The notes beneath the pieces were generated by a model. That model was not told the DNA's origin and made no database searches. It saw nothing but the letters and a program-made list of their open reading frames with translations. A stretch of 63,376 bases of DNA, filler included, from a bacterium (GTDB taxonomy: Bacteria > JACRDZ01 > JAQUKH01), in assembly GCA_028719205.1 (NCBI GenBank). It is 4 parts of 4 records of this genome, joined end to end, with 100 filler letters (N's around TTAATTAATTAA, not from the genome) between each part and the next. Parts side by side here need not be neighbours in the genome. Positions count along the whole stretch, not along the records: positions 49,246 to 63,376 come from JAQUKH010000047.1; 3 more parts are not named here. One strand, written 5' to 3'. Position numbers and translations under genes: made by a program. Shown here piece after piece: positions 1 through 63,376 of the stretch (positions are counted from its first letter, which is position 1; every line of letters begins with the position of its first letter).

Positions 1-1138
1 TCGTACTGAGACCGATGAAACCAATAATGCTTTGACAGGAAATGCGATCGATATAGTATCAGGTATTGATGCTATTATGACTGCTGTAAGCGCCCCGGCA
101 TCAGGCGCTACGGGAACATCTATCTCTTTAAACTCAACAGTTAAAAATCAAGGCGTAGTAAATATGTCTGCTTCTTATATCGGGCTGTATATATCAACGG
201 ATTCAACCATCACAACATCGGATACCCGGTTAGGTACAGCATATATTGCAAGCCTTGCTGCGGGCGCATCAAGATATTCGACAACATCTGTAGCAATATC
301 TTCAACGTTGGCCCCAGGCCAATATTATATCGGGGCAATAGCTGATTACAGTAATGTAATTAAAGAATCTGATGAAACTAATAATGTTCTGGTTGGGAAT
401 CCAATTAATATAACTCCAGGTGCTGATGTTATCATATCAGCTGTAAGCGGCCCATTATCCGGCGCTACAGGAACATCTATATCTATAACTTCAACTGTTA
501 AAAATCAAGGTGTCGGAGCTATATCAACTTCTACTGCCGGGATATATATATCAACAGATTCAACCATCACAACATCAGATACCCGGTTAGGCACAGCAGC
601 TATTGCAAGCCTTGCCGCGGGCGCGTCAGGTTATGCGACAACATCTGTAGCAATATCTTCAACTTTGGCTCCGGGACAATATTATATCGGAGCCATAGCT
701 GATTACAATAATGCTAGAAAAGAATCTGATGAAACTAATAATGCTTTGGTTGGGAACATAATCGATATAACACCAGGTGCTGATGCTATCATAACAGCCG
801 TAAGCGGCCCATTATCCGGTATTACAGGGGCATCGATATCTATAACTTCCACAGTTAAAAATCAAGGCATTGGCACTATATCAACTTCAACTGCCGGGAT
901 ATATATATCAACAGATGCAAATATCACAACATCAGATACCCGGTTAGGTACAGCAGCTATTGCAAGCCTTGCCGCGGGCGCGTCAAGTACAGTGACAAAA
1001 TCTTTCGCAATATCTTCAACGTTGGCTCCGGGCCAATATTATATCGGAGCTATAGCTGATTACAATAATGCTAGAAAAGAATCTGATGAAACTAATAATG
1101 CTTTAGTTGGGAATACTATTGATTTAACTAAACCTTAA
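1..1138 (+). CDS. CARDB-repeat extracellular protein, 5'-truncated by window edge
   Basis: Frame is open from position 2 (RTETDETNNALTGN...). Three 119-aa repeats with TVKNQG...GQYYIGAIADY..ESDETNN, the CARDB signature. Confidence 0.85.
   Translation, partial: RTETDETNNALTGNAIDIVSGIDAIMTAVSAPASGATGTSISLNSTVKNQGVVNMSASYIGLYISTDSTITTSDTRLGTAYIASLAAGASRYSTTSVAISSTLAPGQYYIGAIADYSNVIKESDETNNVLVGNPINITPGADVIISAVSGPLSGATGTSISITSTVKNQGVGAISTSTAGIYISTDSTITTSDTRLGTAAIASLAAGASGYATTSVAISSTLAPGQYYIGAIADYNNARKESDETNNALVGNIIDITPGADAIITAVSGPLSGITGASISITSTVKNQGIGTISTSTAGIYISTDANITTSDTRLGTAAIASLAAGASSTVTKSFAISSTLAPGQYYIGAIADYNNARKESDETNNALVGNTIDLTKP
60..1130 (+). repeat. 357-bp intragenic tandem repeats encoding CARDB domains
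   Basis: GTTAAAAATCAAGG recurs at 140, 497 and 854 (period 357). Confidence 0.9.
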
Positions 1139-1152
1139 ATACAGTGATATCT

Positions 1153-1184
1153 AAAGCCCTCCCATAACAAGGAGGGCTTTTTTT
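1153..1184 (+). terminator. Rho-independent terminator
   Basis: AAAGCCCTCC-N8-GGAGGGCTTT followed by T-run. Confidence 0.85.
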
Positions 1185-1212
1185 GTTGTATAAGCAATAC
1201 TAAATAAAATAT

Positions 1213-1242
1213 TTTACAAATTAAATTTATTTTTGATAGAAT
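1213..1242 (+). promoter_or_regulatory. sigma70 promoter of miaA (probably leaderless)
   Basis: TTTACA-N18-TAGAAT with extended TGn; ATG 7 nt downstream, no SD. Confidence 0.5.
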
Positions 1243-1249
1243 TCAATAA

Positions 1250-2803
1250 ATGAATTTACAAAAAAACGATCAAAAGATCCCTCTTTTAATTCTTTTAGGC
1301 CCAACTGCAGTTGGAAAAACTGAATTGGCGGTCAGATTAGCCAAAGAGCTAAAAACTGAAATTATTTCAGCGGATTCGCGCCAGTTTTATAAGTATATGG
1401 ATATCGGGACCGCTAAACCTTCGAAGGAAGAACAAAAAGAGGTCAGGCATCATTTAATTGATATTGTTTTGCCGGATGTAAAATTCAGCGTTGCTGATTA
1501 TAAAAGGGAAACAGAAAAGGTGATTTTGGATTTGCACGCTCAGGGTAAAATTCCATTTATGTCCGGCGGCAGCGGGCTTTATATCCGTTCAGTGGTTGAC
1601 GGCCTTTTCCAAAGCCCTGACCCGGATCTTGATTTCAGAAAAAAAATGGAAGAAGAAGCGCTGGAAAAAGGGAATTTATATCTTTATGAAAAACTGAAAG
1701 CAGTGGATAAAGAGACTGCTGACAGGCTTCATATGAATGATATTTTCAGGATCACAAGGGCGCTGGAGGTTTTTGAGAAAACCGGCCTGCCTATTTCTAA
1801 ACTGCAAAAAGAGAAAACAGAGAAATTGGATTATAGAGTTTTAATGATCGGCTTAAACAGGGAAAGAAGCGAACTTTATACTTTTATTGAAAAACGGGTT
1901 GATAAAATGATAGAATCAGGTTTAGTTAAGGAAGTGGAAAATTTGCTGGAACAGGGTTATAAAAAAGATTTAATTTCAATGCAGGGGCTTGGTTATAAAG
2001 AAATTATCGGGTTTTTGGAAAAAGAATATTCCTTTGAACGTGCAGTTTATCTTTTGAAGAGGGATACCCGGAGGTTTGCTAAAAGACAAATGACATGGTT
2101 TCGGAAGGATAAACGAATTAACTGGTTTGACCTGCCTGATAAAAATATTATGGAAAAAACAATGGAACTCGTTCAAAATACATTTATTTGCTTATTATTT
2201 TTACTTATATTTTGTCTAAATTCAAACGCTGAAGATAAAATATCTAATAGGGCTGATCCTGTTTTGCAGAATAATATTGTGAAACGTGAGGAAAAGAGGA
2301 AAAAGGTTTTGACTGAATATCAAAAAATAGAATCTTCGGAAGAGGTAACCAGGGCCGAACTTGCGTCTGTCTTTGCGGTAGAATTGGACCTTTCATCTTT
2401 ACAGGAGAAAAGCCAGATCATAGTGGATATCGGCAATCACTGGGCAAAGGATTTTATTAAAGAAATAACAGCTAAAGGGATCATGGAGATTTATTCTAAC
2501 CATAACTTTATTCCTGAACAGAGGATTACACGGGCTGAATTCGCTTACTATATTCAGGAGATAATTATCAGCTTTAAAAATGATTTTACTATCCGCAATA
2601 AATTTTTAAATGTAGATTCTCCGTTTATAGATATTTCTAAAGAACATGTATATTACAATCCTATAATGTTAGCTGTTACGACAGGAATATTACAGGGAAC
2701 GTCTCCTGATGAATTTTCCCCGCAAGGAATTATCAGCGGAAAATCAGCGGTAAATACGATGCAGAGGCTGAGAGAATATTTAGCTCTTGATAATCTAAAA
2801 TAA
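1250..2803 (+). CDS. miaA: tRNA dimethylallyltransferase MiaA fused in frame to signal-peptide-like segment and SLH domains
   Basis: GPTAVGKT, SADSRQFYKYMDIGTAKP, GGSGLY, AKRQMTWFR (MiaA). Then hydrophobic FICLLFLLIFCLNSNA and SLH motifs (DIGNHWAKDFI, ITRAEFA, FIDISKEHVYY). Confidence 0.9.
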   Translation: MNLQKNDQKIPLLILLGPTAVGKTELAVRLAKELKTEIISADSRQFYKYMDIGTAKPSKEEQKEVRHHLIDIVLPDVKFSVADYKRETEKVILDLHAQGKIPFMSGGSGLYIRSVVDGLFQSPDPDLDFRKKMEEEALEKGNLYLYEKLKAVDKETADRLHMNDIFRITRALEVFEKTGLPISKLQKEKTEKLDYRVLMIGLNRERSELYTFIEKRVDKMIESGLVKEVENLLEQGYKKDLISMQGLGYKEIIGFLEKEYSFERAVYLLKRDTRRFAKRQMTWFRKDKRINWFDLPDKNIMEKTMELVQNTFICLLFLLIFCLNSNAEDKISNRADPVLQNNIVKREEKRKKVLTEYQKIESSEEVTRAELASVFAVELDLSSLQEKSQIIVDIGNHWAKDFIKEITAKGIMEIYSNHNFIPEQRITRAEFAYYIQEIIISFKNDFTIRNKFLNVDSPFIDISKEHVYYNPIMLAVTTGILQGTSPDEFSPQGIISGKSAVNTMQRLREYLALDNLK

Positions 2804-2814
2804 AGCCGAGTGTT

Positions 2815-4116
2815 TTATCTTAATATATATTCCCTGCATCTTTCTTCAAATTGATCATAATCAATAAAAAGAGTTGTCAAAATTGCATCTTCAATAGATT
2901 TATTTTCAGATAATTTTTTTAATATATCCAGAAGCGCCTGTTTTGAATATCTTTCTAAAATGAAATTTACAGCCAGATATGACTGTAGATAGGCTATCTC
3001 TACAATCTTAGGGTCAGTAAGATCAGAAAAACTTTTCTCCCTGTCTTTGAGATGAAGCAATTGTTTTCCCTTTAACAATTTTTTAACCGCATGAATATCT
3101 CTTTGATTTATCTCCTCAAGTTGGGCTATTCCTTCATTCAGCCATACAGGGAGCGTTCTGCCGTTGCAGTAGTAATAAAGTATGGCGTGGGTGAGTTCGT
3201 GATAGATGAAATCCTTCAGTTCTTTATCTTTCTGTTCATTTAAGTTTTCGACAGGTATCCTTATTTTTCCATCGTAAATGGCGCCAGCCCATTCCGGATG
3301 TTCAATATCTTTAAACGCTTTCTTCGTGTAAATAATTACAGGTATCTTAAATTCTTTTTTAGAATAATAAGAAAGATCCCTGATTATGCGCCAGTAAGCT
3401 TCTAATAACGTATTTAAAATTATAGAAGTGAATCGAAATTCTGTCTGGTAATCATATTGGATCACAAATATTTCCTGTGATGTTTTTTGAAAAGAATTTT
3501 CTATTCTGGTTTCATTCTCGACTTTTTCTTTAAATTTAAGCAGAGAAGAATTGCCGGGGTCAAGATCAACAGCTGTATTTAATTCTGTTAAAGCCTTTTT
3601 TAAGAGGTTACTGTAATAATACGACCGTCCTAAATATTCATGGGCAAAAATATCTTTATTATCAATTTCGAGCACCCTGCTGAATAGCTCTCCTGCTTTT
3701 ACAAAATTTCCGTTGTTATAGTACATAATTCCCGCGTTTTTTGGGAAAAGTGTATCTCCCGGGTTATATTCCATCGCCTTTAAAAGCATTTCTATCGCGT
3801 CATCCAGTTTATTATCGCGATAAAATTTGTCGGCTTTCTCAGCATAAGAATTGGCTATATTATTATTATTCGGATCAATATTTTTAATTTCAAGCTTCTC
3901 GGGAGGGGTAGTGTTTTCTTTTACTTCAATTATTCTTAAAATATCCGTTTTGGGAAAACACATTTCACCGCCGTACATTTCAAAACAAATTTCATCTTTT
4001 TTAATTTTATAATTTTTTACGCTGGATTCGTTGCCATTTTTTAAATAGATTATATAATCAGCTTTTGCTGAGGGAGTAAAGGAACAGATTAGAAAAAAGG
4101 TAATAAAATATTTCAT
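2815..4116 (-). CDS. Secreted TPR protein with peptidase MA-like zincin domain
   Basis: Signal peptide, TPR repeats, WAGAIYDGKIRIP, HELTH and WLNEGIA. Confidence 0.8.
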   Translation of the reverse strand: MKYFITFFLICSFTPSAKADYIIYLKNGNESSVKNYKIKKDEICFEMYGGEMCFPKTDILRIIEVKENTTPPEKLEIKNIDPNNNNIANSYAEKADKFYRDNKLDDAIEMLLKAMEYNPGDTLFPKNAGIMYYNNGNFVKAGELFSRVLEIDNKDIFAHEYLGRSYYYSNLLKKALTELNTAVDLDPGNSSLLKFKEKVENETRIENSFQKTSQEIFVIQYDYQTEFRFTSIILNTLLEAYWRIIRDLSYYSKKEFKIPVIIYTKKAFKDIEHPEWAGAIYDGKIRIPVENLNEQKDKELKDFIYHELTHAILYYYCNGRTLPVWLNEGIAQLEEINQRDIHAVKKLLKGKQLLHLKDREKSFSDLTDPKIVEIAYLQSYLAVNFILERYSKQALLDILKKLSENKSIEDAILTTLFIDYDQFEERCREYILR

Positions 4117-4137
4117 CTTAATACAATATCGTCACAC

Positions 4138-4166
4138 TTGACAAAAGGTAAAATATAAACTAATAT
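4138..4166 (+). promoter_or_regulatory. sigma70 promoter of rubredoxin operon
   Basis: TTGACA-N17-TAATAT. Confidence 0.5.
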
Positions 4167-4205
4167 CAAAATATGATTTTATTGAAATTAGCGTGAGGTG
4201 ATCCT

Positions 4206-4901
4206 ATGGATGTAAAGGTTTTATATAACATATCTTATGGAATGTATATCGTATCCTCAAATAAGGCGGATGCCTTTAACGCTCAGGTCGCGAATACCGT
4301 GTTCCAGATAACAAATGATCCTGTAACGATCGCAGTAAGCATTAATAAACTAAACTTTACTCACGAATTCATGAAATCCAGCCTTCAGTTCGGAGTGTCA
4401 ATTTTATCAGAAGAAACACCGCTTAATTTTATCGGTAATTTCGGATTCAAATCAGGAAGAGATATAAGCAAATTCAAAGATATTAATTTTAAAATCCTGA
4501 ATTCCGGATGCCCTGTAGTTTTAGATAATGCGATTTCATATCTTGAAGCGAAAGTAATTAATAGCCTTGATTGCGGTACTCATACGCTTTTTCTTGGCAA
4601 GGTTTCAGACAGCGCGGTTTTAAGACCGGGTAAGGTTATGACCTACGAGTATTACCATCAAATTAAACAGGGTGTAACGCCAAAAACGGCGCCGACATTC
4701 ATTAAAGAAGAAATTTCAACAACAATAAAAAGCGAGGTAAAAATGGGAAAATATAAATGTAGTGTTTGCGGATACATATATGACCCTCAAAAAGGCGATC
4801 CTGACGGAGGAATAGCTCCCGGAACACCGTTTGAAAAAATTCCTGATAACTGGGTTTGTCCTGTATGCGGCGCGGATAAAACACAGTTTATCCCCTTATA
4901 A
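4206..4901 (+). CDS. Flavin reductase-rubredoxin fusion (high-molecular-weight rubredoxin, Hrb-like)
   Basis: Flavin reductase domain ([22 protein letters not shown]) plus C-terminal CSVCGYIYD...WVCPVCG. Confidence 0.9.
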
Positions 4902-4924
4902 AAGTTGGATGACAAGGAGGAGTA

Positions 4925-6532
4925 ATGAAGATAAAAAATATTTTGGTATTACTATTGCTGAGTTTTTGCTGTTTATCTTTTGTCTTTGGCGAGGATGAAG
5001 GAAAGCGTATTTTTGAAGAAAAATGTGATAAATGCCACTCGCTGGACCGCGCGTTAAGTTTAACAAAAGATGAATCCGCCTGGAGAAGAACTGTGGAAAG
5101 AATGGCAAAAAAAATAGAAGGGATAATATCAGGCGAAGATGTTGAAAAGATTACAAAATATTTAGCCGGCAGAGAAACAATTAAACAAGAAATAAAACAG
5201 GATAATAAAAATGATACACAGGAAAAAATCGCTGAATATGAAGGAGAAGATACTTATAAAAAAGTCAAAGTTAACCAGTTTATAAAACCGGATGTATGCG
5301 GAGGCTGCCATGAAGAGATATATAAACAATGGAAAGGATCGATGCACAGCAAGGCTTTTATTGACCCTATATGGAGGGCCTCGACCAAATTATTTTATTC
5401 CCAGTCTACTACTAAAGGGCAAATCCTTGAAATGAGAGCATGTGTAAAATGCCATACTCCGTTAGGTTTCCGTTCTTATCTTATCCAGTCGCCTAAAGAG
5501 GATTATGAAAAACTGGAAGAACTTCCGGCGCAGGGGATTTTCTGTAACTGGTGCCATAATATAAATGAAGTTAAGCATATTGGTGACTCGCATTATGATG
5601 TTGAAGCCGGAGGAGGAGAAAATGACCCATCTATAATGCTTGGGCCGCGCAGTGACGCGAATTCAGATTTTCATCCTACAAAATATTCTGAATTGTTCAC
5701 AAAATCTGAATTCTGCGGTTTATGCCATAATGTATCCCACGCGGGTAATAAAATGCCTATTGAACAGACATATAGTGAATGGGAAAAAAGTCCGTATAAT
5801 ACTAATGACCCAAAAACAACAGTAGTATGTCAGGATTGCCATATGAGGCAAAGGCCGGGGGTTCCAGCCACAGGAAAAACTGTTAGGCCTGATAATCCGG
5901 GGAAGTCAGCTATTGACGGCCCGCAAAGGGACCATATCTGGACGCATTATATCGTCGGCGGGAATTCAATAGTACCGAAAGTTCTGGGAAGCGACATTCA
6001 TTCATCAATGGCAATTGAAAGATTGACAAACGCGGCTGACCTTGAAATAATAAGGAACGGAGATTATAAAAAAGGCAAATTGGGAAGAGTTGATGTCAAG
6101 GTCATAAATTCAGGAGCGGGGCATTATCTCCCGACAGGATTGACTGAAGTAAGGCAGATATGGCTTAATGTTACAATAACAGATAAAGATGGAAATGTTT
6201 TATTGAGTTCAGGAAAACTTGATTTAACAGGCGAGATCGAAAAAAATTCAATTATTTTCCATACTGATCTGGGTAATGAAAAAAATGAACATGCTGTAAA
6301 CGTGGCGTTGGCTGATAAAATCCTTTATGACCATAGAATACCGCCAAAAGGATATCAGCTTGAGGAATATAGTTTTTTGATTCCTCAGGAAACAGTATCG
6401 CCGTTAAAAGTGGATGTTGTTTTGAGATACCGGAGCGCGTCTCCGGAAATCGCAAGATTACTTCTGGGAGATAAAGCTCCGGAAATACCGGTTATTGATA
6501 TGGTTTCATTAAGTGAAAAAATAGAGTTCTAA
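4925..6532 (+). CDS. Exported multiheme c-type cytochrome (6 CxxCH, c554/c552-like)
   Basis: Signal peptide; CDKCH, CGGCH, CVKCH, CNWCH, CGLCH, CQDCH; GAGHYLPTG and DHRIPP motifs. Confidence 0.9.
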   Translation: MKIKNILVLLLLSFCCLSFVFGEDEGKRIFEEKCDKCHSLDRALSLTKDESAWRRTVERMAKKIEGIISGEDVEKITKYLAGRETIKQEIKQDNKNDTQEKIAEYEGEDTYKKVKVNQFIKPDVCGGCHEEIYKQWKGSMHSKAFIDPIWRASTKLFYSQSTTKGQILEMRACVKCHTPLGFRSYLIQSPKEDYEKLEELPAQGIFCNWCHNINEVKHIGDSHYDVEAGGGENDPSIMLGPRSDANSDFHPTKYSELFTKSEFCGLCHNVSHAGNKMPIEQTYSEWEKSPYNTNDPKTTVVCQDCHMRQRPGVPATGKTVRPDNPGKSAIDGPQRDHIWTHYIVGGNSIVPKVLGSDIHSSMAIERLTNAADLEIIRNGDYKKGKLGRVDVKVINSGAGHYLPTGLTEVRQIWLNVTITDKDGNVLLSSGKLDLTGEIEKNSIIFHTDLGNEKNEHAVNVALADKILYDHRIPPKGYQLEEYSFLIPQETVSPLKVDVVLRYRSASPEIARLLLGDKAPEIPVIDMVSLSEKIEF

Positions 6533-6549
6533 TGGAGAAAGGAATAAAT

Positions 6550-7122
6550 ATGAAATTAAAAGGAAGCAAGACAGAAAAAAATCTTTTGGCTTCTTTTGCC
6601 GGAGAATCGCAAGCCAGGAACAGATATACATATTTCGCGAGCGCGGCTAGAAAAGAAGGGTATGAGCAGATATCGGCAATATTTTTAGAAACTGCCGAAA
6701 ATGAGAAAGAGCACGCGAAAAAATTTTTTAAGTTTCTGGAGGGAGGGGAAGTTGAAATAACGGCTTCTTATCCGGCGGGTATTATAGGGAAAACAATAGA
6801 TAATCTAAAAGCCGCGGCGGATGGTGAACATATGGAATGGACAAAACTTTATAAAGAAGCCGAAAAGGAAGCGCGTAATGAAGGTTTTATTGAAATCGCG
6901 AAAGTATTTAAGGAAATAGGCGAAGTTGAAAACCATCATGAAATTCGCTACAGGAAACTGTTTGAAAATATAAAAAACGATAAAGTTTTCAAAAAAGATA
7001 CAGTGGTTAAGTGGAAATGCCGCAATTGCGGTTATATCGATGAAGGTAAGGAAGCACCTGATGAATGCCCGGCTTGTTCACATCCACAGGCGTATTATGA
7101 AGTATTTTGTGAAAATTATTAA
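6550..7122 (+). CDS. rbr: Rubrerythrin
   Basis: FAGESQARNRY, ENEKEHA, EHME, ENHHE, CRNCGY...CPACSH; start at 6550 preferred (SD-like AAAGGA); alternative ATG 6532. Confidence 0.95.
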   Translation: MKLKGSKTEKNLLASFAGESQARNRYTYFASAARKEGYEQISAIFLETAENEKEHAKKFFKFLEGGEVEITASYPAGIIGKTIDNLKAAADGEHMEWTKLYKEAEKEARNEGFIEIAKVFKEIGEVENHHEIRYRKLFENIKNDKVFKKDTVVKWKCRNCGYIDEGKEAPDECPACSHPQAYYEVFCENY

Positions 7123-7146
7123 ACAATAGTAAATTGGAGGTAATTA

Positions 7147-7674
7147 ATGAAAAAAAACGCTTTATTTATTGTTATTTTATTGTTTTGCCTGAGTTTGTCT
7201 GTTTTTGCGGAAGGCAAACCCAAAATAGCAATTATAATTCTGGAAGAAAATGTGGATAAAAAATCTACAACTGTGACTGAAACTAAATTAAAAGGTGTTT
7301 TTGAGAAAAAAGGATTTAATGTGGTCGAATCAGTTTTTAAAGAGGTTCTTTCTGCGAAAAATTATCCAAGTGATGATGAAAAAATCAAAGCCCTGATAAA
7401 AAATCTTAACGCTGAGATAGTGGTTATCGGAAGGGCGGTTGTAATAAAGGCAGGGGATAAAAATAATAAAGTGATATATTCCGCGGATATAAGCGTGAAC
7501 GCGTTTAAAACAGATGATATGCAAGTCCTTGGTGCATCCAAGAATCAGGCTGTTAGTACGAATGCGGACCCATTGGCCGGCGGCCCTGAGGCATTGGAAA
7601 AGGCGTCTTCAGAACTGGCTGAGAATTTAGCAAATCAGGTCCTTAAAAAATGGGCTTCAAAAATCCAAAATTGA
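7147..7674 (+). CDS. Secreted hypothetical protein (possible CsgG/FlgT-middle-like alpha/beta domain)
   Basis: GGAGGT SD, signal peptide, KPKIAIIILEE...AEIVVIGRA pattern. Confidence 0.6.
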   Translation: MKKNALFIVILLFCLSLSVFAEGKPKIAIIILEENVDKKSTTVTETKLKGVFEKKGFNVVESVFKEVLSAKNYPSDDEKIKALIKNLNAEIVVIGRAVVIKAGDKNNKVIYSADISVNAFKTDDMQVLGASKNQAVSTNADPLAGGPEALEKASSELAENLANQVLKKWASKIQN

Positions 7675-7726
7675 AAATTAAAATTTACTTATGTTAGTTT
7701 GGAAATCTGTCGATATAAACTCTTGT

Positions 7727-8590
7727 ATGGAAAAGATACTTTTTGTTTTATTGATATTGATATCCGCAAATTCCGCTTTGGCAAAATCAGATTTCATATG
7801 GTCAAAATCAGAGCTTGTTAAAGATAAAGTAATAGCTGGATTGTATGATGAGAATTGGTCTGTCAGGTTGAAATCCGCGTTAGTTTTAGGAAAAAGCAAG
7901 AATATTAATGCAGTCAGGCCGCTGGTTCAAACTTTAAGTGATGATAACATTTATGTCCGTGAATATGCCGCAAAGGCCTTAATTCAGATAGGAAAACCCT
8001 CTTTTGATCTACTGACCATTTCTATAAAAGATGTAGATTGGTTTGTCAGGCAGGAGTCGGCTTATGCCTTAAGTGAAATAGACGGGGTTAGAGCGGTTAG
8101 TTTTTTGGTGGAGGCCCTCAGGGATGAGGATTCTCGTGTTACAGATGAGGTCAAAAAAGCCCTGATCAAAATAGGCAAACCGGCTGTAGACCGGGTTATG
8201 GTTCTGCTTAATGATCCGAATGGTGATGCCCAAAGAAACGCCGGATATGTTTTATCAAAAATCGGTAAACCTGCAGTAGAGCCGCTTATAAAAACTTTAA
8301 AGAACTCAAATTGTTATGTTGTTGTTGAAGCTATATGGTCATTAGGTGAAATTGGAGACAACCGTTCCGTAGATCCGCTTGTTCGTCTCCTGAAAAATGA
8401 AAATAATTTGGTTCGTTGGGAGGCTATATCCGCTTTAGGCAAGATAGGAGACGATAAAATAGTTAAATTTATTAAACCTCTGCTTAATGATCAAGATAAT
8501 AATATACGGACAATAGCAAAGGAAGTTATGGAAAGATTGAAGAATAATACTGAAAAAAAAGTATCAATGACGGCGTCCAAATATTTGTAA
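7727..8590 (+). CDS. HEAT/PBS-lyase repeat protein, probably exported
   Basis: Repeated VR..AA.AL..IG..AV..L motifs; N-terminal signal peptide from ATG 7727. Confidence 0.85.
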   Translation: MEKILFVLLILISANSALAKSDFIWSKSELVKDKVIAGLYDENWSVRLKSALVLGKSKNINAVRPLVQTLSDDNIYVREYAAKALIQIGKPSFDLLTISIKDVDWFVRQESAYALSEIDGVRAVSFLVEALRDEDSRVTDEVKKALIKIGKPAVDRVMVLLNDPNGDAQRNAGYVLSKIGKPAVEPLIKTLKNSNCYVVVEAIWSLGEIGDNRSVDPLVRLLKNENNLVRWEAISALGKIGDDKIVKFIKPLLNDQDNNIRTIAKEVMERLKNNTEKKVSMTASKYL

Positions 8591-8617
8591 TTATTTTTTA
8601 TCAAAAATTAATGATTT

Positions 8618-8648
8618 AAACCTTCGCTTGAAAAACGAAGGTTTTTTT
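8618..8648 (+). terminator. Rho-independent terminator
   Basis: AAACCTTCG-N9-CGAAGGTTT plus T-run. Confidence 0.8.
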
Positions 8649-8693
8649 ATAATATTAATTTTAATAACTTCAGGAATTATTGTAAGTTCCGAT

Positions 8694-8796
8694 ATAAACT
8701 TTAGTTAAACGGAAGGTTCCGGCTGAAAGCCGGGTTCTTCCGCTTTTACTAAATGTTATCCTCGGAGGGGATAAACTTTAGTTAAACGGAAGGTTC
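8694..8796. repeat. 26-bp direct repeat enclosing nested hairpins (MITE-like element or sRNA)
   Basis: ATAAACTTTAGTTAAACGGAAGGTTC at 8694-8719 and 8771-8796; long stem TTTAGT/ACTAAA, CGGAAG/CTTCCG, CCGGCT/AGCCGG. Confidence 0.8.
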
Positions 8797-8799
8797 GGC

Positions 8800-8828
8800 T
8801 TGACTATTTTAGATAAAATGCGTATAAT
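8800..8828 (+). promoter_or_regulatory. sigma70 promoter
   Basis: TTGACT-N17-TATAAT; AGGAGGAGGT SD before TTG 8870. Confidence 0.75.
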
Positions 8829-8869
8829 ATATTAATAATGTTGTCCTAATTTTTAGGAGGAGGTAACGT

Positions 8870-10771
8870 TTGAATATTATAATCTTAAATAAAAAATCTT
8901 TTTTCCTAATTATTTTCACGGCTTTTTTTATTGTCCAAGTTGGTTGTTTAAAGAAAGCCGCTCAAAATAATTTAATGGACCAAAAGTTGGCAGAAAGTCC
9001 AGATCCAGAAAAATTGGCTTCCGATGTGCCTGACTTAAAACAAGACAGCCTGAATGATCCTAAAATTGCTGTAAGTTCCAAAGCCGGACCCGCGACAGAA
9101 TCGAATGTCATAAATAATGACCCTCTCATTCTTATAAATGATAACAGACAGTCAAAATCAGTTATAGAAAACATTCCCTCGTTAGAAGAGGTTGTTAATA
9201 ATACTTCAAATAATGAAATATTGGAAGAAGATACAGCAGAGGTTATTATTAATGATGTTAATAATAAAAAACAGGATGAGCAAATAGTACTGAAAGATGG
9301 AAAGGCGCTGATCCAGGAACATTATAGTAAGGCCTTGAGTTTCTATGATTCCGGGGAATATGATAAAGCTAAAGCAGAATTAAATGTATGTTTAAAAATG
9401 ACCGCGGACCTGGATCTGGATATCGAGACACTATTTAGATTCAGTGATATTTATAAAGATGTTTTTGAGAGTACGGCAACTATGGAAGTCACTGCTGAAC
9501 AAAATATTTTAACAGATTCAACTGTAGATTCAACTGTTTTAGATATTAATATTGTTCAGGAAGAAAAAATGATTATGGAAGGTTTAGATAATGGCGGGGT
9601 AATATATGATTTCCCTGTTGAATTTAATGAAGAGGTTAAAAGATATATTAAATTATATACGACAAGCAACCACAAAGCTATGGCGGGCCGTTTAGCCAGA
9701 TCCGGCAAATATATTGCTATGATGAAAGAAATTTTTAAAAATGAAGGATTGCCGCAGGATTTAGCATATCTGCCTTTGATAGAAAGCGCTTACAAGGTAA
9801 AGGCATACTCCAGAGCCGGAGCGGGAGGCCTATGGCAGTTTATGAGGAAGACCGGCCAGAGATATAGTTTAAAATCAGACTGGTCGGTAGACGAACGTTA
9901 TGATCCGGTTGCTTCAACAAAAGCCGCCGCAAAATATCTAAAAGATCTCTATAAAATATTTGATTCATGGCTTTTAGCGGAAGCCGCGTATAATGCGGGG
10001 GAATATAGGATCCTAAGAGCTATGGGGCTTGCTGTAAGCCGGGATTTTTGGTATATTGCAAGCAAAAATATTCTAGCAAGAGAGACAAAAGGGTATGTAG
10101 CGGCTTTTATGGCAAATTTGATCATTGCTAAAAATCCGGAGAAATTTGGATTTACAAATATACCATACGAACAGCCATTAGAATATGATGAGGTTGTTAT
10201 CGAAAACTGTGTGGAATTATCTTTTGCCTCAAGATTAGCTGAATGTTCTGTTGAAGAATTGAAAGCTATGAACCCTGCTTTATTAAAATGGTGTACTCCT
10301 ATAGATTATCCGAATTTTGTTTTAAAGATACCTAAAGGTAAGGCAGAGGCCTTTAATACTAATTTAACAAAGATAGCAAAAACAGATCCTAACGGTAAAA
10401 TTGGCTGGACTCAACATGTTGTAAAAAGCGGTGAAACAATGTCTACAATTTCCTGGAAATATGGCATTCCAATAGGCTCAATTGCTAAAGCTAATAATAT
10501 CGGTAATGTTAATAGAATATCTGTGGGAACGCGCCTGTTCATTCCTTATGGAAAGAATTCATCTCCCGATGAAGTAGCAAGCATAAAAGATGAATCCGGT
10601 TATAAAAAAATAGAATATATAGTTCAGTCAGGCGATACCCTTTGGGAAATAGGGAAAAAATACAATATAACGCTTAATAAAATAAGGGAGTGGAATATAG
10701 ATTTTTCCGGCAAAGAACACATTTTCCCGGGGCAAAAAATAGCTATTTGGATTAAAGAAGAAGAAATGTAA
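8870..10771 (+). CDS. MltD-like lytic transglycosylase lipoprotein with two LysM domains
   Basis: Lipobox-like QVGC; LIES, AGGLWQFM, AAYNAGE SLT motifs; HVVKSGET and YIVQSGDTLW LysM repeats. Confidence 0.9.
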   Translation: MNIIILNKKSFFLIIFTAFFIVQVGCLKKAAQNNLMDQKLAESPDPEKLASDVPDLKQDSLNDPKIAVSSKAGPATESNVINNDPLILINDNRQSKSVIENIPSLEEVVNNTSNNEILEEDTAEVIINDVNNKKQDEQIVLKDGKALIQEHYSKALSFYDSGEYDKAKAELNVCLKMTADLDLDIETLFRFSDIYKDVFESTATMEVTAEQNILTDSTVDSTVLDINIVQEEKMIMEGLDNGGVIYDFPVEFNEEVKRYIKLYTTSNHKAMAGRLARSGKYIAMMKEIFKNEGLPQDLAYLPLIESAYKVKAYSRAGAGGLWQFMRKTGQRYSLKSDWSVDERYDPVASTKAAAKYLKDLYKIFDSWLLAEAAYNAGEYRILRAMGLAVSRDFWYIASKNILARETKGYVAAFMANLIIAKNPEKFGFTNIPYEQPLEYDEVVIENCVELSFASRLAECSVEELKAMNPALLKWCTPIDYPNFVLKIPKGKAEAFNTNLTKIAKTDPNGKIGWTQHVVKSGETMSTISWKYGIPIGSIAKANNIGNVNRISVGTRLFIPYGKNSSPDEVASIKDESGYKKIEYIVQSGDTLWEIGKKYNITLNKIREWNIDFSGKEHIFPGQKIAIWIKEEEM

Positions 10772-10784
10772 ATTGGGATAATAT

Positions 10785-11384
10785 TTGTTAATGAAAAAAG
10801 TTATAACCGGTTTATTATTGACACTGTTGATTTTTACAAATTGCCGTCGAAAAAGTTCGAATTCAATAACTGCATCTGATCAAAATGATACTACTGAAAG
10901 ACCTCCTGCCCCGCCGGAAAGCGTGCAAGATAGTACCAGTCAAACTGTCTCTAAATTTACTTTTATGCCGCAGAAACAAAATTTAGAAGCCGGGAATATT
11001 GGAATTGTTTATAAAGAAGATAACGCGAATATCTTGTCGGTTTATGTGAATATTTGTGGCGGAAATAATGTTTTTGGAGTAACATTTGATCTTGATTATG
11101 ATAGCAGCAAAATAATTTTTAAAAAAGTGGCTGAGGGCGGGTTTCTTAATAAAGACGGAGCTCAAACTAACATTTTGTTCAATGGTCCAAATATCGGAAT
11201 AAGCCGTGCCGGGCAGGCAGGTGCTGTATCAGGTGATGGTGTTATATGTATTATTGAATTAGAAGCAAAAAAAACGTTTGACAGCCTGGCAATCGGTTTT
11301 ACAAAACAAACAGCAACAAATAGTCAGGGGATAAAAATTCTTTCAGACGCCAATTGGTTTGGCGGTGTTTTGGGATATAAATAA
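10785..11384 (+). CDS. Cohesin-like domain lipoprotein
   Basis: Lipobox-like FTNC; FGVTFDLDYDSSKIIF, GGFL, SGDGVICII motifs; homologous to 47567-48124. Confidence 0.65.
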   Translation: MLMKKVITGLLLTLLIFTNCRRKSSNSITASDQNDTTERPPAPPESVQDSTSQTVSKFTFMPQKQNLEAGNIGIVYKEDNANILSVYVNICGGNNVFGVTFDLDYDSSKIIFKKVAEGGFLNKDGAQTNILFNGPNIGISRAGQAGAVSGDGVICIIELEAKKTFDSLAIGFTKQTATNSQGIKILSDANWFGGVLGYK

Positions 11385-11386
11385 TT

Positions 11387-11767
11387 ATGAATTCAAAAAA
11401 ACTATATATTCAAGTCAGTTTATTTTCGGGCCGTTCGTATATCGGGTATGTCTCAAATGATTTTTCTCCAAATTATTCAGACGATCTTTGTTTCACACTG
11501 CATGATGTTCATTTTTTATATACGAAAAGTGAGAAAAACGGAGAACCCGCGCTTTCATTGATAAGTATTCAGGACACTCCGGAAGGGCTTTTGCCGGACA
11601 TTGATATCATGTGGCAGGCAGTAAATACAATTCAATATTTAAATGAAGATTCAAAAATAATCCGTGAAATTGAGACAAGGAAAAGCCCTAAAACAGTTAA
11701 AAAGGAAAACGCGGAAATTTATATTTTAAAAAAGACTAAAAAAGATGTTGAAAAGAAAAATGAGTAA
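11387..11767 (+). CDS. Hypothetical protein (possible Sm-like beta fold)
   Basis: 126-aa ORF tightly packed in operon; VSLFSGRSYIG...LHDVHFL pattern. Confidence 0.6.
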   Translation: MNSKKLYIQVSLFSGRSYIGYVSNDFSPNYSDDLCFTLHDVHFLYTKSEKNGEPALSLISIQDTPEGLLPDIDIMWQAVNTIQYLNEDSKIIREIETRKSPKTVKKENAEIYILKKTKKDVEKKNE

Positions 11768-11772
11768 AACAA

Positions 11773-12645
11773 ATGTTTAATTACAGAAAAATTATTATAA
11801 CAGGAATTTGTATTTTATTGGGAATAGGGTTCTTTTATTTCTTGTTTGGAGAAAATGAAAGCATAATTAAGGCCATTGGAAAAAATAATGAACAAATTGC
11901 TATTATTGAGATCGAAGGCCCTATTGTCAGTTCCAGCCACATTTTAAAACTTTTTCGGCATTATAGTGAAATGGATAGTGTTAAAGCGTTAGTTCTAAGG
12001 ATAAATAGCCCGGGCGGGCAAGTAGGATCTTCTCAGGAAATATATGCGGAGCTAAAAAAACTCAGGAAAAAAGGGAAGAAAGTTGTCGCGTCTTTTGGTG
12101 ATGTAGCCGCGTCAGGCGGGTATTACATTGCCTGCGGCGCGGATAAGATCGTTTCCAATCCGGGGACACTTACCGGAAGCATTGGAGTAATAATGGAGTT
12201 TGCAAATTTTGAGGAATTAATAAAAAAAGTCGGTGTTGATATCCAGGTTGTGAAAAGCGGGCTCCATAAAGATATTGGGTCTCCGGTCAGGAAATTAACC
12301 GAAGAGGAACAAAAAATATTAAAAGGTGTAGTTGATGATGTTTATGACCAGTTTGTTGAGGCAGTATCTGAATCAAGAAAATTAGATAAAGAAGAAGTTA
12401 AAAAATACGCTGATGGAAGAATTTTTTCAGGCCGCCAGGCAAAAGAATATGGCTTAGTGGACCAGCTTGGCGATATTGAAGACGCGATCGATCTTGCAAA
12501 GACCTTAGCTAATATCAGCGGGGTTCCAAAGATAATTATACAGAAAAAGCCTTTACCGGCGTTTTTAGATTATTTATCTTCTATATTTTATGGGAAGATA
12601 GATAGTTATAAAAGTAATTCTTTATCACTTTCATACAGGTTATAA
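11773..12645 (+). CDS. sppA: Signal peptide peptidase SppA (S49)
   Basis: RINSPGG, AASGGYYIA, GSIGVI, KSGLHKD, DGRIFSG. Confidence 0.95.
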   Translation: MFNYRKIIITGICILLGIGFFYFLFGENESIIKAIGKNNEQIAIIEIEGPIVSSSHILKLFRHYSEMDSVKALVLRINSPGGQVGSSQEIYAELKKLRKKGKKVVASFGDVAASGGYYIACGADKIVSNPGTLTGSIGVIMEFANFEELIKKVGVDIQVVKSGLHKDIGSPVRKLTEEEQKILKGVVDDVYDQFVEAVSESRKLDKEEVKKYADGRIFSGRQAKEYGLVDQLGDIEDAIDLAKTLANISGVPKIIIQKKPLPAFLDYLSSIFYGKIDSYKSNSLSLSYRL

Positions 12646-12660
12646 CAATAGGGGGATATT

Positions 12661-12960
12661 ATGGAAGAAATAAAAAAGGGAACTACAGTTGATATTTATG
12701 GTTCAGAATATACTATTAAGGGTAAAGAGTCTCCTGAATATATAAGAGAAATTGCAGGCTATGTAAATAAAAAAATGGAGGATCTGTCCAAAAAATCCGC
12801 GCTTATTTCTCCCCAAAAAATAGCTATTTTATCGGCCGTTAATATTACTGATGAATATTTTAAATTAAAATCAGAAAAGCAAGGCAACAAAAGCCTTATA
12901 AGAGAAAAATCAAGATCAATTTATAAGCTTGTGTGCGAAGAAATAGATAAATTATCTTGA
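12661..12960 (+). CDS. zapA: Cell division protein ZapA
   Basis: VDIYGSEYTIKG...IAGYVNKKM...AILSAVNITDEYFK. Confidence 0.9.
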   Translation: MEEIKKGTTVDIYGSEYTIKGKESPEYIREIAGYVNKKMEDLSKKSALISPQKIAILSAVNITDEYFKLKSEKQGNKSLIREKSRSIYKLVCEEIDKLS

Positions 12961-12985
12961 AATTAGTTATTGAATTAGTTATAAT
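12957..12985 (+). promoter_or_regulatory. sigma70 promoter of 6S RNA
   Basis: TTGAAA-N17-TATAAT 7 nt before the predicted RNA start. Confidence 0.7.
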
Positions 12986-12992
12986 AAATTAT

Positions 12993-13150
12993 ATTCCCTG
13001 CTTTGTTCGAGAAGAGTGATATATTTTGATTCAACACCAAAATAAATGGAATCCGGACTTTGAATATGGTAAGAAATATTCAAGAGGATACCTACCTGTT
13101 GTTAACAAGGGTCTTAAAATAATCATTCTTTTACGGCAACAGCGGGGAAT
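12993..13150 (+). ncRNA. ssrS: 6S RNA
   Basis: Directly after zapA (conserved synteny); closing stem ATTCCCTGCT/AGCGGGGAAT, inner stems GAAGAGTGAT/ATCATTCTTT and TTGAATAT/ATATTCAA around an A-rich central bubble. Confidence 0.8.
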
Positions 13151-13190
13151 TTTTATTTGAAGGATCGGGCGGGATTGGTCGATAATAATC

Positions 13191-13679
13191 ATGAAACAAT
13201 CAAATAAAAAACCATCTGATGATGAAAAAAAGAAAATAGTCTGCCAGAATAGAAAGGCAAAATTTAACTATTTTTTGTTGGAATCGCTGGAAGCGGGAAT
13301 TGTTTTAAAAGGAACTGAGGTAAAATCTTTAAGAGATAGTAAGGGGTCTTTAGAAGACAGTTTTGCCAGGCTGGAAAAGGATGAGCTTTATTTGTATAAT
13401 TGCCATATCAGCCCTTATGAATTTGGGAACCGTAATAATGAAGACCCAAAAAGGGTTCGTAAGCTTCTTCTGCACAGAGGAGAAATAGAGCGTTTAAGAG
13501 GGAAAACAGAACAGAAAGGATTATCTCTTATCCCTGTTTCAATTTATTTTAAAGGCGGCAAAGCTAAAGTTGAATTGTTTTTGGCAAAAGGGAAGAAAAA
13601 TTATGACAAGCGGGATGATGTTAAAAAACGGGAAGCGAATAGAGAAATTGAAAGGGCCAGCCGTGAAAGGAATAAATAA
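13191..13679 (+). CDS. smpB: SsrA-binding protein SmpB
   Basis: NRKAKFNY, EAGIVLKGTEVKSLR, RKLLLH, GKKNYDKR. Confidence 0.97.
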   Translation: MKQSNKKPSDDEKKKIVCQNRKAKFNYFLLESLEAGIVLKGTEVKSLRDSKGSLEDSFARLEKDELYLYNCHISPYEFGNRNNEDPKRVRKLLLHRGEIERLRGKTEQKGLSLIPVSIYFKGGKAKVELFLAKGKKNYDKRDDVKKREANREIERASRERNK

Positions 13680-13680
13680 T

Positions 13681-14901
13681 TTGAAATATAAGGTTTTTAT
13701 TTTTATACTTTTATTCAGCAGTTTGGTATTGGCGCAGGAGAATCAATATCAAATAATCTTTTCAGAAAGCGGAAAGCGCGAAGAAATATTATCGGAAAAA
13801 ATTGACGGCAAAGAATATATTTTAATTGATAATTTACAGAAAATATTTTTTCTCGGAAAGAATCTGCAATTAACATCGAAAAAAATAGATTTATCGTATA
13901 AAGATAAAAAAGTATCTTTTTTTATTAACAGTAATGAAGTAAGGATAGGCAGCCAGATAAGGCAGTTGTCTTTACCTGTCAGAGAAGCGCAAAAAAAATA
14001 TTTTTTACCGCTGGAAGTAATAAATAAAATACTGCCTGAATTATTGACAAAAGAAATTAATTATAAAAAAAGTGACAAAACTTTTATTGTTTCAGATAAA
14101 AAGGCCGGATTAAGATCAAAGGATGTTTTTACAACTATTGAGCCAAAAACCACTATTGACAGAAAAAATGATAATAAAAAAAAATCACTTGTTTTGCCTT
14201 CTAATAAGCCCGCGATCTATACTGTGGTTTTAGATCCGGGACATGGCGGGATAGATCCGGGGGCTATCGGGCCTACGGGATTAAAAGAAAAAAATGTTGT
14301 TTTGGAAATCGCTTTAAAAGCAAAAAAATTATTAACCAATAACTTGGGGATAAATGTAGTTTTAACAAGAGAAAGAGATGAATTTATTCCATTGCGTAAA
14401 CGCGCGGCTATAGCTAATAATGCTAAGGCTGACCTTTTCATCAGTATTCATGTTAACGCGTCCCGTCGTCAATATGCCAATGGTATTGAGGTATATTTCT
14501 TATCTGCCGCGATGGATGATGACTCCCGTGCGGTAGCGGCATTTGAAAATGAAGTTGTTAAATATGAAAAAAAGGATAAAAAGGCGTCTGATATTGAATT
14601 TACGCTCTGGGACATTGTTCAGACGGAACATATTCAAACAAGCCGTGTGTTGGCAAGCATACTGGGGGAACAGCTGAAGAAAAATTTGTCAATGAGAAAT
14701 AGAGGGGTGAAAGCCGCTCCATTTCTTGTTTTGGAAGGAGCTAATACTCCGTCAATTCTGGTTGAGATGGGTTTTATTACAAATAAACAGGAAGAAAGTA
14801 ATATGAAGAAAGAAAGTGTGCTCGCCGGTTATGCCCAGCAGGTATTTAACGGCGTTCTTGCCTTTAAGTCAAAATATGATGCCCAGGGAGGTAAAAAATA
14901 A
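13681..14901 (+). CDS. N-acetylmuramoyl-L-alanine amidase (Amidase_3)
   Basis: LDPGHGG, EKNVVL, FISIHVNA, ILVEMGFI; TTG 13681 gives a signal peptide and removes overlap with smpB. Confidence 0.9.
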   Translation: MKYKVFIFILLFSSLVLAQENQYQIIFSESGKREEILSEKIDGKEYILIDNLQKIFFLGKNLQLTSKKIDLSYKDKKVSFFINSNEVRIGSQIRQLSLPVREAQKKYFLPLEVINKILPELLTKEINYKKSDKTFIVSDKKAGLRSKDVFTTIEPKTTIDRKNDNKKKSLVLPSNKPAIYTVVLDPGHGGIDPGAIGPTGLKEKNVVLEIALKAKKLLTNNLGINVVLTRERDEFIPLRKRAAIANNAKADLFISIHVNASRRQYANGIEVYFLSAAMDDDSRAVAAFENEVVKYEKKDKKASDIEFTLWDIVQTEHIQTSRVLASILGEQLKKNLSMRNRGVKAAPFLVLEGANTPSILVEMGFITNKQEESNMKKESVLAGYAQQVFNGVLAFKSKYDAQGGKK

Positions 14902-15477
14902 ATGGCGAAAAAAAGCGGCGGTTTTAATTTTATTTTTTTTGGCCTGATTATTATTTTGATGATAGGCGCTGGAATTTATTTTTTAAAATATTTACCGAAA
15001 AGATCAAAAAATGCGGCTAAGCCTGTTTATTCTGAAACTGCTCCAAAGATAAAAGAATCAGATGAAAAGATGAAGATAAGCCTGTATTTTTCTTCCCCCG
15101 ATGATGAACATTTGGTTGTTGAATCCCGTGAGATATACAGGACTTCTTCAAGGATTGACCAAGTCAAACAAGCGGTTATAGCCCTGATAGAAGGTTCAAA
15201 CAAAGATTTGGATCCCATTATCCCGGAAGGAACAGTCCTGAAAGAGGTATTTCTTGACAAAAACGGTACTGCTTATGTAGATTTTAGTATAGAGTTAATA
15301 AAGAATCATCCCGGTGGAAGTTCAGGTGAAATCATGACTGTTTATGGGATAGTAAATACATTATGCGCCAATTTTTCTGAGATTAAAAATGTCCAGATAC
15401 TTGTCGAGGGAAAAGAAATAGAAACTATTTCAGGCCATTTGGATACAAGGTATCCGTTTTCAATGAAAAATATTTAA
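14902..15477 (+). CDS. GerMN domain membrane protein
   Basis: N-terminal TM; LYFS, IPEGT, AYVDFS, GIVNTL, VQILVEG, GHLD. Confidence 0.9.
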   Translation: MAKKSGGFNFIFFGLIIILMIGAGIYFLKYLPKRSKNAAKPVYSETAPKIKESDEKMKISLYFSSPDDEHLVVESREIYRTSSRIDQVKQAVIALIEGSNKDLDPIIPEGTVLKEVFLDKNGTAYVDFSIELIKNHPGGSSGEIMTVYGIVNTLCANFSEIKNVQILVEGKEIETISGHLDTRYPFSMKNI

Positions 15478-15541
15478 TCTTTTTAAGTCATAATATTTTC
15501 TTCTTTTAAAAACATTTGAAAAGAGCTCTTCAAAATAGCAC

Positions 15542-15575
15542 TTGACAACTCCAAAATATTATGTAAAATGGAGTT
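15542..15575 (+). promoter_or_regulatory. sigma70 promoter overlapped by inverted repeat
   Basis: TTGACA-N16-TAAAAT; AACTCCA (15547-15553) / TGGAGTT (15569-15575). Confidence 0.6.
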
Positions 15576-16715
15576 ATGTATTCCAGAAATATAAACCCAC
15601 CTGAAAACAAAAGCTTCTTTTTATTCGGCCCCCGTGGGACAGGAAAAACTACCTGGGTCAGGTCGAAATTCCCATCTGCTATTTATCTGGATCTTTTAGA
15701 GTCTGGACTCTTTAATGACCTTATGGCAAATCCTCAAAGGATAGAAAATTTTATACCGAAGGATTTTAAGGATTGGATAATTATCGACGAGGTTCAGAGA
15801 GTTCCTGAAGTTTTAAACGAAGTTCACCGCTTAATAGAAAAATATAAGTATAAATTTATTTTGACCGGCTCCAGTGCAAGAAAATTAAGAAAGACCGGAC
15901 AGAACTTATTAGCAGGCCGTGCATTGACACTATGGATGCATCCTTTAACAGTATCAGAATTAAGCGGTGATTTTAATTTAGACCATTCACTGGTTTACGG
16001 AAATCTTCCTTGCGCGTATCTGGAAAAGGATCCAAAAAGATATCTGGAAAGCTATGTGCAGACTTATCTGAAAGAAGAGGTTCAGGCGGAGGGGTTAACA
16101 AGAAATTTGTCCGCGTTTTACCGGTTCCTTGAAGCGGCGAGTTTTTCTCAAGGATCAATTTTAAATATTTCGGAAGTCGCGCGTGAATCCGCCGTGGAAC
16201 GTAAAGTTGTTGAAAATTATTTTACGATATTAGAAGATCTACTGATCGCGTACAGAATACCGGTATTCAGCAGAAGGTCAAAAAGACGATTAATATTACA
16301 TCCGAAATTTTATTTTTTTGATACTGGAGTTTACCGTACACTAAGGCCTATGGGGCCTCTTGACATGCCGGAAGAGGCCTCTGGATCATCTCTTGAAACA
16401 CTTTTATTCCAGGAACTAAACGCGATAAACGATTATTTCAATCTGGGTTACAAAATATTTTACTGGAGAACGTCAAATAACGTAGAAGTGGATTTTGTAT
16501 TGTATGGAGCCAGAGGAATAAAGGCGTTTGAGATCAAAAGAACCGGGAAAATTTCATCGGGTATGTTAAAGGGATTAAGGTCCTTTTCAGGAGATTATCC
16601 CGAATCCAAAGCTTATTTTCTTTACGGCGGCGAAAGACGCATGCATCAGGATAACATTGAGATTATCCCGATCAAAGATGCCTTAAAAGGATTAAAAGAG
16701 ATTTTAGAATTATAA
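15576..16715 (+). CDS. AAA_14/DUF4143 ATPase with C-terminal PD-(D/E)xK-like domain (COG1373)
   Basis: GPRGTGKT, IIDEVQ, LTGSS, LAGR, PKFYFFDTG, EVDFV...AFEIK. Confidence 0.9.
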   Translation: MYSRNINPPENKSFFLFGPRGTGKTTWVRSKFPSAIYLDLLESGLFNDLMANPQRIENFIPKDFKDWIIIDEVQRVPEVLNEVHRLIEKYKYKFILTGSSARKLRKTGQNLLAGRALTLWMHPLTVSELSGDFNLDHSLVYGNLPCAYLEKDPKRYLESYVQTYLKEEVQAEGLTRNLSAFYRFLEAASFSQGSILNISEVARESAVERKVVENYFTILEDLLIAYRIPVFSRRSKRRLILHPKFYFFDTGVYRTLRPMGPLDMPEEASGSSLETLLFQELNAINDYFNLGYKIFYWRTSNNVEVDFVLYGARGIKAFEIKRTGKISSGMLKGLRSFSGDYPESKAYFLYGGERRMHQDNIEIIPIKDALKGLKEILEL

Positions 16716-16750
16716 AATATTTTAAAGCTCTGTACAATCTGATAATATTC

Positions 16751-16810
16751 CCGAAGGTAATGATCGGCTGCGGTATCTGCCAGAATAAATGCCTCCCTAT
16801 CTTCCTTTGA
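16751..16810 (+). pseudogene. Remnant of 4Fe-4S dicluster (NapG/MauM-like) coding sequence
   Basis: Reads PKVMIGCGICQNKCLPIFL*, resembling CIGCGICENKCP with the first Cys missing. Confidence 0.45.
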
Positions 16811-16834
16811 CTTTAATTCAATAAATGATATAAT
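16807..16834 (+). promoter_or_regulatory. sigma70 promoter of murI
   Basis: TTGACT-N16-TATAAT with TGn extension. Confidence 0.65.
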
Positions 16835-16843
16835 CTACCGATT

Positions 16844-16918
16844 ATGACACAACCGATCGGTATTCTGGATTCAGGGGTTGGCGGTTTAACGATTGCAAAA
16901 GAAATTGTTACTCTCCTG
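16844..16918 (+). CDS. murI: Glutamate racemase, 5' fragment truncated by gap
   Basis: MTQPIGILDSGVGGLTIAKEI; amidase-GerMN-murI synteny. Confidence 0.9.
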
Positions 16919-17018
16919 NNNNNNNNNNNNNNNNNNNNNNNNNNNNNNNNNNNNNNNNNNNNTTAATTAATTAANNNNNNNNNNNNNNNNNNNNNNNNNN
17001 NNNNNNNNNNNNNNNNNN
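16919..17018. other. Artificial contig linker
   Basis: 100 nt of N with central TTAATTAATTAA (stop in six frames). Confidence 0.97.
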
Positions 17019-17143
17019 CTAAGCTCTATGAACTGCTACCCGGCAACTGGAAAAAAGCCGAATCATATTACAACTGATCCCGCCTGTCGGTAAAATACTC
17101 ATACAAAGCATCAAATAAAAGATGTATCAGATATGACGCTTAC
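17019..17143 (+). mobile_element. IS66-family element right end (TnpC C-terminus plus terminal IR)
   Basis: KLYELLPGNW...* (17021-17077) matches the IS66 TnpC ELLPWNW tail; ends GACGCTTAC (= GTAAGCGTC, IS66-type IR) at 17143. Confidence 0.7.
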
Positions 17144-17473
17144 GAACGCTCAAAAAGAAAAGATTTATTCGCTCCGGGAAACATACCAGTCGCTTCTCAA
17201 GCTGGAAGCGGAGACCGGACTGGAAATAATCTTTAAAAAATCAAACTCCAGTCAGTAAAGTAAATATTCAAAGTCTTCGCTTCCGCTACGAAGTGGGATT
17301 TGAGTTTGCTGAACTAAGCCGCCATCGAAAACATGACCTATTAAGGCGGGCTTTGCCCGCAACCCGTAAAATAAGTTCCCGCGCGCGCGCATTATGCGCG
17401 GGATTTACAAACGCTTTTATGATAGAAGTGTAAAACAAAGACACTAAAAACGAAATCTGGACTCCAAACCACC

Positions 17474-19426
17474 TTACCCTTCTAATACATTTTTTATTCT
17501 ATAAAGTGCAGAAAGGAAACCACCATGAGCATAACTTGACATGCTGGCTCCCTCAATGATTTCTTTGCTCATGACAGCTTCTGGAAATAATCCGCATTGG
17601 GTTGTATGAGCCAATACCCATTTTAGATAATTTACGGCCTTGTTTATATTTCCCATACATACATAGGCTTCCACCAGCCACAGTGTTGTGCCTATCCAAG
17701 GTTGCCCGTCTCCCCGGATATAAGTCATCTCATCGTGCCTCCATATACCGCCCAGAGCATGATCTTTTAATTTGGAGTCAATCATTTTTATGGTATTTTT
17801 AAAAATGGGAGATGATTTTTCATAGAGGGGAAACCAGGTAAAAAAAAGCAGCACAGAAGCATCCATGTGATTGGATTCCAGCGAACGGCATAGTACATTG
17901 TCCCTTACAATATGCTTGTTTACAGCGTTTAGTATTTGAACAGATGTTGTCATGTATTTTTTAGAAAGATCATTTTCACTTAATATCTTACATATTTCCG
18001 CTGCAGTTTTTAAGCCAAAAGCAGAAATACAGGAAGACCATGCCATATGTTCATATTGGAATCCCGGGATAACAGGAGTAAAACATTCCCAAATTCCGCA
18101 ACATGGTTTTATAAGTCCGGTATGATCTTGATTTTTACATATCCATTCCGCGCAATGAATTAAAAGAGGCTTAAATTTTCCCAAGTATTTCTGCTTCCCG
18201 CTGTTTATATACAAGTACCAAACTGCGGAAATAATCAAGCCGGCGAAATCGTATTCTTTTGAGTTTTTATCTTCTATGTTTGTAGTCGTTTTGCCGTCAT
18301 AGACGCAATATATATATCCATCTTCGTCTTTTTCCAATATCTTCGACAAGCTGTTCAATATTCCATACGCTTCGGCTTCATATCCCAGGTTAGAGAATGT
18401 CATGGATATCCAAAGACTGTCCCTTACCCATATATTGCCCTGATATTTTCTAAAACCGATAAAAGGAGCAAGACCGTTGCATTGCAACGATTTTTTTATA
18501 ATTACCTTGGAAAGAGTTATCTTGTATTCTATATTTTTAAATTTTATCGGAATTTCCAGATTCCGCGCTTTATTTGTCCAATTTTTCCATTTCCTCATCG
18601 TTATGGCAAAGGATTCCTCAGGATTGTTTTCTGCTTTTATCAGATTCTTATAAGCTGAGTTTTTATCTTTGCCTAACCCGCAAATCAAATAAACCGGCGT
18701 TGACCATGAATTCCCTATTTCCAACTCTGTTTCAAAAGAAAGGTTAGGAAGTGTTATTAATTCCGGAGCCCAATTAAGTATTTTCTCGTCAATATCCGCC
18801 TCCCCTATATAATAATCATCGCTTGCTAAATTTTCAGGAACACAGACCTGGCTGGATTCTCGCTTAAATAAATAATTACTATGGTTATAATGTTTTTCTC
18901 CTTTGACAGGAACGATACTTGCCATGGCAGCATATATATGCGAACTATTAAAAATTTCCGCTATGATAACCCCATCTTTTTCACTGCATATTTCTCCCAT
19001 CAAACTAATGCGCGGAACGACCTTTACGCGCCTTCTTGAATTTTTCCTTAATGACGATACTTCTATTTTCCTTATAAAAAAATTATGGTCATAATCAACC
19101 CAAGTAGTCGTTCGCAGGCGAATAAATCCCTGATGACTTATTACCTCGTAACTTCCTAATCCATCGATATACCTTGCACTGTCTATCGCAACATAACCGC
19201 CTTTCTGGTAAAAGTCATAATTTACTGTTGGATATTCATAATCATTGACAAGCGTATCTATACCAGCTTCTCCTATTACTGAAGATCTCTTACTATAATC
19301 GGGATAAAGAACATAATGTATGCGGTCTATTGGTTTCCCGGTTCGATATTGTTTCAGCAAAATCATAAGCTGTCCATTACTGAGAGGAGCGTTGTTTGCT
19401 GACATTTTCCCTATAAACGATTTCAT
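17474..19426 (-). CDS. GH15-like (alpha/alpha)6 glycoside hydrolase
   Basis: WVRD, GIWE, DASVL, GLFPE, SYAHG motifs. Confidence 0.75.
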   Translation of the reverse strand: MKSFIGKMSANNAPLSNGQLMILLKQYRTGKPIDRIHYVLYPDYSKRSSVIGEAGIDTLVNDYEYPTVNYDFYQKGGYVAIDSARYIDGLGSYEVISHQGFIRLRTTTWVDYDHNFFIRKIEVSSLRKNSRRRVKVVPRISLMGEICSEKDGVIIAEIFNSSHIYAAMASIVPVKGEKHYNHSNYLFKRESSQVCVPENLASDDYYIGEADIDEKILNWAPELITLPNLSFETELEIGNSWSTPVYLICGLGKDKNSAYKNLIKAENNPEESFAITMRKWKNWTNKARNLEIPIKFKNIEYKITLSKVIIKKSLQCNGLAPFIGFRKYQGNIWVRDSLWISMTFSNLGYEAEAYGILNSLSKILEKDEDGYIYCVYDGKTTTNIEDKNSKEYDFAGLIISAVWYLYINSGKQKYLGKFKPLLIHCAEWICKNQDHTGLIKPCCGIWECFTPVIPGFQYEHMAWSSCISAFGLKTAAEICKILSENDLSKKYMTTSVQILNAVNKHIVRDNVLCRSLESNHMDASVLLFFTWFPLYEKSSPIFKNTIKMIDSKLKDHALGGIWRHDEMTYIRGDGQPWIGTTLWLVEAYVCMGNINKAVNYLKWVLAHTTQCGLFPEAVMSKEIIEGASMSSYAHGGFLSALYRIKNVLEG

Positions 19427-19440
19427 GGAACTCCGTTTTA

Positions 19441-20226
19441 TTAAATTTTCATTCCGTCGAAACCTATCTCGGTATTTTTGAGACCATACTTATTTGCAAG
19501 TGCAAGTATTTCCTTTTCCTTATTATCCAAATCAGGATGAAGATGCAGGAATATTATCTTTTTTACTCGCTTTTTAGAAATATACTTACAAAAACTGTCG
19601 GGAGAAAAATGGGCAAGCTCCGAAAGTAACAGATCGGTATCTTCGATGAATGGATCCAGTTCATTTAATAATGCAAGATCACCTGAATAGATAATCTTTT
19701 CCCCTTTTGTCGAAATACAGAATGAAAAACTTTCCTGCTGTAAATTCGGGTGTTGGGCAATAATGTCAGGATTGTGCTGGAACCTGTTTTTTATATGTCT
19801 GTTGCTATAACATGACAGGGTTATATTTTCGTCTTTATAAATAAAGTTTTTATTGAGCGGTAAAATTTCAAGTCGGAATCCCAACACTTCATCAAGTAGG
19901 TACATCATTTGTAAGCATCGCTTGACATCAGCAATCGCATGTTCAGGGACAAACAGCTTCAGGGGTTCTTTCCTGGCGGCCCACAAAATCATCGACTTGA
20001 TCAACATCGGCACACCGGCAAAATGATCGACATCCAGGTGAGAAATGAATACCGACCGGATTTTTTTATAATCAATTTCATTGCGCAACATGGATGCGGC
20101 ACATTGTTCGCCGGCATCCAGAATATAAAAGGTACCGTTTACATTCAAGGCAATTGATACATTGTTCCTTTTTTTAGTAGGAATACCCGAAGCGGTACCC
20201 AATAAACAGCATGAAAATTCTTCCAT
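19441..20226 (-). CDS. RNase Z-like metallo-beta-lactamase-fold hydrolase
   Basis: LLGTASGIPT, LDAGE, ISHLDVDH, YSGD, ELAH. Confidence 0.8.
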   Translation of the reverse strand: MEEFSCCLLGTASGIPTKKRNNVSIALNVNGTFYILDAGEQCAASMLRNEIDYKKIRSVFISHLDVDHFAGVPMLIKSMILWAARKEPLKLFVPEHAIADVKRCLQMMYLLDEVLGFRLEILPLNKNFIYKDENITLSCYSNRHIKNRFQHNPDIIAQHPNLQQESFSFCISTKGEKIIYSGDLALLNELDPFIEDTDLLLSELAHFSPDSFCKYISKKRVKKIIFLHLHPDLDNKEKEILALANKYGLKNTEIGFDGMKI

Positions 20227-20231
20227 ATATT

Positions 20232-20981
20232 TTAAACCTCTATGCTTTTGCCGCTTTCCGAAATAAAACTGTTGGAAAACACTTCCTTAGCTTCCCGGAG
20301 CTTTTTGTCATTATCAGCAGAGGGATGATGAATAAGATACAGTTTTCCTACATTTGCCGTTTTGGCAATATTTGCCGCATCCGTTGCCGATGTATGACAA
20401 CTGTCATGGATCAATACCGGCATTCCCCTGACAAAGTCCGCGATCGGCGGATGATAAGATGTATCCCCGGTAAAACAAAGTGTTCTGGATTCTGTTTTAT
20501 CCGTCAGTTTGCAAATCAACGCATCTTCCATCCTGCCTCCGGAATGGTGTTTTGCCGGAATCGTCTCCAATAATATTTTATCATCCTCATAGTTTTTCCC
20601 GGGAACAAGAATATAGGGATTTATCTTTACAATAAGTTCCGGGTAATGGTCAAGCTGAAGAAATTCTTCTGTTTTTTTCAAAATATAGAGAAGTTTCTCC
20701 GATGGTCCGATAATTGTTAATGGTTTGTTCTGTTTGTATGAACCGGTAAGTTGCCCTATCCCAAGATAGAATAGGAACTGGGGCAATCCCAGATAATGGT
20801 CCTGATGTAAGTGAGTCAGAATTAAATATTCAATCTTTTCCGGAGCAAGGCCATAATCCTTTAATTTTAATACATTACACCAGCCGGTATCCACAAGAAT
20901 ATTGTCGTTTATTAAAAATGATGCAACTTCTTCGCCTGCTCCTGGAACACATGCTGCGGTCCCGATAAAGAACGCTTTCAT
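20232..20981 (-). CDS. RNase Z-like metallo-beta-lactamase-fold hydrolase
   Basis: FIGTAA, THLHQDH, FTGDT, H-TSATDA, LYLIHH. Confidence 0.85.
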   Translation of the reverse strand: MKAFFIGTAACVPGAGEEVASFLINDNILVDTGWCNVLKLKDYGLAPEKIEYLILTHLHQDHYLGLPQFLFYLGIGQLTGSYKQNKPLTIIGPSEKLLYILKKTEEFLQLDHYPELIVKINPYILVPGKNYEDDKILLETIPAKHHSGGRMEDALICKLTDKTESRTLCFTGDTSYHPPIADFVRGMPVLIHDSCHTSATDAANIAKTANVGKLYLIHHPSADNDKKLREAKEVFSNSFISESGKSIEV

Positions 20982-21043
20982 ATTTTCTACCTTTTCTAAA
21001 AAATATATTTTTGGGGGTTTTTAGTGCCGTGTTCTGCACGGTG

Positions 21044-22117
21044 CTAAACGTTTACACTTCGGCTATTCATTTGTAGTCTAATTTCCTCTGACATTGCCCA
21101 GACATTTTCTGGTTTTACTTGCCGAACGAGGCTGTTTCCGCTAGAAAAAATATGTCTTACTCCGTTTGTTATACTTCGAATAGCTTCAACTTCAAACTTA
21201 ACTTCTTCCGGGGTTGCCTGTTGCAACATGTCCACAGAAAGATTACCTATCAATGTTACCTGCTTTCCATATTGAGCCGAAATATTTTTCAAGTCTACAG
21301 CGTCCTTTTCCAGCGGGTGGAGACCATTCATGCCTAGTGTCAACATGTCTGGGATTATTCGGGTGATATCACCATCGCTGTGCAATATCCATGGAACAGT
21401 TATCTGTTTAGCCAACCTGCGATAATAAGGAAGAAATATGCTCCGATATTGTTCGGGAGAAATATAAGGACCGCTTTTATATGCCGAATCATCACTGATC
21501 CACAGAAAATCCGGTTTAAGGCTGCATAACTTTCTAAGCAGTTTAACTTCGTATTCACAATACCATTTGAATATTGAATCCAAGAATTCCAGTTCTTCAT
21601 ATAACCCTACGCAAAAGCGTTCAAAGCCGATTATTCGATGAACTATTTCCAAAATAAATGCACTATTGAAAAAAATGGCGAAACCTTTAGCATGAGCGCG
21701 TTCTATAAGTTCACGAGCTAATTGGTAGCGCGAATCAACAAGAGGATCTGGTACTTGTTTTGTGCAATATTCAAAATCATCAATAGATTTGATTAAGCCG
21801 TTGCTTTCCACAAAGTTTCCCGGGGAAACTTCACGCATCTCGACAAATACAGGAGGCCAGAAGTTCATGCCTATTGCGCCAATTCCCAAGTTTTTCAACA
21901 GTAAAAACCAATTATCAATTTCTTTGTGCCACCTTTTTATTTTATTGTTTTGGGGACGCAAATGTTCATCTATATTAAGACCGTTGTAACCCCAATCTAC
22001 GGTAAATTCGCAATTAAGCAATTTCGAGGCAAGTTGATGGTTAATATATACCTCAAGCCATACAGGCCCCGTAGATTTTCCCTGCAGGGCTTTTAATACT
22101 TTTTCCCGTTGATCCAT
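21044..22117 (-). CDS. URO-D/MtaA-CmuA superfamily protein
   Basis: SDDSAYKSGPYISP, LHSDG, GLHPLE, IGNL, SSGNS. Confidence 0.85.
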   Translation of the reverse strand: MDQREKVLKALQGKSTGPVWLEVYINHQLASKLLNCEFTVDWGYNGLNIDEHLRPQNNKIKRWHKEIDNWFLLLKNLGIGAIGMNFWPPVFVEMREVSPGNFVESNGLIKSIDDFEYCTKQVPDPLVDSRYQLARELIERAHAKGFAIFFNSAFILEIVHRIIGFERFCVGLYEELEFLDSIFKWYCEYEVKLLRKLCSLKPDFLWISDDSAYKSGPYISPEQYRSIFLPYYRRLAKQITVPWILHSDGDITRIIPDMLTLGMNGLHPLEKDAVDLKNISAQYGKQVTLIGNLSVDMLQQATPEEVKFEVEAIRSITNGVRHIFSSGNSLVRQVKPENVWAMSEEIRLQMNSRSVNV

Positions 22118-22181
22118 AGTAAAATACCTTTAATAAAAGTTTGCTTAATTAGAATTATTTCAATGATTTTCCAGGGCGGTA

Positions 22182-24209
22182 TTAATCGTTTCCACAGAAA
22201 ACCTTTATCTGTTTTTCATCCCCAACATGAATAATGTTTTTACTTTTTTTAAATGTGGTTCTATTATTGTTTACATAGACATTCTCAATTTCCTTATCAC
22301 AGTACAACATAAATTCATTACCTGCGGATACTTTAAGGAATAATGTTTTATTGTTGACTTTGACCTCCTTCACTACCGCGGGAGATATATATTTGTCTAC
22401 GGCTCCTATTATACCCAAACCATTAGTTATCGGTGCAATTATGAATAATTCGGCACTAAAAGCATCTATGCCCATTTTTATCTTTTGTTTTTTGGTTACA
22501 AGGTGATAAGTTTTATTTATATGAGACCATATTATAAACTTGTCGCCTTTTATTTTTTCTACATCATCTGCTTTTACCGTGTAATTTAGCTTTTGCATGT
22601 CATTCGGATTGAAAACGGCAAGAATACCCGTATTCTCATATTTATTAAATATTTTAATTACCCGATTATATTCATCCAATCTGTTGAACAGACAATCTCT
22701 AGCCGGCAATCCCATGCCGTCAGGTTTTAACAGTTTACCATTTTTATCAATAAATTTTCGGAGAATAGAAAAATCATGTTCACCTAAATGATCCGTACAA
22801 TAAACAGGACCGCCACTGACCGCTCTTAATATGGGATGCAGTTCTCCTGTAATATGACTTGAAAAAAACATATCATAATCCGCAACCCCAAACTGACCGA
22901 TCCATAATGAATTGAATGCGTTCTGAATAATATGGGATGCGGTTCTTTTGATATAATCATTTTCCGGATAATAGTCATCGCTATTTCTGAAAATTGCGCA
23001 GTTTTTTAAGTTGCCCATAATTTCAAGAGTATGATTCATACAGGCCATGATTTTATTCTTACCAAGATACTTTTCCGCATTTTTACTGCACTGCGCAAGG
23101 ATAGTTCTATAAACTTTCCCCAACGGTTCTCTAAAAGAAAAATGTTCAGATAATCCGTTAAGGTTATCAACTTTGATGAAATCAACACCTTCTTGCCTGA
23201 AATAAGAATAAATGTCATTGAAAAAGGTTCCCGACTTGGCAGGCGGAAGAAAATTTCCCCTGTTGGTTTGTACCGTAGCATAGGTCTTAGCACTTTTTAT
23301 TTTAGGGGATAGCCCTTTCCAATGCCCCGTGACTGGTAGCCATATGCCAAAATATTTTATACCGTATTGGTTTTTTATTTTTTTCACAAAGTTTTTCAGT
23401 CCATCAGGAAATTTCTTTTTGTCAACTTGCAAACTGGTTAGCTGTTGCTTTTCCTCCGTTTCCCATCCATCGTCAATAAGTAACCATTTTACCGGGCATT
23501 TATTTGTTTTAAACTCATCAAGCGCCTTATAAACGTTTTCAGCGCTTACCTTCTTATAAAATGAATTCCAGCTGCACCAGCCAATATAATCGGCAAATGG
23601 GGGAATTCTTTTGGGTTTTATGTTCATTATTGCCTTGAACTCCTGGAAAGAATCTTCTATTACACGATATGGGTCAATACCCATTGACAAAATAAAACAT
23701 TTCCTGCTTCCGCTTGTTTCTTCGGCTACACCTGAATACATTTTTACTGAAATGTATTGTTCCATGTCATTAACGATGATATTTTCCTGTTTTATATATA
23801 GGTTTTTACCTGCATTATTTATCTTGACTCTACCAATCATATTGAGTGTGGGAATTGGTAATATTACTCCATAAGTATTACTTTTTTTCCATAATATCCA
23901 ATTCAGCAGCATCTGGTCATCATATAGATTATATAGTCTAATATTGCTATAACTGGAACTTACAGGAAAAGACCAAAAGAGTGCATCTGCAAAGCCAAGA
24001 AAACTTTTTGTTCCTATTGATCCGACCTTGAATTCGATACCCTTGAGCGGATGGATAATCTGCGTAGGTTCAACAGAGCAACCAATAACATGTATATTTC
24101 CTTTAGAGGAAGATACAAGTTTTCCTGAAGTGACCCCGCCGTCAGCTAAATTTATTTTGACTTCAATGTTTTTTAATATTGACTCAATCATAATTACCTT
24201 ACTTATCAA
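22182..24209 (-). CDS. Sip1/raffinose synthase-type alpha-galactosidase (GH36)
   Basis: GWCSWNSFY, LIDDGW, FIKVD, RNSDDYYP, DYDMF, RAVSGGPVYCTD. Confidence 0.9.
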   Translation of the reverse strand: MISKVIMIESILKNIEVKINLADGGVTSGKLVSSSKGNIHVIGCSVEPTQIIHPLKGIEFKVGSIGTKSFLGFADALFWSFPVSSSYSNIRLYNLYDDQMLLNWILWKKSNTYGVILPIPTLNMIGRVKINNAGKNLYIKQENIIVNDMEQYISVKMYSGVAEETSGSRKCFILSMGIDPYRVIEDSFQEFKAIMNIKPKRIPPFADYIGWCSWNSFYKKVSAENVYKALDEFKTNKCPVKWLLIDDGWETEEKQQLTSLQVDKKKFPDGLKNFVKKIKNQYGIKYFGIWLPVTGHWKGLSPKIKSAKTYATVQTNRGNFLPPAKSGTFFNDIYSYFRQEGVDFIKVDNLNGLSEHFSFREPLGKVYRTILAQCSKNAEKYLGKNKIMACMNHTLEIMGNLKNCAIFRNSDDYYPENDYIKRTASHIIQNAFNSLWIGQFGVADYDMFFSSHITGELHPILRAVSGGPVYCTDHLGEHDFSILRKFIDKNGKLLKPDGMGLPARDCLFNRLDEYNRVIKIFNKYENTGILAVFNPNDMQKLNYTVKADDVEKIKGDKFIIWSHINKTYHLVTKKQKIKMGIDAFSAELFIIAPITNGLGIIGAVDKYISPAVVKEVKVNNKTLFLKVSAGNEFMLYCDKEIENVYVNNNRTTFKKSKNIIHVGDEKQIKVFCGND

Positions 24210-26619
24210 TTAACTTTATTTTAAGAAACTTGGCTTCCCAGGGCATAATATCAATTTTCATCCCGTTTTTAAATTTCATGTAACTGACTGGATCTTTAAA
24301 AATATTATGACCGTTGTGAATATCGTACATCATAAACCTGTTTCCTGCTCTACCATTAAGGATTTCCAAATCAAACTGTATTTTAACCTTTTTCTTTGCT
24401 TTTGACATATTATAAACAATCAAAATTTTTTCCCGTTTATAAAAATACAGAAACACATCAGGTTCGGAAGTGTGAATTGTTTCCGAAAGATTTTCTTTTC
24501 TGCAAAGCCAGAAAAATATTTTCTTCAACAACTGATAATATTCCGGTGCATTGCTGTATCCGTTAAGGTAGCCGACTCTGCCTTTATCAACTTCCCTGAC
24601 ATAAACTTCTGGAGAATCACCGCAAGAATACAAAGAAGAGAGATTACCATTATCTTGTTTTACCTTCAAGCCCCGTTGTAAACTGATCTTTTCTGGAAGT
24701 TCATGGGTTATCCAATGCGCTTCTGCTTTTTTCAGCTCTTGCCGGGACGCGTCAGCATTTATTTCATTTATCGGACTGATTCCCAAAAGATTGGAAAGTA
24801 TGAAATTCCCTTCGTAAAAACTTGGTGCATCAACTCCGAGAAAACCGCCACCGTGTTTAACAAAATCTTCAATCCTGGATTTTACCTTTGGTAATTTCCA
24901 CATATAGTCACCACTCCACGAGGTGCCTATAGCGCCGAAATTAAAAATAATATCGCAGTCTTCCGGTATTCCCTTTTTACTAATATCCTGGAAAGAAACC
25001 CATTGTATGTTAAACGGCATATCAACCAAATGCTCCTGTATCATATTCTGCAATCTTCCCGCATCATCGCCCCATCCTGTCCATGTCCTCAATTTTCCCC
25101 AGCAATTTAAGATATAAATATTGATCGGATGGCAGTAGACTTTACATCCTCCAATAATTCCTTTATACTCGATAAACTCGTTAACTATGTTTTTTACAAG
25201 CCGCTTGAGTTCGGGATTCACATGTTCATTTAAAGTTTCCAGACGTAATTCATCAGGAAATTTCGTAAAGAATGCCCGCTTACTATGATTCCAATTATAA
25301 ATAAGCTGCTGTAAAGCTCCCTTCCCGGTATAGTGAATAGCTCCTTCCTCCGCTGCAAACCATATCTTTAATACTTTCTTTGTTTTATTACTGAATCCTG
25401 TCAACTGCCTGTTTGCAACTGTTTTGCCTAATCCATACATTGCTATAGAATGGAACGCGGGATCTTCAAAATTTTTTAGATAAGGTTCTATTCCTATCCA
25501 ATTATCTCCGATATTTGTTTGTAACCTTACATTATATTCGGCACAAAGATTAGAGAGTTTCACATGGTAATTTATTATTTCTTTGTTTACGAAATGAACC
25601 CATTTCAAATACTCAACTGCAGGTGGATATTTTATCTGCCCATATTTACTTTTTGTCAACCAGTCGATATTAAAATCAATACCTGTTTTTTCCTTAAAAC
25701 TCACTTGATTTGCCGGACTGGCGAAATGCCCATATCCATACCAGTTCCATCCTGGTACTTTTTCGCCATTTTCGTCCCAGCCTCCGTAGGGGTTATTTTT
25801 TTCATCCAAAAATGTCGTATAACGAGCCGATAAAAACACTCTGATTACATCTATACAACCATTCCATTCTTCCAGAAATAACTTAATTTGAGATAACGTA
25901 TGTTTCTGAACTACTAAAGAAAGAGGATTGGCAATATAAAAAATTCTATCTTCAGCTTCAGCTTGTTTAGAGCGTACCGGCCAGCCTTGCGGGGTAACGG
26001 TATAAAAAAGATTTGCGGGTGATTTGGGGTTGGATACAACTTGGGGGATATTACCACTGGAACCATTAGCATTTAAGTAACATTGTTCCGGATCAAGTAT
26101 TTTCTGGGGTTCAACATCATAAACCAGATATGCAACCTGATATACATGAGATACAACAGAATTTATTTGCATCTCATTCGATCCGTTTTCAGTTTCCCAT
26201 TCGGAAATATCTAATATTCGCCCATCAGTCCTATCATAAACACGCCAATATTTTTTAGGGCTATGGAAATAATTAACAGGTTTCATTTTTACCTGATAAA
26301 ACATTTTATCATTAGTCCTTAAAGAAATCATATGGTTACGAGAACTGGCCTTGCTTTTTTCAGACAGCCAATAGAAGGTCAATTTTTCATTTGGGTTTTG
26401 TTCCAGCCACTCGGGAGCAAAACATAACGACAGATGTGGTATTGTTATCAATCCATCTGCTCGGGCTTGTTTATAATATTTTTTACATTTCTTCATTAAG
26501 GGAATACTATAAACACCTGTTGCACCAAGATTGAAAGGGAACCTGTTCTTTGATGTGTACTTATCGCTAAATATTGTCAGAGATGAATCCTGCATGTATT
26601 GCCATTTTTTTATTGACAT
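24199..26619 (-). CDS. GH112 beta-galactoside phosphorylase (GNB/LNB or Gal-Rha phosphorylase-like)
   Basis: WYGY, GDNWIGIEPY (catalytic Asp motif), LNCWGKLRTW, GTSWSG, GGGFLGV. Confidence 0.8.
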   Translation of the reverse strand: MSIKKWQYMQDSSLTIFSDKYTSKNRFPFNLGATGVYSIPLMKKCKKYYKQARADGLITIPHLSLCFAPEWLEQNPNEKLTFYWLSEKSKASSRNHMISLRTNDKMFYQVKMKPVNYFHSPKKYWRVYDRTDGRILDISEWETENGSNEMQINSVVSHVYQVAYLVYDVEPQKILDPEQCYLNANGSSGNIPQVVSNPKSPANLFYTVTPQGWPVRSKQAEAEDRIFYIANPLSLVVQKHTLSQIKLFLEEWNGCIDVIRVFLSARYTTFLDEKNNPYGGWDENGEKVPGWNWYGYGHFASPANQVSFKEKTGIDFNIDWLTKSKYGQIKYPPAVEYLKWVHFVNKEIINYHVKLSNLCAEYNVRLQTNIGDNWIGIEPYLKNFEDPAFHSIAMYGLGKTVANRQLTGFSNKTKKVLKIWFAAEEGAIHYTGKGALQQLIYNWNHSKRAFFTKFPDELRLETLNEHVNPELKRLVKNIVNEFIEYKGIIGGCKVYCHPINIYILNCWGKLRTWTGWGDDAGRLQNMIQEHLVDMPFNIQWVSFQDISKKGIPEDCDIIFNFGAIGTSWSGDYMWKLPKVKSRIEDFVKHGGGFLGVDAPSFYEGNFILSNLLGISPINEINADASRQELKKAEAHWITHELPEKISLQRGLKVKQDNGNLSSLYSCGDSPEVYVREVDKGRVGYLNGYSNAPEYYQLLKKIFFWLCRKENLSETIHTSEPDVFLYFYKREKILIVYNMSKAKKKVKIQFDLEILNGRAGNRFMMYDIHNGHNIFKDPVSYMKFKNGMKIDIMPWEAKFLKIKLIDK

Positions 26620-26662
26620 ATTTTATATTATCCGTATAATTTTTTATATTCCCATTTATAAA

Positions 26663-29600
26663 TTACTGTAATTTATTACTTAATTTTGAGATAAAATCCT
26701 CAGCATCGGCTTGATTATGGCCTGATACTCCAATGAGATAAATGTTAAAAGATAAATTTTCGCCTGGAAGAATATTAAAAGGCTTGCATTTTACTAAACC
26801 TTTTAAGGGAGATTTTATTAATTCTAAATTGTAATGTCCGGCACTGTTCAGACTATTGTAATATAACAATAGGTTTTTTATCTCTCGAGGAATAACATTA
26901 AAAATTCCTATTTTCTCTTTTGGATCATAAGCACCAAAATAATTATCATTTAAAACTATGAACTGACTAAAAAGTTCAGGTACATTTAAACTGAATTTCT
27001 GGTGACGCAATGTCTGCTGTGAGGGGATAACAAAAAAATCATTGTCGGATGTTTTCCCAATAGAGAATTCAGCATGGGCACGCCAATGAAAATTATACTG
27101 ATACGGATCTTGTTGGTAGAGGCGATCTCTTTCAGGCGCGGGATTACTTATTTTATACTCCATTTTTAAATACGGCTGATGTGCCTCAAGCGTCATTGTT
27201 CTTGCAAGTTTAAATTTTGCCCCGGGAGTTAGTGTTTCCGGAATTGAAATCATGGCAGTAAGAATGATTTCTTCTGGTTCCAGTTTTATTATTTCGTATT
27301 CCCAATCCAACTGACTTAAAATCCATTTCCATTCTCCCCAGTCTTCATAGCCTCCTATATCTATCCAATCTTTCTTTTTCAGCTTATCCCAATTGCTTCT
27401 TATATCCTCTGAATAGTTTTTGTTAAGATTCTCCAGATTTTTATATAGGGTGGGAACGCCTTTTACATTGAATTCTATAATCCTTCCTCCATTTTCCAGT
27501 ACAACGATCTCCAGGATCGAATTTTTGAGCTTATATGCCATGTGATTATGATAGTTTATGATTTCTAATGAACATGGCAGTTTGCTCGTTTCATTCATCT
27601 TCTTAATTTTCCCCAATTGTGCCAGATAAGATTTTACTTTTCGAGTATTTCCTTTAGCGGCCTGTTTTTCCGCATTTTTTAATAAAAAAGTATATGATTT
27701 ATTGGATAGAGCGGATAATTTTTCTGATGCTATTAAGATTTCCAACTCTTTTATCGTGATTCTTTTTATTGCCTTTTCCAGGAGTTCTTTCTCCCTTGCA
27801 CCATAATGATTTTTTAGCTTATTAAGAAGACTTTCATATTCATGAACGTCAATACCTTTTCCTTTTAATGTGTTTATCTTAGAGCTGAATAAATTTATAC
27901 TGTTATCATTTTTCACCAAAAATTTCCGATACAATATTTTTCCTTTACCATCCTTTTCGGCTATAATTTTAACCTCATTTTTTCCTTCTTTTAAAGAAAG
28001 TTCTTTCTCAAAATATCCATTAGAAGAAACAGGAATTGATTGTCCGTTTATAGTAATCTTGGTTCCCTGTTCGGTTTTGCCAAAAAGCATAATAATATTA
28101 ACGGCTATAGGAGTATTTTCTGGTAGATTACTGCCCAGAAGAAGCAAAGGGGATTTTTTCATTTCAAGAATATTCTGTGCACACTGTTCGCGTATTTTGA
28201 ACAATAACGCAGAATTTTCGCTATATTTATCAATGTCCTGTATCAGTGGAAAAATGATTTCTCTAATTCTTTGCTTTGCTGAAAATTCCGGGAATGATAA
28301 TTTTTCTTTAACTCCGTTAATTTCTCTTTCCAGCAACCACAAATATGCATAATCTTCCATCGCTTCTCGCACATTTTCCCATCTTATGGTATTGACAACA
28401 GGCCCATTGCCGGAAGGATGGGGATATAGAGCAATTGCTTCTCCCGCAGGCGTTGTATCCTTATCATTATTACGGAGTGTGGGATTTTTCCAGGGAGAAA
28501 CGGTTGGATTGCGCCAATTATTCACATTCCATAACATTAATCCATCCAGTTCAGCCAAGTATGCCTGCCAAGTATAAATTCGATGTGCCAATAAGGGTAT
28601 TTCTAGCGACATCGGATAATTATACCCCCACAACTTATGCCCCTTTTTCTTTGCGGCTCTTGCAACTTCAGGAACAAATGCAGCGGGAAAAAGACCACAA
28701 AAAATATCAAAAGGGCCTTGCAGACCTGGTTCGGGAGTTTTTGTTACAAATGTTATTATTCGTGAGTATCCTTTTTTTACTATATTTCCTAGTTCTCGAA
28801 TTTTCTCAAAGTCACCAAGGAGAGGTTCGTCGTAAACATATGCAATAGACTTTTCCAATAATTTTTTTTCTTGCAAATGTTTCCCCACCTGTTGACAGTA
28901 TTGTTCAAAATATCTATTAAATTCCGGAGTCAGTAATTTATATCCCAACCATCCTTCGTTGTCTTCCCATAGTCCGCAATTGAAACCCCATACCCAAGGC
29001 CTGCCGATACCAGGAATGGGATAACATGTATTTAGATTGTATTTTTTTATTGGTTCGAAGAAAGAATCAAAATCTGTAAAATCTATTATTCTCAAATTAT
29101 CCTGTACTATTTCAAATTTCGGCCAGTTTTCTTCATAATAACTGCGACATCCTCCAACTCTATGGTCTTTAAGGTTTTCAAAAAAATTATTCATTATTTC
29201 CTGTAATGGCCTTTTATCGAAACGCCTTGCCCATCTTTCATTGAAATAAAAGCGGGTGGGTAAAGGATTTTGGGGAGGGATTTCAAAATCCCAAATAAAT
29301 AATTTCAGAGGAATGGGGGAAAGGATATCTTTTTCAGTTATTATATTTATATAACCGTTGTATTCTCCCGAGTTTATATTACATGGAACTTTAATAGTAA
29401 TCCAAAATGGTTGATTTTGCCCTTTTTTTACTTCAGTTTCATTAATTGGCAAGAGCAGATCTTCATTAAGTCCTAAAACGTTTAAGTTATTTGTTACTTT
29501 GGTTATATTAACATAGCCAACAGGATTATAAGAAAGGCATTCTTTCTTCAAAATCACCCTATTTTCTTTATTCTTCAAATCCGTAAATTGAATTTTTACC

Positions 29601-30496
29601 TTGCCTAAATTTTTTAATGGAGAAATAACCAGTTGAAATGGCTCATATTCTCCTTTGGCTGCAGATATTTTTATTTCCTCCTTCTTTTTTAACTTTTCAA
29701 GGAACAAATTAGAAATTTCGAAAGGTACTTTTGATATAGGGTTTTCATACCAAATAGCATAATCTGCACTCGCTCCAAGAGTATACGCAGAAGATGGTAA
29801 ATTGATATTATTTGATATTTTTCCCGGAATAATTCTCACTTCATCAATCCATGTTGTTCCTATCCCTTGAGCTATTATACATACACAGAAACTAGCTGCT
29901 CCCTGGGAGGAGAAAAAATCACATTTAAAACACTCATAGTTTTTTTGGGGAGAACGTGGATGAAAAAATTTTCTTCGTATAATTTGACCTTGTTTGTTCC
30001 TAAAGTCTATTTTTATAGTAAGCGCCGGATGAGGTTCCCATGATGTTTTGTAAAAAAAACTCAAGTCATATTTACATTTTTCTTTGCATTCAGCAATGAG
30101 GTAATAGATACTTAAGTGTGCATCATTTTTCTTTCCTTCTATTCTTAAGGATTTATCCCCGCGGTAGACATCTTCTTGTGTTATTGAAACTTTACCTCCA
30201 TGATAATAACGACGACAAAAGGGCTTCCAATTACCAAGACCATTTTCGAAACCCGAATTTTTGATTAAATTATTTTCTGAGAAATCTTTTTCTGGTAATT
30301 TGGAAGCATTTACCATTGTATTTGCCGATATTATTAATAATACTATAAAAGTAAATATTTCAAAGGCACTTAATGAAAAAATTGATTTACTATCTGTTTT
30401 CATTTCTGGTAAAGATTTAATATTTTTAAGTTCTCCCGTCGAAAAATTTTTAGCTTTTTTCCCGGTCGTTTCATTTTTATCTTCGGCGTTTATCAT
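26663..30496 (-). CDS. Large modular GH123-like/DUF4091 glycoside hydrolase with N-terminal CBM4/9-like and C-terminal beta-supersandwich domains
   Basis: TM/signal, NLIKNSGFE CBM, AKGEYEPFQL, QPFWITI, YDEP, IRWENVREAMEDYAYL. Confidence 0.75.
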   Translation of the reverse strand: MINAEDKNETTGKKAKNFSTGELKNIKSLPEMKTDSKSIFSLSAFEIFTFIVLLIISANTMVNASKLPEKDFSENNLIKNSGFENGLGNWKPFCRRYYHGGKVSITQEDVYRGDKSLRIEGKKNDAHLSIYYLIAECKEKCKYDLSFFYKTSWEPHPALTIKIDFRNKQGQIIRRKFFHPRSPQKNYECFKCDFFSSQGAASFCVCIIAQGIGTTWIDEVRIIPGKISNNINLPSSAYTLGASADYAIWYENPISKVPFEISNLFLEKLKKKEEIKISAAKGEYEPFQLVISPLKNLGKVKIQFTDLKNKENRVILKKECLSYNPVGYVNITKVTNNLNVLGLNEDLLLPINETEVKKGQNQPFWITIKVPCNINSGEYNGYINIITEKDILSPIPLKLFIWDFEIPPQNPLPTRFYFNERWARRFDKRPLQEIMNNFFENLKDHRVGGCRSYYEENWPKFEIVQDNLRIIDFTDFDSFFEPIKKYNLNTCYPIPGIGRPWVWGFNCGLWEDNEGWLGYKLLTPEFNRYFEQYCQQVGKHLQEKKLLEKSIAYVYDEPLLGDFEKIRELGNIVKKGYSRIITFVTKTPEPGLQGPFDIFCGLFPAAFVPEVARAAKKKGHKLWGYNYPMSLEIPLLAHRIYTWQAYLAELDGLMLWNVNNWRNPTVSPWKNPTLRNNDKDTTPAGEAIALYPHPSGNGPVVNTIRWENVREAMEDYAYLWLLEREINGVKEKLSFPEFSAKQRIREIIFPLIQDIDKYSENSALLFKIREQCAQNILEMKKSPLLLLGSNLPENTPIAVNIIMLFGKTEQGTKITINGQSIPVSSNGYFEKELSLKEGKNEVKIIAEKDGKGKILYRKFLVKNDNSINLFSSKINTLKGKGIDVHEYESLLNKLKNHYGAREKELLEKAIKRITIKELEILIASEKLSALSNKSYTFLLKNAEKQAAKGNTRKVKSYLAQLGKIKKMNETSKLPCSLEIINYHNHMAYKLKNSILEIVVLENGGRIIEFNVKGVPTLYKNLENLNKNYSEDIRSNWDKLKKKDWIDIGGYEDWGEWKWILSQLDWEYEIIKLEPEEIILTAMISIPETLTPGAKFKLARTMTLEAHQPYLKMEYKISNPAPERDRLYQQDPYQYNFHWRAHAEFSIGKTSDNDFFVIPSQQTLRHQKFSLNVPELFSQFIVLNDNYFGAYDPKEKIGIFNVIPREIKNLLLYYNSLNSAGHYNLELIKSPLKGLVKCKPFNILPGENLSFNIYLIGVSGHNQADAEDFISKLSNKLQ

Positions 30497-30618
30497 TTTT
30501 TTCTATTCCTTCTCGATTTTTTTACATTTTCTCTTTATTTATTCGACTTCACTTCTCTCAATTCTGAGACTACATAAAACCCCGATTTTAATTTCAGCTT
30601 TTCCAAGCTGTTACAAAT

Positions 30619-31245
30619 TCAAAATGAATCGTGTCCCATTATATCATCATTGTTCGCTAGTATACTAGGCTTTTTATCCCCAGCAACACGACCATCCAAA
30701 AATAGTATATTGCTTCCGGCAAAATGAGGAAAGTTAATATATTGTCCCCCGGTACAAATTGAACATCCAAAATATTGTACATAAGCCCGGTTTGCGTCAT
30801 CAAACATATCCATTATGGCACACAGCCGCGAGGGAGATTTAAATGCATTTATCTTTCGCCATGTTCCAATTTCTCCAAATGAGAGAATATGCTTGTAGTT
30901 TCCACCGTATCCTACATAGTTATTCGAAGAAGGGCATTCTGTTACTTTATTGTCGCTCCCGTAATTAGTCTGCTTGTTTCCAATATACGGAGACAATAAG
31001 GAAAACAATTTATCACTACTGTTATTTGAAATGGATACAACGAAATCATTATAATCCATGGAATACATTATAACTCCTTGTCCTATTGTTTTTAGATTAT
31101 TGGCACATGTAATCCCCTTCGCTTTTTCTTTAGCTTTGTTTAACGCCGGAAGCAGCATTGACGCAAGAATCGCAATGATGCCGATCACCACGAGCAATTC
31201 GACAAGTGTGAATTCCCGTTTTTTTTCAATGTTCGCTTTTTTCAT
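30619..31245 (-). CDS. DUF1559 prepilin-type N-terminal / H-X9-DG protein
   Basis: [29 protein letters not shown]...CANNLK.IG and [21 protein letters not shown]. Confidence 0.92.
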
Positions 31246-31334
31246 CGAACACCTCCTTTGGGGGTTGGTTAATTCCGTTTATGTATTTTTTTACAATAGA
31301 TTTTATCTCCGGAATTTTATAATTATTTCTGTTT

Positions 31335-32033
31335 TTACGGCAATACCCGCCTAGAGATATTCTGTCCCCAGGTATGTAATTTTCTAAATCCTTCAGCATA
31401 TTTGATCCCGCAACTGAAGCCCAGGGTAAACGCTTTGGCTTCGACAAACTTCAGCAGGTCGCGGGATTCATATTTCGTATAAACTTCAAGCTGACTTTTG
31501 TGTTTTGAAAGCATTTCCAGTTTAGTTTCAAGAGTATCGCTTATGTCTACGTATTGTTCAGGGAAAAATCCGGTTCCGCAGACCGTACTCATAAAGTATA
31601 ATATCGGCATTTTTTCACAGGCAGAATATTTTGATTCCAGGGTAGTAGTTATGCAGGGAATAAGAGACTCGGATACCGTTTTACTGACCATCTTATGATC
31701 GGGATTAAAGGAACTTGGGTCGTGAGTGATTATTACCTCAGGTTTTATTTCTCTTATTATTTCAACAATTTCATTTCTCAATGCCAGGTTCTCCTCTATT
31801 CCCAAATCGGAATATCCCATCCATCTTAACTCAGCATCAATAACAGCGGCAGATTCAAATGCTTCGGTTTTTCTTATCTCAATCATTTTTTTTGGTTCGC
31901 AGGTTCGGCCATAACGGCCGTCGGTTACACAAACCATATAGATATTATAGTCTTTTTGCCGGTATTTAGCAAGAGTTCCGGCACCAGAGATTTCCAAATC
32001 ATCCGGGTGAGCCCCTATCGCTAATATATTCAT
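31335..32033 (-). CDS. PIG-L/LmbE family deacetylase
   Basis: AHPDD, VTDG, RKTEA, NPDH, HKSQ, YAEGF. Confidence 0.9.
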   Translation of the reverse strand: MNILAIGAHPDDLEISGAGTLAKYRQKDYNIYMVCVTDGRYGRTCEPKKMIEIRKTEAFESAAVIDAELRWMGYSDLGIEENLALRNEIVEIIREIKPEVIITHDPSSFNPDHKMVSKTVSESLIPCITTTLESKYSACEKMPILYFMSTVCGTGFFPEQYVDISDTLETKLEMLSKHKSQLEVYTKYESRDLLKFVEAKAFTLGFSCGIKYAEGFRKLHTWGQNISRRVLP

Positions 32034-32044
32034 AAAAATACTTC

Positions 32045-33127
32045 CTATAGGTTCTTTATAATGTCTGAAATATATATAAAGTTACGTACCGCTTTTTCCT
32101 GGAAAACACCGGAACTGGTTCCGCCTAGAATAAATTTTTCAGTATTGCAGTTTGAAATTATTTCCAGAACCATTTTGCTGATTTCATCTTGGTCTTTTTT
32201 ACCCAATATTTCCATATCATCCAGATTCCCCAGCAAGCAGATTTTATTGCCGGTAATTTTCTTTGCCTCAGATATATAAGTATCTCCCCACGGCGGCGCT
32301 TCCAGGGGTTCCAACAGATCAATCCCCATGTCTATAAAATCTTTCAAATAACGCCTGATACATCCGTGACAATGATATTGAACAATACCCCCGTAACTAT
32401 GGATAATATCAATAAGTTTTTTGTCATACTCTTTTACGAGGGAATAAAATCCATCAGGTCCCAGTTGGGTAGTAGCATATTCGGCCCCTACAATATGAAA
32501 GACATCCACGCCAAGTTCACACAACTGCTTTACATGATTATTAATCCTTTCGGCTGCTACCGCAACCAGGTTTTTTATCAATTCCGGATTCAATCCCCAA
32601 TTTAGACAAAACTCTTCAGGAGAAAACCAAGACGCCGGAAAACAAATGGCGTTTCCATATATCCCTAAAACTATTAAGCCGTTATTGCCAATTTTTTCCT
32701 TCCAGTAATTATAATTACTCAAATCTATTTGAGGCGGGGTATAGGGGATTGACATGAATTTTTCAATATCGTTTTCATCTTTGAATGGAAATTTCACCGT
32801 AGCGGATATCGAATTATATTTTTCGATAATTCGGGTTAAATCTCCTTGCGGTGTATGGAATGTCAAATGTTTCTGATTATCTATCTCTTTACTTTCAAAT
32901 TCCATATTCCCGCCGGTAATAACATCAAAATCGTGAGTAACGGCATGGGCTGGAATAATAATATCCGTTTTTTCAATCAATTCATTTAATAAATCATTCC
33001 TGAAAGGATAAGGTTCTTTCCTATATGGGACCTCCGGGCCAAGGGCACCGAACATATAAGGAGAAACCGGAATACGGTCTGTTTTTCCTCCTTTAATCGT
33101 TGTCAATATTCTTTTTCTTGAATTCAT
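32045..33127 (-). CDS. URO-D/MtaA-CmuA superfamily protein
   Basis: MNSRKRIL...DRIPV, TPQGDL, YHCHG, EPLEAPPWGD, LGNLD. Confidence 0.85.
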   Translation of the reverse strand: MNSRKRILTTIKGGKTDRIPVSPYMFGALGPEVPYRKEPYPFRNDLLNELIEKTDIIIPAHAVTHDFDVITGGNMEFESKEIDNQKHLTFHTPQGDLTRIIEKYNSISATVKFPFKDENDIEKFMSIPYTPPQIDLSNYNYWKEKIGNNGLIVLGIYGNAICFPASWFSPEEFCLNWGLNPELIKNLVAVAAERINNHVKQLCELGVDVFHIVGAEYATTQLGPDGFYSLVKEYDKKLIDIIHSYGGIVQYHCHGCIRRYLKDFIDMGIDLLEPLEAPPWGDTYISEAKKITGNKICLLGNLDDMEILGKKDQDEISKMVLEIISNCNTEKFILGGTSSGVFQEKAVRNFIYISDIIKNL

Positions 33128-33128
33128 A

Positions 33129-33469
33129 CTATACCTTTTTCATAATATTCATAAACTCATCCGCTTTTCTTTCCGCCTCAGCAATCGTAGCTTGAGGACC
33201 AATGCCCCAAGCGGCTCCTATTCCTTTGTCTTTAAGCCCGATAGCCAGATTGATGCTTCGGGAAAGAATGTCTTCAGTCTTCGGAAGCATTCCTTGCTCA
33301 TATTTAATAGCTTTACCATAATACGGACAGGTAAAGGGACAAGTTTTGGCGTCGGAGGTTTTCTTTTCCAGCAGTTGTTCCATATTCCGGTAAACGTGCC
33401 AGCCTGAATTCAATAAAACGGGCGCGCCTAATTTTTCTCCAGTAGCCGTTGCAGTTTCCCGGTCCGGGA
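33129..33469 (-). CDS. DegT/DnrJ/EryC1/StrS aminotransferase C-terminal fragment (truncated by gap)
   Basis: Frame open to gap; GWHVY...CPFTCP...LPKTEDILSRSINL. Confidence 0.65.
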
Positions 33470-33569
33470 NNNNNNNNNNNNNNNNNNNNNNNNNNNNNNN
33501 NNNNNNNNNNNNNTTAATTAATTAANNNNNNNNNNNNNNNNNNNNNNNNNNNNNNNNNNNNNNNNNNNN
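33470..33569. other. Artificial contig linker
   Basis: N-run with TTAATTAATTAA. Confidence 0.97.
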
Positions 33570-34006
33570 TATATCATAGCGTTTATATCCGGTTTATTCT
33601 TATAACACATTATGGTATTGGTTGAACTGGGTTTTGTTGTTATAAAAGTTTGCCCGCCGTAAGTTGTTGCTTCAGAATCAGCATGCGCATAATTATGGGA
33701 AACATTAACATCAGTATGGGTAGTAGTTGTAGCTGGTGTGGTATAAGTTCCATAGGTTGCGGAATTACTGGAATCTACAATTATAAAAAACTCAAAACCA
33801 TTATTAAGCGCGACTTCCGCGCAACGCAGTAAAGTAAAATCATTTACTCTTTCTCTGGTAGTGTTGCTGTTGCCGTTGAAAGTTACCCGAAACACATTTG
33901 TATCCAGCTGTGTGTCAGAATAACCGCCGTTAAATCCTCTTGACCGATAAGAAGTAGCGCAGCCAAATAGAGTAAAGACAATTAAAATCATCCAGATATT
34001 TTTCAT
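33570..34006 (-). CDS. CC0125/CC1285-like lipoprotein, 3'-truncated by gap
   Basis: LFGCAT lipobox, GGYSDTQL, FRVTFNGN, LLRCAEV. Confidence 0.75.
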
Positions 34007-34065
34007 GATGGGATCTCCTTAAATTGTATTTAATTAATCATACCACAATCATGGAATTTTATCTA

Positions 34066-34094
34066 TTGCCGCTTTTTCGTAATCATATTATAAT
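34066..34094 (+). promoter_or_regulatory. sigma70 promoter of mnmA
   Basis: TTGCCG-N17-TATAAT, ATG 8 nt downstream. Confidence 0.6.
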
Positions 34095-34102
34095 GATAAA
34101 AA

Positions 34103-35218
34103 ATGAAACCGGATAAAAGTATAATAAAAAATAAAATTGTTATCGCGATGAGCGGGGGTGTGGATAGTTCAGTCGCCGCTTTTTTGCTTAAAGAAAAAGG
34201 ATATGACGTTTTCGGGATAACAATGCTTATCTGGCATAATGAAAATGAGTGCCAGGTGAATAAAAGCTGCTGTTCACCTGATGATATAATTGATGCCCGC
34301 CGCATCGCGTCCCAATTGAAAATACCGTTCCAAACCGTTAATTTTGTGAAAGAATTCAAAAATGATGTAATGGACTATTTCTGCAGGGAATATTTGAAAG
34401 GAGTTACGCCCAATCCCTGTATCATTTGTAATGAAAGAATGAAATTCGGATATTTACTGGATTACGCGAAGGCGCAGGGGATAGATCATATCGCGACGGG
34501 GCATTACGCGAAAAATTATTTTGATAAGAAAACGGGAAGATACGCGATTAAAAAAGGTAAAGATAAGACGAAAGACCAGTCTTATGTTCTATTTTCCTTG
34601 ACTCAGGATCAGCTTGAACATGTTATTTTCCCGCTGGCGGATCTTACAAAAGAAGAGGTCAGGGAAATAGCGAAAGAAAACGGGCTTATAACAGCAAAAA
34701 AAAAAGAAAGCCAGGAAATATGTTTTATCCCTGATAATGATTATCCAAAATTTATAAATGAGCATTTCCACGCGAAAGAAAAAGCAGGTTTGATCTTGGA
34801 TATTAATGGCAAAATATTGGGCAGGCATAAGGGTATTTATCGTTATACGATCGGACAGAGAAAAGGGCTCGGGATTTCTTCACCGCATCCTTTATATGTC
34901 GTAAAGATCAATACGGAGGAAAATGTAATAATCGTGGGAAAGGATGAGGATCTATATCAGAAGGAGTTCATAGCTGAAAAGGTTAATTGGCAGGCGATAG
35001 ATAAGCTAGAAGGCCCGATTTCAGTAAAGGCAAAGATAAGGTATAAATTTGAAGAAGAAAAAGCGGAGATTTTCCCTCTTGATAATAAAAGGGCAAGGGT
35101 TGAATTCTTAAAACCTCAGCGCGCGATAACTCCCGGACAGGCAGTAGTTTTTTATAAAAAAGATGTAGTTGTCGGCGGGGGATGGATAAAAAAAAATGAT
35201 GAAAAATTATTATCCTGA
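34103..35218 (+). CDS. mnmA: tRNA 2-thiouridylase MnmA
   Basis: AMSGGVDSS, TPNPCIICN, ATGHY, KDQSY, SQEICF, YTIGQRKGL, TPGQ. Confidence 0.97.
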   Translation: MKPDKSIIKNKIVIAMSGGVDSSVAAFLLKEKGYDVFGITMLIWHNENECQVNKSCCSPDDIIDARRIASQLKIPFQTVNFVKEFKNDVMDYFCREYLKGVTPNPCIICNERMKFGYLLDYAKAQGIDHIATGHYAKNYFDKKTGRYAIKKGKDKTKDQSYVLFSLTQDQLEHVIFPLADLTKEEVREIAKENGLITAKKKESQEICFIPDNDYPKFINEHFHAKEKAGLILDINGKILGRHKGIYRYTIGQRKGLGISSPHPLYVVKINTEENVIIVGKDEDLYQKEFIAEKVNWQAIDKLEGPISVKAKIRYKFEEEKAEIFPLDNKRARVEFLKPQRAITPGQAVVFYKKDVVVGGGWIKKNDEKLLS

Positions 35219-35966
35219 GAACATTAAATATGAAGAGCGGACTTACCGTGAGCTTGTAAATACAAATGATCTGCTGAAATTTTCGGTTTCCGTGAAAGAG
35301 ACGGATCTTTTAATAATGGCGGAAAAAGATCTATCTAAAGAAGTAATGAGCTCGATCTTAAAATATAGAAATCAGATCGAAAAATATATTGAAGAATACC
35401 CGGTCTTTAAAACTACTCTTGAGCCGTATAAGCCGGATAACTTCGCGCCAAATATAGTTCAGAATATGTCAAAAATTTGTTCGCAGGTTGGAGTGGGCCC
35501 GATGGCAAGCGTTGCGGGGGCAGTTTCGGAATTTGTGGGGCTTGATATTTTGCCTTTAAGCCCGGAGTTTATTATTGAAAACGGGGGAGATATTTTTTTT
35601 AATTCAAAAAAGATAAGAACTGTCGGGATTTATGCCGGCAGATCACCTTTGAGCAATAAGATCGCGATCGAGATACAGCCGCATTCCACCCCTTTAGGAA
35701 TTTGTACTTCTTCAGGCACAGTAGGTCATTCTTTAAGTTTCGGTAAGGCCGACGCGGTGGTAATTATTTCCGGGTCAGCGATTTTAGCCGATGCGGCCGC
35801 TACGGCGGTGGGTAATATTGTAAAAACTCAGGATGATATTTTAACCGGCATAGAAGAGGCAAAAAAAATATCAGGCCTTTTAGGTGTGGTAATAATTAAG
35901 GATGATAAAATGGGCTGCTGGGGAGAGGTTAAGCTTGTTCCGTGGAGTTATACAAAAAACACTTGA
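35196..35966 (+). CDS. UPF0280/ApbE-like protein (COG2122)
   Basis: VGPMASVAGA, ENGGDI, GICTSSGTVGHSLSFGKADA, ADAAATAVGN. Confidence 0.9.
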   Translation: MMKNYYPENIKYEERTYRELVNTNDLLKFSVSVKETDLLIMAEKDLSKEVMSSILKYRNQIEKYIEEYPVFKTTLEPYKPDNFAPNIVQNMSKICSQVGVGPMASVAGAVSEFVGLDILPLSPEFIIENGGDIFFNSKKIRTVGIYAGRSPLSNKIAIEIQPHSTPLGICTSSGTVGHSLSFGKADAVVIISGSAILADAAATAVGNIVKTQDDILTGIEEAKKISGLLGVVIIKDDKMGCWGEVKLVPWSYTKNT

Positions 35967-36018
35967 CAAAAAGTTTCAGGTATGTTAAAGTCTACAATAT
36001 ATATATAGATGATAGACT
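35963..36018 (+). promoter_or_regulatory. sigma70 promoter with putative operator
   Basis: TTGACA-N17-TAAAGT with TGn; AGTCTA (35989) / TAGACT (36013) inverted repeat over the start site. Confidence 0.55.
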
Positions 36019-36052
36019 ATGAAAATCTAAATAATTTAGGAGGATATGAAAT

Positions 36053-37225
36053 ATGGTAACTAAAACTTATGAAGAAATTAATGAGAAGATCAGGCAGAAA
36101 AAAGCGGTTGTAGTAACAGCAGAAGAAGTAATTGCAATGGTGGAGGCGCACGGATTGGCAAAAACAGCGAAGGAAGTAGATGTAGTTACTACCGGAACCT
36201 TTGGGCCAATGTGTTCAAGCGGGGCATTTTTGAATACAGGCCATTGTAAACCTAAAATAAAGATGCAGAAGGCCTGGTTGAATGATGTAAGCGCGTACGC
36301 GGGATTAGCCGCTGTGGATATTTATATAGGTGCTACCGAGGTACCGGATAATGACCCGGGGACATTTGAATACGGCGGCGGCCATGTTATCGAGGATTTA
36401 GTCGCAGGAAAGGATGTAACATTAAAAGCTATTGCTTATGGAACTGATTGTTACCCTCGAAAGGAATTAAAAACACTGATAAATCTTAAGGACATGAATC
36501 AAGCAGTGCTTACAAACCCGAGAAACGCGTACCAGAATTATAACTGCGCGATTAATTTATCCGATAAAGTGATTCATACTTATATGGGAACATTGAAAGC
36601 CAATGCCGGTAATGCGAATTATTGCAGCGCGGGGCAGTTAAGCCCGCTGTTAAAAGATCCTTTTTATAAAACTATTGGTATTGGGACAAGGATATTTCTC
36701 GGCGGAGCGCAAGGTTATGTCTACTGGGAAGGGACCCAGCATAGTCCGACAGCAAAAAGGGGAGAAAATGGAGTACCCCGGAGCCCGGCCGGTACTATAG
36801 CAGTAGTCGGAAATCTTAAAGAAATGAGTACGCATTATTTGAAGGGCGCTTCTTTTGAAAAATATGGAACAACGCTGATCGTGGGTATTGGGATTCCTAT
36901 ACCGATCCTGAATGAAGAAATTTTGAAGTACGCGGCAATTTCAGATAAAGATATTTATACCCAGATCGTTGATTATGGTTTTGATTATCCGCAGGGTGTC
37001 GCTAAATCTCACGGGGAAATCAGTTATGCCCAGTTAAAGAGCGGGAAGATAAGTTTTAATGGTAAGGATATTCCTACAGCTCCGCTTTCAAGTTACGCGA
37101 AGGCAAGAGAGATCGCAGGGGTTTTAGCCGATTGGATAAAAGAAGGCAAGTTCTTTTTAGGCGCTCCTGTCAGAACGCTTGATCTGAATGATAAATTTAA
37201 ACCATTAATTGAGAGACCTGTATAA
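36053..37225 (+). CDS. Homocysteine biosynthesis protein, aspartate-semialdehyde sulfurtransferase (DUF39/COG1900)
   Basis: KTYEEINEKI, VDVVTTGTFGPMCSSG, YGGGHVIEDL, GTDCYPR, NPRNAYQNY, TIGIGTRIFLGG. Confidence 0.92.
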   Translation: MVTKTYEEINEKIRQKKAVVVTAEEVIAMVEAHGLAKTAKEVDVVTTGTFGPMCSSGAFLNTGHCKPKIKMQKAWLNDVSAYAGLAAVDIYIGATEVPDNDPGTFEYGGGHVIEDLVAGKDVTLKAIAYGTDCYPRKELKTLINLKDMNQAVLTNPRNAYQNYNCAINLSDKVIHTYMGTLKANAGNANYCSAGQLSPLLKDPFYKTIGIGTRIFLGGAQGYVYWEGTQHSPTAKRGENGVPRSPAGTIAVVGNLKEMSTHYLKGASFEKYGTTLIVGIGIPIPILNEEILKYAAISDKDIYTQIVDYGFDYPQGVAKSHGEISYAQLKSGKISFNGKDIPTAPLSSYAKAREIAGVLADWIKEGKFFLGAPVRTLDLNDKFKPLIERPV

Positions 37226-37246
37226 TAAAAGGAAAAGGGAGACCTC

Positions 37247-38176
37247 ATGTCAAGAAAAATTGCCAATAATATTTTGGAATTGATCGGTTCTACACCGATG
37301 GTCAGGTTTAATAAAGTTGTTGAAGACGGGATGGCGGTTGTTTACGGTAAATTGGAATATTTTAATCCTGCAGGTTCAGTAAAAGACAGGATTTGCCTGT
37401 CTATGGTTGAGGACGCGGAAAAAAAGGGATTGGTCAAAAAAGGTACGACAATTATTGAACCTACCAGCGGAAATACAGGGATCGGCCTCGCGATGGTTTG
37501 CGCGGTAAAAGGGTATCATTTAATTTTAACGATGCCGGAAACAATGAGTATTGAAAGAAGGCGTATCCTGACAGCGTTCGGAGCGGAGATTGTTTTAACG
37601 CCCGGTGTGGAAGGAATGTCAGGCGCGATAAAAAAATCAAGAGAACTTGCTAAGAATACAAAAGACAGTTTCATGCCGAACCAGTTTGAAAATCCTGCTA
37701 ATCCGCAGATCCATAGATTAACTACAGCAAAAGAAATTATTGAAGCTTTGGATGGAAAAATAGATGCCTTTGTTGCCGGTGTCGGAACGGGTGGAACATT
37801 GACAGGTGTTGGAGATATTTTGCGGAGCAGCGAGATTAATGCCAGGATAGTGGCGGTGGAACCTGAAAATTCGCCTGTACTTTCAGGCGGGAAGCCCGGG
37901 CCTCATAAAATTCAGGGAATAGGAGCCGGATTTGTACCTGCAGTTTTAAATCAAAGATTGATCGATGAAATAATTAAAGTAAAGGATATGGATGCGTTTA
38001 AGATGGCAAGGCGCCTTTGTGCGGAGGAGGGTTTATTTGTCGGTATTTCCGCGGGCGCGGCAGCCTTTGCGGCATTAAAAGTCGCGAAGGATCTGGGGAA
38101 AGGTAAAACTGTTGTTGTAATTTTGCCGGATACCGGCGAACGTTATCTAAGTATGGAACAATTATTTAATTCATAG
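37247..38176 (+). CDS. cysK: Cysteine synthase A
   Basis: [44 protein letters not shown]. Confidence 0.97.
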
Positions 38177-38205
38177 GCAGGGGCAGGTTTTAAACCTGTC
38201 TCTAC
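38177..38205. repeat. GTAG-type REP-like palindrome
   Basis: GCAGGGGCAGGTTTTAAACCTGTCTCTAC directly after the cysK stop. Confidence 0.65.
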
Positions 38206-38215
38206 CAGTATTTAT

Positions 38216-38258
38216 AAAGGCATTCTGCTCCGGATTTTGAGAGAAGAGTGCCTTTTTT
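38216..38258 (+). terminator. Rho-independent terminator
   Basis: AAAGGCATTCT...AGAGTGCCTTT followed by T-run. Confidence 0.7.
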
Positions 38259-38302
38259 GTTTTTGAAAATGTTTGTGTTTTGTGCTATTATTCAACTATT
38301 AT

Positions 38303-39283
38303 ATGACAGAAATTCTTTTAAGTTTATTATTGGTTATAATAAGTATTATTGCGATTGGTAAAGGGTCAGACTGGTTTACTGATTCGCTTATTCCGATCGC
38401 GCGGAAACTTGGGACATCGCGTATTGGAGTTGGATTGCTTCTTGTTTCGGTTTCTGTCAGTTTGCCTGAGATCCTGATAGTTATAATCGGTGTTCTTGAA
38501 GGGCATGCCCCGCTTAGTTTTGGTGTGGCGCTGGGTTCTGTTATATGCAATATCGCCCTTATGACCGGCTTTTGCGCGCTTATCAGGCCGTTACAGGTGA
38601 GCACTACGATTATTTTACGCGATGGTATTTTTTCCATTATTGTTCCCGTGCTTATCTTTGCGGTAGGGTCTACCGGTAAGATATCGCGTATAGAAGGGTT
38701 TGCCTTTTTCCTCCTTTTTATTCCTTATTTAATAAATGTACTTTTGCAGGAGCGGGAACGGTCTGAACCGAAAGAAGAGCGCCTTAAAGAAATCGAGGTA
38801 GAACTTGACCTTCTTGGTTTCAGTTTCGGCAAGATCCGTTCACCATGGATCGCTTTCACGTTGGGTTTAGGGCTGCTTTTGGCCGGCGCGCACCTGTTTA
38901 CTTCAGAGCTTATAAATATATCTGGTCTGTTCAATATTGATGAGCGGTTTATAGGTATGACGATCGGCGCTATCGGCCCTTCGATCCCCAATATTATGGC
39001 GGCCTATCATGCTACCAAAAAAGGGATGACCGACGTTGTGGTATCGGAAACCTTGGGTTCCAATGTTTTTACTTTGCTTGTTACTTTAGGTGTTTTAGCT
39101 GTTCTTTCTCCGGTGGCTATTACTCATAAAAATATTATGTTTGATATCCCGGCTGTTATGGTAATGAGTTCCGTGTTATTTGTTTTTATGCTTACCGAAA
39201 AAGCCGTGTCAAAAGCTGAAGGCATTATTCTAATCAGCGGTTATGTCTTATTTATTATAGGACAAATAGTTTTTAGCGGTTGA
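38303..39283 (+). CDS. Ca2+/Na+ antiporter (CaCA/YrbG family)
   Basis: About 10 TMs; two alpha repeats (SVSLPE...GSVICN; GPSIPN...GSNVFT); ATG 38303 preferred over TTG 38273. Confidence 0.85.
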   Translation: MTEILLSLLLVIISIIAIGKGSDWFTDSLIPIARKLGTSRIGVGLLLVSVSVSLPEILIVIIGVLEGHAPLSFGVALGSVICNIALMTGFCALIRPLQVSTTIILRDGIFSIIVPVLIFAVGSTGKISRIEGFAFFLLFIPYLINVLLQERERSEPKEERLKEIEVELDLLGFSFGKIRSPWIAFTLGLGLLLAGAHLFTSELINISGLFNIDERFIGMTIGAIGPSIPNIMAAYHATKKGMTDVVVSETLGSNVFTLLVTLGVLAVLSPVAITHKNIMFDIPAVMVMSSVLFVFMLTEKAVSKAEGIILISGYVLFIIGQIVFSG

Positions 39284-39295
39284 ACAAGATGCAAT

Positions 39296-39904
39296 TCAGG
39301 GTTTTTCAATATTTTCAATATCGTGGGGTGAGTCTTTCATATTGTCGTGAATTGATTTTATTAATTCGATCCTGGATTTTGCCTTTGGGTACGCGGAACT
39401 TCCCGGATAATTATCAATAACCTTCTGGTATTCAGTTACAGCCTTTTCAAAATCATTTACTCCGCCCATTTCATCCCAGTCAAAAGATACTCCTATATTA
39501 TACTGGGCATCACCAGCTAAAATACTTTTAGGATACTCTTTGATAACTCTTTCAAAATATTTCCGGCTGGTATTCAGGTAATTAAAATAAATTGTTTTTG
39601 CTTCTTCAGTAAATAGATATATAGTTTTATGATATTCAATAGATTGTTGGAAGAAGGCTTCTCCAATGAGGAACAAGATTTCAGGTTTTAATTTATTTTT
39701 AGTATCTTTTTTTTCACCTTCCTGCAGGTAAGATATCGCGGATAAATAATTTTTCTCTTCCAGTTTTAATTTTCCCTGCGTAAGATAAGAATCAGGCGTA
39801 TCTTTCTTAAAGGTCGCGCAGCCTGAATGGAAAAATATAACAGGAATTATTAAAATAATAAAAATTTTATACTGATTTTTAATCATTTTAATTTTCACTT
39901 CCAT
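39296..39904 (-). CDS. TPR lipoprotein (BamD/YfiO-like)
   Basis: HSGC lipobox-like; YPKSILAGDAQYNIG, YQKVIDNYPGS; true start may be the second Met. Confidence 0.7.
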   Translation of the reverse strand: MEVKIKMIKNQYKIFIILIIPVIFFHSGCATFKKDTPDSYLTQGKLKLEEKNYLSAISYLQEGEKKDTKNKLKPEILFLIGEAFFQQSIEYHKTIYLFTEEAKTIYFNYLNTSRKYFERVIKEYPKSILAGDAQYNIGVSFDWDEMGGVNDFEKAVTEYQKVIDNYPGSSAYPKAKSRIELIKSIHDNMKDSPHDIENIEKP

Positions 39905-40012
39905 ATTAATATTGCTACTAATTTATGCTGATGTCAAGGATATTTTATAATAATTTAATAACTTGTTATGGTAAAATACATCAATATTAAATGGTATGAA
40001 TTAAGGAGGCCT

Positions 40013-42706
40013 ATGGCTGAGGATATAAATTATTGGCAGTTAGATAAAGATAAAATAGTAAAACTATTAAAAACAGATCTGGTAACCGGGCTTTCTTCGC
40101 GGGAGATTAAAGACAGGCTTGATAAATACGGGTATAACCAATTAGAAGAAGCTAAAGGCAGGAGCCCTGTTGGTATTTTTCTGGATCAGTTTAAAGATTT
40201 TATTGTTTGGGTTCTGGTTTCCGCGGCGCTGGTTTCAGGATTTCTTAAGGAATGGATTGACGCGTTTGTAATAATTTTAATAGTTATTTTAAACGCGATC
40301 TTGGGTTTTGTTCAGGAATACCGCGCTGAAAAATCATTACAGGCTTTAAAAAAATTGTCCAGCCCCAATTCAAAAGCTATCAGGGATGGGAAGAATTGTG
40401 TTATACCTTCTAAAGAATTGGTTCCAGGTGACCTGATCGAACTTGAGGCGGGTGACAATGTGCCCGCGGACAGCCGTATTGTATGGTTGACTTCGAATTT
40501 TGCCGTTCAGGAGGCATCTCTTACCGGAGAGTCTACTCCATCGTCGAAAACGAGTATAGCCCTGGAAGAAAAAGATGTTCCATTGGCCGACAGGGCAAAT
40601 ATGATATATATGGGAACATTTGTATCGGCCGGTAAGGCCAGGGCGATAGTTGTAGAAACCGGGATGAAAACTGAACTTGGTAAAATAGCCGGAATGATTC
40701 AGAGCATTGAAGATGAATCCACGCCTTTGCAGAAAAAGCTCGACGAATTCGGGAAATGGATAGTTTATATTTGTTTTATTTTGGTCGGGATCATTTTTTT
40801 GATCGGACTTTTGCGCGGCGGTAAAGTTTTAGATCTATTTTTAACTGCTGTGAGCCTCGCGGTTGCGGCTATTCCCGAGGGGCTTCCGGCTATCGTTACA
40901 ATTTCACTGGCATTGGGCGTTCAGAGAATGGTAAAGCGTCATGCTTTGATACGGAAACTTCCTTCAGTTGAAACGCTTGGGTCCGCTACTGTAATATGTT
41001 CTGATAAAACAGGCACGCTGACAAAAAATGAAATGACGGTCCAAATGGTTTTCGCGGATGATAAATTATTCAAGGTCAGCGGGATAGGCTATGAGCCCAC
41101 AGGTAATTTATCGCTTGAAGATACTCAAATTAATGCTTCGGATTTTCCCGGGCTTAATAAAACATTATTATCAGGCGTGTTATGCAATGGAGCTCAATTA
41201 ACGAAGGTTAATGACATTTATAAAATTATTGGAGATCCGACTGAAGGAGCGATATTAACATTAGCGGGTAAAGCGAATATCTGGAAAAAAGAGAAAGAAG
41301 AAGAATATCCTTTTGTCGATGAAATACCGTTTGATTCTGAGCGGAAAAAAATGACCGTTATCAGGCGGACCGACCATAAATATTTTGCCTTTGTTAAAGG
41401 CGCGCCGGATGTACTTATAAATGGATGTGCTTATATTGAAAACAGTTCAAAAGTTGGATTATTAACAAAAGAAGGCCGTGAAAAGATAGACAGAATAAAT
41501 AACGAATTGGCTGGAAAGGCAATGAGGGTTTTAGGAATTGCGTATAAAGTTCTGGAAACCCTTCCCCCGAAGATCGACGCGAAATCAATTGAAAAAGATA
41601 TGATATTTCTGGGTTTGGCGGCGATGATTGATCCTGCCCGCCCTGAGGTTAAGAAGGCGATGGAAGAATGCAAGGATGCCGGTATTAAAACAGTAATGAT
41701 CACCGGAGACCATAAAAACACAGCGGTAGCTATCGCGAAAGAATTAGGATTTTTTAATGAGGATTCCATCGCGCTTACAGGGGAGGAACTGGATAAATTA
41801 AGCGAAGAGGAATTCAGCAAAAAAGTAAGGAATATTTCAGTTTACGCGAGAGTATCCCCTGAGCATAAACTGAGGATTGTCCGCGCGTGGAAAAAACTTA
41901 AAGAGATAGTCGCGATGACAGGCGACGGGGTGAATGACGCGCCCGCGGTAAAAGAGGCTGATATCGGGGTCGCGATGGGGATCACAGGTACCGATGTGAC
42001 AAAAGAAGTAGCCAGTATGATAGTTACGGATGATAATTTCGCGTCCATCGTGGCGGCTGTTGAAGAGGGAAGGGGCATTTATGATAATATCAAAAAATTT
42101 ATTTTGTACCTTCTGTCATGTAACGCGGGAGAGATATTTGTTATGTTCATAGCGTCTGTTTCAGGCTTGCCGATTCCTTTGCTTCCTATCCATATTCTTT
42201 GGGTTAATCTTGTTACAGATGGCCTTCCCGCGTTCGCTCTGGGAGTTGACCCTGCTAATCCGAATATTATGAAACGCCCGCCGCTTGCCGCAAACGAATC
42301 GATAGTTAACAAAGAAAGAGCAATTACGATGGTACTACAGGGTTTATTTATCGCGTTATGCAGTTTATCAACGTTTATTTTTTTATTATATGTCGCGAAA
42401 GGATCTCTTATTTACGCGAGAACAGGGGCGTTCATCGTTCTTTCCTGCAGCCAGTTGTTCCATTCATTTAACTGCCGGAGCACTACAAGGTCAATATTTG
42501 AAATGGGCATATTTACCAATTCAAAATTAGTGTTAGCGGCAATCATATCTTTTTTACTGCAAATGATGGTCGTATATATCCCGTTTTTTGATAAGATATT
42601 TAAGACAGAGCAATTATCAATGACTCATTTGGGATTGGTGATCCTGATCTCCTCTTTCCCTCTCTGGGCGATGGAAATAGTAAAATTCATCAAAAGGAAA
42701 AAATAG
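40013..42706 (+). CDS. P-type IIA Ca2+-transporting ATPase
   Basis: TGES, IPEGLP, DKTGTLT, KGAP, TGDGVND, WVNLVTDG; AAGGAGG SD before ATG 40013. Confidence 0.93.
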   Translation: MAEDINYWQLDKDKIVKLLKTDLVTGLSSREIKDRLDKYGYNQLEEAKGRSPVGIFLDQFKDFIVWVLVSAALVSGFLKEWIDAFVIILIVILNAILGFVQEYRAEKSLQALKKLSSPNSKAIRDGKNCVIPSKELVPGDLIELEAGDNVPADSRIVWLTSNFAVQEASLTGESTPSSKTSIALEEKDVPLADRANMIYMGTFVSAGKARAIVVETGMKTELGKIAGMIQSIEDESTPLQKKLDEFGKWIVYICFILVGIIFLIGLLRGGKVLDLFLTAVSLAVAAIPEGLPAIVTISLALGVQRMVKRHALIRKLPSVETLGSATVICSDKTGTLTKNEMTVQMVFADDKLFKVSGIGYEPTGNLSLEDTQINASDFPGLNKTLLSGVLCNGAQLTKVNDIYKIIGDPTEGAILTLAGKANIWKKEKEEEYPFVDEIPFDSERKKMTVIRRTDHKYFAFVKGAPDVLINGCAYIENSSKVGLLTKEGREKIDRINNELAGKAMRVLGIAYKVLETLPPKIDAKSIEKDMIFLGLAAMIDPARPEVKKAMEECKDAGIKTVMITGDHKNTAVAIAKELGFFNEDSIALTGEELDKLSEEEFSKKVRNISVYARVSPEHKLRIVRAWKKLKEIVAMTGDGVNDAPAVKEADIGVAMGITGTDVTKEVASMIVTDDNFASIVAAVEEGRGIYDNIKKFILYLLSCNAGEIFVMFIASVSGLPIPLLPIHILWVNLVTDGLPAFALGVDPANPNIMKRPPLAANESIVNKERAITMVLQGLFIALCSLSTFIFLLYVAKGSLIYARTGAFIVLSCSQLFHSFNCRSTTRSIFEMGIFTNSKLVLAAIISFLLQMMVVYIPFFDKIFKTEQLSMTHLGLVILISSFPLWAMEIVKFIKRKK

Positions 42707-42729
42707 AAGATAATTATGAAAGGTAAAAG

Positions 42730-43605
42730 ATGATAAAAAAAATAACAGACATTTTTAAAGAAAAAAATAAAACATTTTCTTTTGAATTTTTTCCGCCGAA
42801 AACACCGGTTGGGCTGGAAAATCTTTATAAAACGATTAAAGAGTTAAGCGGGCTTAATCCGAATTTCGTGTCGGTGACATACGGTGCCGGCGGTTCGACG
42901 CGCGGGGCGACATTGGATATTTGCAGGGAGATTCAAAAGAGGTTTGGCTTAACGGCGATGCATCATTTTACCTGCGTTGGGCACAGCCAGTCGGAATTAA
43001 AAGTTATTCTTGCCCTGATGAGGCAAAACAACATTAGAAATATATTGGCGTTAAGGGGCGATCCTCCTAAGGGCGTGGAAAAGTGGGAACCGGCTGGCGA
43101 CGGTTTTGAATACTGTTATCAACTGATAGACCTCATCAAAAATAACCATAAAGATTATTTCAGCATCGGTGTCGCGGGTTTTCCCGAAGGGCATATTAAT
43201 TGCCCTGATAAAGAGACAGACACAAAATACCTGAAAATTAAAATGGATCATGGCGGCGAATTCATAGTTTCCCAGTTATTTTTTGATAACGCGATGTATT
43301 CGGAATATCTGGAAAGGCTGAAAAAGAAAAATATAAACGCGCGGATCCTTCCAGGCATACTTCCGATAACGAGCTACGAAGGATTAATTAAATTTTGTAA
43401 TACCTGCGGTGCGACAATAACTCAGGAAGTCCATGATATATTCAAGCCGATCCAAAATGATGAAGAAGCCGTTAAAAAAGCCGGCATAGAATTCGCGGTA
43501 AAACAATGCCGGGACCTCCTGGAACGCGGAGCCCCCGGCCTTCATTTTTTCACATTGAATAAAGTTGAGCCTGTGAAAGAGATATGGAAGAGGCTTGGAC
43601 TGTAA
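42730..43605 (+). CDS. metF: Methylenetetrahydrofolate reductase
   Basis: SFEFFPPK, SVTYGAGGS, ALRGDPP, FPEGH, SQLFFD, GLHFFTLN. Confidence 0.95.
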   Translation: MIKKITDIFKEKNKTFSFEFFPPKTPVGLENLYKTIKELSGLNPNFVSVTYGAGGSTRGATLDICREIQKRFGLTAMHHFTCVGHSQSELKVILALMRQNNIRNILALRGDPPKGVEKWEPAGDGFEYCYQLIDLIKNNHKDYFSIGVAGFPEGHINCPDKETDTKYLKIKMDHGGEFIVSQLFFDNAMYSEYLERLKKKNINARILPGILPITSYEGLIKFCNTCGATITQEVHDIFKPIQNDEEAVKKAGIEFAVKQCRDLLERGAPGLHFFTLNKVEPVKEIWKRLGL

Positions 43606-46005
43606 CTAAATAAAAAGGTTATGGTTTGAACTTTCGATCTCTCCGATATAATACGCGGCTCCGCCGATCTTAATGCCGTCAATAAGCTCGTTTTCATGAA
43701 TACCCATGACATCCATGCTCATGGAGCAGGCTACTAAATCTATCCCGTCTTTCTTTGCTTCATGAAGCATGGTTTCTATGCTTTCCACATTTTTCTTTTT
43801 CATTACATACTTCATCATGCTTGTTCCCATGCCGAGCATATGCAGATTTGAAAGAGAAAGAGCTGAAATGGACCTCGGCATCATTGAACCGAACATTTTT
43901 GAAAGAATATCTTTTTTGACTTTGGGTTTGTCGTGCTTTTTCAGCATATTAAGCCCCCAGAAAGTAAAAAACATTGTTACCTTTCTTCCGACAGCCGCCG
44001 CGGACCTTGCGATTATAAAAGAAGCCATTGCTTTATCGAGCTCGCCGGAAAATATAACGATAGTGCTTTTCCTGTCATTTTTTAAAGGGATATCTTTAGA
44101 AAGTTTAGTACTGCCGGTTCCCTTTAGGATTATGGCTTCGATCATATTATCGTTATTTTCAATGTCGAGCAGTGTATTATTGGTAGCTTTGCACCAGTGA
44201 GGGAGATCCATGATAAAACCTTTGTCTGTTGATATAATTTTTACGGTTTCGCCGTCTTTCATGCCGTTTAAAGTGTCTTTAAGTTTAATTATAGGGCCGG
44301 GGCATTGCAGGCCGCAGGCGTTTATTTCCTTGTCGGGACTGCTTGAACCGTTTGATTTGTTTGAACGGCTTGAACTGTTTGAATCTCTGTAATTCAGGTA
44401 TGTTTTATACCCGCCGGACAGATTATAAGCGTCGAAACCGTTTTGCACCAGGATTCTTACCGAGTTATGAGCCCTTACCCCGACCTGGCAAAAAACCAGT
44501 ATTCTTTTATCTTTCGGGATTTCATTAAGCCTTTTTCTCAGATCATCAATAGGAATATTATGAGCGTTTTTTACGGTACCATTTTTATATTCGAAGGTAG
44601 TTCTAACATCAAGAAGAAAATCATTTTCGGAAACATTTTCCCAATGAAGGATTTTGGTAATACCCCGTAAATGATTGACTGCTGCCATACCTGCCAGATT
44701 CAGCGCGTTTTTTGCAGAGCTATAGGGAGGGGCATAACAAAAATCCGATTCAGACAGGTCATACATGGTCAGTTTGTGTTTTATTGCCATTGATAAAACA
44801 TCCATATATTTATCAACACCCTGCTGGCCGATTATTTGAGCGCCTAAAATTATGCCGCTGTCTTTATTGTAAATGATCTTAAATGATAATTGCGAGGCGC
44901 CGGGATAATAACCCGCATGGCTGAAAGGGTGGGTATAAATTTTTTCATATTTCAAGTTTGTTTTTGAAAGCATTTTTTCGCTGACTCCGCATGAAGCGGC
45001 GGTTAAAGAAAATACTTTTACGATCGAAGCTCCGTAATTTCCTGAATAAGAATCCTCTATGCCGAATATATTATTAACCGCGACAAGTGCCTGTCTCGCG
45101 GCCGGCCAAGCCAAAGGAACATGCCAGTATTCTCCTGTAATAGGATTTTTAGTTTCAACAACATCCCCTACAGCGTAAATATTTTCATCGCTGGTTTGCA
45201 TCCTGTTGTTTACGCGGGCGCCTTTTACACCGGTTTCAAGGCCCGCTTTTTTGAATAAACCGGTTTCCGGTTGGATGCCTATAGCGCAAATCACCATATT
45301 GGATTGTATCTGTGAGCCGGATTTAGTTTGAATAATAAATCCGTTATTATTTTTTTCAATATTTTCAACTTCCTCGTTTAAGTGCAGTTTTACGCCGTTA
45401 TGTGCGAGTTCCCTCTGAAGGATAACTGCCATGTCCTTGTCAAAAGGAGGCATTACCTGATCCAGCTTTTCTATTAAATGGGTTTCAATATTAAGTTTAA
45501 TAACATTTTCAGCCATTTCAAGCCCGATAAAACCTCCGCCTATAATTGAAACGCTTTTAATATTCTTATCTAATTTTGATTTAATTTTATCAATGTCAGG
45601 AATGTTCCGGACAACATAAAGATCACCGGGAACAACTCCGCTGAAATTCGGGATTATGGGTTTCGCGCCGGGAGAGAGGATCAGCTTGTCATAAGATTCA
45701 AAGTATTCCTTATTTAACTTCAGATCTTTAACAGTTATTTTTTTGTCAGCCCGGTTTATTCCGATCACTTCATTGTTGATCCTTACAGAAATATTAAATC
45801 TTTTTGAGAAACCTTCAGGATTTTGAAGAATTAATGAATCTCTTTCTTTGATTACATTCCCGGCGTAATAGGGCAGGCCGCAATTCGCGAATGAGATATA
45901 TTCCCCGCGTTCAAAGATAATTATTTCCGCTTTTTCATCCAGCCTTCTAGCCCTTGCGGCCGCGGCGGCCCCGCCCGCGACACCTCCGACTATTAATAAT
46001 TTCAT
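43606..46005 (-). CDS. CoA-disulfide/persulfide reductase with rhodanese, TusA/SirA and DsrE2 domains
   Basis: GGVAGG, SFANCGLPY, GGGFIGLE, YAPP; rhodanese FCQVGVR; TusA GLQCPGP; DsrE FTFWGL...ACSMSMDVMG. Confidence 0.92.
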   Translation of the reverse strand: MKLLIVGGVAGGAAAAARARRLDEKAEIIIFERGEYISFANCGLPYYAGNVIKERDSLILQNPEGFSKRFNISVRINNEVIGINRADKKITVKDLKLNKEYFESYDKLILSPGAKPIIPNFSGVVPGDLYVVRNIPDIDKIKSKLDKNIKSVSIIGGGFIGLEMAENVIKLNIETHLIEKLDQVMPPFDKDMAVILQRELAHNGVKLHLNEEVENIEKNNNGFIIQTKSGSQIQSNMVICAIGIQPETGLFKKAGLETGVKGARVNNRMQTSDENIYAVGDVVETKNPITGEYWHVPLAWPAARQALVAVNNIFGIEDSYSGNYGASIVKVFSLTAASCGVSEKMLSKTNLKYEKIYTHPFSHAGYYPGASQLSFKIIYNKDSGIILGAQIIGQQGVDKYMDVLSMAIKHKLTMYDLSESDFCYAPPYSSAKNALNLAGMAAVNHLRGITKILHWENVSENDFLLDVRTTFEYKNGTVKNAHNIPIDDLRKRLNEIPKDKRILVFCQVGVRAHNSVRILVQNGFDAYNLSGGYKTYLNYRDSNSSSRSNKSNGSSSPDKEINACGLQCPGPIIKLKDTLNGMKDGETVKIISTDKGFIMDLPHWCKATNNTLLDIENNDNMIEAIILKGTGSTKLSKDIPLKNDRKSTIVIFSGELDKAMASFIIARSAAAVGRKVTMFFTFWGLNMLKKHDKPKVKKDILSKMFGSMMPRSISALSLSNLHMLGMGTSMMKYVMKKKNVESIETMLHEAKKDGIDLVACSMSMDVMGIHENELIDGIKIGGAAYYIGEIESSNHNLFI

Positions 46006-46016
46006 GCTATCTCCTG

Positions 46017-46065
46017 AACTCCTCCTATTTCCCCCTCTTTTACAAAGAGGGGGCCAGGGGGCGTT
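46017..46065. repeat. GC-rich palindromic element (CCCCCTCTTT-N3-AAAGAGGGGG)
   Basis: Perfect 10-bp stem 46031-46053 with imperfect outer arms. Confidence 0.65.
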
Positions 46066-46069
46066 TATT

Positions 46070-46336
46070 TTATTTATTGAGAATGTTAATAATCTCTTTT
46101 ATTTTTTCATCTGTTACTTTGTAGCACGTCTTAACGCCTTCTTTCCTGAACGTAATAACACCGGCTTTACGTAATACAGATAAGTGCTGAGAGATCGTAG
46201 ATTGAGGAATCCCTAATTTATCAACTATTTTATTCACATTGCATTCATTACATGAAAGCCCCCGGACCATTTGTAAACGTACAGGATGCGCTATCGCCTT
46301 CAGTATTTCACTGTCTTTTTTGTAATTTATCGGCAC
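46070..46336 (-). CDS. ArsR/SmtB transcriptional repressor (BigR/SqrR-like candidate)
   Basis: LKAIAHPVRL, QSTISQHLSVLR; Cys near alpha2/3 and near C-terminus; GTG start with AGGAGG SD. Confidence 0.9.
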   Translation of the reverse strand: MPINYKKDSEILKAIAHPVRLQMVRGLSCNECNVNKIVDKLGIPQSTISQHLSVLRKAGVITFRKEGVKTCYKVTDEKIKEIINILNK

Positions 46337-46354
46337 TTGGTCCCTCCTTAGAAT

Positions 46355-46397
46355 ATTGTAATATTCAAATAATACGATAAAAGAAATGTATTGTCAA
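46355..46397 (-). promoter_or_regulatory. sigma70 promoter with ArsR-type 11-2-11 operator
   Basis: Minus strand TTGACA-N17-TATTAT; ATTGTAATATT-CA-AATAATACGAT (46355-46378), 9/11 symmetric. Confidence 0.7.
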
Positions 46398-46485
46398 GAT
46401 AATTATGAAAAATATAAATAATATTATATTGAATAAATATTATATAAAAGCTAAAATACACAAATATAAAATTAGAAAGGCCTCA

Positions 46486-47256
46486 ATGAAATTAGCGCGT
46501 TTTGTAAAAAACAACAAAATATATTACGGTGAAATATTTAATAGTAAAATAAAGGTTATAAAAGGCAATATCTTTAATGAATTTAAAGTTATTAATGAAG
46601 AGTTTAATATCGATGAAGTTAAAATATTAGCGCCTGTTTTGCCAAGCAAGATTGTATGCGTGGGATTAAATTACGCGGATCACGCGAAGGAGATGGGCCT
46701 TAAAACGCCCGACGAACCTGTTATTTTCATAAAACCTTCTACAAGCGTTATCGGGCCGGAGGATGATATTATTTATCCTGACTCTGTCAGCCAGCTCGAT
46801 TACGAAGCGGAACTGGCGATAATCATTAAAAATAGAATAAAAAATATAATACCCGCGGAAGCAAAAGAAAATATCCTCGGATATACATGTTTGAATGATG
46901 TCACAGCCCGCGACCTCCAGAGAAAAGACGGCCAATGGACGAGGGCAAAATCTTTCGACACGTTCTGTCCGATAGGGCCGTTTATTGTAAATGATATTGA
47001 CCCTGATAATTTATCAATAAAACTTTATTTGAACGGCCAAATAAAACAGGATTCCAATACCGGAAATTTTATTTTTAAAACCGATTTTGTGGTTTCTTTT
47101 ATTTCAAGGATTATGACGTTGTATCCGGGCGATATTATTTCCACCGGAACCCCGTCAGGGATCGGCCCTATGAATGTAAATGATAATGTGACTGTAGAGA
47201 TCGAAGGAATAGGCTCTTTAAAAAACAGTATAAAAAGAAAAACCCGATCAGATTAG
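46486..47256 (+). CDS. Fumarylacetoacetate hydrolase family protein
   Basis: KIVCVGLNYADH, DYEAEL, NDVTARDLQ, AKSFDTFCPIGP, TGTPSG; start at ATG 46486. Confidence 0.93.
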   Translation: MKLARFVKNNKIYYGEIFNSKIKVIKGNIFNEFKVINEEFNIDEVKILAPVLPSKIVCVGLNYADHAKEMGLKTPDEPVIFIKPSTSVIGPEDDIIYPDSVSQLDYEAELAIIIKNRIKNIIPAEAKENILGYTCLNDVTARDLQRKDGQWTRAKSFDTFCPIGPFIVNDIDPDNLSIKLYLNGQIKQDSNTGNFIFKTDFVVSFISRIMTLYPGDIISTGTPSGIGPMNVNDNVTVEIEGIGSLKNSIKRKTRSD

Positions 47257-47261
47257 AGAAA

Positions 47262-47290
47262 AACTGCCGGACTGTTAAAGTCCGGCAGTT
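47262..47290. terminator. Perfect 12-bp hairpin, probable terminator
   Basis: AACTGCCGGACT-GTTAA-AGTCCGGCAGTT right after the FAH stop. Confidence 0.65.
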
Positions 47291-47566
47291 ATAAAGGCCA
47301 CCACCCCAATTGTTTTGGCCCTTTTTTCTGTCTCCAACATTTGACCGGGACGATCCGATGAGAAAACCACCTCTCTATTTTTCCTCAATGACCGCTTCCA
47401 TTTAAATCTATATGCCACATAAAAAAAATCGTCAATTGATTTATAAAATTGGGGAGAAAATTAAACAAAATAAGCAGCGTTAAAGTTTTGCCATGCTGTA
47501 AAATATTAATACTAACTGTAAGTTTTAGTGTTATAATATAACCTATTTTAATTTATGGAGGAGTAA

Positions 47567-48124
47567 ATGAAAATAATAAATATAATTTCATCAGTAGTAA
47601 TGTTTTTATTTATGGCTTTAACCGGTTGTGGGGCTAACAAGTCCGATCCGGTGAATCCTACATCCGCACAGGTAATCTCTTTTACAGCTTCAGGTAGCCC
47701 ATCCACGAATTCAGTTTATCTTGAAAAGGTTTCAACAAATAACGACGAAATAACGCTGGCTATAAAGGTTAAGGAAGGCACGGACGTTTACGGGGCGGCG
47801 CCGACAATTACGTACGATGGGAGCAAAATAAATTTTGTCTCGGCAAGCGCTTCCGGAAGTTATCTGGGAAATGACCTTGCCTTTTTCGCGGTTAAGTTAA
47901 ATGATCAGGAAGGTACCTTGATAATAGGAATCGATAAGAAGGGAACCAGCGCCGGCACAGGTGGTGACGGGACGTTATTGACCATAGTTTTAAAGGCAAC
48001 TTCAACACAGTCAAATACAGCAATAGAGTTTAATACGACAAACAGTTTACTTTATAACTCACAACCAAAGTCGAATAACACAATTAGTAATACAACGTGG
48101 CTGGGCGGGAGTTTGAGCTACTGA
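47567..48124 (+). CDS. Cohesin-like domain lipoprotein
   Basis: LTGC lipobox; VYGAAPTITYDGSKINF, GSYL, GDGTLLTI, WLGG. Confidence 0.7.
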   Translation: MKIINIISSVVMFLFMALTGCGANKSDPVNPTSAQVISFTASGSPSTNSVYLEKVSTNNDEITLAIKVKEGTDVYGAAPTITYDGSKINFVSASASGSYLGNDLAFFAVKLNDQEGTLIIGIDKKGTSAGTGGDGTLLTIVLKATSTQSNTAIEFNTTNSLLYNSQPKSNNTISNTTWLGGSLSY

Positions 48125-48174
48125 TAAAAAGTTAATAGTAGAATAAAAAATAGATTTTTTGGAGGGGTAATATT

Positions 48175-49145
48175 ATGAATAAAAAAATTAGAATATTTTA
48201 TTTAGCGTTATTATTTCTGGCAGGTACTTCAGTCAAGGCCCTTGCTGTTTCCGCCATTGACGGGTTCGACCCGAATGCTAACGGCATTGTCTATTCCCTT
48301 GCAGTCCAGCCTGACGGCAAGATACTGGCTGGGGGAGATTTCACAACCATTGGAGGCCAGGCGAGAAACTACATAGCGAGGCTCAATTCCGACGGAACCG
48401 CTGATACGACATTCAACGCGGGCGCTGTTGATGGCGATGTCAATTTCCTTGCAGTCCAGCCTGACGGCAAGATACTGGCTGGGGGAGATTTCACAACCAT
48501 TGGAGGCCAGGCGAGAAACTACATAGCGAGGCTCAATTCCGACGGAAGCGCTGATACGACATTCAACGCGGGCGCTGTTAATAGCATTGTCTACTCCCTC
48601 GCAGTCCAACCTGATGGCAAGGTACTGGTCGGGGGAGCTTTCACAACCATTGGAGGCCAGGCGAGAAACCGCATAGCGAGGCTCAATTCCGACGGAAGTG
48701 CTGATACGACATTCGACGCGGGTAGTGTTAATGGCAGTGTCAGTTCCCTTGCAGTCCAGTCTGACGGCAAGATACTGGCAGGGGGAGCTTTCACGGCCAT
48801 GGGAGGCCAGGCGAGAAACTACATAGCGAGGCTCAATTCCGACGGAAGCGCTGATACGACATTCAACGCGGGCGCTGTTAATAGCATTGTCTACTCTCTC
48901 GCAGTCCAGCCTGATGGCAAGGTACTGGCCGGGGGAGATTTCACAACCATTGGAGGCCAGGCGAGAAACTACATAGCGAGGCTCAATTCCGACGGAAGCG
49001 CTGATACGACATTCAACGCGGGCACTGTTAATAGCATTGTCTACTCCCTCGCAGTCCAGCCTGATGGCAAGGTACTGGCGGGGGGAGATTTCACAACCAT
49101 TGGAGGCCAGGCGAGAAACTACATAGCGAGGCTCAATTCCGACGG
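48175..49145 (+). CDS. Secreted delta-60 repeat (DUF5122) beta-propeller protein, truncated by gap
   Basis: Signal peptide; LAVQPDGKILAGGDFT...RNYIARLNSDGSADTTF repeats. Confidence 0.9.
48280..49145 (+). repeat. 150-bp near-identical intragenic tandem repeats (6 units)
   Basis: GCAGTCCA at 48301, 48451, 48601, 48751, 48901, 49051. Confidence 0.95.
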
Positions 49146-49245
49146 NNNNNNNNNNNNNNNNNNNNNNNNNNNNNNNNNNNNNNNNNNNNTTAATTAATTA
49201 ANNNNNNNNNNNNNNNNNNNNNNNNNNNNNNNNNNNNNNNNNNNN
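49146..49245. other. Artificial contig linker
   Basis: N-run with TTAATTAATTAA. Confidence 0.97.
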
Positions 49246-49787
49246 CCCCCACTTCAAAGTCCGACCCGTGGAGGTTCTTTCTTAAGAATATAACGGGCAT
49301 AAACATTTCCCATAACAGCAAATTCCAACAGGTTACTTGCCCGACAGTCTGCATTTGCTCCTATATCCAATAGAACTGAGTCTCCTGTTAAGGTCGGCAT
49401 TAAAGTCGCAAGCGCGGGCCTGCTTATGCCTTTTAACCGGCCCAATTCAAATAAACAGGCAGTCATAACGGCACCTGTACTTCCAGCGCTGACCACAGCA
49501 TCCGCTTTGCCTTCTTTGACCAATCTAACAGCCACGACTATAGAAGAATCTCTTTTTTTCCTGACCGCCATAGCCGGTAATTCATCCATAGTAATTACCT
49601 CTTTTGCGTTTACTATTGTCAAAGGCAAATTATGGCTATTATTATGTTTCTTCAATTCACTCTTGATCCGGTTTTCGTCCCCGACAAGAACAATCTCTAT
49701 TCCAAGCTGTGACGCGGCATTAACAGCTCCCTCTATTTCTATACGCGGAGAATTATCCCCGCCCATAGCATCCAAAGCTATTTTCAT
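49246..49787 (-). CDS. plsX: Phosphate acyltransferase PlsX, 3'-truncated at contig end
   Basis: MKIALDAMGGD, VSAGSTGA, RPAL, LDIGANAD, PRVGL; GGAG SD before ATG 49787. Confidence 0.93.
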
Positions 49788-49797
49788 AATGACTCCG

Positions 49798-49858
49798 GTA
49801 GGGGCGAACCCATGTGTTCGCCCTTCATAATTGGGCAGACACATGGGTCTGCCCCTAC
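49798..49858. repeat. GTAG-type REP doublet (REPIN-like)
   Basis: GTAGGGGCGAACCCATGTGTTCGCCC-N9-GGGCAGACACATGGGTCTGCCCCTAC. Confidence 0.8.
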
Positions 49859-49862
49859 AATT

Positions 49863-50042
49863 TTATATTTCAACCTTCATCTCTTCCTGCCCTGCATAGT
49901 ATCCGCAATTAGGACAAATCCTATGCGGTAATTTTTTCTCATGACACTGAGGGCAAGTCGATAAATTTGACGCGGTCAATTTTTTATTTGTCCGCCTTAG
50001 GTCACGGCGGGCAGATGAATGTCTCCTGGTTGGTAAAGCCAT
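49863..50042 (-). CDS. rpmF: 50S ribosomal protein L32 (Zn-ribbon type), missed by ORF track
   Basis: MALPTRRHSSARRDLRR...CPQC...PHRICPNCGYY; AAGGAGG SD; yceD-rpmF-plsX synteny. Confidence 0.95.
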   Translation of the reverse strand: MALPTRRHSSARRDLRRTNKKLTASNLSTCPQCHEKKLPHRICPNCGYYAGQEEMKVEI

Positions 50043-50062
50043 TTGTTTTCCTCCTTAAGTTA

Positions 50063-50614
50063 TTAATTTATTTTTTTTGTTTTATTTTGTTTTGTTTTTT
50101 CCAGTTTATTTTTAATTTCTTTCAACGCCTCCCAGCGTATATCAGTCTCTTCCTGAACACAGGAACATTTTTTAACATTTAAATTTTGGCCGCAATTAGG
50201 ACAAATTCCTTTGCATTCCGCCTTGCATAATATCTTTATCGGAATCGCCAAAAGCAAGTCTTCTTTAATTTCATTTTCCAGATCGATCTCTTCATTTTTT
50301 ATTAAAACCGCGCTTAAAATATCTTCTTCAATTTTTTCATCTGCTATATCTTCCTCTATTAACCGGTATTCCCGGCTAAATTCAATTTTTGCCGTTTGAG
50401 GAAAAGGAATTAAGCACCGGTTACAAATCAAATCCCAGTCCACATTGATCTCACCAAAAGCAAAAAAACCAAAATCTTCTTTCTGAATATGAATATTAGC
50501 CGTAACTTCTTTTAATTTTTCCAGCTGTTCATGTTCAACATTTAATTCAGCCAGATTCTCTGAAAATTCAAGGTCCAGGCCCTCTTCAGGAATATCATTA
50601 ATTTTTATTTTCAT
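50063..50614 (-). CDS. yceD: YceD/DUF177 protein
   Basis: CNRCL, LLAIPIKILC...CKGICPNCGQNLN...CSC, DIRWEAL. Confidence 0.9.
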   Translation of the reverse strand: MKIKINDIPEEGLDLEFSENLAELNVEHEQLEKLKEVTANIHIQKEDFGFFAFGEINVDWDLICNRCLIPFPQTAKIEFSREYRLIEEDIADEKIEEDILSAVLIKNEEIDLENEIKEDLLLAIPIKILCKAECKGICPNCGQNLNVKKCSCVQEETDIRWEALKEIKNKLEKTKQNKTKKIN

Positions 50615-52002
50615 TTTAAGAACTCATTTATGGCACGGGCAGCGGCTTTTCCCGCACCCATGGCTTTAATAACCGTTGCGGCGCCTGTCACAACATCCCC
50701 GCCCGCGAATACACCCGGCATAACAGTGGCCCCATTTTCATTTGCTACAACAGTGCCTCTCTCTGTAGTTTTCAGTGCAGGCGTAGCCTGAAAAAGCAAA
50801 GGATTAGGGCTCTGCCCGATAGCTGAAATAACAGTATTCATCTTCATTATAAACTCCGATCCCTTGATAGGCACAGGACTTCTCCTGCCGGAAGCATCAG
50901 GTTCACCCAACTCCATCCGTATGCATTCCATACCTTCAACAGAACCATTAATATCTGCTAATACCCTGGTCGGATATGTCAAAATCTCAAAATTTATACC
51001 TTCCTCTTTGGCATGTTCGATCTCCTCTTGTCGCGCAGGCATTTCTTTTTCACTCCTGCGGTAAACAATAGAAACTTTCTTCGCGCCTAACCGCAACGCC
51101 ACTCTCGCGGAATCCATAGCAACATTTCCGGCGCCAATTACAGAAACATTTTCTCCAATGGCCACAGGAGTATCATATTCCGGAAAACGATAGGCCTTCA
51201 TTAAATTAACCCTTGTTAAAAATTCATTCGCGGAATAAACTCCATTAAAATTTTCTCCCGGTATATGAAGAAAATGAGGCAATCCCGCGCCTGTACCAAG
51301 AAAAACTGCCTTAAAATTATCTTTGAATAATTCATCAAGCGTTAATATTTTTCCGATAACCATATTTAATTTGAATTCTACACCAAGTTTCCTGATATTT
51401 TCAACTTCAATATCTAAAATTTTCTTTGGTAATCTGAATTCCGGTATACCATATCTCAAAACCCCTCCCGTATCATGCAATGATTCAAATACATGCACAG
51501 TATAACCCATCCGGACCAAATCCGCGGCTGCGGACAAACCCGCGGGACCTGAACCGATAACAGCCACTTTTTTACCTTTGGCTTTTGGCATTTCAATACC
51601 GGCAAAAACACCGCTTGATATTTCATGATCCGCGGCAAACCGTTCCAGCCTGCCGATAGCAACAGGTTCATATTTTTTACCTAAAACACAATACTTCTCG
51701 CATTGTGATTCCTGCGGACAAACCCTGCCGCAAATAGCAGGCAAATTATTTTTTTCTTTTATCTTGCTGATCGCGGATTTGAAATCTCCATCCTGGATAA
51801 ATTTAATAAATTCAGGGATATCAACCTCTACCGGACATCCCGCCTTACATGTTGGTTTTTTGCACTGCAGGCACCTGCCCGCTTCTTCTTTCGCGTCAGC
51901 GTCTGAATATCCTAAAGAAACTTCATTAAAATTTTTCGCGCGAAGTTCAGGTTTCTGCTCAGAAACTTTTGTGCGTTTTTCTTTTATTGCCGGCATCTGC
52001 AT
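50611..52002 (-). CDS. nfnB: NfnB/GltA-like large subunit of NADH-dependent reduced ferredoxin:NADP oxidoreductase
   Basis: RCLQC..P.C..GCPV, CGRVCPQE.QCE, GSGPAG, YGIPEFRLPK, GAGNVAMD; start may be 51996. Confidence 0.88.
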   Translation of the reverse strand: MQMPAIKEKRTKVSEQKPELRAKNFNEVSLGYSDADAKEEAGRCLQCKKPTCKAGCPVEVDIPEFIKFIQDGDFKSAISKIKEKNNLPAICGRVCPQESQCEKYCVLGKKYEPVAIGRLERFAADHEISSGVFAGIEMPKAKGKKVAVIGSGPAGLSAAADLVRMGYTVHVFESLHDTGGVLRYGIPEFRLPKKILDIEVENIRKLGVEFKLNMVIGKILTLDELFKDNFKAVFLGTGAGLPHFLHIPGENFNGVYSANEFLTRVNLMKAYRFPEYDTPVAIGENVSVIGAGNVAMDSARVALRLGAKKVSIVYRRSEKEMPARQEEIEHAKEEGINFEILTYPTRVLADINGSVEGMECIRMELGEPDASGRRSPVPIKGSEFIMKMNTVISAIGQSPNPLLFQATPALKTTERGTVVANENGATVMPGVFAGGDVVTGAATVIKAMGAGKAAARAINEFLK

Positions 52003-52853
52003 TCTCCCTTGTCTTTCGACGCCTTTTCTAACATATTTCTATATAACAAAAGTGATTCTTTTTCTTCTTTTGTAAAACGCCGCTGTCTCAATGAAAGTTC
52101 ATCAAAATCTACTGTAAGCCCGTCAAAATCAGGGCCATCCACACAGGCAAATTTCACTTTACCGCCGACCGTGACACGGCAGCATCCGCACATTCCTGTT
52201 CCATCCACCATTATCGCGTTTAAACTCACTGTTGTAGGAATATTACAGGGTTTAGTCACCTTGCAAACTGCCTTCATCATAGGTAAAGGGCCTATCGCGA
52301 TCACTTTATCAATATGCACATTGTCTTTTAATAATTTGCTCAAAACATCCGTAACAAATCCATGTACGCCTTCTGTCCCATCATCAGTAACAATATGCAG
52401 TTCATCACTCGCGGCTTTCATCTTATCCCGCCAGAAAAGAAGATTACTGCTTCTTGATCCGATAATGGAGATAACCTTATTACCCGCTTCTTTTAGCGCT
52501 CTTGCTTGCGGATAAACAGGAGCAGTGCCTATTCCGCCACCGATACAAACTATTGTACCATATTTTTCAACATGAATGGGAACTCCTAACGGGCCGACAA
52601 AATCAAGTATGGAATCCCCTTCTTTTAAGCCTGCTAATTTTTCCGTGGTTTTTCCTACCTCCTGGAAAATAGAGGTTATAGTGCCTTTTTTCGGGTCAAA
52701 ATCAGCTATGGTAAGAGGGATCCGTTCCCCGTATTTATCAATACGTAGAATAAAAAACTGACCTGCCTTAGCCTTTTTACTTACTTCTTTTGCCTCTACA
52801 ACAATTAAATGCTGTTTAGGCCCTAAACTCTTTTTTTCTACAATTTTATACAT
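51984..52853 (-). CDS. nfnA: NfnA/SudB-like small subunit
   Basis: GERIPLTIAD, GPLG, GGGIGTAP, MVDGTGMCGCCR, ACVDGPDF. Confidence 0.9.
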   Translation of the reverse strand: MYKIVEKKSLGPKQHLIVVEAKEVSKKAKAGQFFILRIDKYGERIPLTIADFDPKKGTITSIFQEVGKTTEKLAGLKEGDSILDFVGPLGVPIHVEKYGTIVCIGGGIGTAPVYPQARALKEAGNKVISIIGSRSSNLLFWRDKMKAASDELHIVTDDGTEGVHGFVTDVLSKLLKDNVHIDKVIAIGPLPMMKAVCKVTKPCNIPTTVSLNAIMVDGTGMCGCCRVTVGGKVKFACVDGPDFDGLTVDFDELSLRQRRFTKEEKESLLLYRNMLEKASKDKGECRCRQ

Positions 52854-52877
52854 TTTGTCACCTTTTTAAAACACATT

Positions 52878-52903
52878 AAAAAACCCACAAAAAATCTGTG
52901 GGC
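52878..52903 (-). terminator. Rho-independent terminator after ndk
   Basis: Minus strand GCCCACA-N7-TGTGGGT followed by T-run. Confidence 0.65.
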
Positions 52904-52933
52904 TGACTTTGAAAAGGCAGTGTATAACCCCCT

Positions 52934-53347
52934 CTACAATAATTCTTCCGCTTTAAAAAAATATCCCACTTCAAATTGAGCTGATTCCGTCGAATCAGAA
53001 CCGTGAATAGCATTGCGTTCAATACTTTCAGCAAAATCTTTCCTTATAGTCCCAGCTTCCGCGTTTGACGGATTTGTAGCCCCGATCAATTTCCGCGCGT
53101 CTTTTACCGCGTTATCCTTTTTCAATGAAATTACAAATACCGGCCCGGAGGTCATAAAATCTACTAAGCTTCCAAAAAACGGCCTTTCTTTATGCACATA
53201 ATAAAAGCCTTCAGCCTTTTTCTTATCCATTTTAATAAATTTCGCGCCGCTTAATTTAAACCCGTTATTTTCAAATCTTTTAATAATATCCCCGCTGAAA
53301 TTTTTCCCTACCGCGTCCGGTTTAACGATAATTAATGTGCGTTCCAT
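52934..53347 (-). CDS. ndk: Nucleoside diphosphate kinase
   Basis: [29 protein letters not shown]. Confidence 0.97.
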
Positions 53348-53467
53348 GATGTTCCTTTCTTTACTTAAAAATTAGATATAACTTTTAAATACTAAATTTG
53401 AAAATAGAAAATTGACCGAAATCGGGATCTTTTAATCTAATTTCAATTGCCGATTCTCGATTTCTCT

Positions 53468-53496
53468 GTTTTTGTCCGCATTAAGCGAACAAAAAC
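53468..53496 (-). terminator. Hairpin downstream of tRNA
   Basis: GTTTTTGTCCGC-N5-GCGAACAAAAAC. Confidence 0.5.
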
Positions 53497-53573
53497 TGGT
53501 GGGCCCACCTGGACTTGAACCAGGGACCCGCTGATTATGAGTCAGCTGCTCTAACCAACTGAGCTATGGGCCC
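53497..53573 (-). tRNA. tRNA-Ile2 (CAT anticodon, lysidine type); tRNA-Met(e) less likely
   Basis: GGGCCCATAGCTCAGTTGGTTAGAGCAGCTGACTCATAATCAG...GGGCCCACCA; follows rpoD. Confidence 0.85.
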
Positions 53574-53658
53574 ACTTTTGCTTATTCAATATCGTAAATA
53601 AAAATTTACAGAAAGCAGTTATTATATCTTAGAATTATAATTAATGCAACTTTAAATT

Positions 53659-55398
53659 TTATTCAAGAAATGCCCGGAGTTTTTTACTTCTGCTGGGGTG
53701 GCGCAGCTTACGTAATGCCTTTGTTTCTATCTGTCTGACACGTTCGCGGGTTACATTAAAAGCGGCCCCTACTTCTTCCAGAGTTCTCGGATATCCGTCC
53801 CCGATCCCAAAACGCAGCATAAGAACTCTTTCTTCTTTTTCTGTCAAAGTTGATAATACTCCTTTCATCTGCTCCTGAAGCATTAAAAAGGTTGCCGCGC
53901 GGGCGGGCGAAACAGCTGATTTATCCTCAATAAAATCCCCAAGATGGCTGTCATCTTCTTCGCCGATAGGCGTCTCTAAAGAAATCGGCTCCTGCGCTAT
54001 ACGTAAGATCTTTCTCACGCGATCCAGAGGAAGTTTCATTATCTCCGCTATTTCCTCAGGCCTTGGCTCACGGCCATATTCCTGGACTAACTGCCTGGAT
54101 ACGCGAACCAGTTTATTGATCGCCTCGATCATATGGACCGGAATTCGGATAGTTCTTGCCTGGTCGGCAATAGCTCTCGTAATTGCCTGTCTGATCCACC
54201 ATGTAGCATAGGTACTGAATTTATAACCGCGCTGATATTCAAATTTATCTACCGCCCTCATCAAACCAATATTCCCTTCCTGTATCAGGTCAAGAAACTG
54301 CAGGCCGCGGTTAGTATATTTTTTCGCGATACTTATAACCAGCCTCAGATTTGACTCAACCAGTTTCATTTTGGCGTTATAAGCCTCCTTTTCGCCTTCT
54401 TTTATTTTTAAAACTAATTCCTTAAGTGACTCTCTTGAATAACTTGTTTCATCTTCAATCACTTTTATTTTTTTCAAATTGATATTAACATCTTTTATTC
54501 TTTTTTCAACTTCATCCAATGTCATATTTGAATTCATTTTGGCTTTTATACCTGAACTCAATTTTTTAAAACTATGTTTTTTAACATCAACCAGTTCTTC
54601 AACGCTCAAACCTGTTGCCTGTTCGATCTTGCGAATTTCTTCTTCCGCTTTTCTGATCCTTGCTACCTGCCCTTTTACCCTTGAAACGATCTTTTTAAAC
54701 TCACGGTGGCTGAAATTAATTTTCCCTATCAACTCGATCAATTTTTGATAAGATTTATCTATCTCCGCCTGGACCAACTTCTTTCTCTTTACTTTTAATT
54801 TACCTTTTTTTAATTTATTATTTAAAGATGAAAATGTCTTTCTTTCCTTTATTATTTCCAGTAAAAGTTTTTTTACGCGTTTTAGTTCCTCTTTTTCATC
54901 CGCAGGGGAAAGAGTCTCCCTTACCCCGATATTTATTACATCCTCAACTTTAATTTGTTTTTCAAACAATTTTTTATATAAATTATTTGCCTCATCCAGC
55001 ATAAAATTAGTTCCAATAACCAGATTTTCTACATGTTTTTCTCCCGCCTCAATTGCCTTTGCGAGCTTAACTTCTCCTTCTCTGGTCAAAAGAGGAACCC
55101 TGCCCATAGCACGAAGATACATCCGCACAGGGTCATCGATTTTCACGCCTTTAGGAATAGCCAGATCTATCAAAACCTCTTCATGCGGCACTTTTTCTTC
55201 CACGTGTTCGATCCCAATACCGGAAACCACATTGATATTCATCTTTTTGAGTTTAATAAGAAATTCATCGATCTGATCGGGATGGACTACCTCTTCAGGC
55301 AGAAAATCATTCAATTCAGTATATGTAATATAACCCCTCTCTTTACCCAAATTTATCAATTCTTTTGTAGCTTCCAGGTCCATAAGGTCTTTTTTCAC
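53659..55398 (-). CDS. rpoD: RNA polymerase sigma factor RpoD
   Basis: Region 1.1, [47 protein letters not shown]. Confidence 0.97.
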
Positions 55399-57161
55399 TT
55401 TTCGTTCCTCCTTCGAGTTGTATTATCTAATTCCTGATATTTTATTAATAAATCTTTCACACGGCTGTCATCATTTTTTTCCTGGGCGAACCTGATCTCG
55501 GATGACATCATTTTAAGCTTGTCCTGCGTTGTATTGATCTTAATTTTTTGTATATAATCATTTAAATATTTCATCTCATTCCCATAGTAATCCACATCCT
55601 CGCAAACCAACTCGGAAACAATATTCTGAACCTCTTTCTCGCCCAACCAACCATTCATAATACGGTTTATGTCAATATCCTTACTAACAGAGTAAAAATT
55701 CAGCAATTCTTCATAAATACGCCGGCATATAATATTTTTAAAATGTTCACCGGATAATACATCCTTAGTATTTAAGATAAGATCCGGCCTCTTAATTAAA
55801 AGCTGAATTATTTTTTTCTCAACATTTTTGCTTTTATTTTCAATATCCAAAATTTTCGATAAATTATTACTGTCCCGTTTTCCTTCCCTTAATTTTTGCA
55901 AGGTTAAAATTACAAGATCCTCTTTGAGATAAAGTTTATCGGCAATCTTTTTGATATAGTTATCTTTTTCAATCGGATTTGGAGAATTATAAATAATATC
56001 TGCCAATGCCTCTATGACCTTGGTTTTACCGGATATTGTCTTGATATCATTTTTTTTCAAAGATTGACTAAAACAAAAATCAAAAAAATCAAGCGATAAA
56101 TCCCTAAGCTTAATAAACGCGTCCTTTTTCTTAGAAAGAAGAAAAATATCCGGATCCTTGCCATCCGGCAAACAAAGGACTTTTACGTCAATACCCTCTT
56201 TTTTTACTAATTCCATACCTCTAAGCGCCGCTGATTGTCCGGCTGTATCCGGATCGTATACAAAATAGATCCTCTCGCACAACCGGCTTAACAAACGGAT
56301 CTGATCGGCAGTCAACGCAGTCCCAAGAGTAGCAACAGTATTCTCTACACCTGATATCTGCATCCGGATAAGGTCGAAATATCCTTCAACTATAAATACA
56401 CTGCCTTCATTGCGAATACTGTCTTTCGCGAAATTCAATCCATATAAAATCTCACCCTTGTGATATATCCTGCTATCAGGTGAATTTAAATATTTAGGCA
56501 TGCTATTATCTAAAACACGGCCGCCAAAACCTAATATCCTGTTTTTAATATCAAATATCGGAAAAATAACCCTATTCCTGAACTTGGGATAATAACCGCT
56601 CTCGCCCTTTACTAAAAGTCCGGCGGCCAGCATATCATTCTGCGAAAATCCCCTGCGTAAAAAATCGTCTTTTATCTTAAGCGAGGCATACCCGATCTTA
56701 TATTTAGAAATTGTTTTCGCGTCTATATCCCTGTTTTTTAAATATGATCTGGCACCGGCCGCTTCTTCCGAATTAAGCAAATTTTTGTGATAATATTCAC
56801 CCGCTTCATCTATTAATCTTAATAATCCTTTTTTTTCTTCTTCTTTCTTAGCATCATGTTTTTCACTGGAAACAATCTCAATGCCTGCCCGTTCCGCCAG
56901 TATTTTTACGGCATCCGGAAATTCAATATTTTCCCGTTTCATCAGAAAACTAAAAACATTACCTCCAACGCCGCATCCAAAACAATGAAATATCTGTTTT
57001 TGCGTATTTACAACAAAAGATGGAGTTTTTTCCGCGTGAAAAGGGCATAAAGCCTTAAAATTAGCGCCATTCCGTTTCAAAGAAACATACTCTGAAATTA
57101 CATCAGCAATATTATTCCGCTCTCTGATCTTATCAATTATTTCTTCTGATATAAAAGGCAC
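55395..57161 (-). CDS. dnaG: DNA primase
   Basis: CPFH.EKTPSF, HCFGC, FGGR, KYLNSP, VEGYFD, YDPD. Confidence 0.97.
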
Positions 57162-57228
57162 AACTTAAACCCCGTTCTTTAATTAAACTTATTATATATA
57201 CCAATTTTTTTTAATCGTAAACTAAATA

Positions 57229-57966
57229 TTAATAATATACTTTCATAAGATACAACCCGCCGGCAGGAAGCAAAAGCCATTTTTCTTTCATAGGGATACT
57301 CCCTTTTAACGCTTTTTCCACTACATCAAGCCCTATCCTGCCGCGGCCCACATCCACAAGTATACCGCCTATTAATCTGACCATTCCTCTTAAAAAACTT
57401 TCCCCTGAAATATCTAAAATAATCTTATTTTGTTTAGAAACAATATCTAATTTATATATATTTCTGACTGTTTTTATTTTTTTCCGTGTTCTATCCGTTA
57501 ATGAAAATTTTTTAAAATTGTATTCCCCGATAAAAAGACCCGCCGCTTTTTGCATAGCATCCAAATCCAGCTTATAAGGACAATGATAAACTAATCCATT
57601 TTCAAAAACCGAATGTTCCTTAGCGATAACATAACGGTAATCCTTTTTTTTTGCGGAAAACCGGCTGTGAAATTCAAGATCCGTTTCAACTGCCTTCAAA
57701 ATATAAATATCATCCGGCAATAAAGTGTTTAAAGCCCGTTTAATCCCGTCAACCGGGATCTTTTTTTTAGTTAAAAAATTAAAAACCTGCCCTTTTGCGT
57801 TAACCCCTGCGTCTGTCCGCCCGGACACTATCAAATCCGGTTTTTCTTTTATTATTTTTTCCAAACAATCTAATAAAATACCTTCAATTGTTAAATGTCC
57901 CGGCTGCCTTGCCCAGCCGCGATAATTAGCGCCGCAATACTCCAACGTTATCTTAATATTTCGCAT
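57229..57966 (-). CDS. truA: tRNA pseudouridine(38-40) synthase
   Basis: GWARQ, SGRTDAGV, FHSRFSA, FLRGMVR, GLYL. Confidence 0.95.
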   Translation of the reverse strand: MRNIKITLEYCGANYRGWARQPGHLTIEGILLDCLEKIIKEKPDLIVSGRTDAGVNAKGQVFNFLTKKKIPVDGIKRALNTLLPDDIYILKAVETDLEFHSRFSAKKKDYRYVIAKEHSVFENGLVYHCPYKLDLDAMQKAAGLFIGEYNFKKFSLTDRTRKKIKTVRNIYKLDIVSKQNKIILDISGESFLRGMVRLIGGILVDVGRGRIGLDVVEKALKGSIPMKEKWLLLPAGGLYLMKVYY

Positions 57967-58043
57967 TTTTCTATTGACTAAATTCCAGTAACCAGTAAAA
58001 TAACAGCTTGCAACAAGTGGGTCATGCCCCCTTGTTCTACACT

Positions 58044-58649
58044 ATGACTATGCTCAAACAAAACAAAACTATAATTTTGGCTTCCGCCTCTCCCAGACGA
58101 AAAATATTATTAAAAAGCATGGGAATTAAATTCAAAGCCATTCCCGCGGATGTTAAAGAAAACCTATCATCCTCCAAACTTTCCCCTTCCCGGCTGGCCG
58201 TTAACCTTGCGTTAAAAAAAGCAAATTATATCTTCAAAAAAAATAAAAATTCAAAAAAAATAAAAAACAGCATAATTATTGGGGCAGACACGATCATAGT
58301 TCTTGGAAAAAAAATATTAGGTAAGCCAAAAAACAAAAAAGATGCCTTCCGGATACTCTCTCTCTTATCCGGTAAAAAACATCTTGTTATTACTGGTCTA
58401 GCCCTTATTGATACAGGATCATCAAAATTTATTTCCGGCTTCGCGAAAAGCACGGTCTGGTTTAAAATACTCTCCCCGCAAATAATTAATGAATATATCA
58501 AAACCTCTGAACCCGCGGATAAAGCCGGCGCTTATGCCTTACAAGGCAAAGGACGGCTTTTAATCTCCAAAATATCGGGCCCGGAAGATAATATTATCGG
58601 CCTGCCAAGAGAAAAACTTAAAAATATGTTAAGTAAATTTATTAACTAA
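58044..58649 (+). CDS. maf: Maf-family nucleotide pyrophosphatase
   Basis: LASASPRR, GADT, LGKP, DKAGAY, NIIGLP; ATG 58044 or 58050. Confidence 0.93.
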   Translation: MTMLKQNKTIILASASPRRKILLKSMGIKFKAIPADVKENLSSSKLSPSRLAVNLALKKANYIFKKNKNSKKIKNSIIIGADTIIVLGKKILGKPKNKKDAFRILSLLSGKKHLVITGLALIDTGSSKFISGFAKSTVWFKILSPQIINEYIKTSEPADKAGAYALQGKGRLLISKISGPEDNIIGLPREKLKNMLSKFIN

Positions 58650-59980
58650 AAATTATAGGAACCTGATAAATTAAAAGCATAATTCAAGGTTTTGATCTTC
58701 TCAATATGGTATGCTCCATCCGCACCTAAATTAGTTACCCTGCCGTTTCCCCAGCCATATTTAATTCCAAATACCATTGTTGAATTCTGAGAAAGAATAC
58801 CTGAACTGACCGTCACACCATAATTATCAACATGGATCGGCTGCCGCGCTAAATCACCGTTATTATCCAGCTTAGAACCTGAAACCTTTGGAGCAGTAGA
58901 CTTGTCAGTAAAGAACCCGAATCTAAAAGGGATATTGTTATCCAGCATGTACTCTGTCCCAAAATTTATATTAAAGACATTTTTCAACTCAATCCGGTCT
59001 GTTTTTTCCTCATACGTTGTTAAGGTCGCAGTATCTAAACCGTATGTTTTTGTATTATAATCCGTTTCCGGTTGATAAGAGATATCTGCGGCAAAATTTA
59101 TTTTTTTACTAGCCTGCCAGCTTGACCCTAAAACAATAACAGGAGGAACTATTGAATTATATTTAACTTGATTTTCTGAATAGGCGTTATTAAAACCATT
59201 CAATGAGGGGCTTAGCCCCGAACCAAATTTATAGTTCCTGTTCATAATATCTATTGTATTAGCTGAACTGGTATTTAATTTTAATGATAATCCTAATTTA
59301 ATCTCATTCCCAGGTTTATATAATAAACCAAATATTCCCATCCCGCCCAAAGCCTTTCCACTCTTTTCCAAATTGTCTTCCATTATAAATTTAGCTCCGC
59401 TGGTATCCAGATTAAAATACTGGGTGTTGCGTTCAGAAATATTCGAATATCGTAAATACAAAGTAGCCCCAAAAGATAAATTTGGATTTATTTTCTTCGC
59501 GATACTCGGGCCGATTAAATAAGTTTGATCGTTATTTGTCTGATCAATCCTTATCGCATTAAAAGGCAATGAAATATACTGTATATCATTATAATGTTCA
59601 TGCATTTCAGAGGCATCAAATTCAGGAACTACAATGGAAAAACCGAATTTATACCCCCCTACATCTTTTGCAAATCCCCAAAATGAAGGCACAAAAGACA
59701 TAGAAGTAAGTTTTGTATCACGGTCAACAAATTTTCCTTTGATTTCTTTATATTCAATAATCTGTGAAGAAACAGAAAGATAGGCTATTTTTAACTGGGT
59801 TAATCCGGCTGGGTTATAATAACAGGCTTCCGCGCCATCTCCAATCGCGACAAATGTTCCGCCTAAGCCTGCAGCCTTTTCACCAACTAAAACCTGCTGA
59901 TTATGATACTCGTCCGCGGATATCGGGCATGCAAATAAGATATTAACGCATAAAAATAAGAAAATTGATTTTTTACTCAT
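58646..59980 (-). CDS. Outer-membrane beta-barrel protein (FadL/OmpP1-like)
   Basis: Signal peptide, GEKAAGLGGTFVA...YYNPAGL hatch motif, C-terminal YNF. Confidence 0.8.
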   Translation of the reverse strand: MSKKSIFLFLCVNILFACPISADEYHNQQVLVGEKAAGLGGTFVAIGDGAEACYYNPAGLTQLKIAYLSVSSQIIEYKEIKGKFVDRDTKLTSMSFVPSFWGFAKDVGGYKFGFSIVVPEFDASEMHEHYNDIQYISLPFNAIRIDQTNNDQTYLIGPSIAKKINPNLSFGATLYLRYSNISERNTQYFNLDTSGAKFIMEDNLEKSGKALGGMGIFGLLYKPGNEIKLGLSLKLNTSSANTIDIMNRNYKFGSGLSPSLNGFNNAYSENQVKYNSIVPPVIVLGSSWQASKKINFAADISYQPETDYNTKTYGLDTATLTTYEEKTDRIELKNVFNINFGTEYMLDNNIPFRFGFFTDKSTAPKVSGSKLDNNGDLARQPIHVDNYGVTVSSGILSQNSTMVFGIKYGWGNGRVTNLGADGAYHIEKIKTLNYAFNLSGSYNF

Positions 59981-60012
59981 TTTTATTCATCCTCCTATTT
60001 GCTATTTTTAAA

Positions 60013-60089
<77 letters not shown>

Positions 60090-60146
60090 GCGCTATTTAA
60101 AATCGATCTAACTCTTTTCCCGTTCGAGTCTAACTATATACTAAAA

Positions 60147-60223
60147 TGGTGGGCAATACAGGACTCGAACCTGTGGCATCCTGCGTGTAAGGCAGGCGCT
60201 CTAACCAACTGAGCTAATCGCCC
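60147..60223 (-). tRNA. tRNA-Val (TAC)
   Basis: GGGCGATTAGCTCAGTTGGTTAGAGCGCCTGCCTTACACGCAGG...TTGCCCACCA. Confidence 0.95.
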
Positions 60224-60247
60224 GAAATTAAATTCTTACCAATCATC

Positions 60248-60335
60248 AACCTGTGGCATAGCCGATGCAACATCGGCTCGCTCCCTGTCCGCCTCAGGCG
60301 GATAACCAATCCCGATGCATCGGGACTAATCGCCC
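60248..60335 (-). pseudogene. Degenerate tRNA-Val copy interrupted by three short palindromes
   Basis: Four exact tRNA-Val blocks in order (GGGCGATTAG, TTGGTTA, GAGCG, ATGCCACAGGTT) separated by palindromes; 3' half of T-arm and acceptor stem absent. Confidence 0.85.
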
Positions 60336-60378
60336 AAAATAAACCTAGAAATATATCTTCGGAATTTGAGATTTCATT

Positions 60379-60406
60379 ATTATACTCATTTTTTTTATTT
60401 TGTCAA
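60379..60406 (-). promoter_or_regulatory. sigma70 promoter of tRNA operon
   Basis: Minus strand TTGACA-N16-TATAAT. Confidence 0.75.
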
Positions 60407-60437
60407 GACTATGTTAAATTTTAAATATATAAAGAAA

Positions 60438-60465
60438 TTGACTTTTAAAAAACAAAGGTTATAAT
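60438..60465 (+). promoter_or_regulatory. sigma70 promoter
   Basis: TTGACT-N16-TATAAT. Confidence 0.65.
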
Positions 60466-60504
60466 ATGGGCTTGAGGGGTTTGGTCTTGAAAAAGGAGGA
60501 AAAA

Positions 60505-60834
60505 ATGGAAAAATTTTTACAAGATGTACCTGAACACAACTACTTTTGGGTACTGTCCGGGCTCAAATTAAAAAATTTAGTTGAATTGGCGGGAGCATTA
60601 GAAACTATGACGGATGAAGTTTTCAATTATCACGTAAATGAATCCAAGAACGATTTTGCCTGCTGGATAAAAGAATGTATAAAAGATACCGCTCTTGCCG
60701 AGGCATTATTGGCTACTAAATCAAAAAAAGACATAGCTAAAAAAGTAAAAGACCGGGTTGCTGAAATACAAAAACCTAAAGCTGAAATACAAAAACCTAA
60801 AAAGGATGTTATCCAGCCAAAGAAGAAAAGGTAA
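60505..60834 (+). CDS. Small DUF5752-like protein
   Basis: AGGAGG SD; F...G..LKNL.EL...LE......FNYHV....NDFA.WI......D..LA pattern; 21-bp tandem duplication 60760-60801 (AEIQKPK x2). Confidence 0.7.
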   Translation: MEKFLQDVPEHNYFWVLSGLKLKNLVELAGALETMTDEVFNYHVNESKNDFACWIKECIKDTALAEALLATKSKKDIAKKVKDRVAEIQKPKAEIQKPKKDVIQPKKKR

Positions 60835-60837
60835 TCT

Positions 60838-62034
60838 TTGAATAAAATCCCTTGTATCTGGTTAAAAAAAGACCGGGATAAGCCGGCAATGTTAAGACAT
60901 CATCCATGGATCTTTTCAGGAGCCGTAAAAAAAATAGAAAACAACCCGTCTTCCGGAGATATCGTTCGTGTAGTCGATTCGGAAGGGACTTTTATTGCGT
61001 GGGCATATTTTAATCCGCAGTCACAGATCTGCCTCAGGTTACTGGAATGGAAAGAAGAAATTCCGGTCAATGAAAGCTGGTGGTCTGAAAAACTGCTTAG
61101 CGCTGTAAAATACAGAGAATCTGTTAAAATTGATAATTCTACTTCCGCGTATCGTCTTGTCCACGCGGAATCTGATATGCTTCCAGGATTAATAGTTGAC
61201 AGGTATGGCGATTTTATTGTTCTTCAGGCGCTCACCGCAGGTATAGATAAAAGAAAATCAATTATAACTGAACATCTGAAATCCATCCTGAATCCTAAAG
61301 GAATATATGAACGCAGCGATACCGAAACCCGTAAATTAGAAGGCCTTACACCCGTTCAAGGAGTCCTTTTTGGCGAAACACCTGATAGTATAATTGAAAT
61401 CAAAGAAAATGGTTATAGGTTTAAAGTAGATATAATAAACGGACAGAAAACAGGTTTTTTCCTGGACCAGAGGGAAAATAGGAAAATTACGGCAAGCTAC
61501 GCAAAAAATCTCAAAGTATTGGAATGCTTTAGCTATACAGGAGCATTTTCGGTATACGCGTTAAACGCAGGCGCGGAATCTATGACCTGTATTGATTCTT
61601 CATCAACCGCGTTAGAGATCGCAAGACAAAATTTTGAACTTAACGGTTTAGCTTTCAAACCGGAATTAGTTTTAGGTAATACTTTTCAAATACTAAGGGA
61701 TTATCGTAACGCAGGCATCCAATTTGATATGATCATACTTGACCCGCCGAAACTCTCACCGACAAGGGCGCTCCGGGAAAAGGCTTCTCAGGCATACAAG
61801 GATGTTAACTTGCTGGCAATGAAACTATTAAAAAAGGATGGAATCCTTGCCACTTTTTCCTGTTCCAGCGGGATAGATACGGATTTTTTTAAAGAGATTT
61901 TACTGTGGGCAAGCATAGACGCACATAGGGAAATACAAATACTCAGGGAAATGCATCAGGCGGATGACCATCCTGTAAGATTATCTTTCCCCGAATCAAG
62001 CTATTTAAAAGGATTTATCTGCAGGGTGTGCTGA
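60838..62034 (+). CDS. rlmI: 23S rRNA m5C1962 methyltransferase RlmI-like
   Basis: PUA domain HPWIFSG, ESDMLPGLIVD, GQKTGFFLDQRENR, FSYTG, ILDPP, FSCS. Confidence 0.9.
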   Translation: MNKIPCIWLKKDRDKPAMLRHHPWIFSGAVKKIENNPSSGDIVRVVDSEGTFIAWAYFNPQSQICLRLLEWKEEIPVNESWWSEKLLSAVKYRESVKIDNSTSAYRLVHAESDMLPGLIVDRYGDFIVLQALTAGIDKRKSIITEHLKSILNPKGIYERSDTETRKLEGLTPVQGVLFGETPDSIIEIKENGYRFKVDIINGQKTGFFLDQRENRKITASYAKNLKVLECFSYTGAFSVYALNAGAESMTCIDSSSTALEIARQNFELNGLAFKPELVLGNTFQILRDYRNAGIQFDMIILDPPKLSPTRALREKASQAYKDVNLLAMKLLKKDGILATFSCSSGIDTDFFKEILLWASIDAHREIQILREMHQADDHPVRLSFPESSYLKGFICRVC

Positions 62035-62048
62035 TCTCGCAATCAATC

Positions 62049-62076
62049 GTAAGGGCAATTCATGAATTGCCCCTAC
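62049..62076. repeat. GTAG-type REP-like palindrome between convergent genes
   Basis: GTAAGGGCAATTCATGAATTGCCCCTAC; supplies the TAG stop of the minus-strand gene. Confidence 0.7.
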
Positions 62077-63146
62077 CTGTTTAATTCTTCATTCGCTTCA
62101 TTTACGATCTCATCCATCAGTTCTTTTACGGACACAATTTTATTTATTCTTGAAGCATTACTTCCGCAAAATACCACAGCTTCATCGATATTGCCTAAAA
62201 CCGCGTTACCCAGTGCTTTGCATATACAATAAGGCGCGGTTTTTGGATTGCAGGATTTTAAACATCTATAATTACACCTCACCGGAATCCTCTCGCCATT
62301 CATTACCCGCTCAATTAATTTAGTCTTTATCGCCCTTCCCGGCATTCCAACCGGGCTTTTTATAATAACAATATCTGAATCTTTAGAATCGATATATAAC
62401 TGTTTGAATTTTTCTGATACGGAGCATTCAAATGTGGCAACAAATCTTGTTGCTATCTGGACTCCGCTAACTCCTAACTTAATAAATCTGGCAACATCCT
62501 TTCCATCATATATTCCTCCCGCGGCGATAACAGGAATATTCAGATCAGAATCTTTTACAAATTTAATAACATCTGATACTAAATCTTCCAACTTAATATT
62601 CTTATGCACTTCCAGATCTTCCGGACTAAAACCCAAATGCCCGCCGGCTAACGGGCCCTCAACGACAATAGCATCAGGCAGGCGGTTATACCGCTTTTTC
62701 CATGACCTGATAATAAGATCCAATGCCCTTGCGGATGAAACAATCGGTATTAATTTTACTGAACTTCCCTCAGCAAATTCCGGTAACCTCATAGGTAATC
62801 CTGCGCCGGAAATAATAAAATCAGCCTTTTCTTTAACACTTATTCTGGCTAATTCCTCATAATTGCTTAATGCTACAAGTATATTTATTCCGACTACCCC
62901 ATTAGTCAGTTTCTTTGCCTCTCGAATTTCCCGTTCTAATCCTTCATGTGATGCTTTAACAAAATTTTTTTCATTTTCCGGTGTTCCAAAACCCAAAGCT
63001 ACACTCGCTATGGTACCCGCACCGCCGTAATTTGCCACCGCGCTTGCTAAAGAGGCAGTTGATACTTTAATCCCCATTCCCCCCTGGATAATCGGGATCT
63101 TCACTTCCAAATCACCAAGGATAAGAGGTTTTAATTTATTAGACAT
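62073..63146 (-). CDS. Nitronate monooxygenase/FabK-like flavoprotein
   Basis: PIIQGGMG, SGAGLP, EGPLAGGHLG, AAGGI, SPVGMPGR, C...CL..C......YCI. Confidence 0.88.
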   Translation of the reverse strand: MSNKLKPLILGDLEVKIPIIQGGMGIKVSTASLASAVANYGGAGTIASVALGFGTPENEKNFVKASHEGLEREIREAKKLTNGVVGINILVALSNYEELARISVKEKADFIISGAGLPMRLPEFAEGSSVKLIPIVSSARALDLIIRSWKKRYNRLPDAIVVEGPLAGGHLGFSPEDLEVHKNIKLEDLVSDVIKFVKDSDLNIPVIAAGGIYDGKDVARFIKLGVSGVQIATRFVATFECSVSEKFKQLYIDSKDSDIVIIKSPVGMPGRAIKTKLIERVMNGERIPVRCNYRCLKSCNPKTAPYCICKALGNAVLGNIDEAVVFCGSNASRINKIVSVKELMDEIVNEANEELNR

Positions 63147-63310
63147 AACTTAAGCCTTTCAAATATAATGGATAAATCCTTCTTTTAATATACGTTGAGA
63201 TTATCTCATAACTTACAAAAAAAGTAAAATATATATTTTAAAAAAAGTTAATATACCATAAAAATATATTAATTGATAGATATTTCAGGTAAAAACATAA
63301 ACCTTCGGCT

Positions 63311-63376
63311 TTAATTTCCATGTGTATTATGACATCCCAAACATTTAGTATGAGCTTGGTCCAGGGTATGCTTTTT
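63311..63376 (-). CDS. C-terminal fragment of a c-type cytochrome (truncated by window end)
   Basis: Minus-strand frame KKHTLDQAHTKCLGCHNTHGN* contains CxxCH. Confidence 0.6.
   Translation of the reverse strand, partial: KKHTLDQAHTKCLGCHNTHGN

Follow-up and report, generated by a model that had tools for sequence, protein, structure and literature searches.

The DNA analysed here (the window) is a stretch of 63,376 nucleotides joined from parts of four records of one bacterial genome, G000, which is a metagenome-type assembly of 2.59 Mb in 68 contigs. On its minus strand, positions 60335-60248 hold the first 55 nt of a tRNA-Val(TAC) gene broken up by three GC-rich palindromes, and the intact gene follows 24 nt downstream. 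The features of the locus, in the 5' to 3' direction of the minus strand, are as follows.

60379-60406, minus strand: sigma-70-type promoter, TTGACA-16 nt-TATAAT, 12/12 consensus matches, presumably in use
60326-60335, minus strand: pseudo-tRNA block 1, tRNA-Val positions 1-10 (acceptor 5' strand, U8, A9, G10), 10/10 identical
60310-60325, minus strand: palindrome 1, TCCCGATG/CATCGGGA, 16 nt, loop-less, of the CCCGAT..ATCGGG family, replacing CTCAG (positions 11-15)
60303-60309, minus strand: pseudo-tRNA block 2, D-loop TTGGTTA, 7/7 identical
60284-60302, minus strand: palindrome 2, TCCGCC-TGA-GGCGGA (15 nt) plus CAGG, of the TCCGCC..GGCGGA family, between the D-loop and the 3' strand of the D-stem
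60279-60283, minus strand: pseudo-tRNA block 3, 3' strand of the D-stem and position 26, GAGCG, 5/5 identical
60260-60278, minus strand: palindrome 3, AGCCGATG-TTG-CATCGGCT, 19 nt, swapped exactly for the 17-nt anticodon arm (positions 27-43)
60248-60259, minus strand: pseudo-tRNA block 4, variable loop, 5' strand of the T-stem and first two T-loop bases (44-55), 12/12 identical, where the copy ends
60224-60247, minus strand: 24-nt spacer between pseudo-fragment and intact tRNA
60214-60246, minus strand: 10-codon mini-ORF, translation MIGKNLISGD and stop, weakly suggestive of a collapsed ORF
60147-60223, minus strand: intact tRNA-Val(TAC), source or partner of the pseudo-fragment (ARAGORN; Rfam 73.8 bits)
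60013-60089, minus strand: tRNA-Asp(GTC), second gene of what is presumed to be the same transcription unit (ARAGORN, Rfam)

All 34 retained tRNA bases of the pseudo-fragment are identical to the intact gene, while tRNA positions 56-76 and the anticodon arm are missing. The original prediction had described a mismatch-free tRNA-Val duplicate downstream of a promoter, with CTCAG and exactly the 17-nt anticodon arm replaced by palindromes, a third palindrome within the D-arm, and no target duplications. The locus was confirmed to have this anatomy: palindromes 1 and 3 are the replacements, palindrome 2 lies in the D-arm, and no target duplication is visible around any of the three. Neither ARAGORN nor Rfam called a tRNA at 60248-60335, even at E-values up to 10, and only the intact Val and Asp genes were called. 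Similarly, the covariance models of Rfam 15 matched the tRNAs and nothing in the Val-TAC leader. Since a promoter with a full sigma-70 consensus lies upstream on the same strand, transcription of the leader is plausible.

Two of the palindromes belong to families with many members in G000. The pattern CCCGAT-N0-6-ATCGGG has 33 copies and TCCGCC-N1-6-GGCGGA has 20 (0 for the reversed-pattern control in both cases), and GC-rich perfect hairpins number 349 versus 93 and 84 in two shuffles. The genome-wide recurrence that had been proposed was thus found for two patterns. The exact third pattern, AGCCGATG-N3-CATCGGCT, has a single occurrence; in a sister species (G001), the corresponding position of the Ala-GGC pseudo-fragment is occupied by a palindrome that differs from it by one base. 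The palindrome 2 unit with CAGGGAG was found again at C15:45317. In the flanks of the 33 + 20 copies the closing pairs are T...A or AG...CT. Within 400 nt of a tRNA, DNA that makes up 1.3% of the genome, lie 13 of 73 family palindromes, and the remaining 60 are farther away. At least three other repeat families carry family palindromes as optional tips, some paralogous copies being filled and others empty. The suggestion that hairpins are targeted was borne out in that the palindromes sit at former hairpins, i.e., the anticodon arm and the mini-hairpin tip of another repeat family. Pairing is close to perfect, as 68 family hairpins with at least 7 pairs hold 6 mismatched positions spread over 5 hairpins; a comparison of mismatches between strands, which bears on RNA versus DNA selection, therefore draws on these six positions only. 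The palindromes look like a DNA-level feature. Copy numbers for the two families were 33 + 20 in G000, 18 + 51 in G001, and 2 + 2 in a third species (G002), and the families are rare in G002, G003, and G004 (2-4 each). Genes of G000 and G001 are approximately 80% identical and their intergenic DNA barely aligns, so that filled and empty states of a single palindrome can be compared at the tRNA leaders only.

The flanks of all 39 ARAGORN tRNA genes in G000 were read. Four of them (Val-TAC, Val-GAC, Ala-GGC, and Pro-UGG) have a promoter-proximal, palindrome-bearing 5' copy directly upstream of the copied tRNA, and all four copies end in or near the T-loop. No Rfam match was obtained for the other three leaders or the two repeat families (E up to 0.1). 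The original view, in which an isolated duplicate had been peppered with palindromes by some unnamed process, was therefore abandoned: the Val-TAC leader is one of four like leaders and, as described below, shares its architecture with loci around a GIY-YIG gene in many phyla. When tRNA fragments were catalogued with short BLAST searches, chance 12-mers dominated the matches, and only those of at least 19 nt were informative. G000 also contains two classical 3' fragments, one of 55 nt from tRNA-Leu(CAA) and one of 28 nt from tRNA-Glu(CTC), which lie 1.15 and 8.8 kb, respectively, downstream of their genes.

Pairwise alignments of the Ala-GGC loci gave an orthologous series. The site is empty in G002. 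In G001 a pseudo-fragment with one palindrome is followed by an 87-aa GIY-YIG ORF and then the tRNA, and in G000 the pseudo-fragment carries two palindromes and no ORF. The 19 tRNA-derived bases common to the G000 and G001 pseudo-fragments are all identical, and 27/27 tRNA-derived bases are kept in G000. The anticodon-arm palindromes of the two species differ by two compensated stem pairs and the loop, and the extra G000 palindrome stands where G001 keeps native tRNA sequence. The palindromes are thus turned over as units next to constant tRNA-derived bases, in agreement with the earlier proposal that they are written into DNA faster than point mutations arise. At Val-TAC, G001 has only palindrome 2 (the identical 15-mer) and a piece of the T-arm, G002 has neither, and no ORF-bearing allele was found in the sister species. 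The Val-GAC and Pro-UGG leaders are present in G000 and absent in all four relatives examined. Empty sites in relatives, which the original prediction called for, were therefore found (e.g., G002 Ala-GGC and Val-TAC), and the presence/absence polymorphism among related genomes that is expected of a homing cassette was seen at all four loci. A further G002 locus, Ser-UGA, has the same module, with three palindromes and a GIY-YIG ORF.

The original prediction had noted no responsible enzyme. This holds for the window. Elsewhere there are candidates, namely two stand-alone GIY-YIG genes in G000, on contigs C14 and C9, both with family palindromes within ~350 nt, and the gene in the orthologous leader of the sister species. 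All six ORFs tested matched Pfam GIY-YIG with E-values of 1e-14 to 3e-19, the only other domain being an overlapping T5orf172 match. A profile of the ORFs searched against the PDB returned 1zg2 (E 2.6e-19) and 1ywl (E 1.4e-14), both UPF0213, followed by SLX1 (E 5e-4). By sequence, the partner ORFs are UPF0213/Slx1-like, stand-alone, single-domain GIY-YIG proteins of 75-103 aa, and none is encoded in the window.

Relatives of one query protein, found via six peptide words, gave 49 loci from many phyla, a set that does not sample the family at random. Several MAG records may carry an incorrect taxon, and we therefore do not regard transfer between phyla as established. A same-strand tRNA was held by 43/49 loci and adjoined the ORF in 42 (31 downstream, 11 upstream). 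Of the downstream tRNAs, 27 of the 30 listed begin at -75 to +20 nt from the ORF stop, and the 11 upstream tRNAs lie 17-173 nt from the ORF. The 5' start of the cognate tRNA was present upstream of the ORF in 21/31 loci compared to 45/918 mismatched pairings, and a recognisable 5' start was missing in 10/31. Family palindromes (CCGAY/RTCGG or CCGCC/GGCGG) occurred within 150 nt before the ORF in 23/47 loci, at a density of 5.67 per kb; the rest of these loci had 0.27 per kb, which makes the enrichment 21-fold. Palindromes defined by these patterns were missing in 24/47 loci, although in L047 and L053 the pattern search overlooked one that falls within the called start of the ORF. Exact replacement of the anticodon arm was read by eye at L051, L052, L053, L057, L081, and L088, in addition to G000 Val-TAC, G000 Ala-GGC, and G001 Ala-GGC. 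Mapping of stem type on the protein tree required 18 changes versus 28.8 in shuffles (0/200 shuffles as low), which we ascribe to common inheritance and not to specificity, since relatives share labels anyway. Phage and plasmid collections contained one weak record each of the GIY protein.

At six of these loci (L052, L056, L057, L059, L061, and L070) a full GIY-YIG ORF stops at the TAG of the tRNA. The leader in the window contains no GIY-YIG ORF, only the 10-codon mini-ORF, which starts one base past the pseudo-fragment, stops at the intact tRNA's own U8-A9-G10 (TAG), and thus has the same layout as the full ORFs elsewhere. Position and frame make up the whole of this argument, and the frame has a 1 in 3 probability of arising by chance.

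We propose, with a probability of roughly 60%, that the Val-TAC leader is either what remains, without the ORF, of a selfish GIY-YIG cassette that lodges in tRNA genes or a non-autonomous copy of such a cassette, and that the palindromes are the cassette's signature. It is classified as a relic or non-autonomous copy and not as a complete member because the ORF is absent here and present in G001 Ala-GGC and G002 Ser-UGA. The supporting observations are the anatomy of the locus, the three additional leaders in G000, the position of the ORF in the sister species, the module found in multiple phyla, and the palindromes that accompany the ORF. A complete cassette would comprise, in order, the tRNA promoter, a palindrome-bearing partial tRNA, a GIY-YIG ORF of 75-103 aa, and an intact tRNA, which would keep the host viable. 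Its palindromes would be GC-rich and perfect, with CCGAY/RTCGG, CCGCC/GGCGG, or CCTGCC/GGCAGG stems that replace or interrupt tRNA arms.

Under this proposal the nuclease would break a tRNA gene, with likely breakpoints in the D-arm, the anticodon loop, and the T-loop, and repair would bring in the cassette plus a replacement tRNA part, leaving the displaced part as the pseudo-fragment. The tRNA promoter would drive cassette expression, the RNase P cut at the intact tRNA would end the cassette message, and many ORFs would borrow the tRNA's TAG as their stop. The palindromes may be structures in the DNA that are either recognised by the nuclease or left after its action; they would also disrupt a direct repeat that could otherwise delete the cassette. 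In this genus they may have spread to further hairpin tips as well. At Val-TAC the ORF would since have gone, and transcription followed by trimming is probably all that now happens to the leader. It is the anatomy, together with the precedent of the phage endonuclease SegB, that suggests that the empty allele is cut site-specifically and the gene copied into it.

Several observations count against the cassette, among them the absence of an ORF and of ORF-bearing sister alleles at Val-TAC and a palindrome copy number that varies irrespective of GIY gene number. Local alignment of the G000 spacers to 55 GIY ORFs with 200 shuffles gave 115 shuffles as good for Val-TAC, whose 24-nt spacer thus has no significant similarity to a GIY ORF, and 171 for Val-GAC, 54 for Ala-GGC, and 3 for Pro-UGG; taken together, these values do not point to ORF remnants. 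In addition, the intact tRNA should retain any tRNA-borne target, and a simple homing model leaves its escape from cutting unexplained. A more far-reaching version, which we advance tentatively as possible but speculative, is that the Slx1-like stand-alone GIY-YIG protein is the engine of an undescribed form of DNA mobility. As a structure-specific nuclease it would cut at the bases of hairpins that tRNA genes and other palindromic DNA extrude, and repair would swap the original arms for perfect palindromes of a few conserved stem types without target duplication. The same events would duplicate part of a tRNA and carry the nuclease gene in. The tRNA sequence would then act as a portable arm of homology with which the cassette moves from locus to locus and between tRNA species and phyla, and the Val-TAC leader would be a fresh footprint.

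Alternatively, the palindromes could be autonomous REP- or MITE-like miniature elements that are inserted at hairpin DNA by an enzyme acting in trans, with the tRNA fragment an ordinary local duplication and the GIY-YIG gene a bystander. The distribution within the genus is what one would expect from such elements: high copy numbers are confined to G000 and G001, the families are rare in G002-G004 regardless of GIY gene number, and palindrome numbers do not follow those of GIY genes (two GIY genes both in G002, with 2 + 2 palindromes, and in G000, with 33 + 20). Most G000 copies are beside neither a GIY gene nor a tRNA (60/73 are >400 nt from the latter), the optional tips in other repeat families have filled and empty states, and G000 has three Y1/HUH genes. 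We nevertheless consider this explanation unlikely. The 21-fold enrichment of the stem motifs upstream of GIY ORFs recurs in distant phyla, in genomes that were not selected for palindromes, which disfavours a genome-specific element. In addition, unrelated duplications would hardly account for four promoter-proximal tRNA 5' copies that all end within or close to the T-loop. An HUH enzyme, which the original prediction had listed among possible partners, is an improbable candidate, as the three Y1/HUH genes are associated with different palindromes, and no CCGAY, CCGCC, or CCTGCC palindrome was found within 1.5 kb of them. The terminal GTAG or CGTC tag, a REP criterion according to the available portion of PMC3733652, was not found in the flanks of the 33 + 20 copies.

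A second alternative is that the leader is a functional RNA, tRNA-like with inert hairpins in place of the decoding and identity arms, which competes for tRNA 3' strands or shields the 5' end of the transcript and so tunes the processing or yield of tRNA-Val and tRNA-Asp. Its blocks match the tRNA at 34/34 positions even though sister-species genes differ by ~20%, and the Ala-GGC pseudo-fragment of G000 likewise keeps all 27 of its tRNA-derived bases; gene conversion by the adjacent tRNA explains this identity equally well. The predicted minimum-energy fold pairs the acceptor 5' strand of the leader with the true tRNA 3' end (z-score -2.36), and the Ala-GGC leader of G000 includes a hairpin with one T-G pair, which only the sense strand tolerates. 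Across the families, in contrast, stems are nearly always perfect Watson-Crick without an excess of G-U pairs, and selection is therefore more readily placed on DNA than on RNA. The leader is missing at the same loci in G002, the Val-GAC and Pro-UGG leaders are missing in all four relatives, and Rfam returned no match. A functional leader is, in our assessment, improbable.

Still less credible is an origin as the attachment-site remnant of an integrase-borne island or a prophage, or as a tandem duplication in random decay. Transfer RNA genes are common integration targets, and the Leu and Glu fragments of G000 are of the classical 3' type. The Val-TAC copy comes from the 5' part of the gene and is separated from the intact gene downstream by a 24-nt spacer and nothing else, decay would have left point changes where there are 0/34 as well as three perfect palindromes of recurrent families, and the same build is repeated at four tRNAs.

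The assembly itself was checked against sequencing data, as the original prediction had asked. A Logan contig of run X1 (3089 nt, depth 8) covers 60198-60700 with 0 differences and runs from the promoter through the leader into the intact tRNA. X1 is possibly the source sample of G000, and its support counts as that of an independent assembler and not of an independent sample. In runs X2, X3, and X20 only the tRNAs were covered, by contigs of other organisms. Depth spikes were seen over both tRNAs. An assembly chimera made of tRNA-containing reads within a metagenome bin, conceivable in a 68-contig metagenome-type assembly where tRNA regions draw reads from many organisms, can practically be discarded given the agreement with a separate assembler, three other same-build leaders on other contigs, and similar structures in Algoriphagus isolate genomes.

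In the literature searched (full text, with most subscription journals outside coverage) we found no report of stand-alone GIY-YIG genes that have palindrome-bearing fragments of tRNAs on their flanks, and thus no description matching the palindrome-bearing, tRNA-lodging GIY-YIG cassette of which the Val-TAC leader is most likely a relic. If the cassette is real, the very common UPF0213 family of stand-alone GIY-YIG proteins, which ranges from Patescibacteria to Bacteroidota, gains a testable role as a selfish tRNA-gene element, and a class of tRNA-like debris that tRNA finders and annotators encounter at the heads or tails of tRNA genes would be explained. It would represent a natural system that installs short perfect palindromes at defined structural positions in DNA, with bearing on the origin of REP-like repeats and on structure-specific nucleases such as SLX1. 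It would also be a mobile gene residing inside an essential gene without an intron, by means of a spare gene part and a borrowed promoter, processing site, and stop codon. For the window alone the consequence is modest, the leader probably being an inert relic.

Several known systems resemble parts of this locus. In integrase-borne islands, 3' tRNA fragments mark the far end of the element. The G000 examples of such fragments are 3' and lie 1.15 and 8.8 kb away from their genes, unlike the palindrome-filled Val-TAC fragment, which is 5', is 24 nt off, and borders no integrase element. What the two have in common is a partial, non-functional tRNA copy beside an intact gene, as described for integration-left fragments in the accessible text of PMC9897764.

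REP/REPIN sequences and their RAYT (Y1 HUH) partners share with the present families short, GC-rich, extragenic palindromes in tens of copies that are apparently mobilised in trans. G000 has its own REP-like system, with GGGCGAAC and GGGCAGAC palindromes beside a Y1 gene. The leader palindromes are another family and, unlike these, replace structural arms inside a tRNA copy. Cyanobacterial small dispersed palindromic repeats and Rickettsia palindromic elements are tiny hairpin units without target duplications that also occur inside structural RNA genes. To our knowledge, neither these nor the organelle palindromes are associated with GIY-YIG genes or with partly duplicated tRNAs, and their sequences are presumably unrelated to those described here. 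The organelle palindromes of Volvox, according to the sections of PMC2670323 that were available, are likewise tiny hairpin units inside other sequences without target duplications.

On the protein side, the ORFs of complete cassettes belong by sequence to UPF0213 (PDB 1zg2, 1ywl), and the Val-TAC leader differs in having no ORF. The stand-alone Slx1-like group was defined as a minimal GIY-YIG domain whose neighbourhoods or fusions with COG4123 and TrmH-type methyltransferases suggested a link to RNA metabolism (Dunin-Horkawicz et al. 2006, PMC1564403, available in part). Adjacency to tRNA genes, tRNA pseudo-fragments, and palindromes are not mentioned for the group in that portion of PMC1564403.

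A close parallel is SegB of phages T4 and T6. SegB has a separate DNA-binding part and is a phage protein of the I-TevI lineage, whereas the proteins considered here are chromosomal, consist of the domain only (75-103 aa), and fall in the Slx1-like UPF0213 branch. Palindrome-substituted tRNA fragments are not mentioned for SegB in the accessible part of PMC13096335. In both cases a GIY-YIG gene sits beside tRNA genes, and for SegB the excerpts of PMC13096335 and PMC2330249 describe how DNA containing tRNA genes is cut and the nuclease gene is then copied, along with tRNA sequence, by recombination, much as we propose for the cassette. According to the former excerpt, SegB drives tandem duplication of segB plus tRNA via microhomology between the tRNA 5' region and the 3' end of segB (PMC13096335).

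The genome under study (G000, GCA_028719205.1) comprises 68 contigs, 2.59 Mb in all with 37.6% G+C, of which contigs C44 to C47 are joined by runs of N in the window. The leader of tRNA-Val(TAC) lies on C47 and is built as follows.

60406-60379, minus strand: perfect sigma-70 consensus (predicted promoter), 5' of the partial tRNA-Val(TAC) copy
60335-60248, minus strand: partial tRNA-Val(TAC), first 55 nt, four tRNA blocks kept
60223-60147, minus strand: intact tRNA-Val(TAC), 3' of a 24-nt spacer

The blocks kept in the partial copy (hereafter pseudo-fragment) are positions 1-10, seven bases of the D-loop, the 3' strand of the D-stem together with position 26, and positions 44-55, so that the copy ends two bases into the T-loop; 34/34 kept bases are identical to the intact tRNA. 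The gaps between blocks hold three perfect palindromes: a loopless 16-mer in place of CTCAG (palindrome 1), a 15-mer plus CAGG at the D-loop/D-stem boundary (palindrome 2), and a 19-mer that substitutes exactly for the 17-nt anticodon arm (palindrome 3). The 24-nt spacer, intact tRNA-Val and tRNA-Asp follow in that order. On the plus strand, a sigma-70-like promoter (60438-60465, 11/12) diverges from the tRNA promoter and points towards the gene that lies upstream of the leader. A contig from run X3, another sample of the same study, aligned at 60199-60327; in it, a 5' end resembling that of tRNA-Val is linked to tRNA sequence by 22 extra letters, which include a TCCCGAC..GTCGGGA palindrome. 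This contig probably represents another organism with a similar interrupted tRNA copy.

Palindromes were counted in G000, in the only other genomes of the genus (G001 and G002) and in two genomes of the same phylum (G003 and G004).

Copies of two palindrome families, with reversed-pattern controls in the same genome order
CCCGAT-N0-6-ATCGGG: G000 33, G001 18, G002 2, G003 3, G004 2; controls 0 in all five
TCCGCC-N1-6-GGCGGA: G000 20, G001 51, G002 2, G003 2, G004 4; controls 0, 2, 0, 0, 1

The palindromes thus form families and are no accidents. Four patterns yielded 73 family palindromes in G000, 61 of them outside long open frames; 13 of the 73 lay within 400 nt of a tRNA gene, a proximity that only 1.3% of the genome shares. 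Stems were constant and almost always perfect and loops were variable, and the 68 hairpins with 7 or more pairs in the G000 leaders and related loci had six mismatched positions in all. A repeat downstream of ten G000 tRNAs has its 7-nt mini-hairpin swapped in some copies for a CCCGAT- or TCCGCC-type palindrome, which shows that hairpin-for-hairpin swaps occur elsewhere in this genome too.

When 170 nt on each side of all 39 ARAGORN tRNA genes of G000 were read by eye, four leaders of the Val-TAC type were recognized, the others lying 5' of tRNA-Val(GAC) on C11, tRNA-Ala(GGC) on C3 and tRNA-Pro(UGG) on C17. All three have a consensus-like promoter and then a 5' copy of the following tRNA with family palindromes, ending in or near the T-loop 20-40 nt ahead of the intact gene; exact replacement of the anticodon arm is seen in the Ala-GGC copy as well. 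The Ala-GGC locus is orthologous between species, and its promoter is alignable. G002 has no pseudo-fragment there. G001 has one with a single palindrome at the anticodon-arm position, one loop base different from palindrome 3, and an 87-codon ORF that begins directly 3' of the T-loop bases and precedes the intact tRNA. G000 has a pseudo-fragment with another palindrome at the arm position and no ORF, and its second palindrome occupies a site where G001 retains native tRNA sequence. A tRNA-Ser(UGA) locus of G002 comprises a pseudo-fragment cut short within the anticodon loop, three palindromes of the CCGCC type, an ORF of 79 codons and the intact tRNA. Tandem heptamer-like repeats fill several tRNA leaders (G000 C14:1900-1997, C14:41011-41180, C41:6350-6410 and 9190-9250; G002 loci L002 and L026), with units TTGTGAC / GTCACAA in both genomes and ACTGAAC / ACTGATT in G002, where the repeats occupy sites of G000 pseudo-fragments.

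The near-perfect symmetry, constant stems and free loops of the palindromes, together with their exchange as units between fixed neighbouring bases in the G000 and G001 Ala-GGC leaders, point to a process that acts on DNA and recognizes sequence. It is improbable that the Val-TAC leader is a functional leader RNA: its tRNA-derived blocks show conservation, and in the predicted fold it pairs with the 3' end of the tRNA, but close relatives lack leaders and the stem perfection is of a DNA type. A REP/RAYT-type origin of the palindromes is unlikely, as the palindromes beside the three Y1/HUH transposase-like genes of G000 are different ones, with no member of the Val-TAC-type families.

C26:1896-2137: Y1/HUH transposase-like gene
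C3:88566-88999: Y1/HUH transposase-like gene
C14:25790-26116: Y1/HUH transposase-like gene

The palindromes 5' of the C26 gene, GGGCAGAC and GGGCGAAC, are the commonest GC-rich hairpins of G000 (14 and 18 copies); four copies bear a CCTGCC..GGCAGG palindrome at the tip. The copies with flanks read (these four and one upstream of tRNA-Gln) end in CCCCTAC, so that gene and palindromes together look like a REP/RAYT system. An integrase scar or an assembly error is at odds with the anatomy of the leader and with the reads: 60198-60700 has zero differences to a contig of run X1 from a second assembler, which rules out an assembly slip, although X1 is probably the source sample and thus no independent one. 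Among the sequencing runs listed for this region there was no RNA run.

Further repeats were noted in G000.

60090-60146 (window), minus strand: truncated ~110-nt repeat, between tRNA-Val and tRNA-Asp
C4:80150-80300, C7, C9, C14:40730-40880, C15:52440-52571, C17:34780-34929, C17:41815-41979, C20, C37: full copies of the ~110-nt repeat
~53390-53496 (window), minus strand: second repeat family, downstream of tRNA-Met 53497-53573
C3:62035-62160, C4:17960-18097, C11, C14:2074-2180, C17:31264-31370: other copies of the second family
C9:60283-60400, C11:62480-62560, C15:29960-30040, C5:35940-36020, C2:8770-8850: TTGTTATCCTC-tailed stem repeat
C1:43740-43820, C6:27594-27639, C6:49085-49162, C15:55487-55536, C20:10496-10531, C20:14976-15056, C29:21593-21683: GGTTCAATTCG repeat

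The ~110-nt repeat ('...GAACGGGAAAGAGG...GGGGTGACAG[variable tip]CGCCAGAGGGGCGGAGCCCC...') is found 3' of at least 10 tRNA genes, starts with an inverted copy of the adjoining tRNA's T-arm and, in the six copies detected by short BLAST, closes with the final 15-24 nt of the tRNA in direct orientation; it had no match in Rfam and looks like another T-loop-aimed element. The second family, also downstream of tRNAs ('GATTTTCTGCC..GGCAGAAAATCAGAGCAATCGA...CGATTGCGGTC[ ]AA.TTCGATT.TCGATTTTC'), has a CCTGCC..GGCAGG palindrome at the bracket site in two copies (C3, C4) and none in three (C14, C17, C47); filled and empty sites are both seen among these paralogues, with no target duplication. The TTGTTATCCTC-tailed repeat forms a long, imperfect stem tipped by a family palindrome, and one copy lies immediately 5' of the GIY-YIG ORF on C9, the other four having no such ORF adjoining. 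The GGTTCAATTCG repeat (up to ~80 nt, seven places, matches of 37-92 nt) sets a CCCCGATG..CATCGGGG palindrome beside the T-loop-like GGTTCAATTCG, has no ORF linkage and has similar copies in G001. Classical 3' fragments of tRNA-Leu(CAA) (C5:51396-51450, 55 nt, 1.15 kb downstream of the gene) and tRNA-Glu(CTC) (C4:93301-93328, 28 nt, 8.8 kb downstream) are likely borders of integrated elements.

The ORFs between pseudo-fragment and intact tRNA consist of a GIY-YIG catalytic domain and nothing else (Pfam, 6/6, E 1e-14 to 3e-19), and their profile retrieved from the PDB first the UPF0213 proteins 1zg2 and 1ywl and next the structure-specific endonuclease SLX1. G000 has two such genes (C14 and C9; zero in the window), both with family palindromes within ~350 nt. 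Within the genus, palindrome numbers did not correspond to GIY gene numbers.

A search of a one-genome-per-species collection for relatives of the G001 ORF yielded 49 loci, assigned by record titles, among which some MAG labels may be wrong, to Saccharibacteria and other Patescibacteria, Omnitrophota, Gammaproteobacteria, Bdellovibrionales, Ignavibacteria, Chlorobiota, Bacteroidota (Algoriphagus isolates) and others. A tRNA lay on the ORF's strand at 43/49 loci, downstream of the ORF at 31 and upstream, 17-173 nt away, at 11; seven had no adjacent tRNA. Among 30 of the 31 downstream tRNAs examined, 27 start from 75 nt before to 20 nt after the ORF stop, and ten of these 27 ORFs run into the tRNA and stop at a conserved TAG (U8-A9-G10, or the Glu D-stem TAG). 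The first 10 nt of the cognate tRNA recurred upstream of the ORF at 21/31 loci, against 45/918 pairings with another locus's tRNA. CCGAY..RTCGG or CCGCC..GGCGG was present within 150 nt upstream at 23 of the 47 loci with enough sequence, and within the called ORF start at two more; upstream density was 5.67 per kb, compared to 0.27 per kb in the remainder of the same loci. By eye, palindromes were placed at a D-arm point, where tandem pairs are frequent, within the anticodon loop, or as an exact substitute for the anticodon arm. Between the last palindrome and the pseudo-fragment end there are 6-15 tRNA-derived bases. Loci with an upstream tRNA are mirror images (intact tRNA, terminator-like hairpin, ORF, second partial tRNA), in which the ORF's final codons form the D-loop of the partial tRNA and a palindrome replaces its anticodon arm; the Algoriphagus partial tRNA has an additional CCTGCC..GGCAGG palindrome, a motif it has in common with the Val-GAC leader of G000.

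Stem types clustered on the protein tree (18 changes vs 28.8 in shuffles), which shows that palindromes are inherited together with the cassette; since relatives have common labels anyway, this is no evidence of co-evolution. At loci L056 and L054 the pseudo-fragment differs from the tRNA 3' of the ORF at several positions, in L056 seemingly being another tRNA species. This suggests either that pseudo-fragment, palindromes and ORF can be transferred jointly to a new tRNA or that an exchange of the tRNA took place. Tandem palindromes with complementary loops occur at L080 (one perfect 30-nt palindrome), L074 (one base short at the 3' end) and L056 (one mismatched position), the outcome expected from inverted duplication of a single hairpin.

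The anatomy of the Val-TAC leader is a recurrent one, in which ORF, tRNA fragment and palindrome are linked. This leader itself holds no ORF; an ATG immediately 3' of its pseudo-fragment opens a 10-codon frame whose stop is the tRNA's TAG, as in full cassette ORFs. However, the spacer had significant similarity to no GIY ORF, and an ORF was found at this locus in none of the relatives; the ORF may have been lost or the copy made in trans. We file the leader as a putative ORF-less relic of a selfish, free-standing GIY-YIG gene that resides at tRNA genes. A description of a module of tRNA fragment, palindrome and stand-alone GIY-YIG gene was not found by full-text searches of the accessible literature, nor in the accessible part of the 2006 GIY-YIG superfamily survey (PMC1564403), which gives the function of stand-alone Slx1-like proteins as unknown at that time and hints at a connection with tRNA-modifying enzymes.

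That a GIY-YIG nuclease drives the hairpin swapping is a bolder, tentative proposal, to which we give a chance of roughly one in four. In the more likely reading the nuclease would break tRNA genes at generic features; across at least 15 tRNA identities, breakpoints fall in the D-arm, the anticodon loop and the T-loop. Repair templated by a cassette-bearing copy would then bring in the ORF with enough tRNA for one intact gene, and the displaced tRNA part would be left behind as the pseudo-fragment. The tRNA promoter would drive expression of the cassette, and RNase P, by cutting at the tRNA, would set the end of the message. The palindromes could be recognition structures of the nuclease, scars of its action, or spacers that would prevent loss of the cassette by recombination between the two direct tRNA repeats. 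A weak point of the model is that the intact tRNA beside the cassette should remain a target. A precedent is phage SegB, a GIY-YIG nuclease that, according to the accessible part of its report, drives tandem duplication of the nuclease gene together with a tRNA (PMC13096335).
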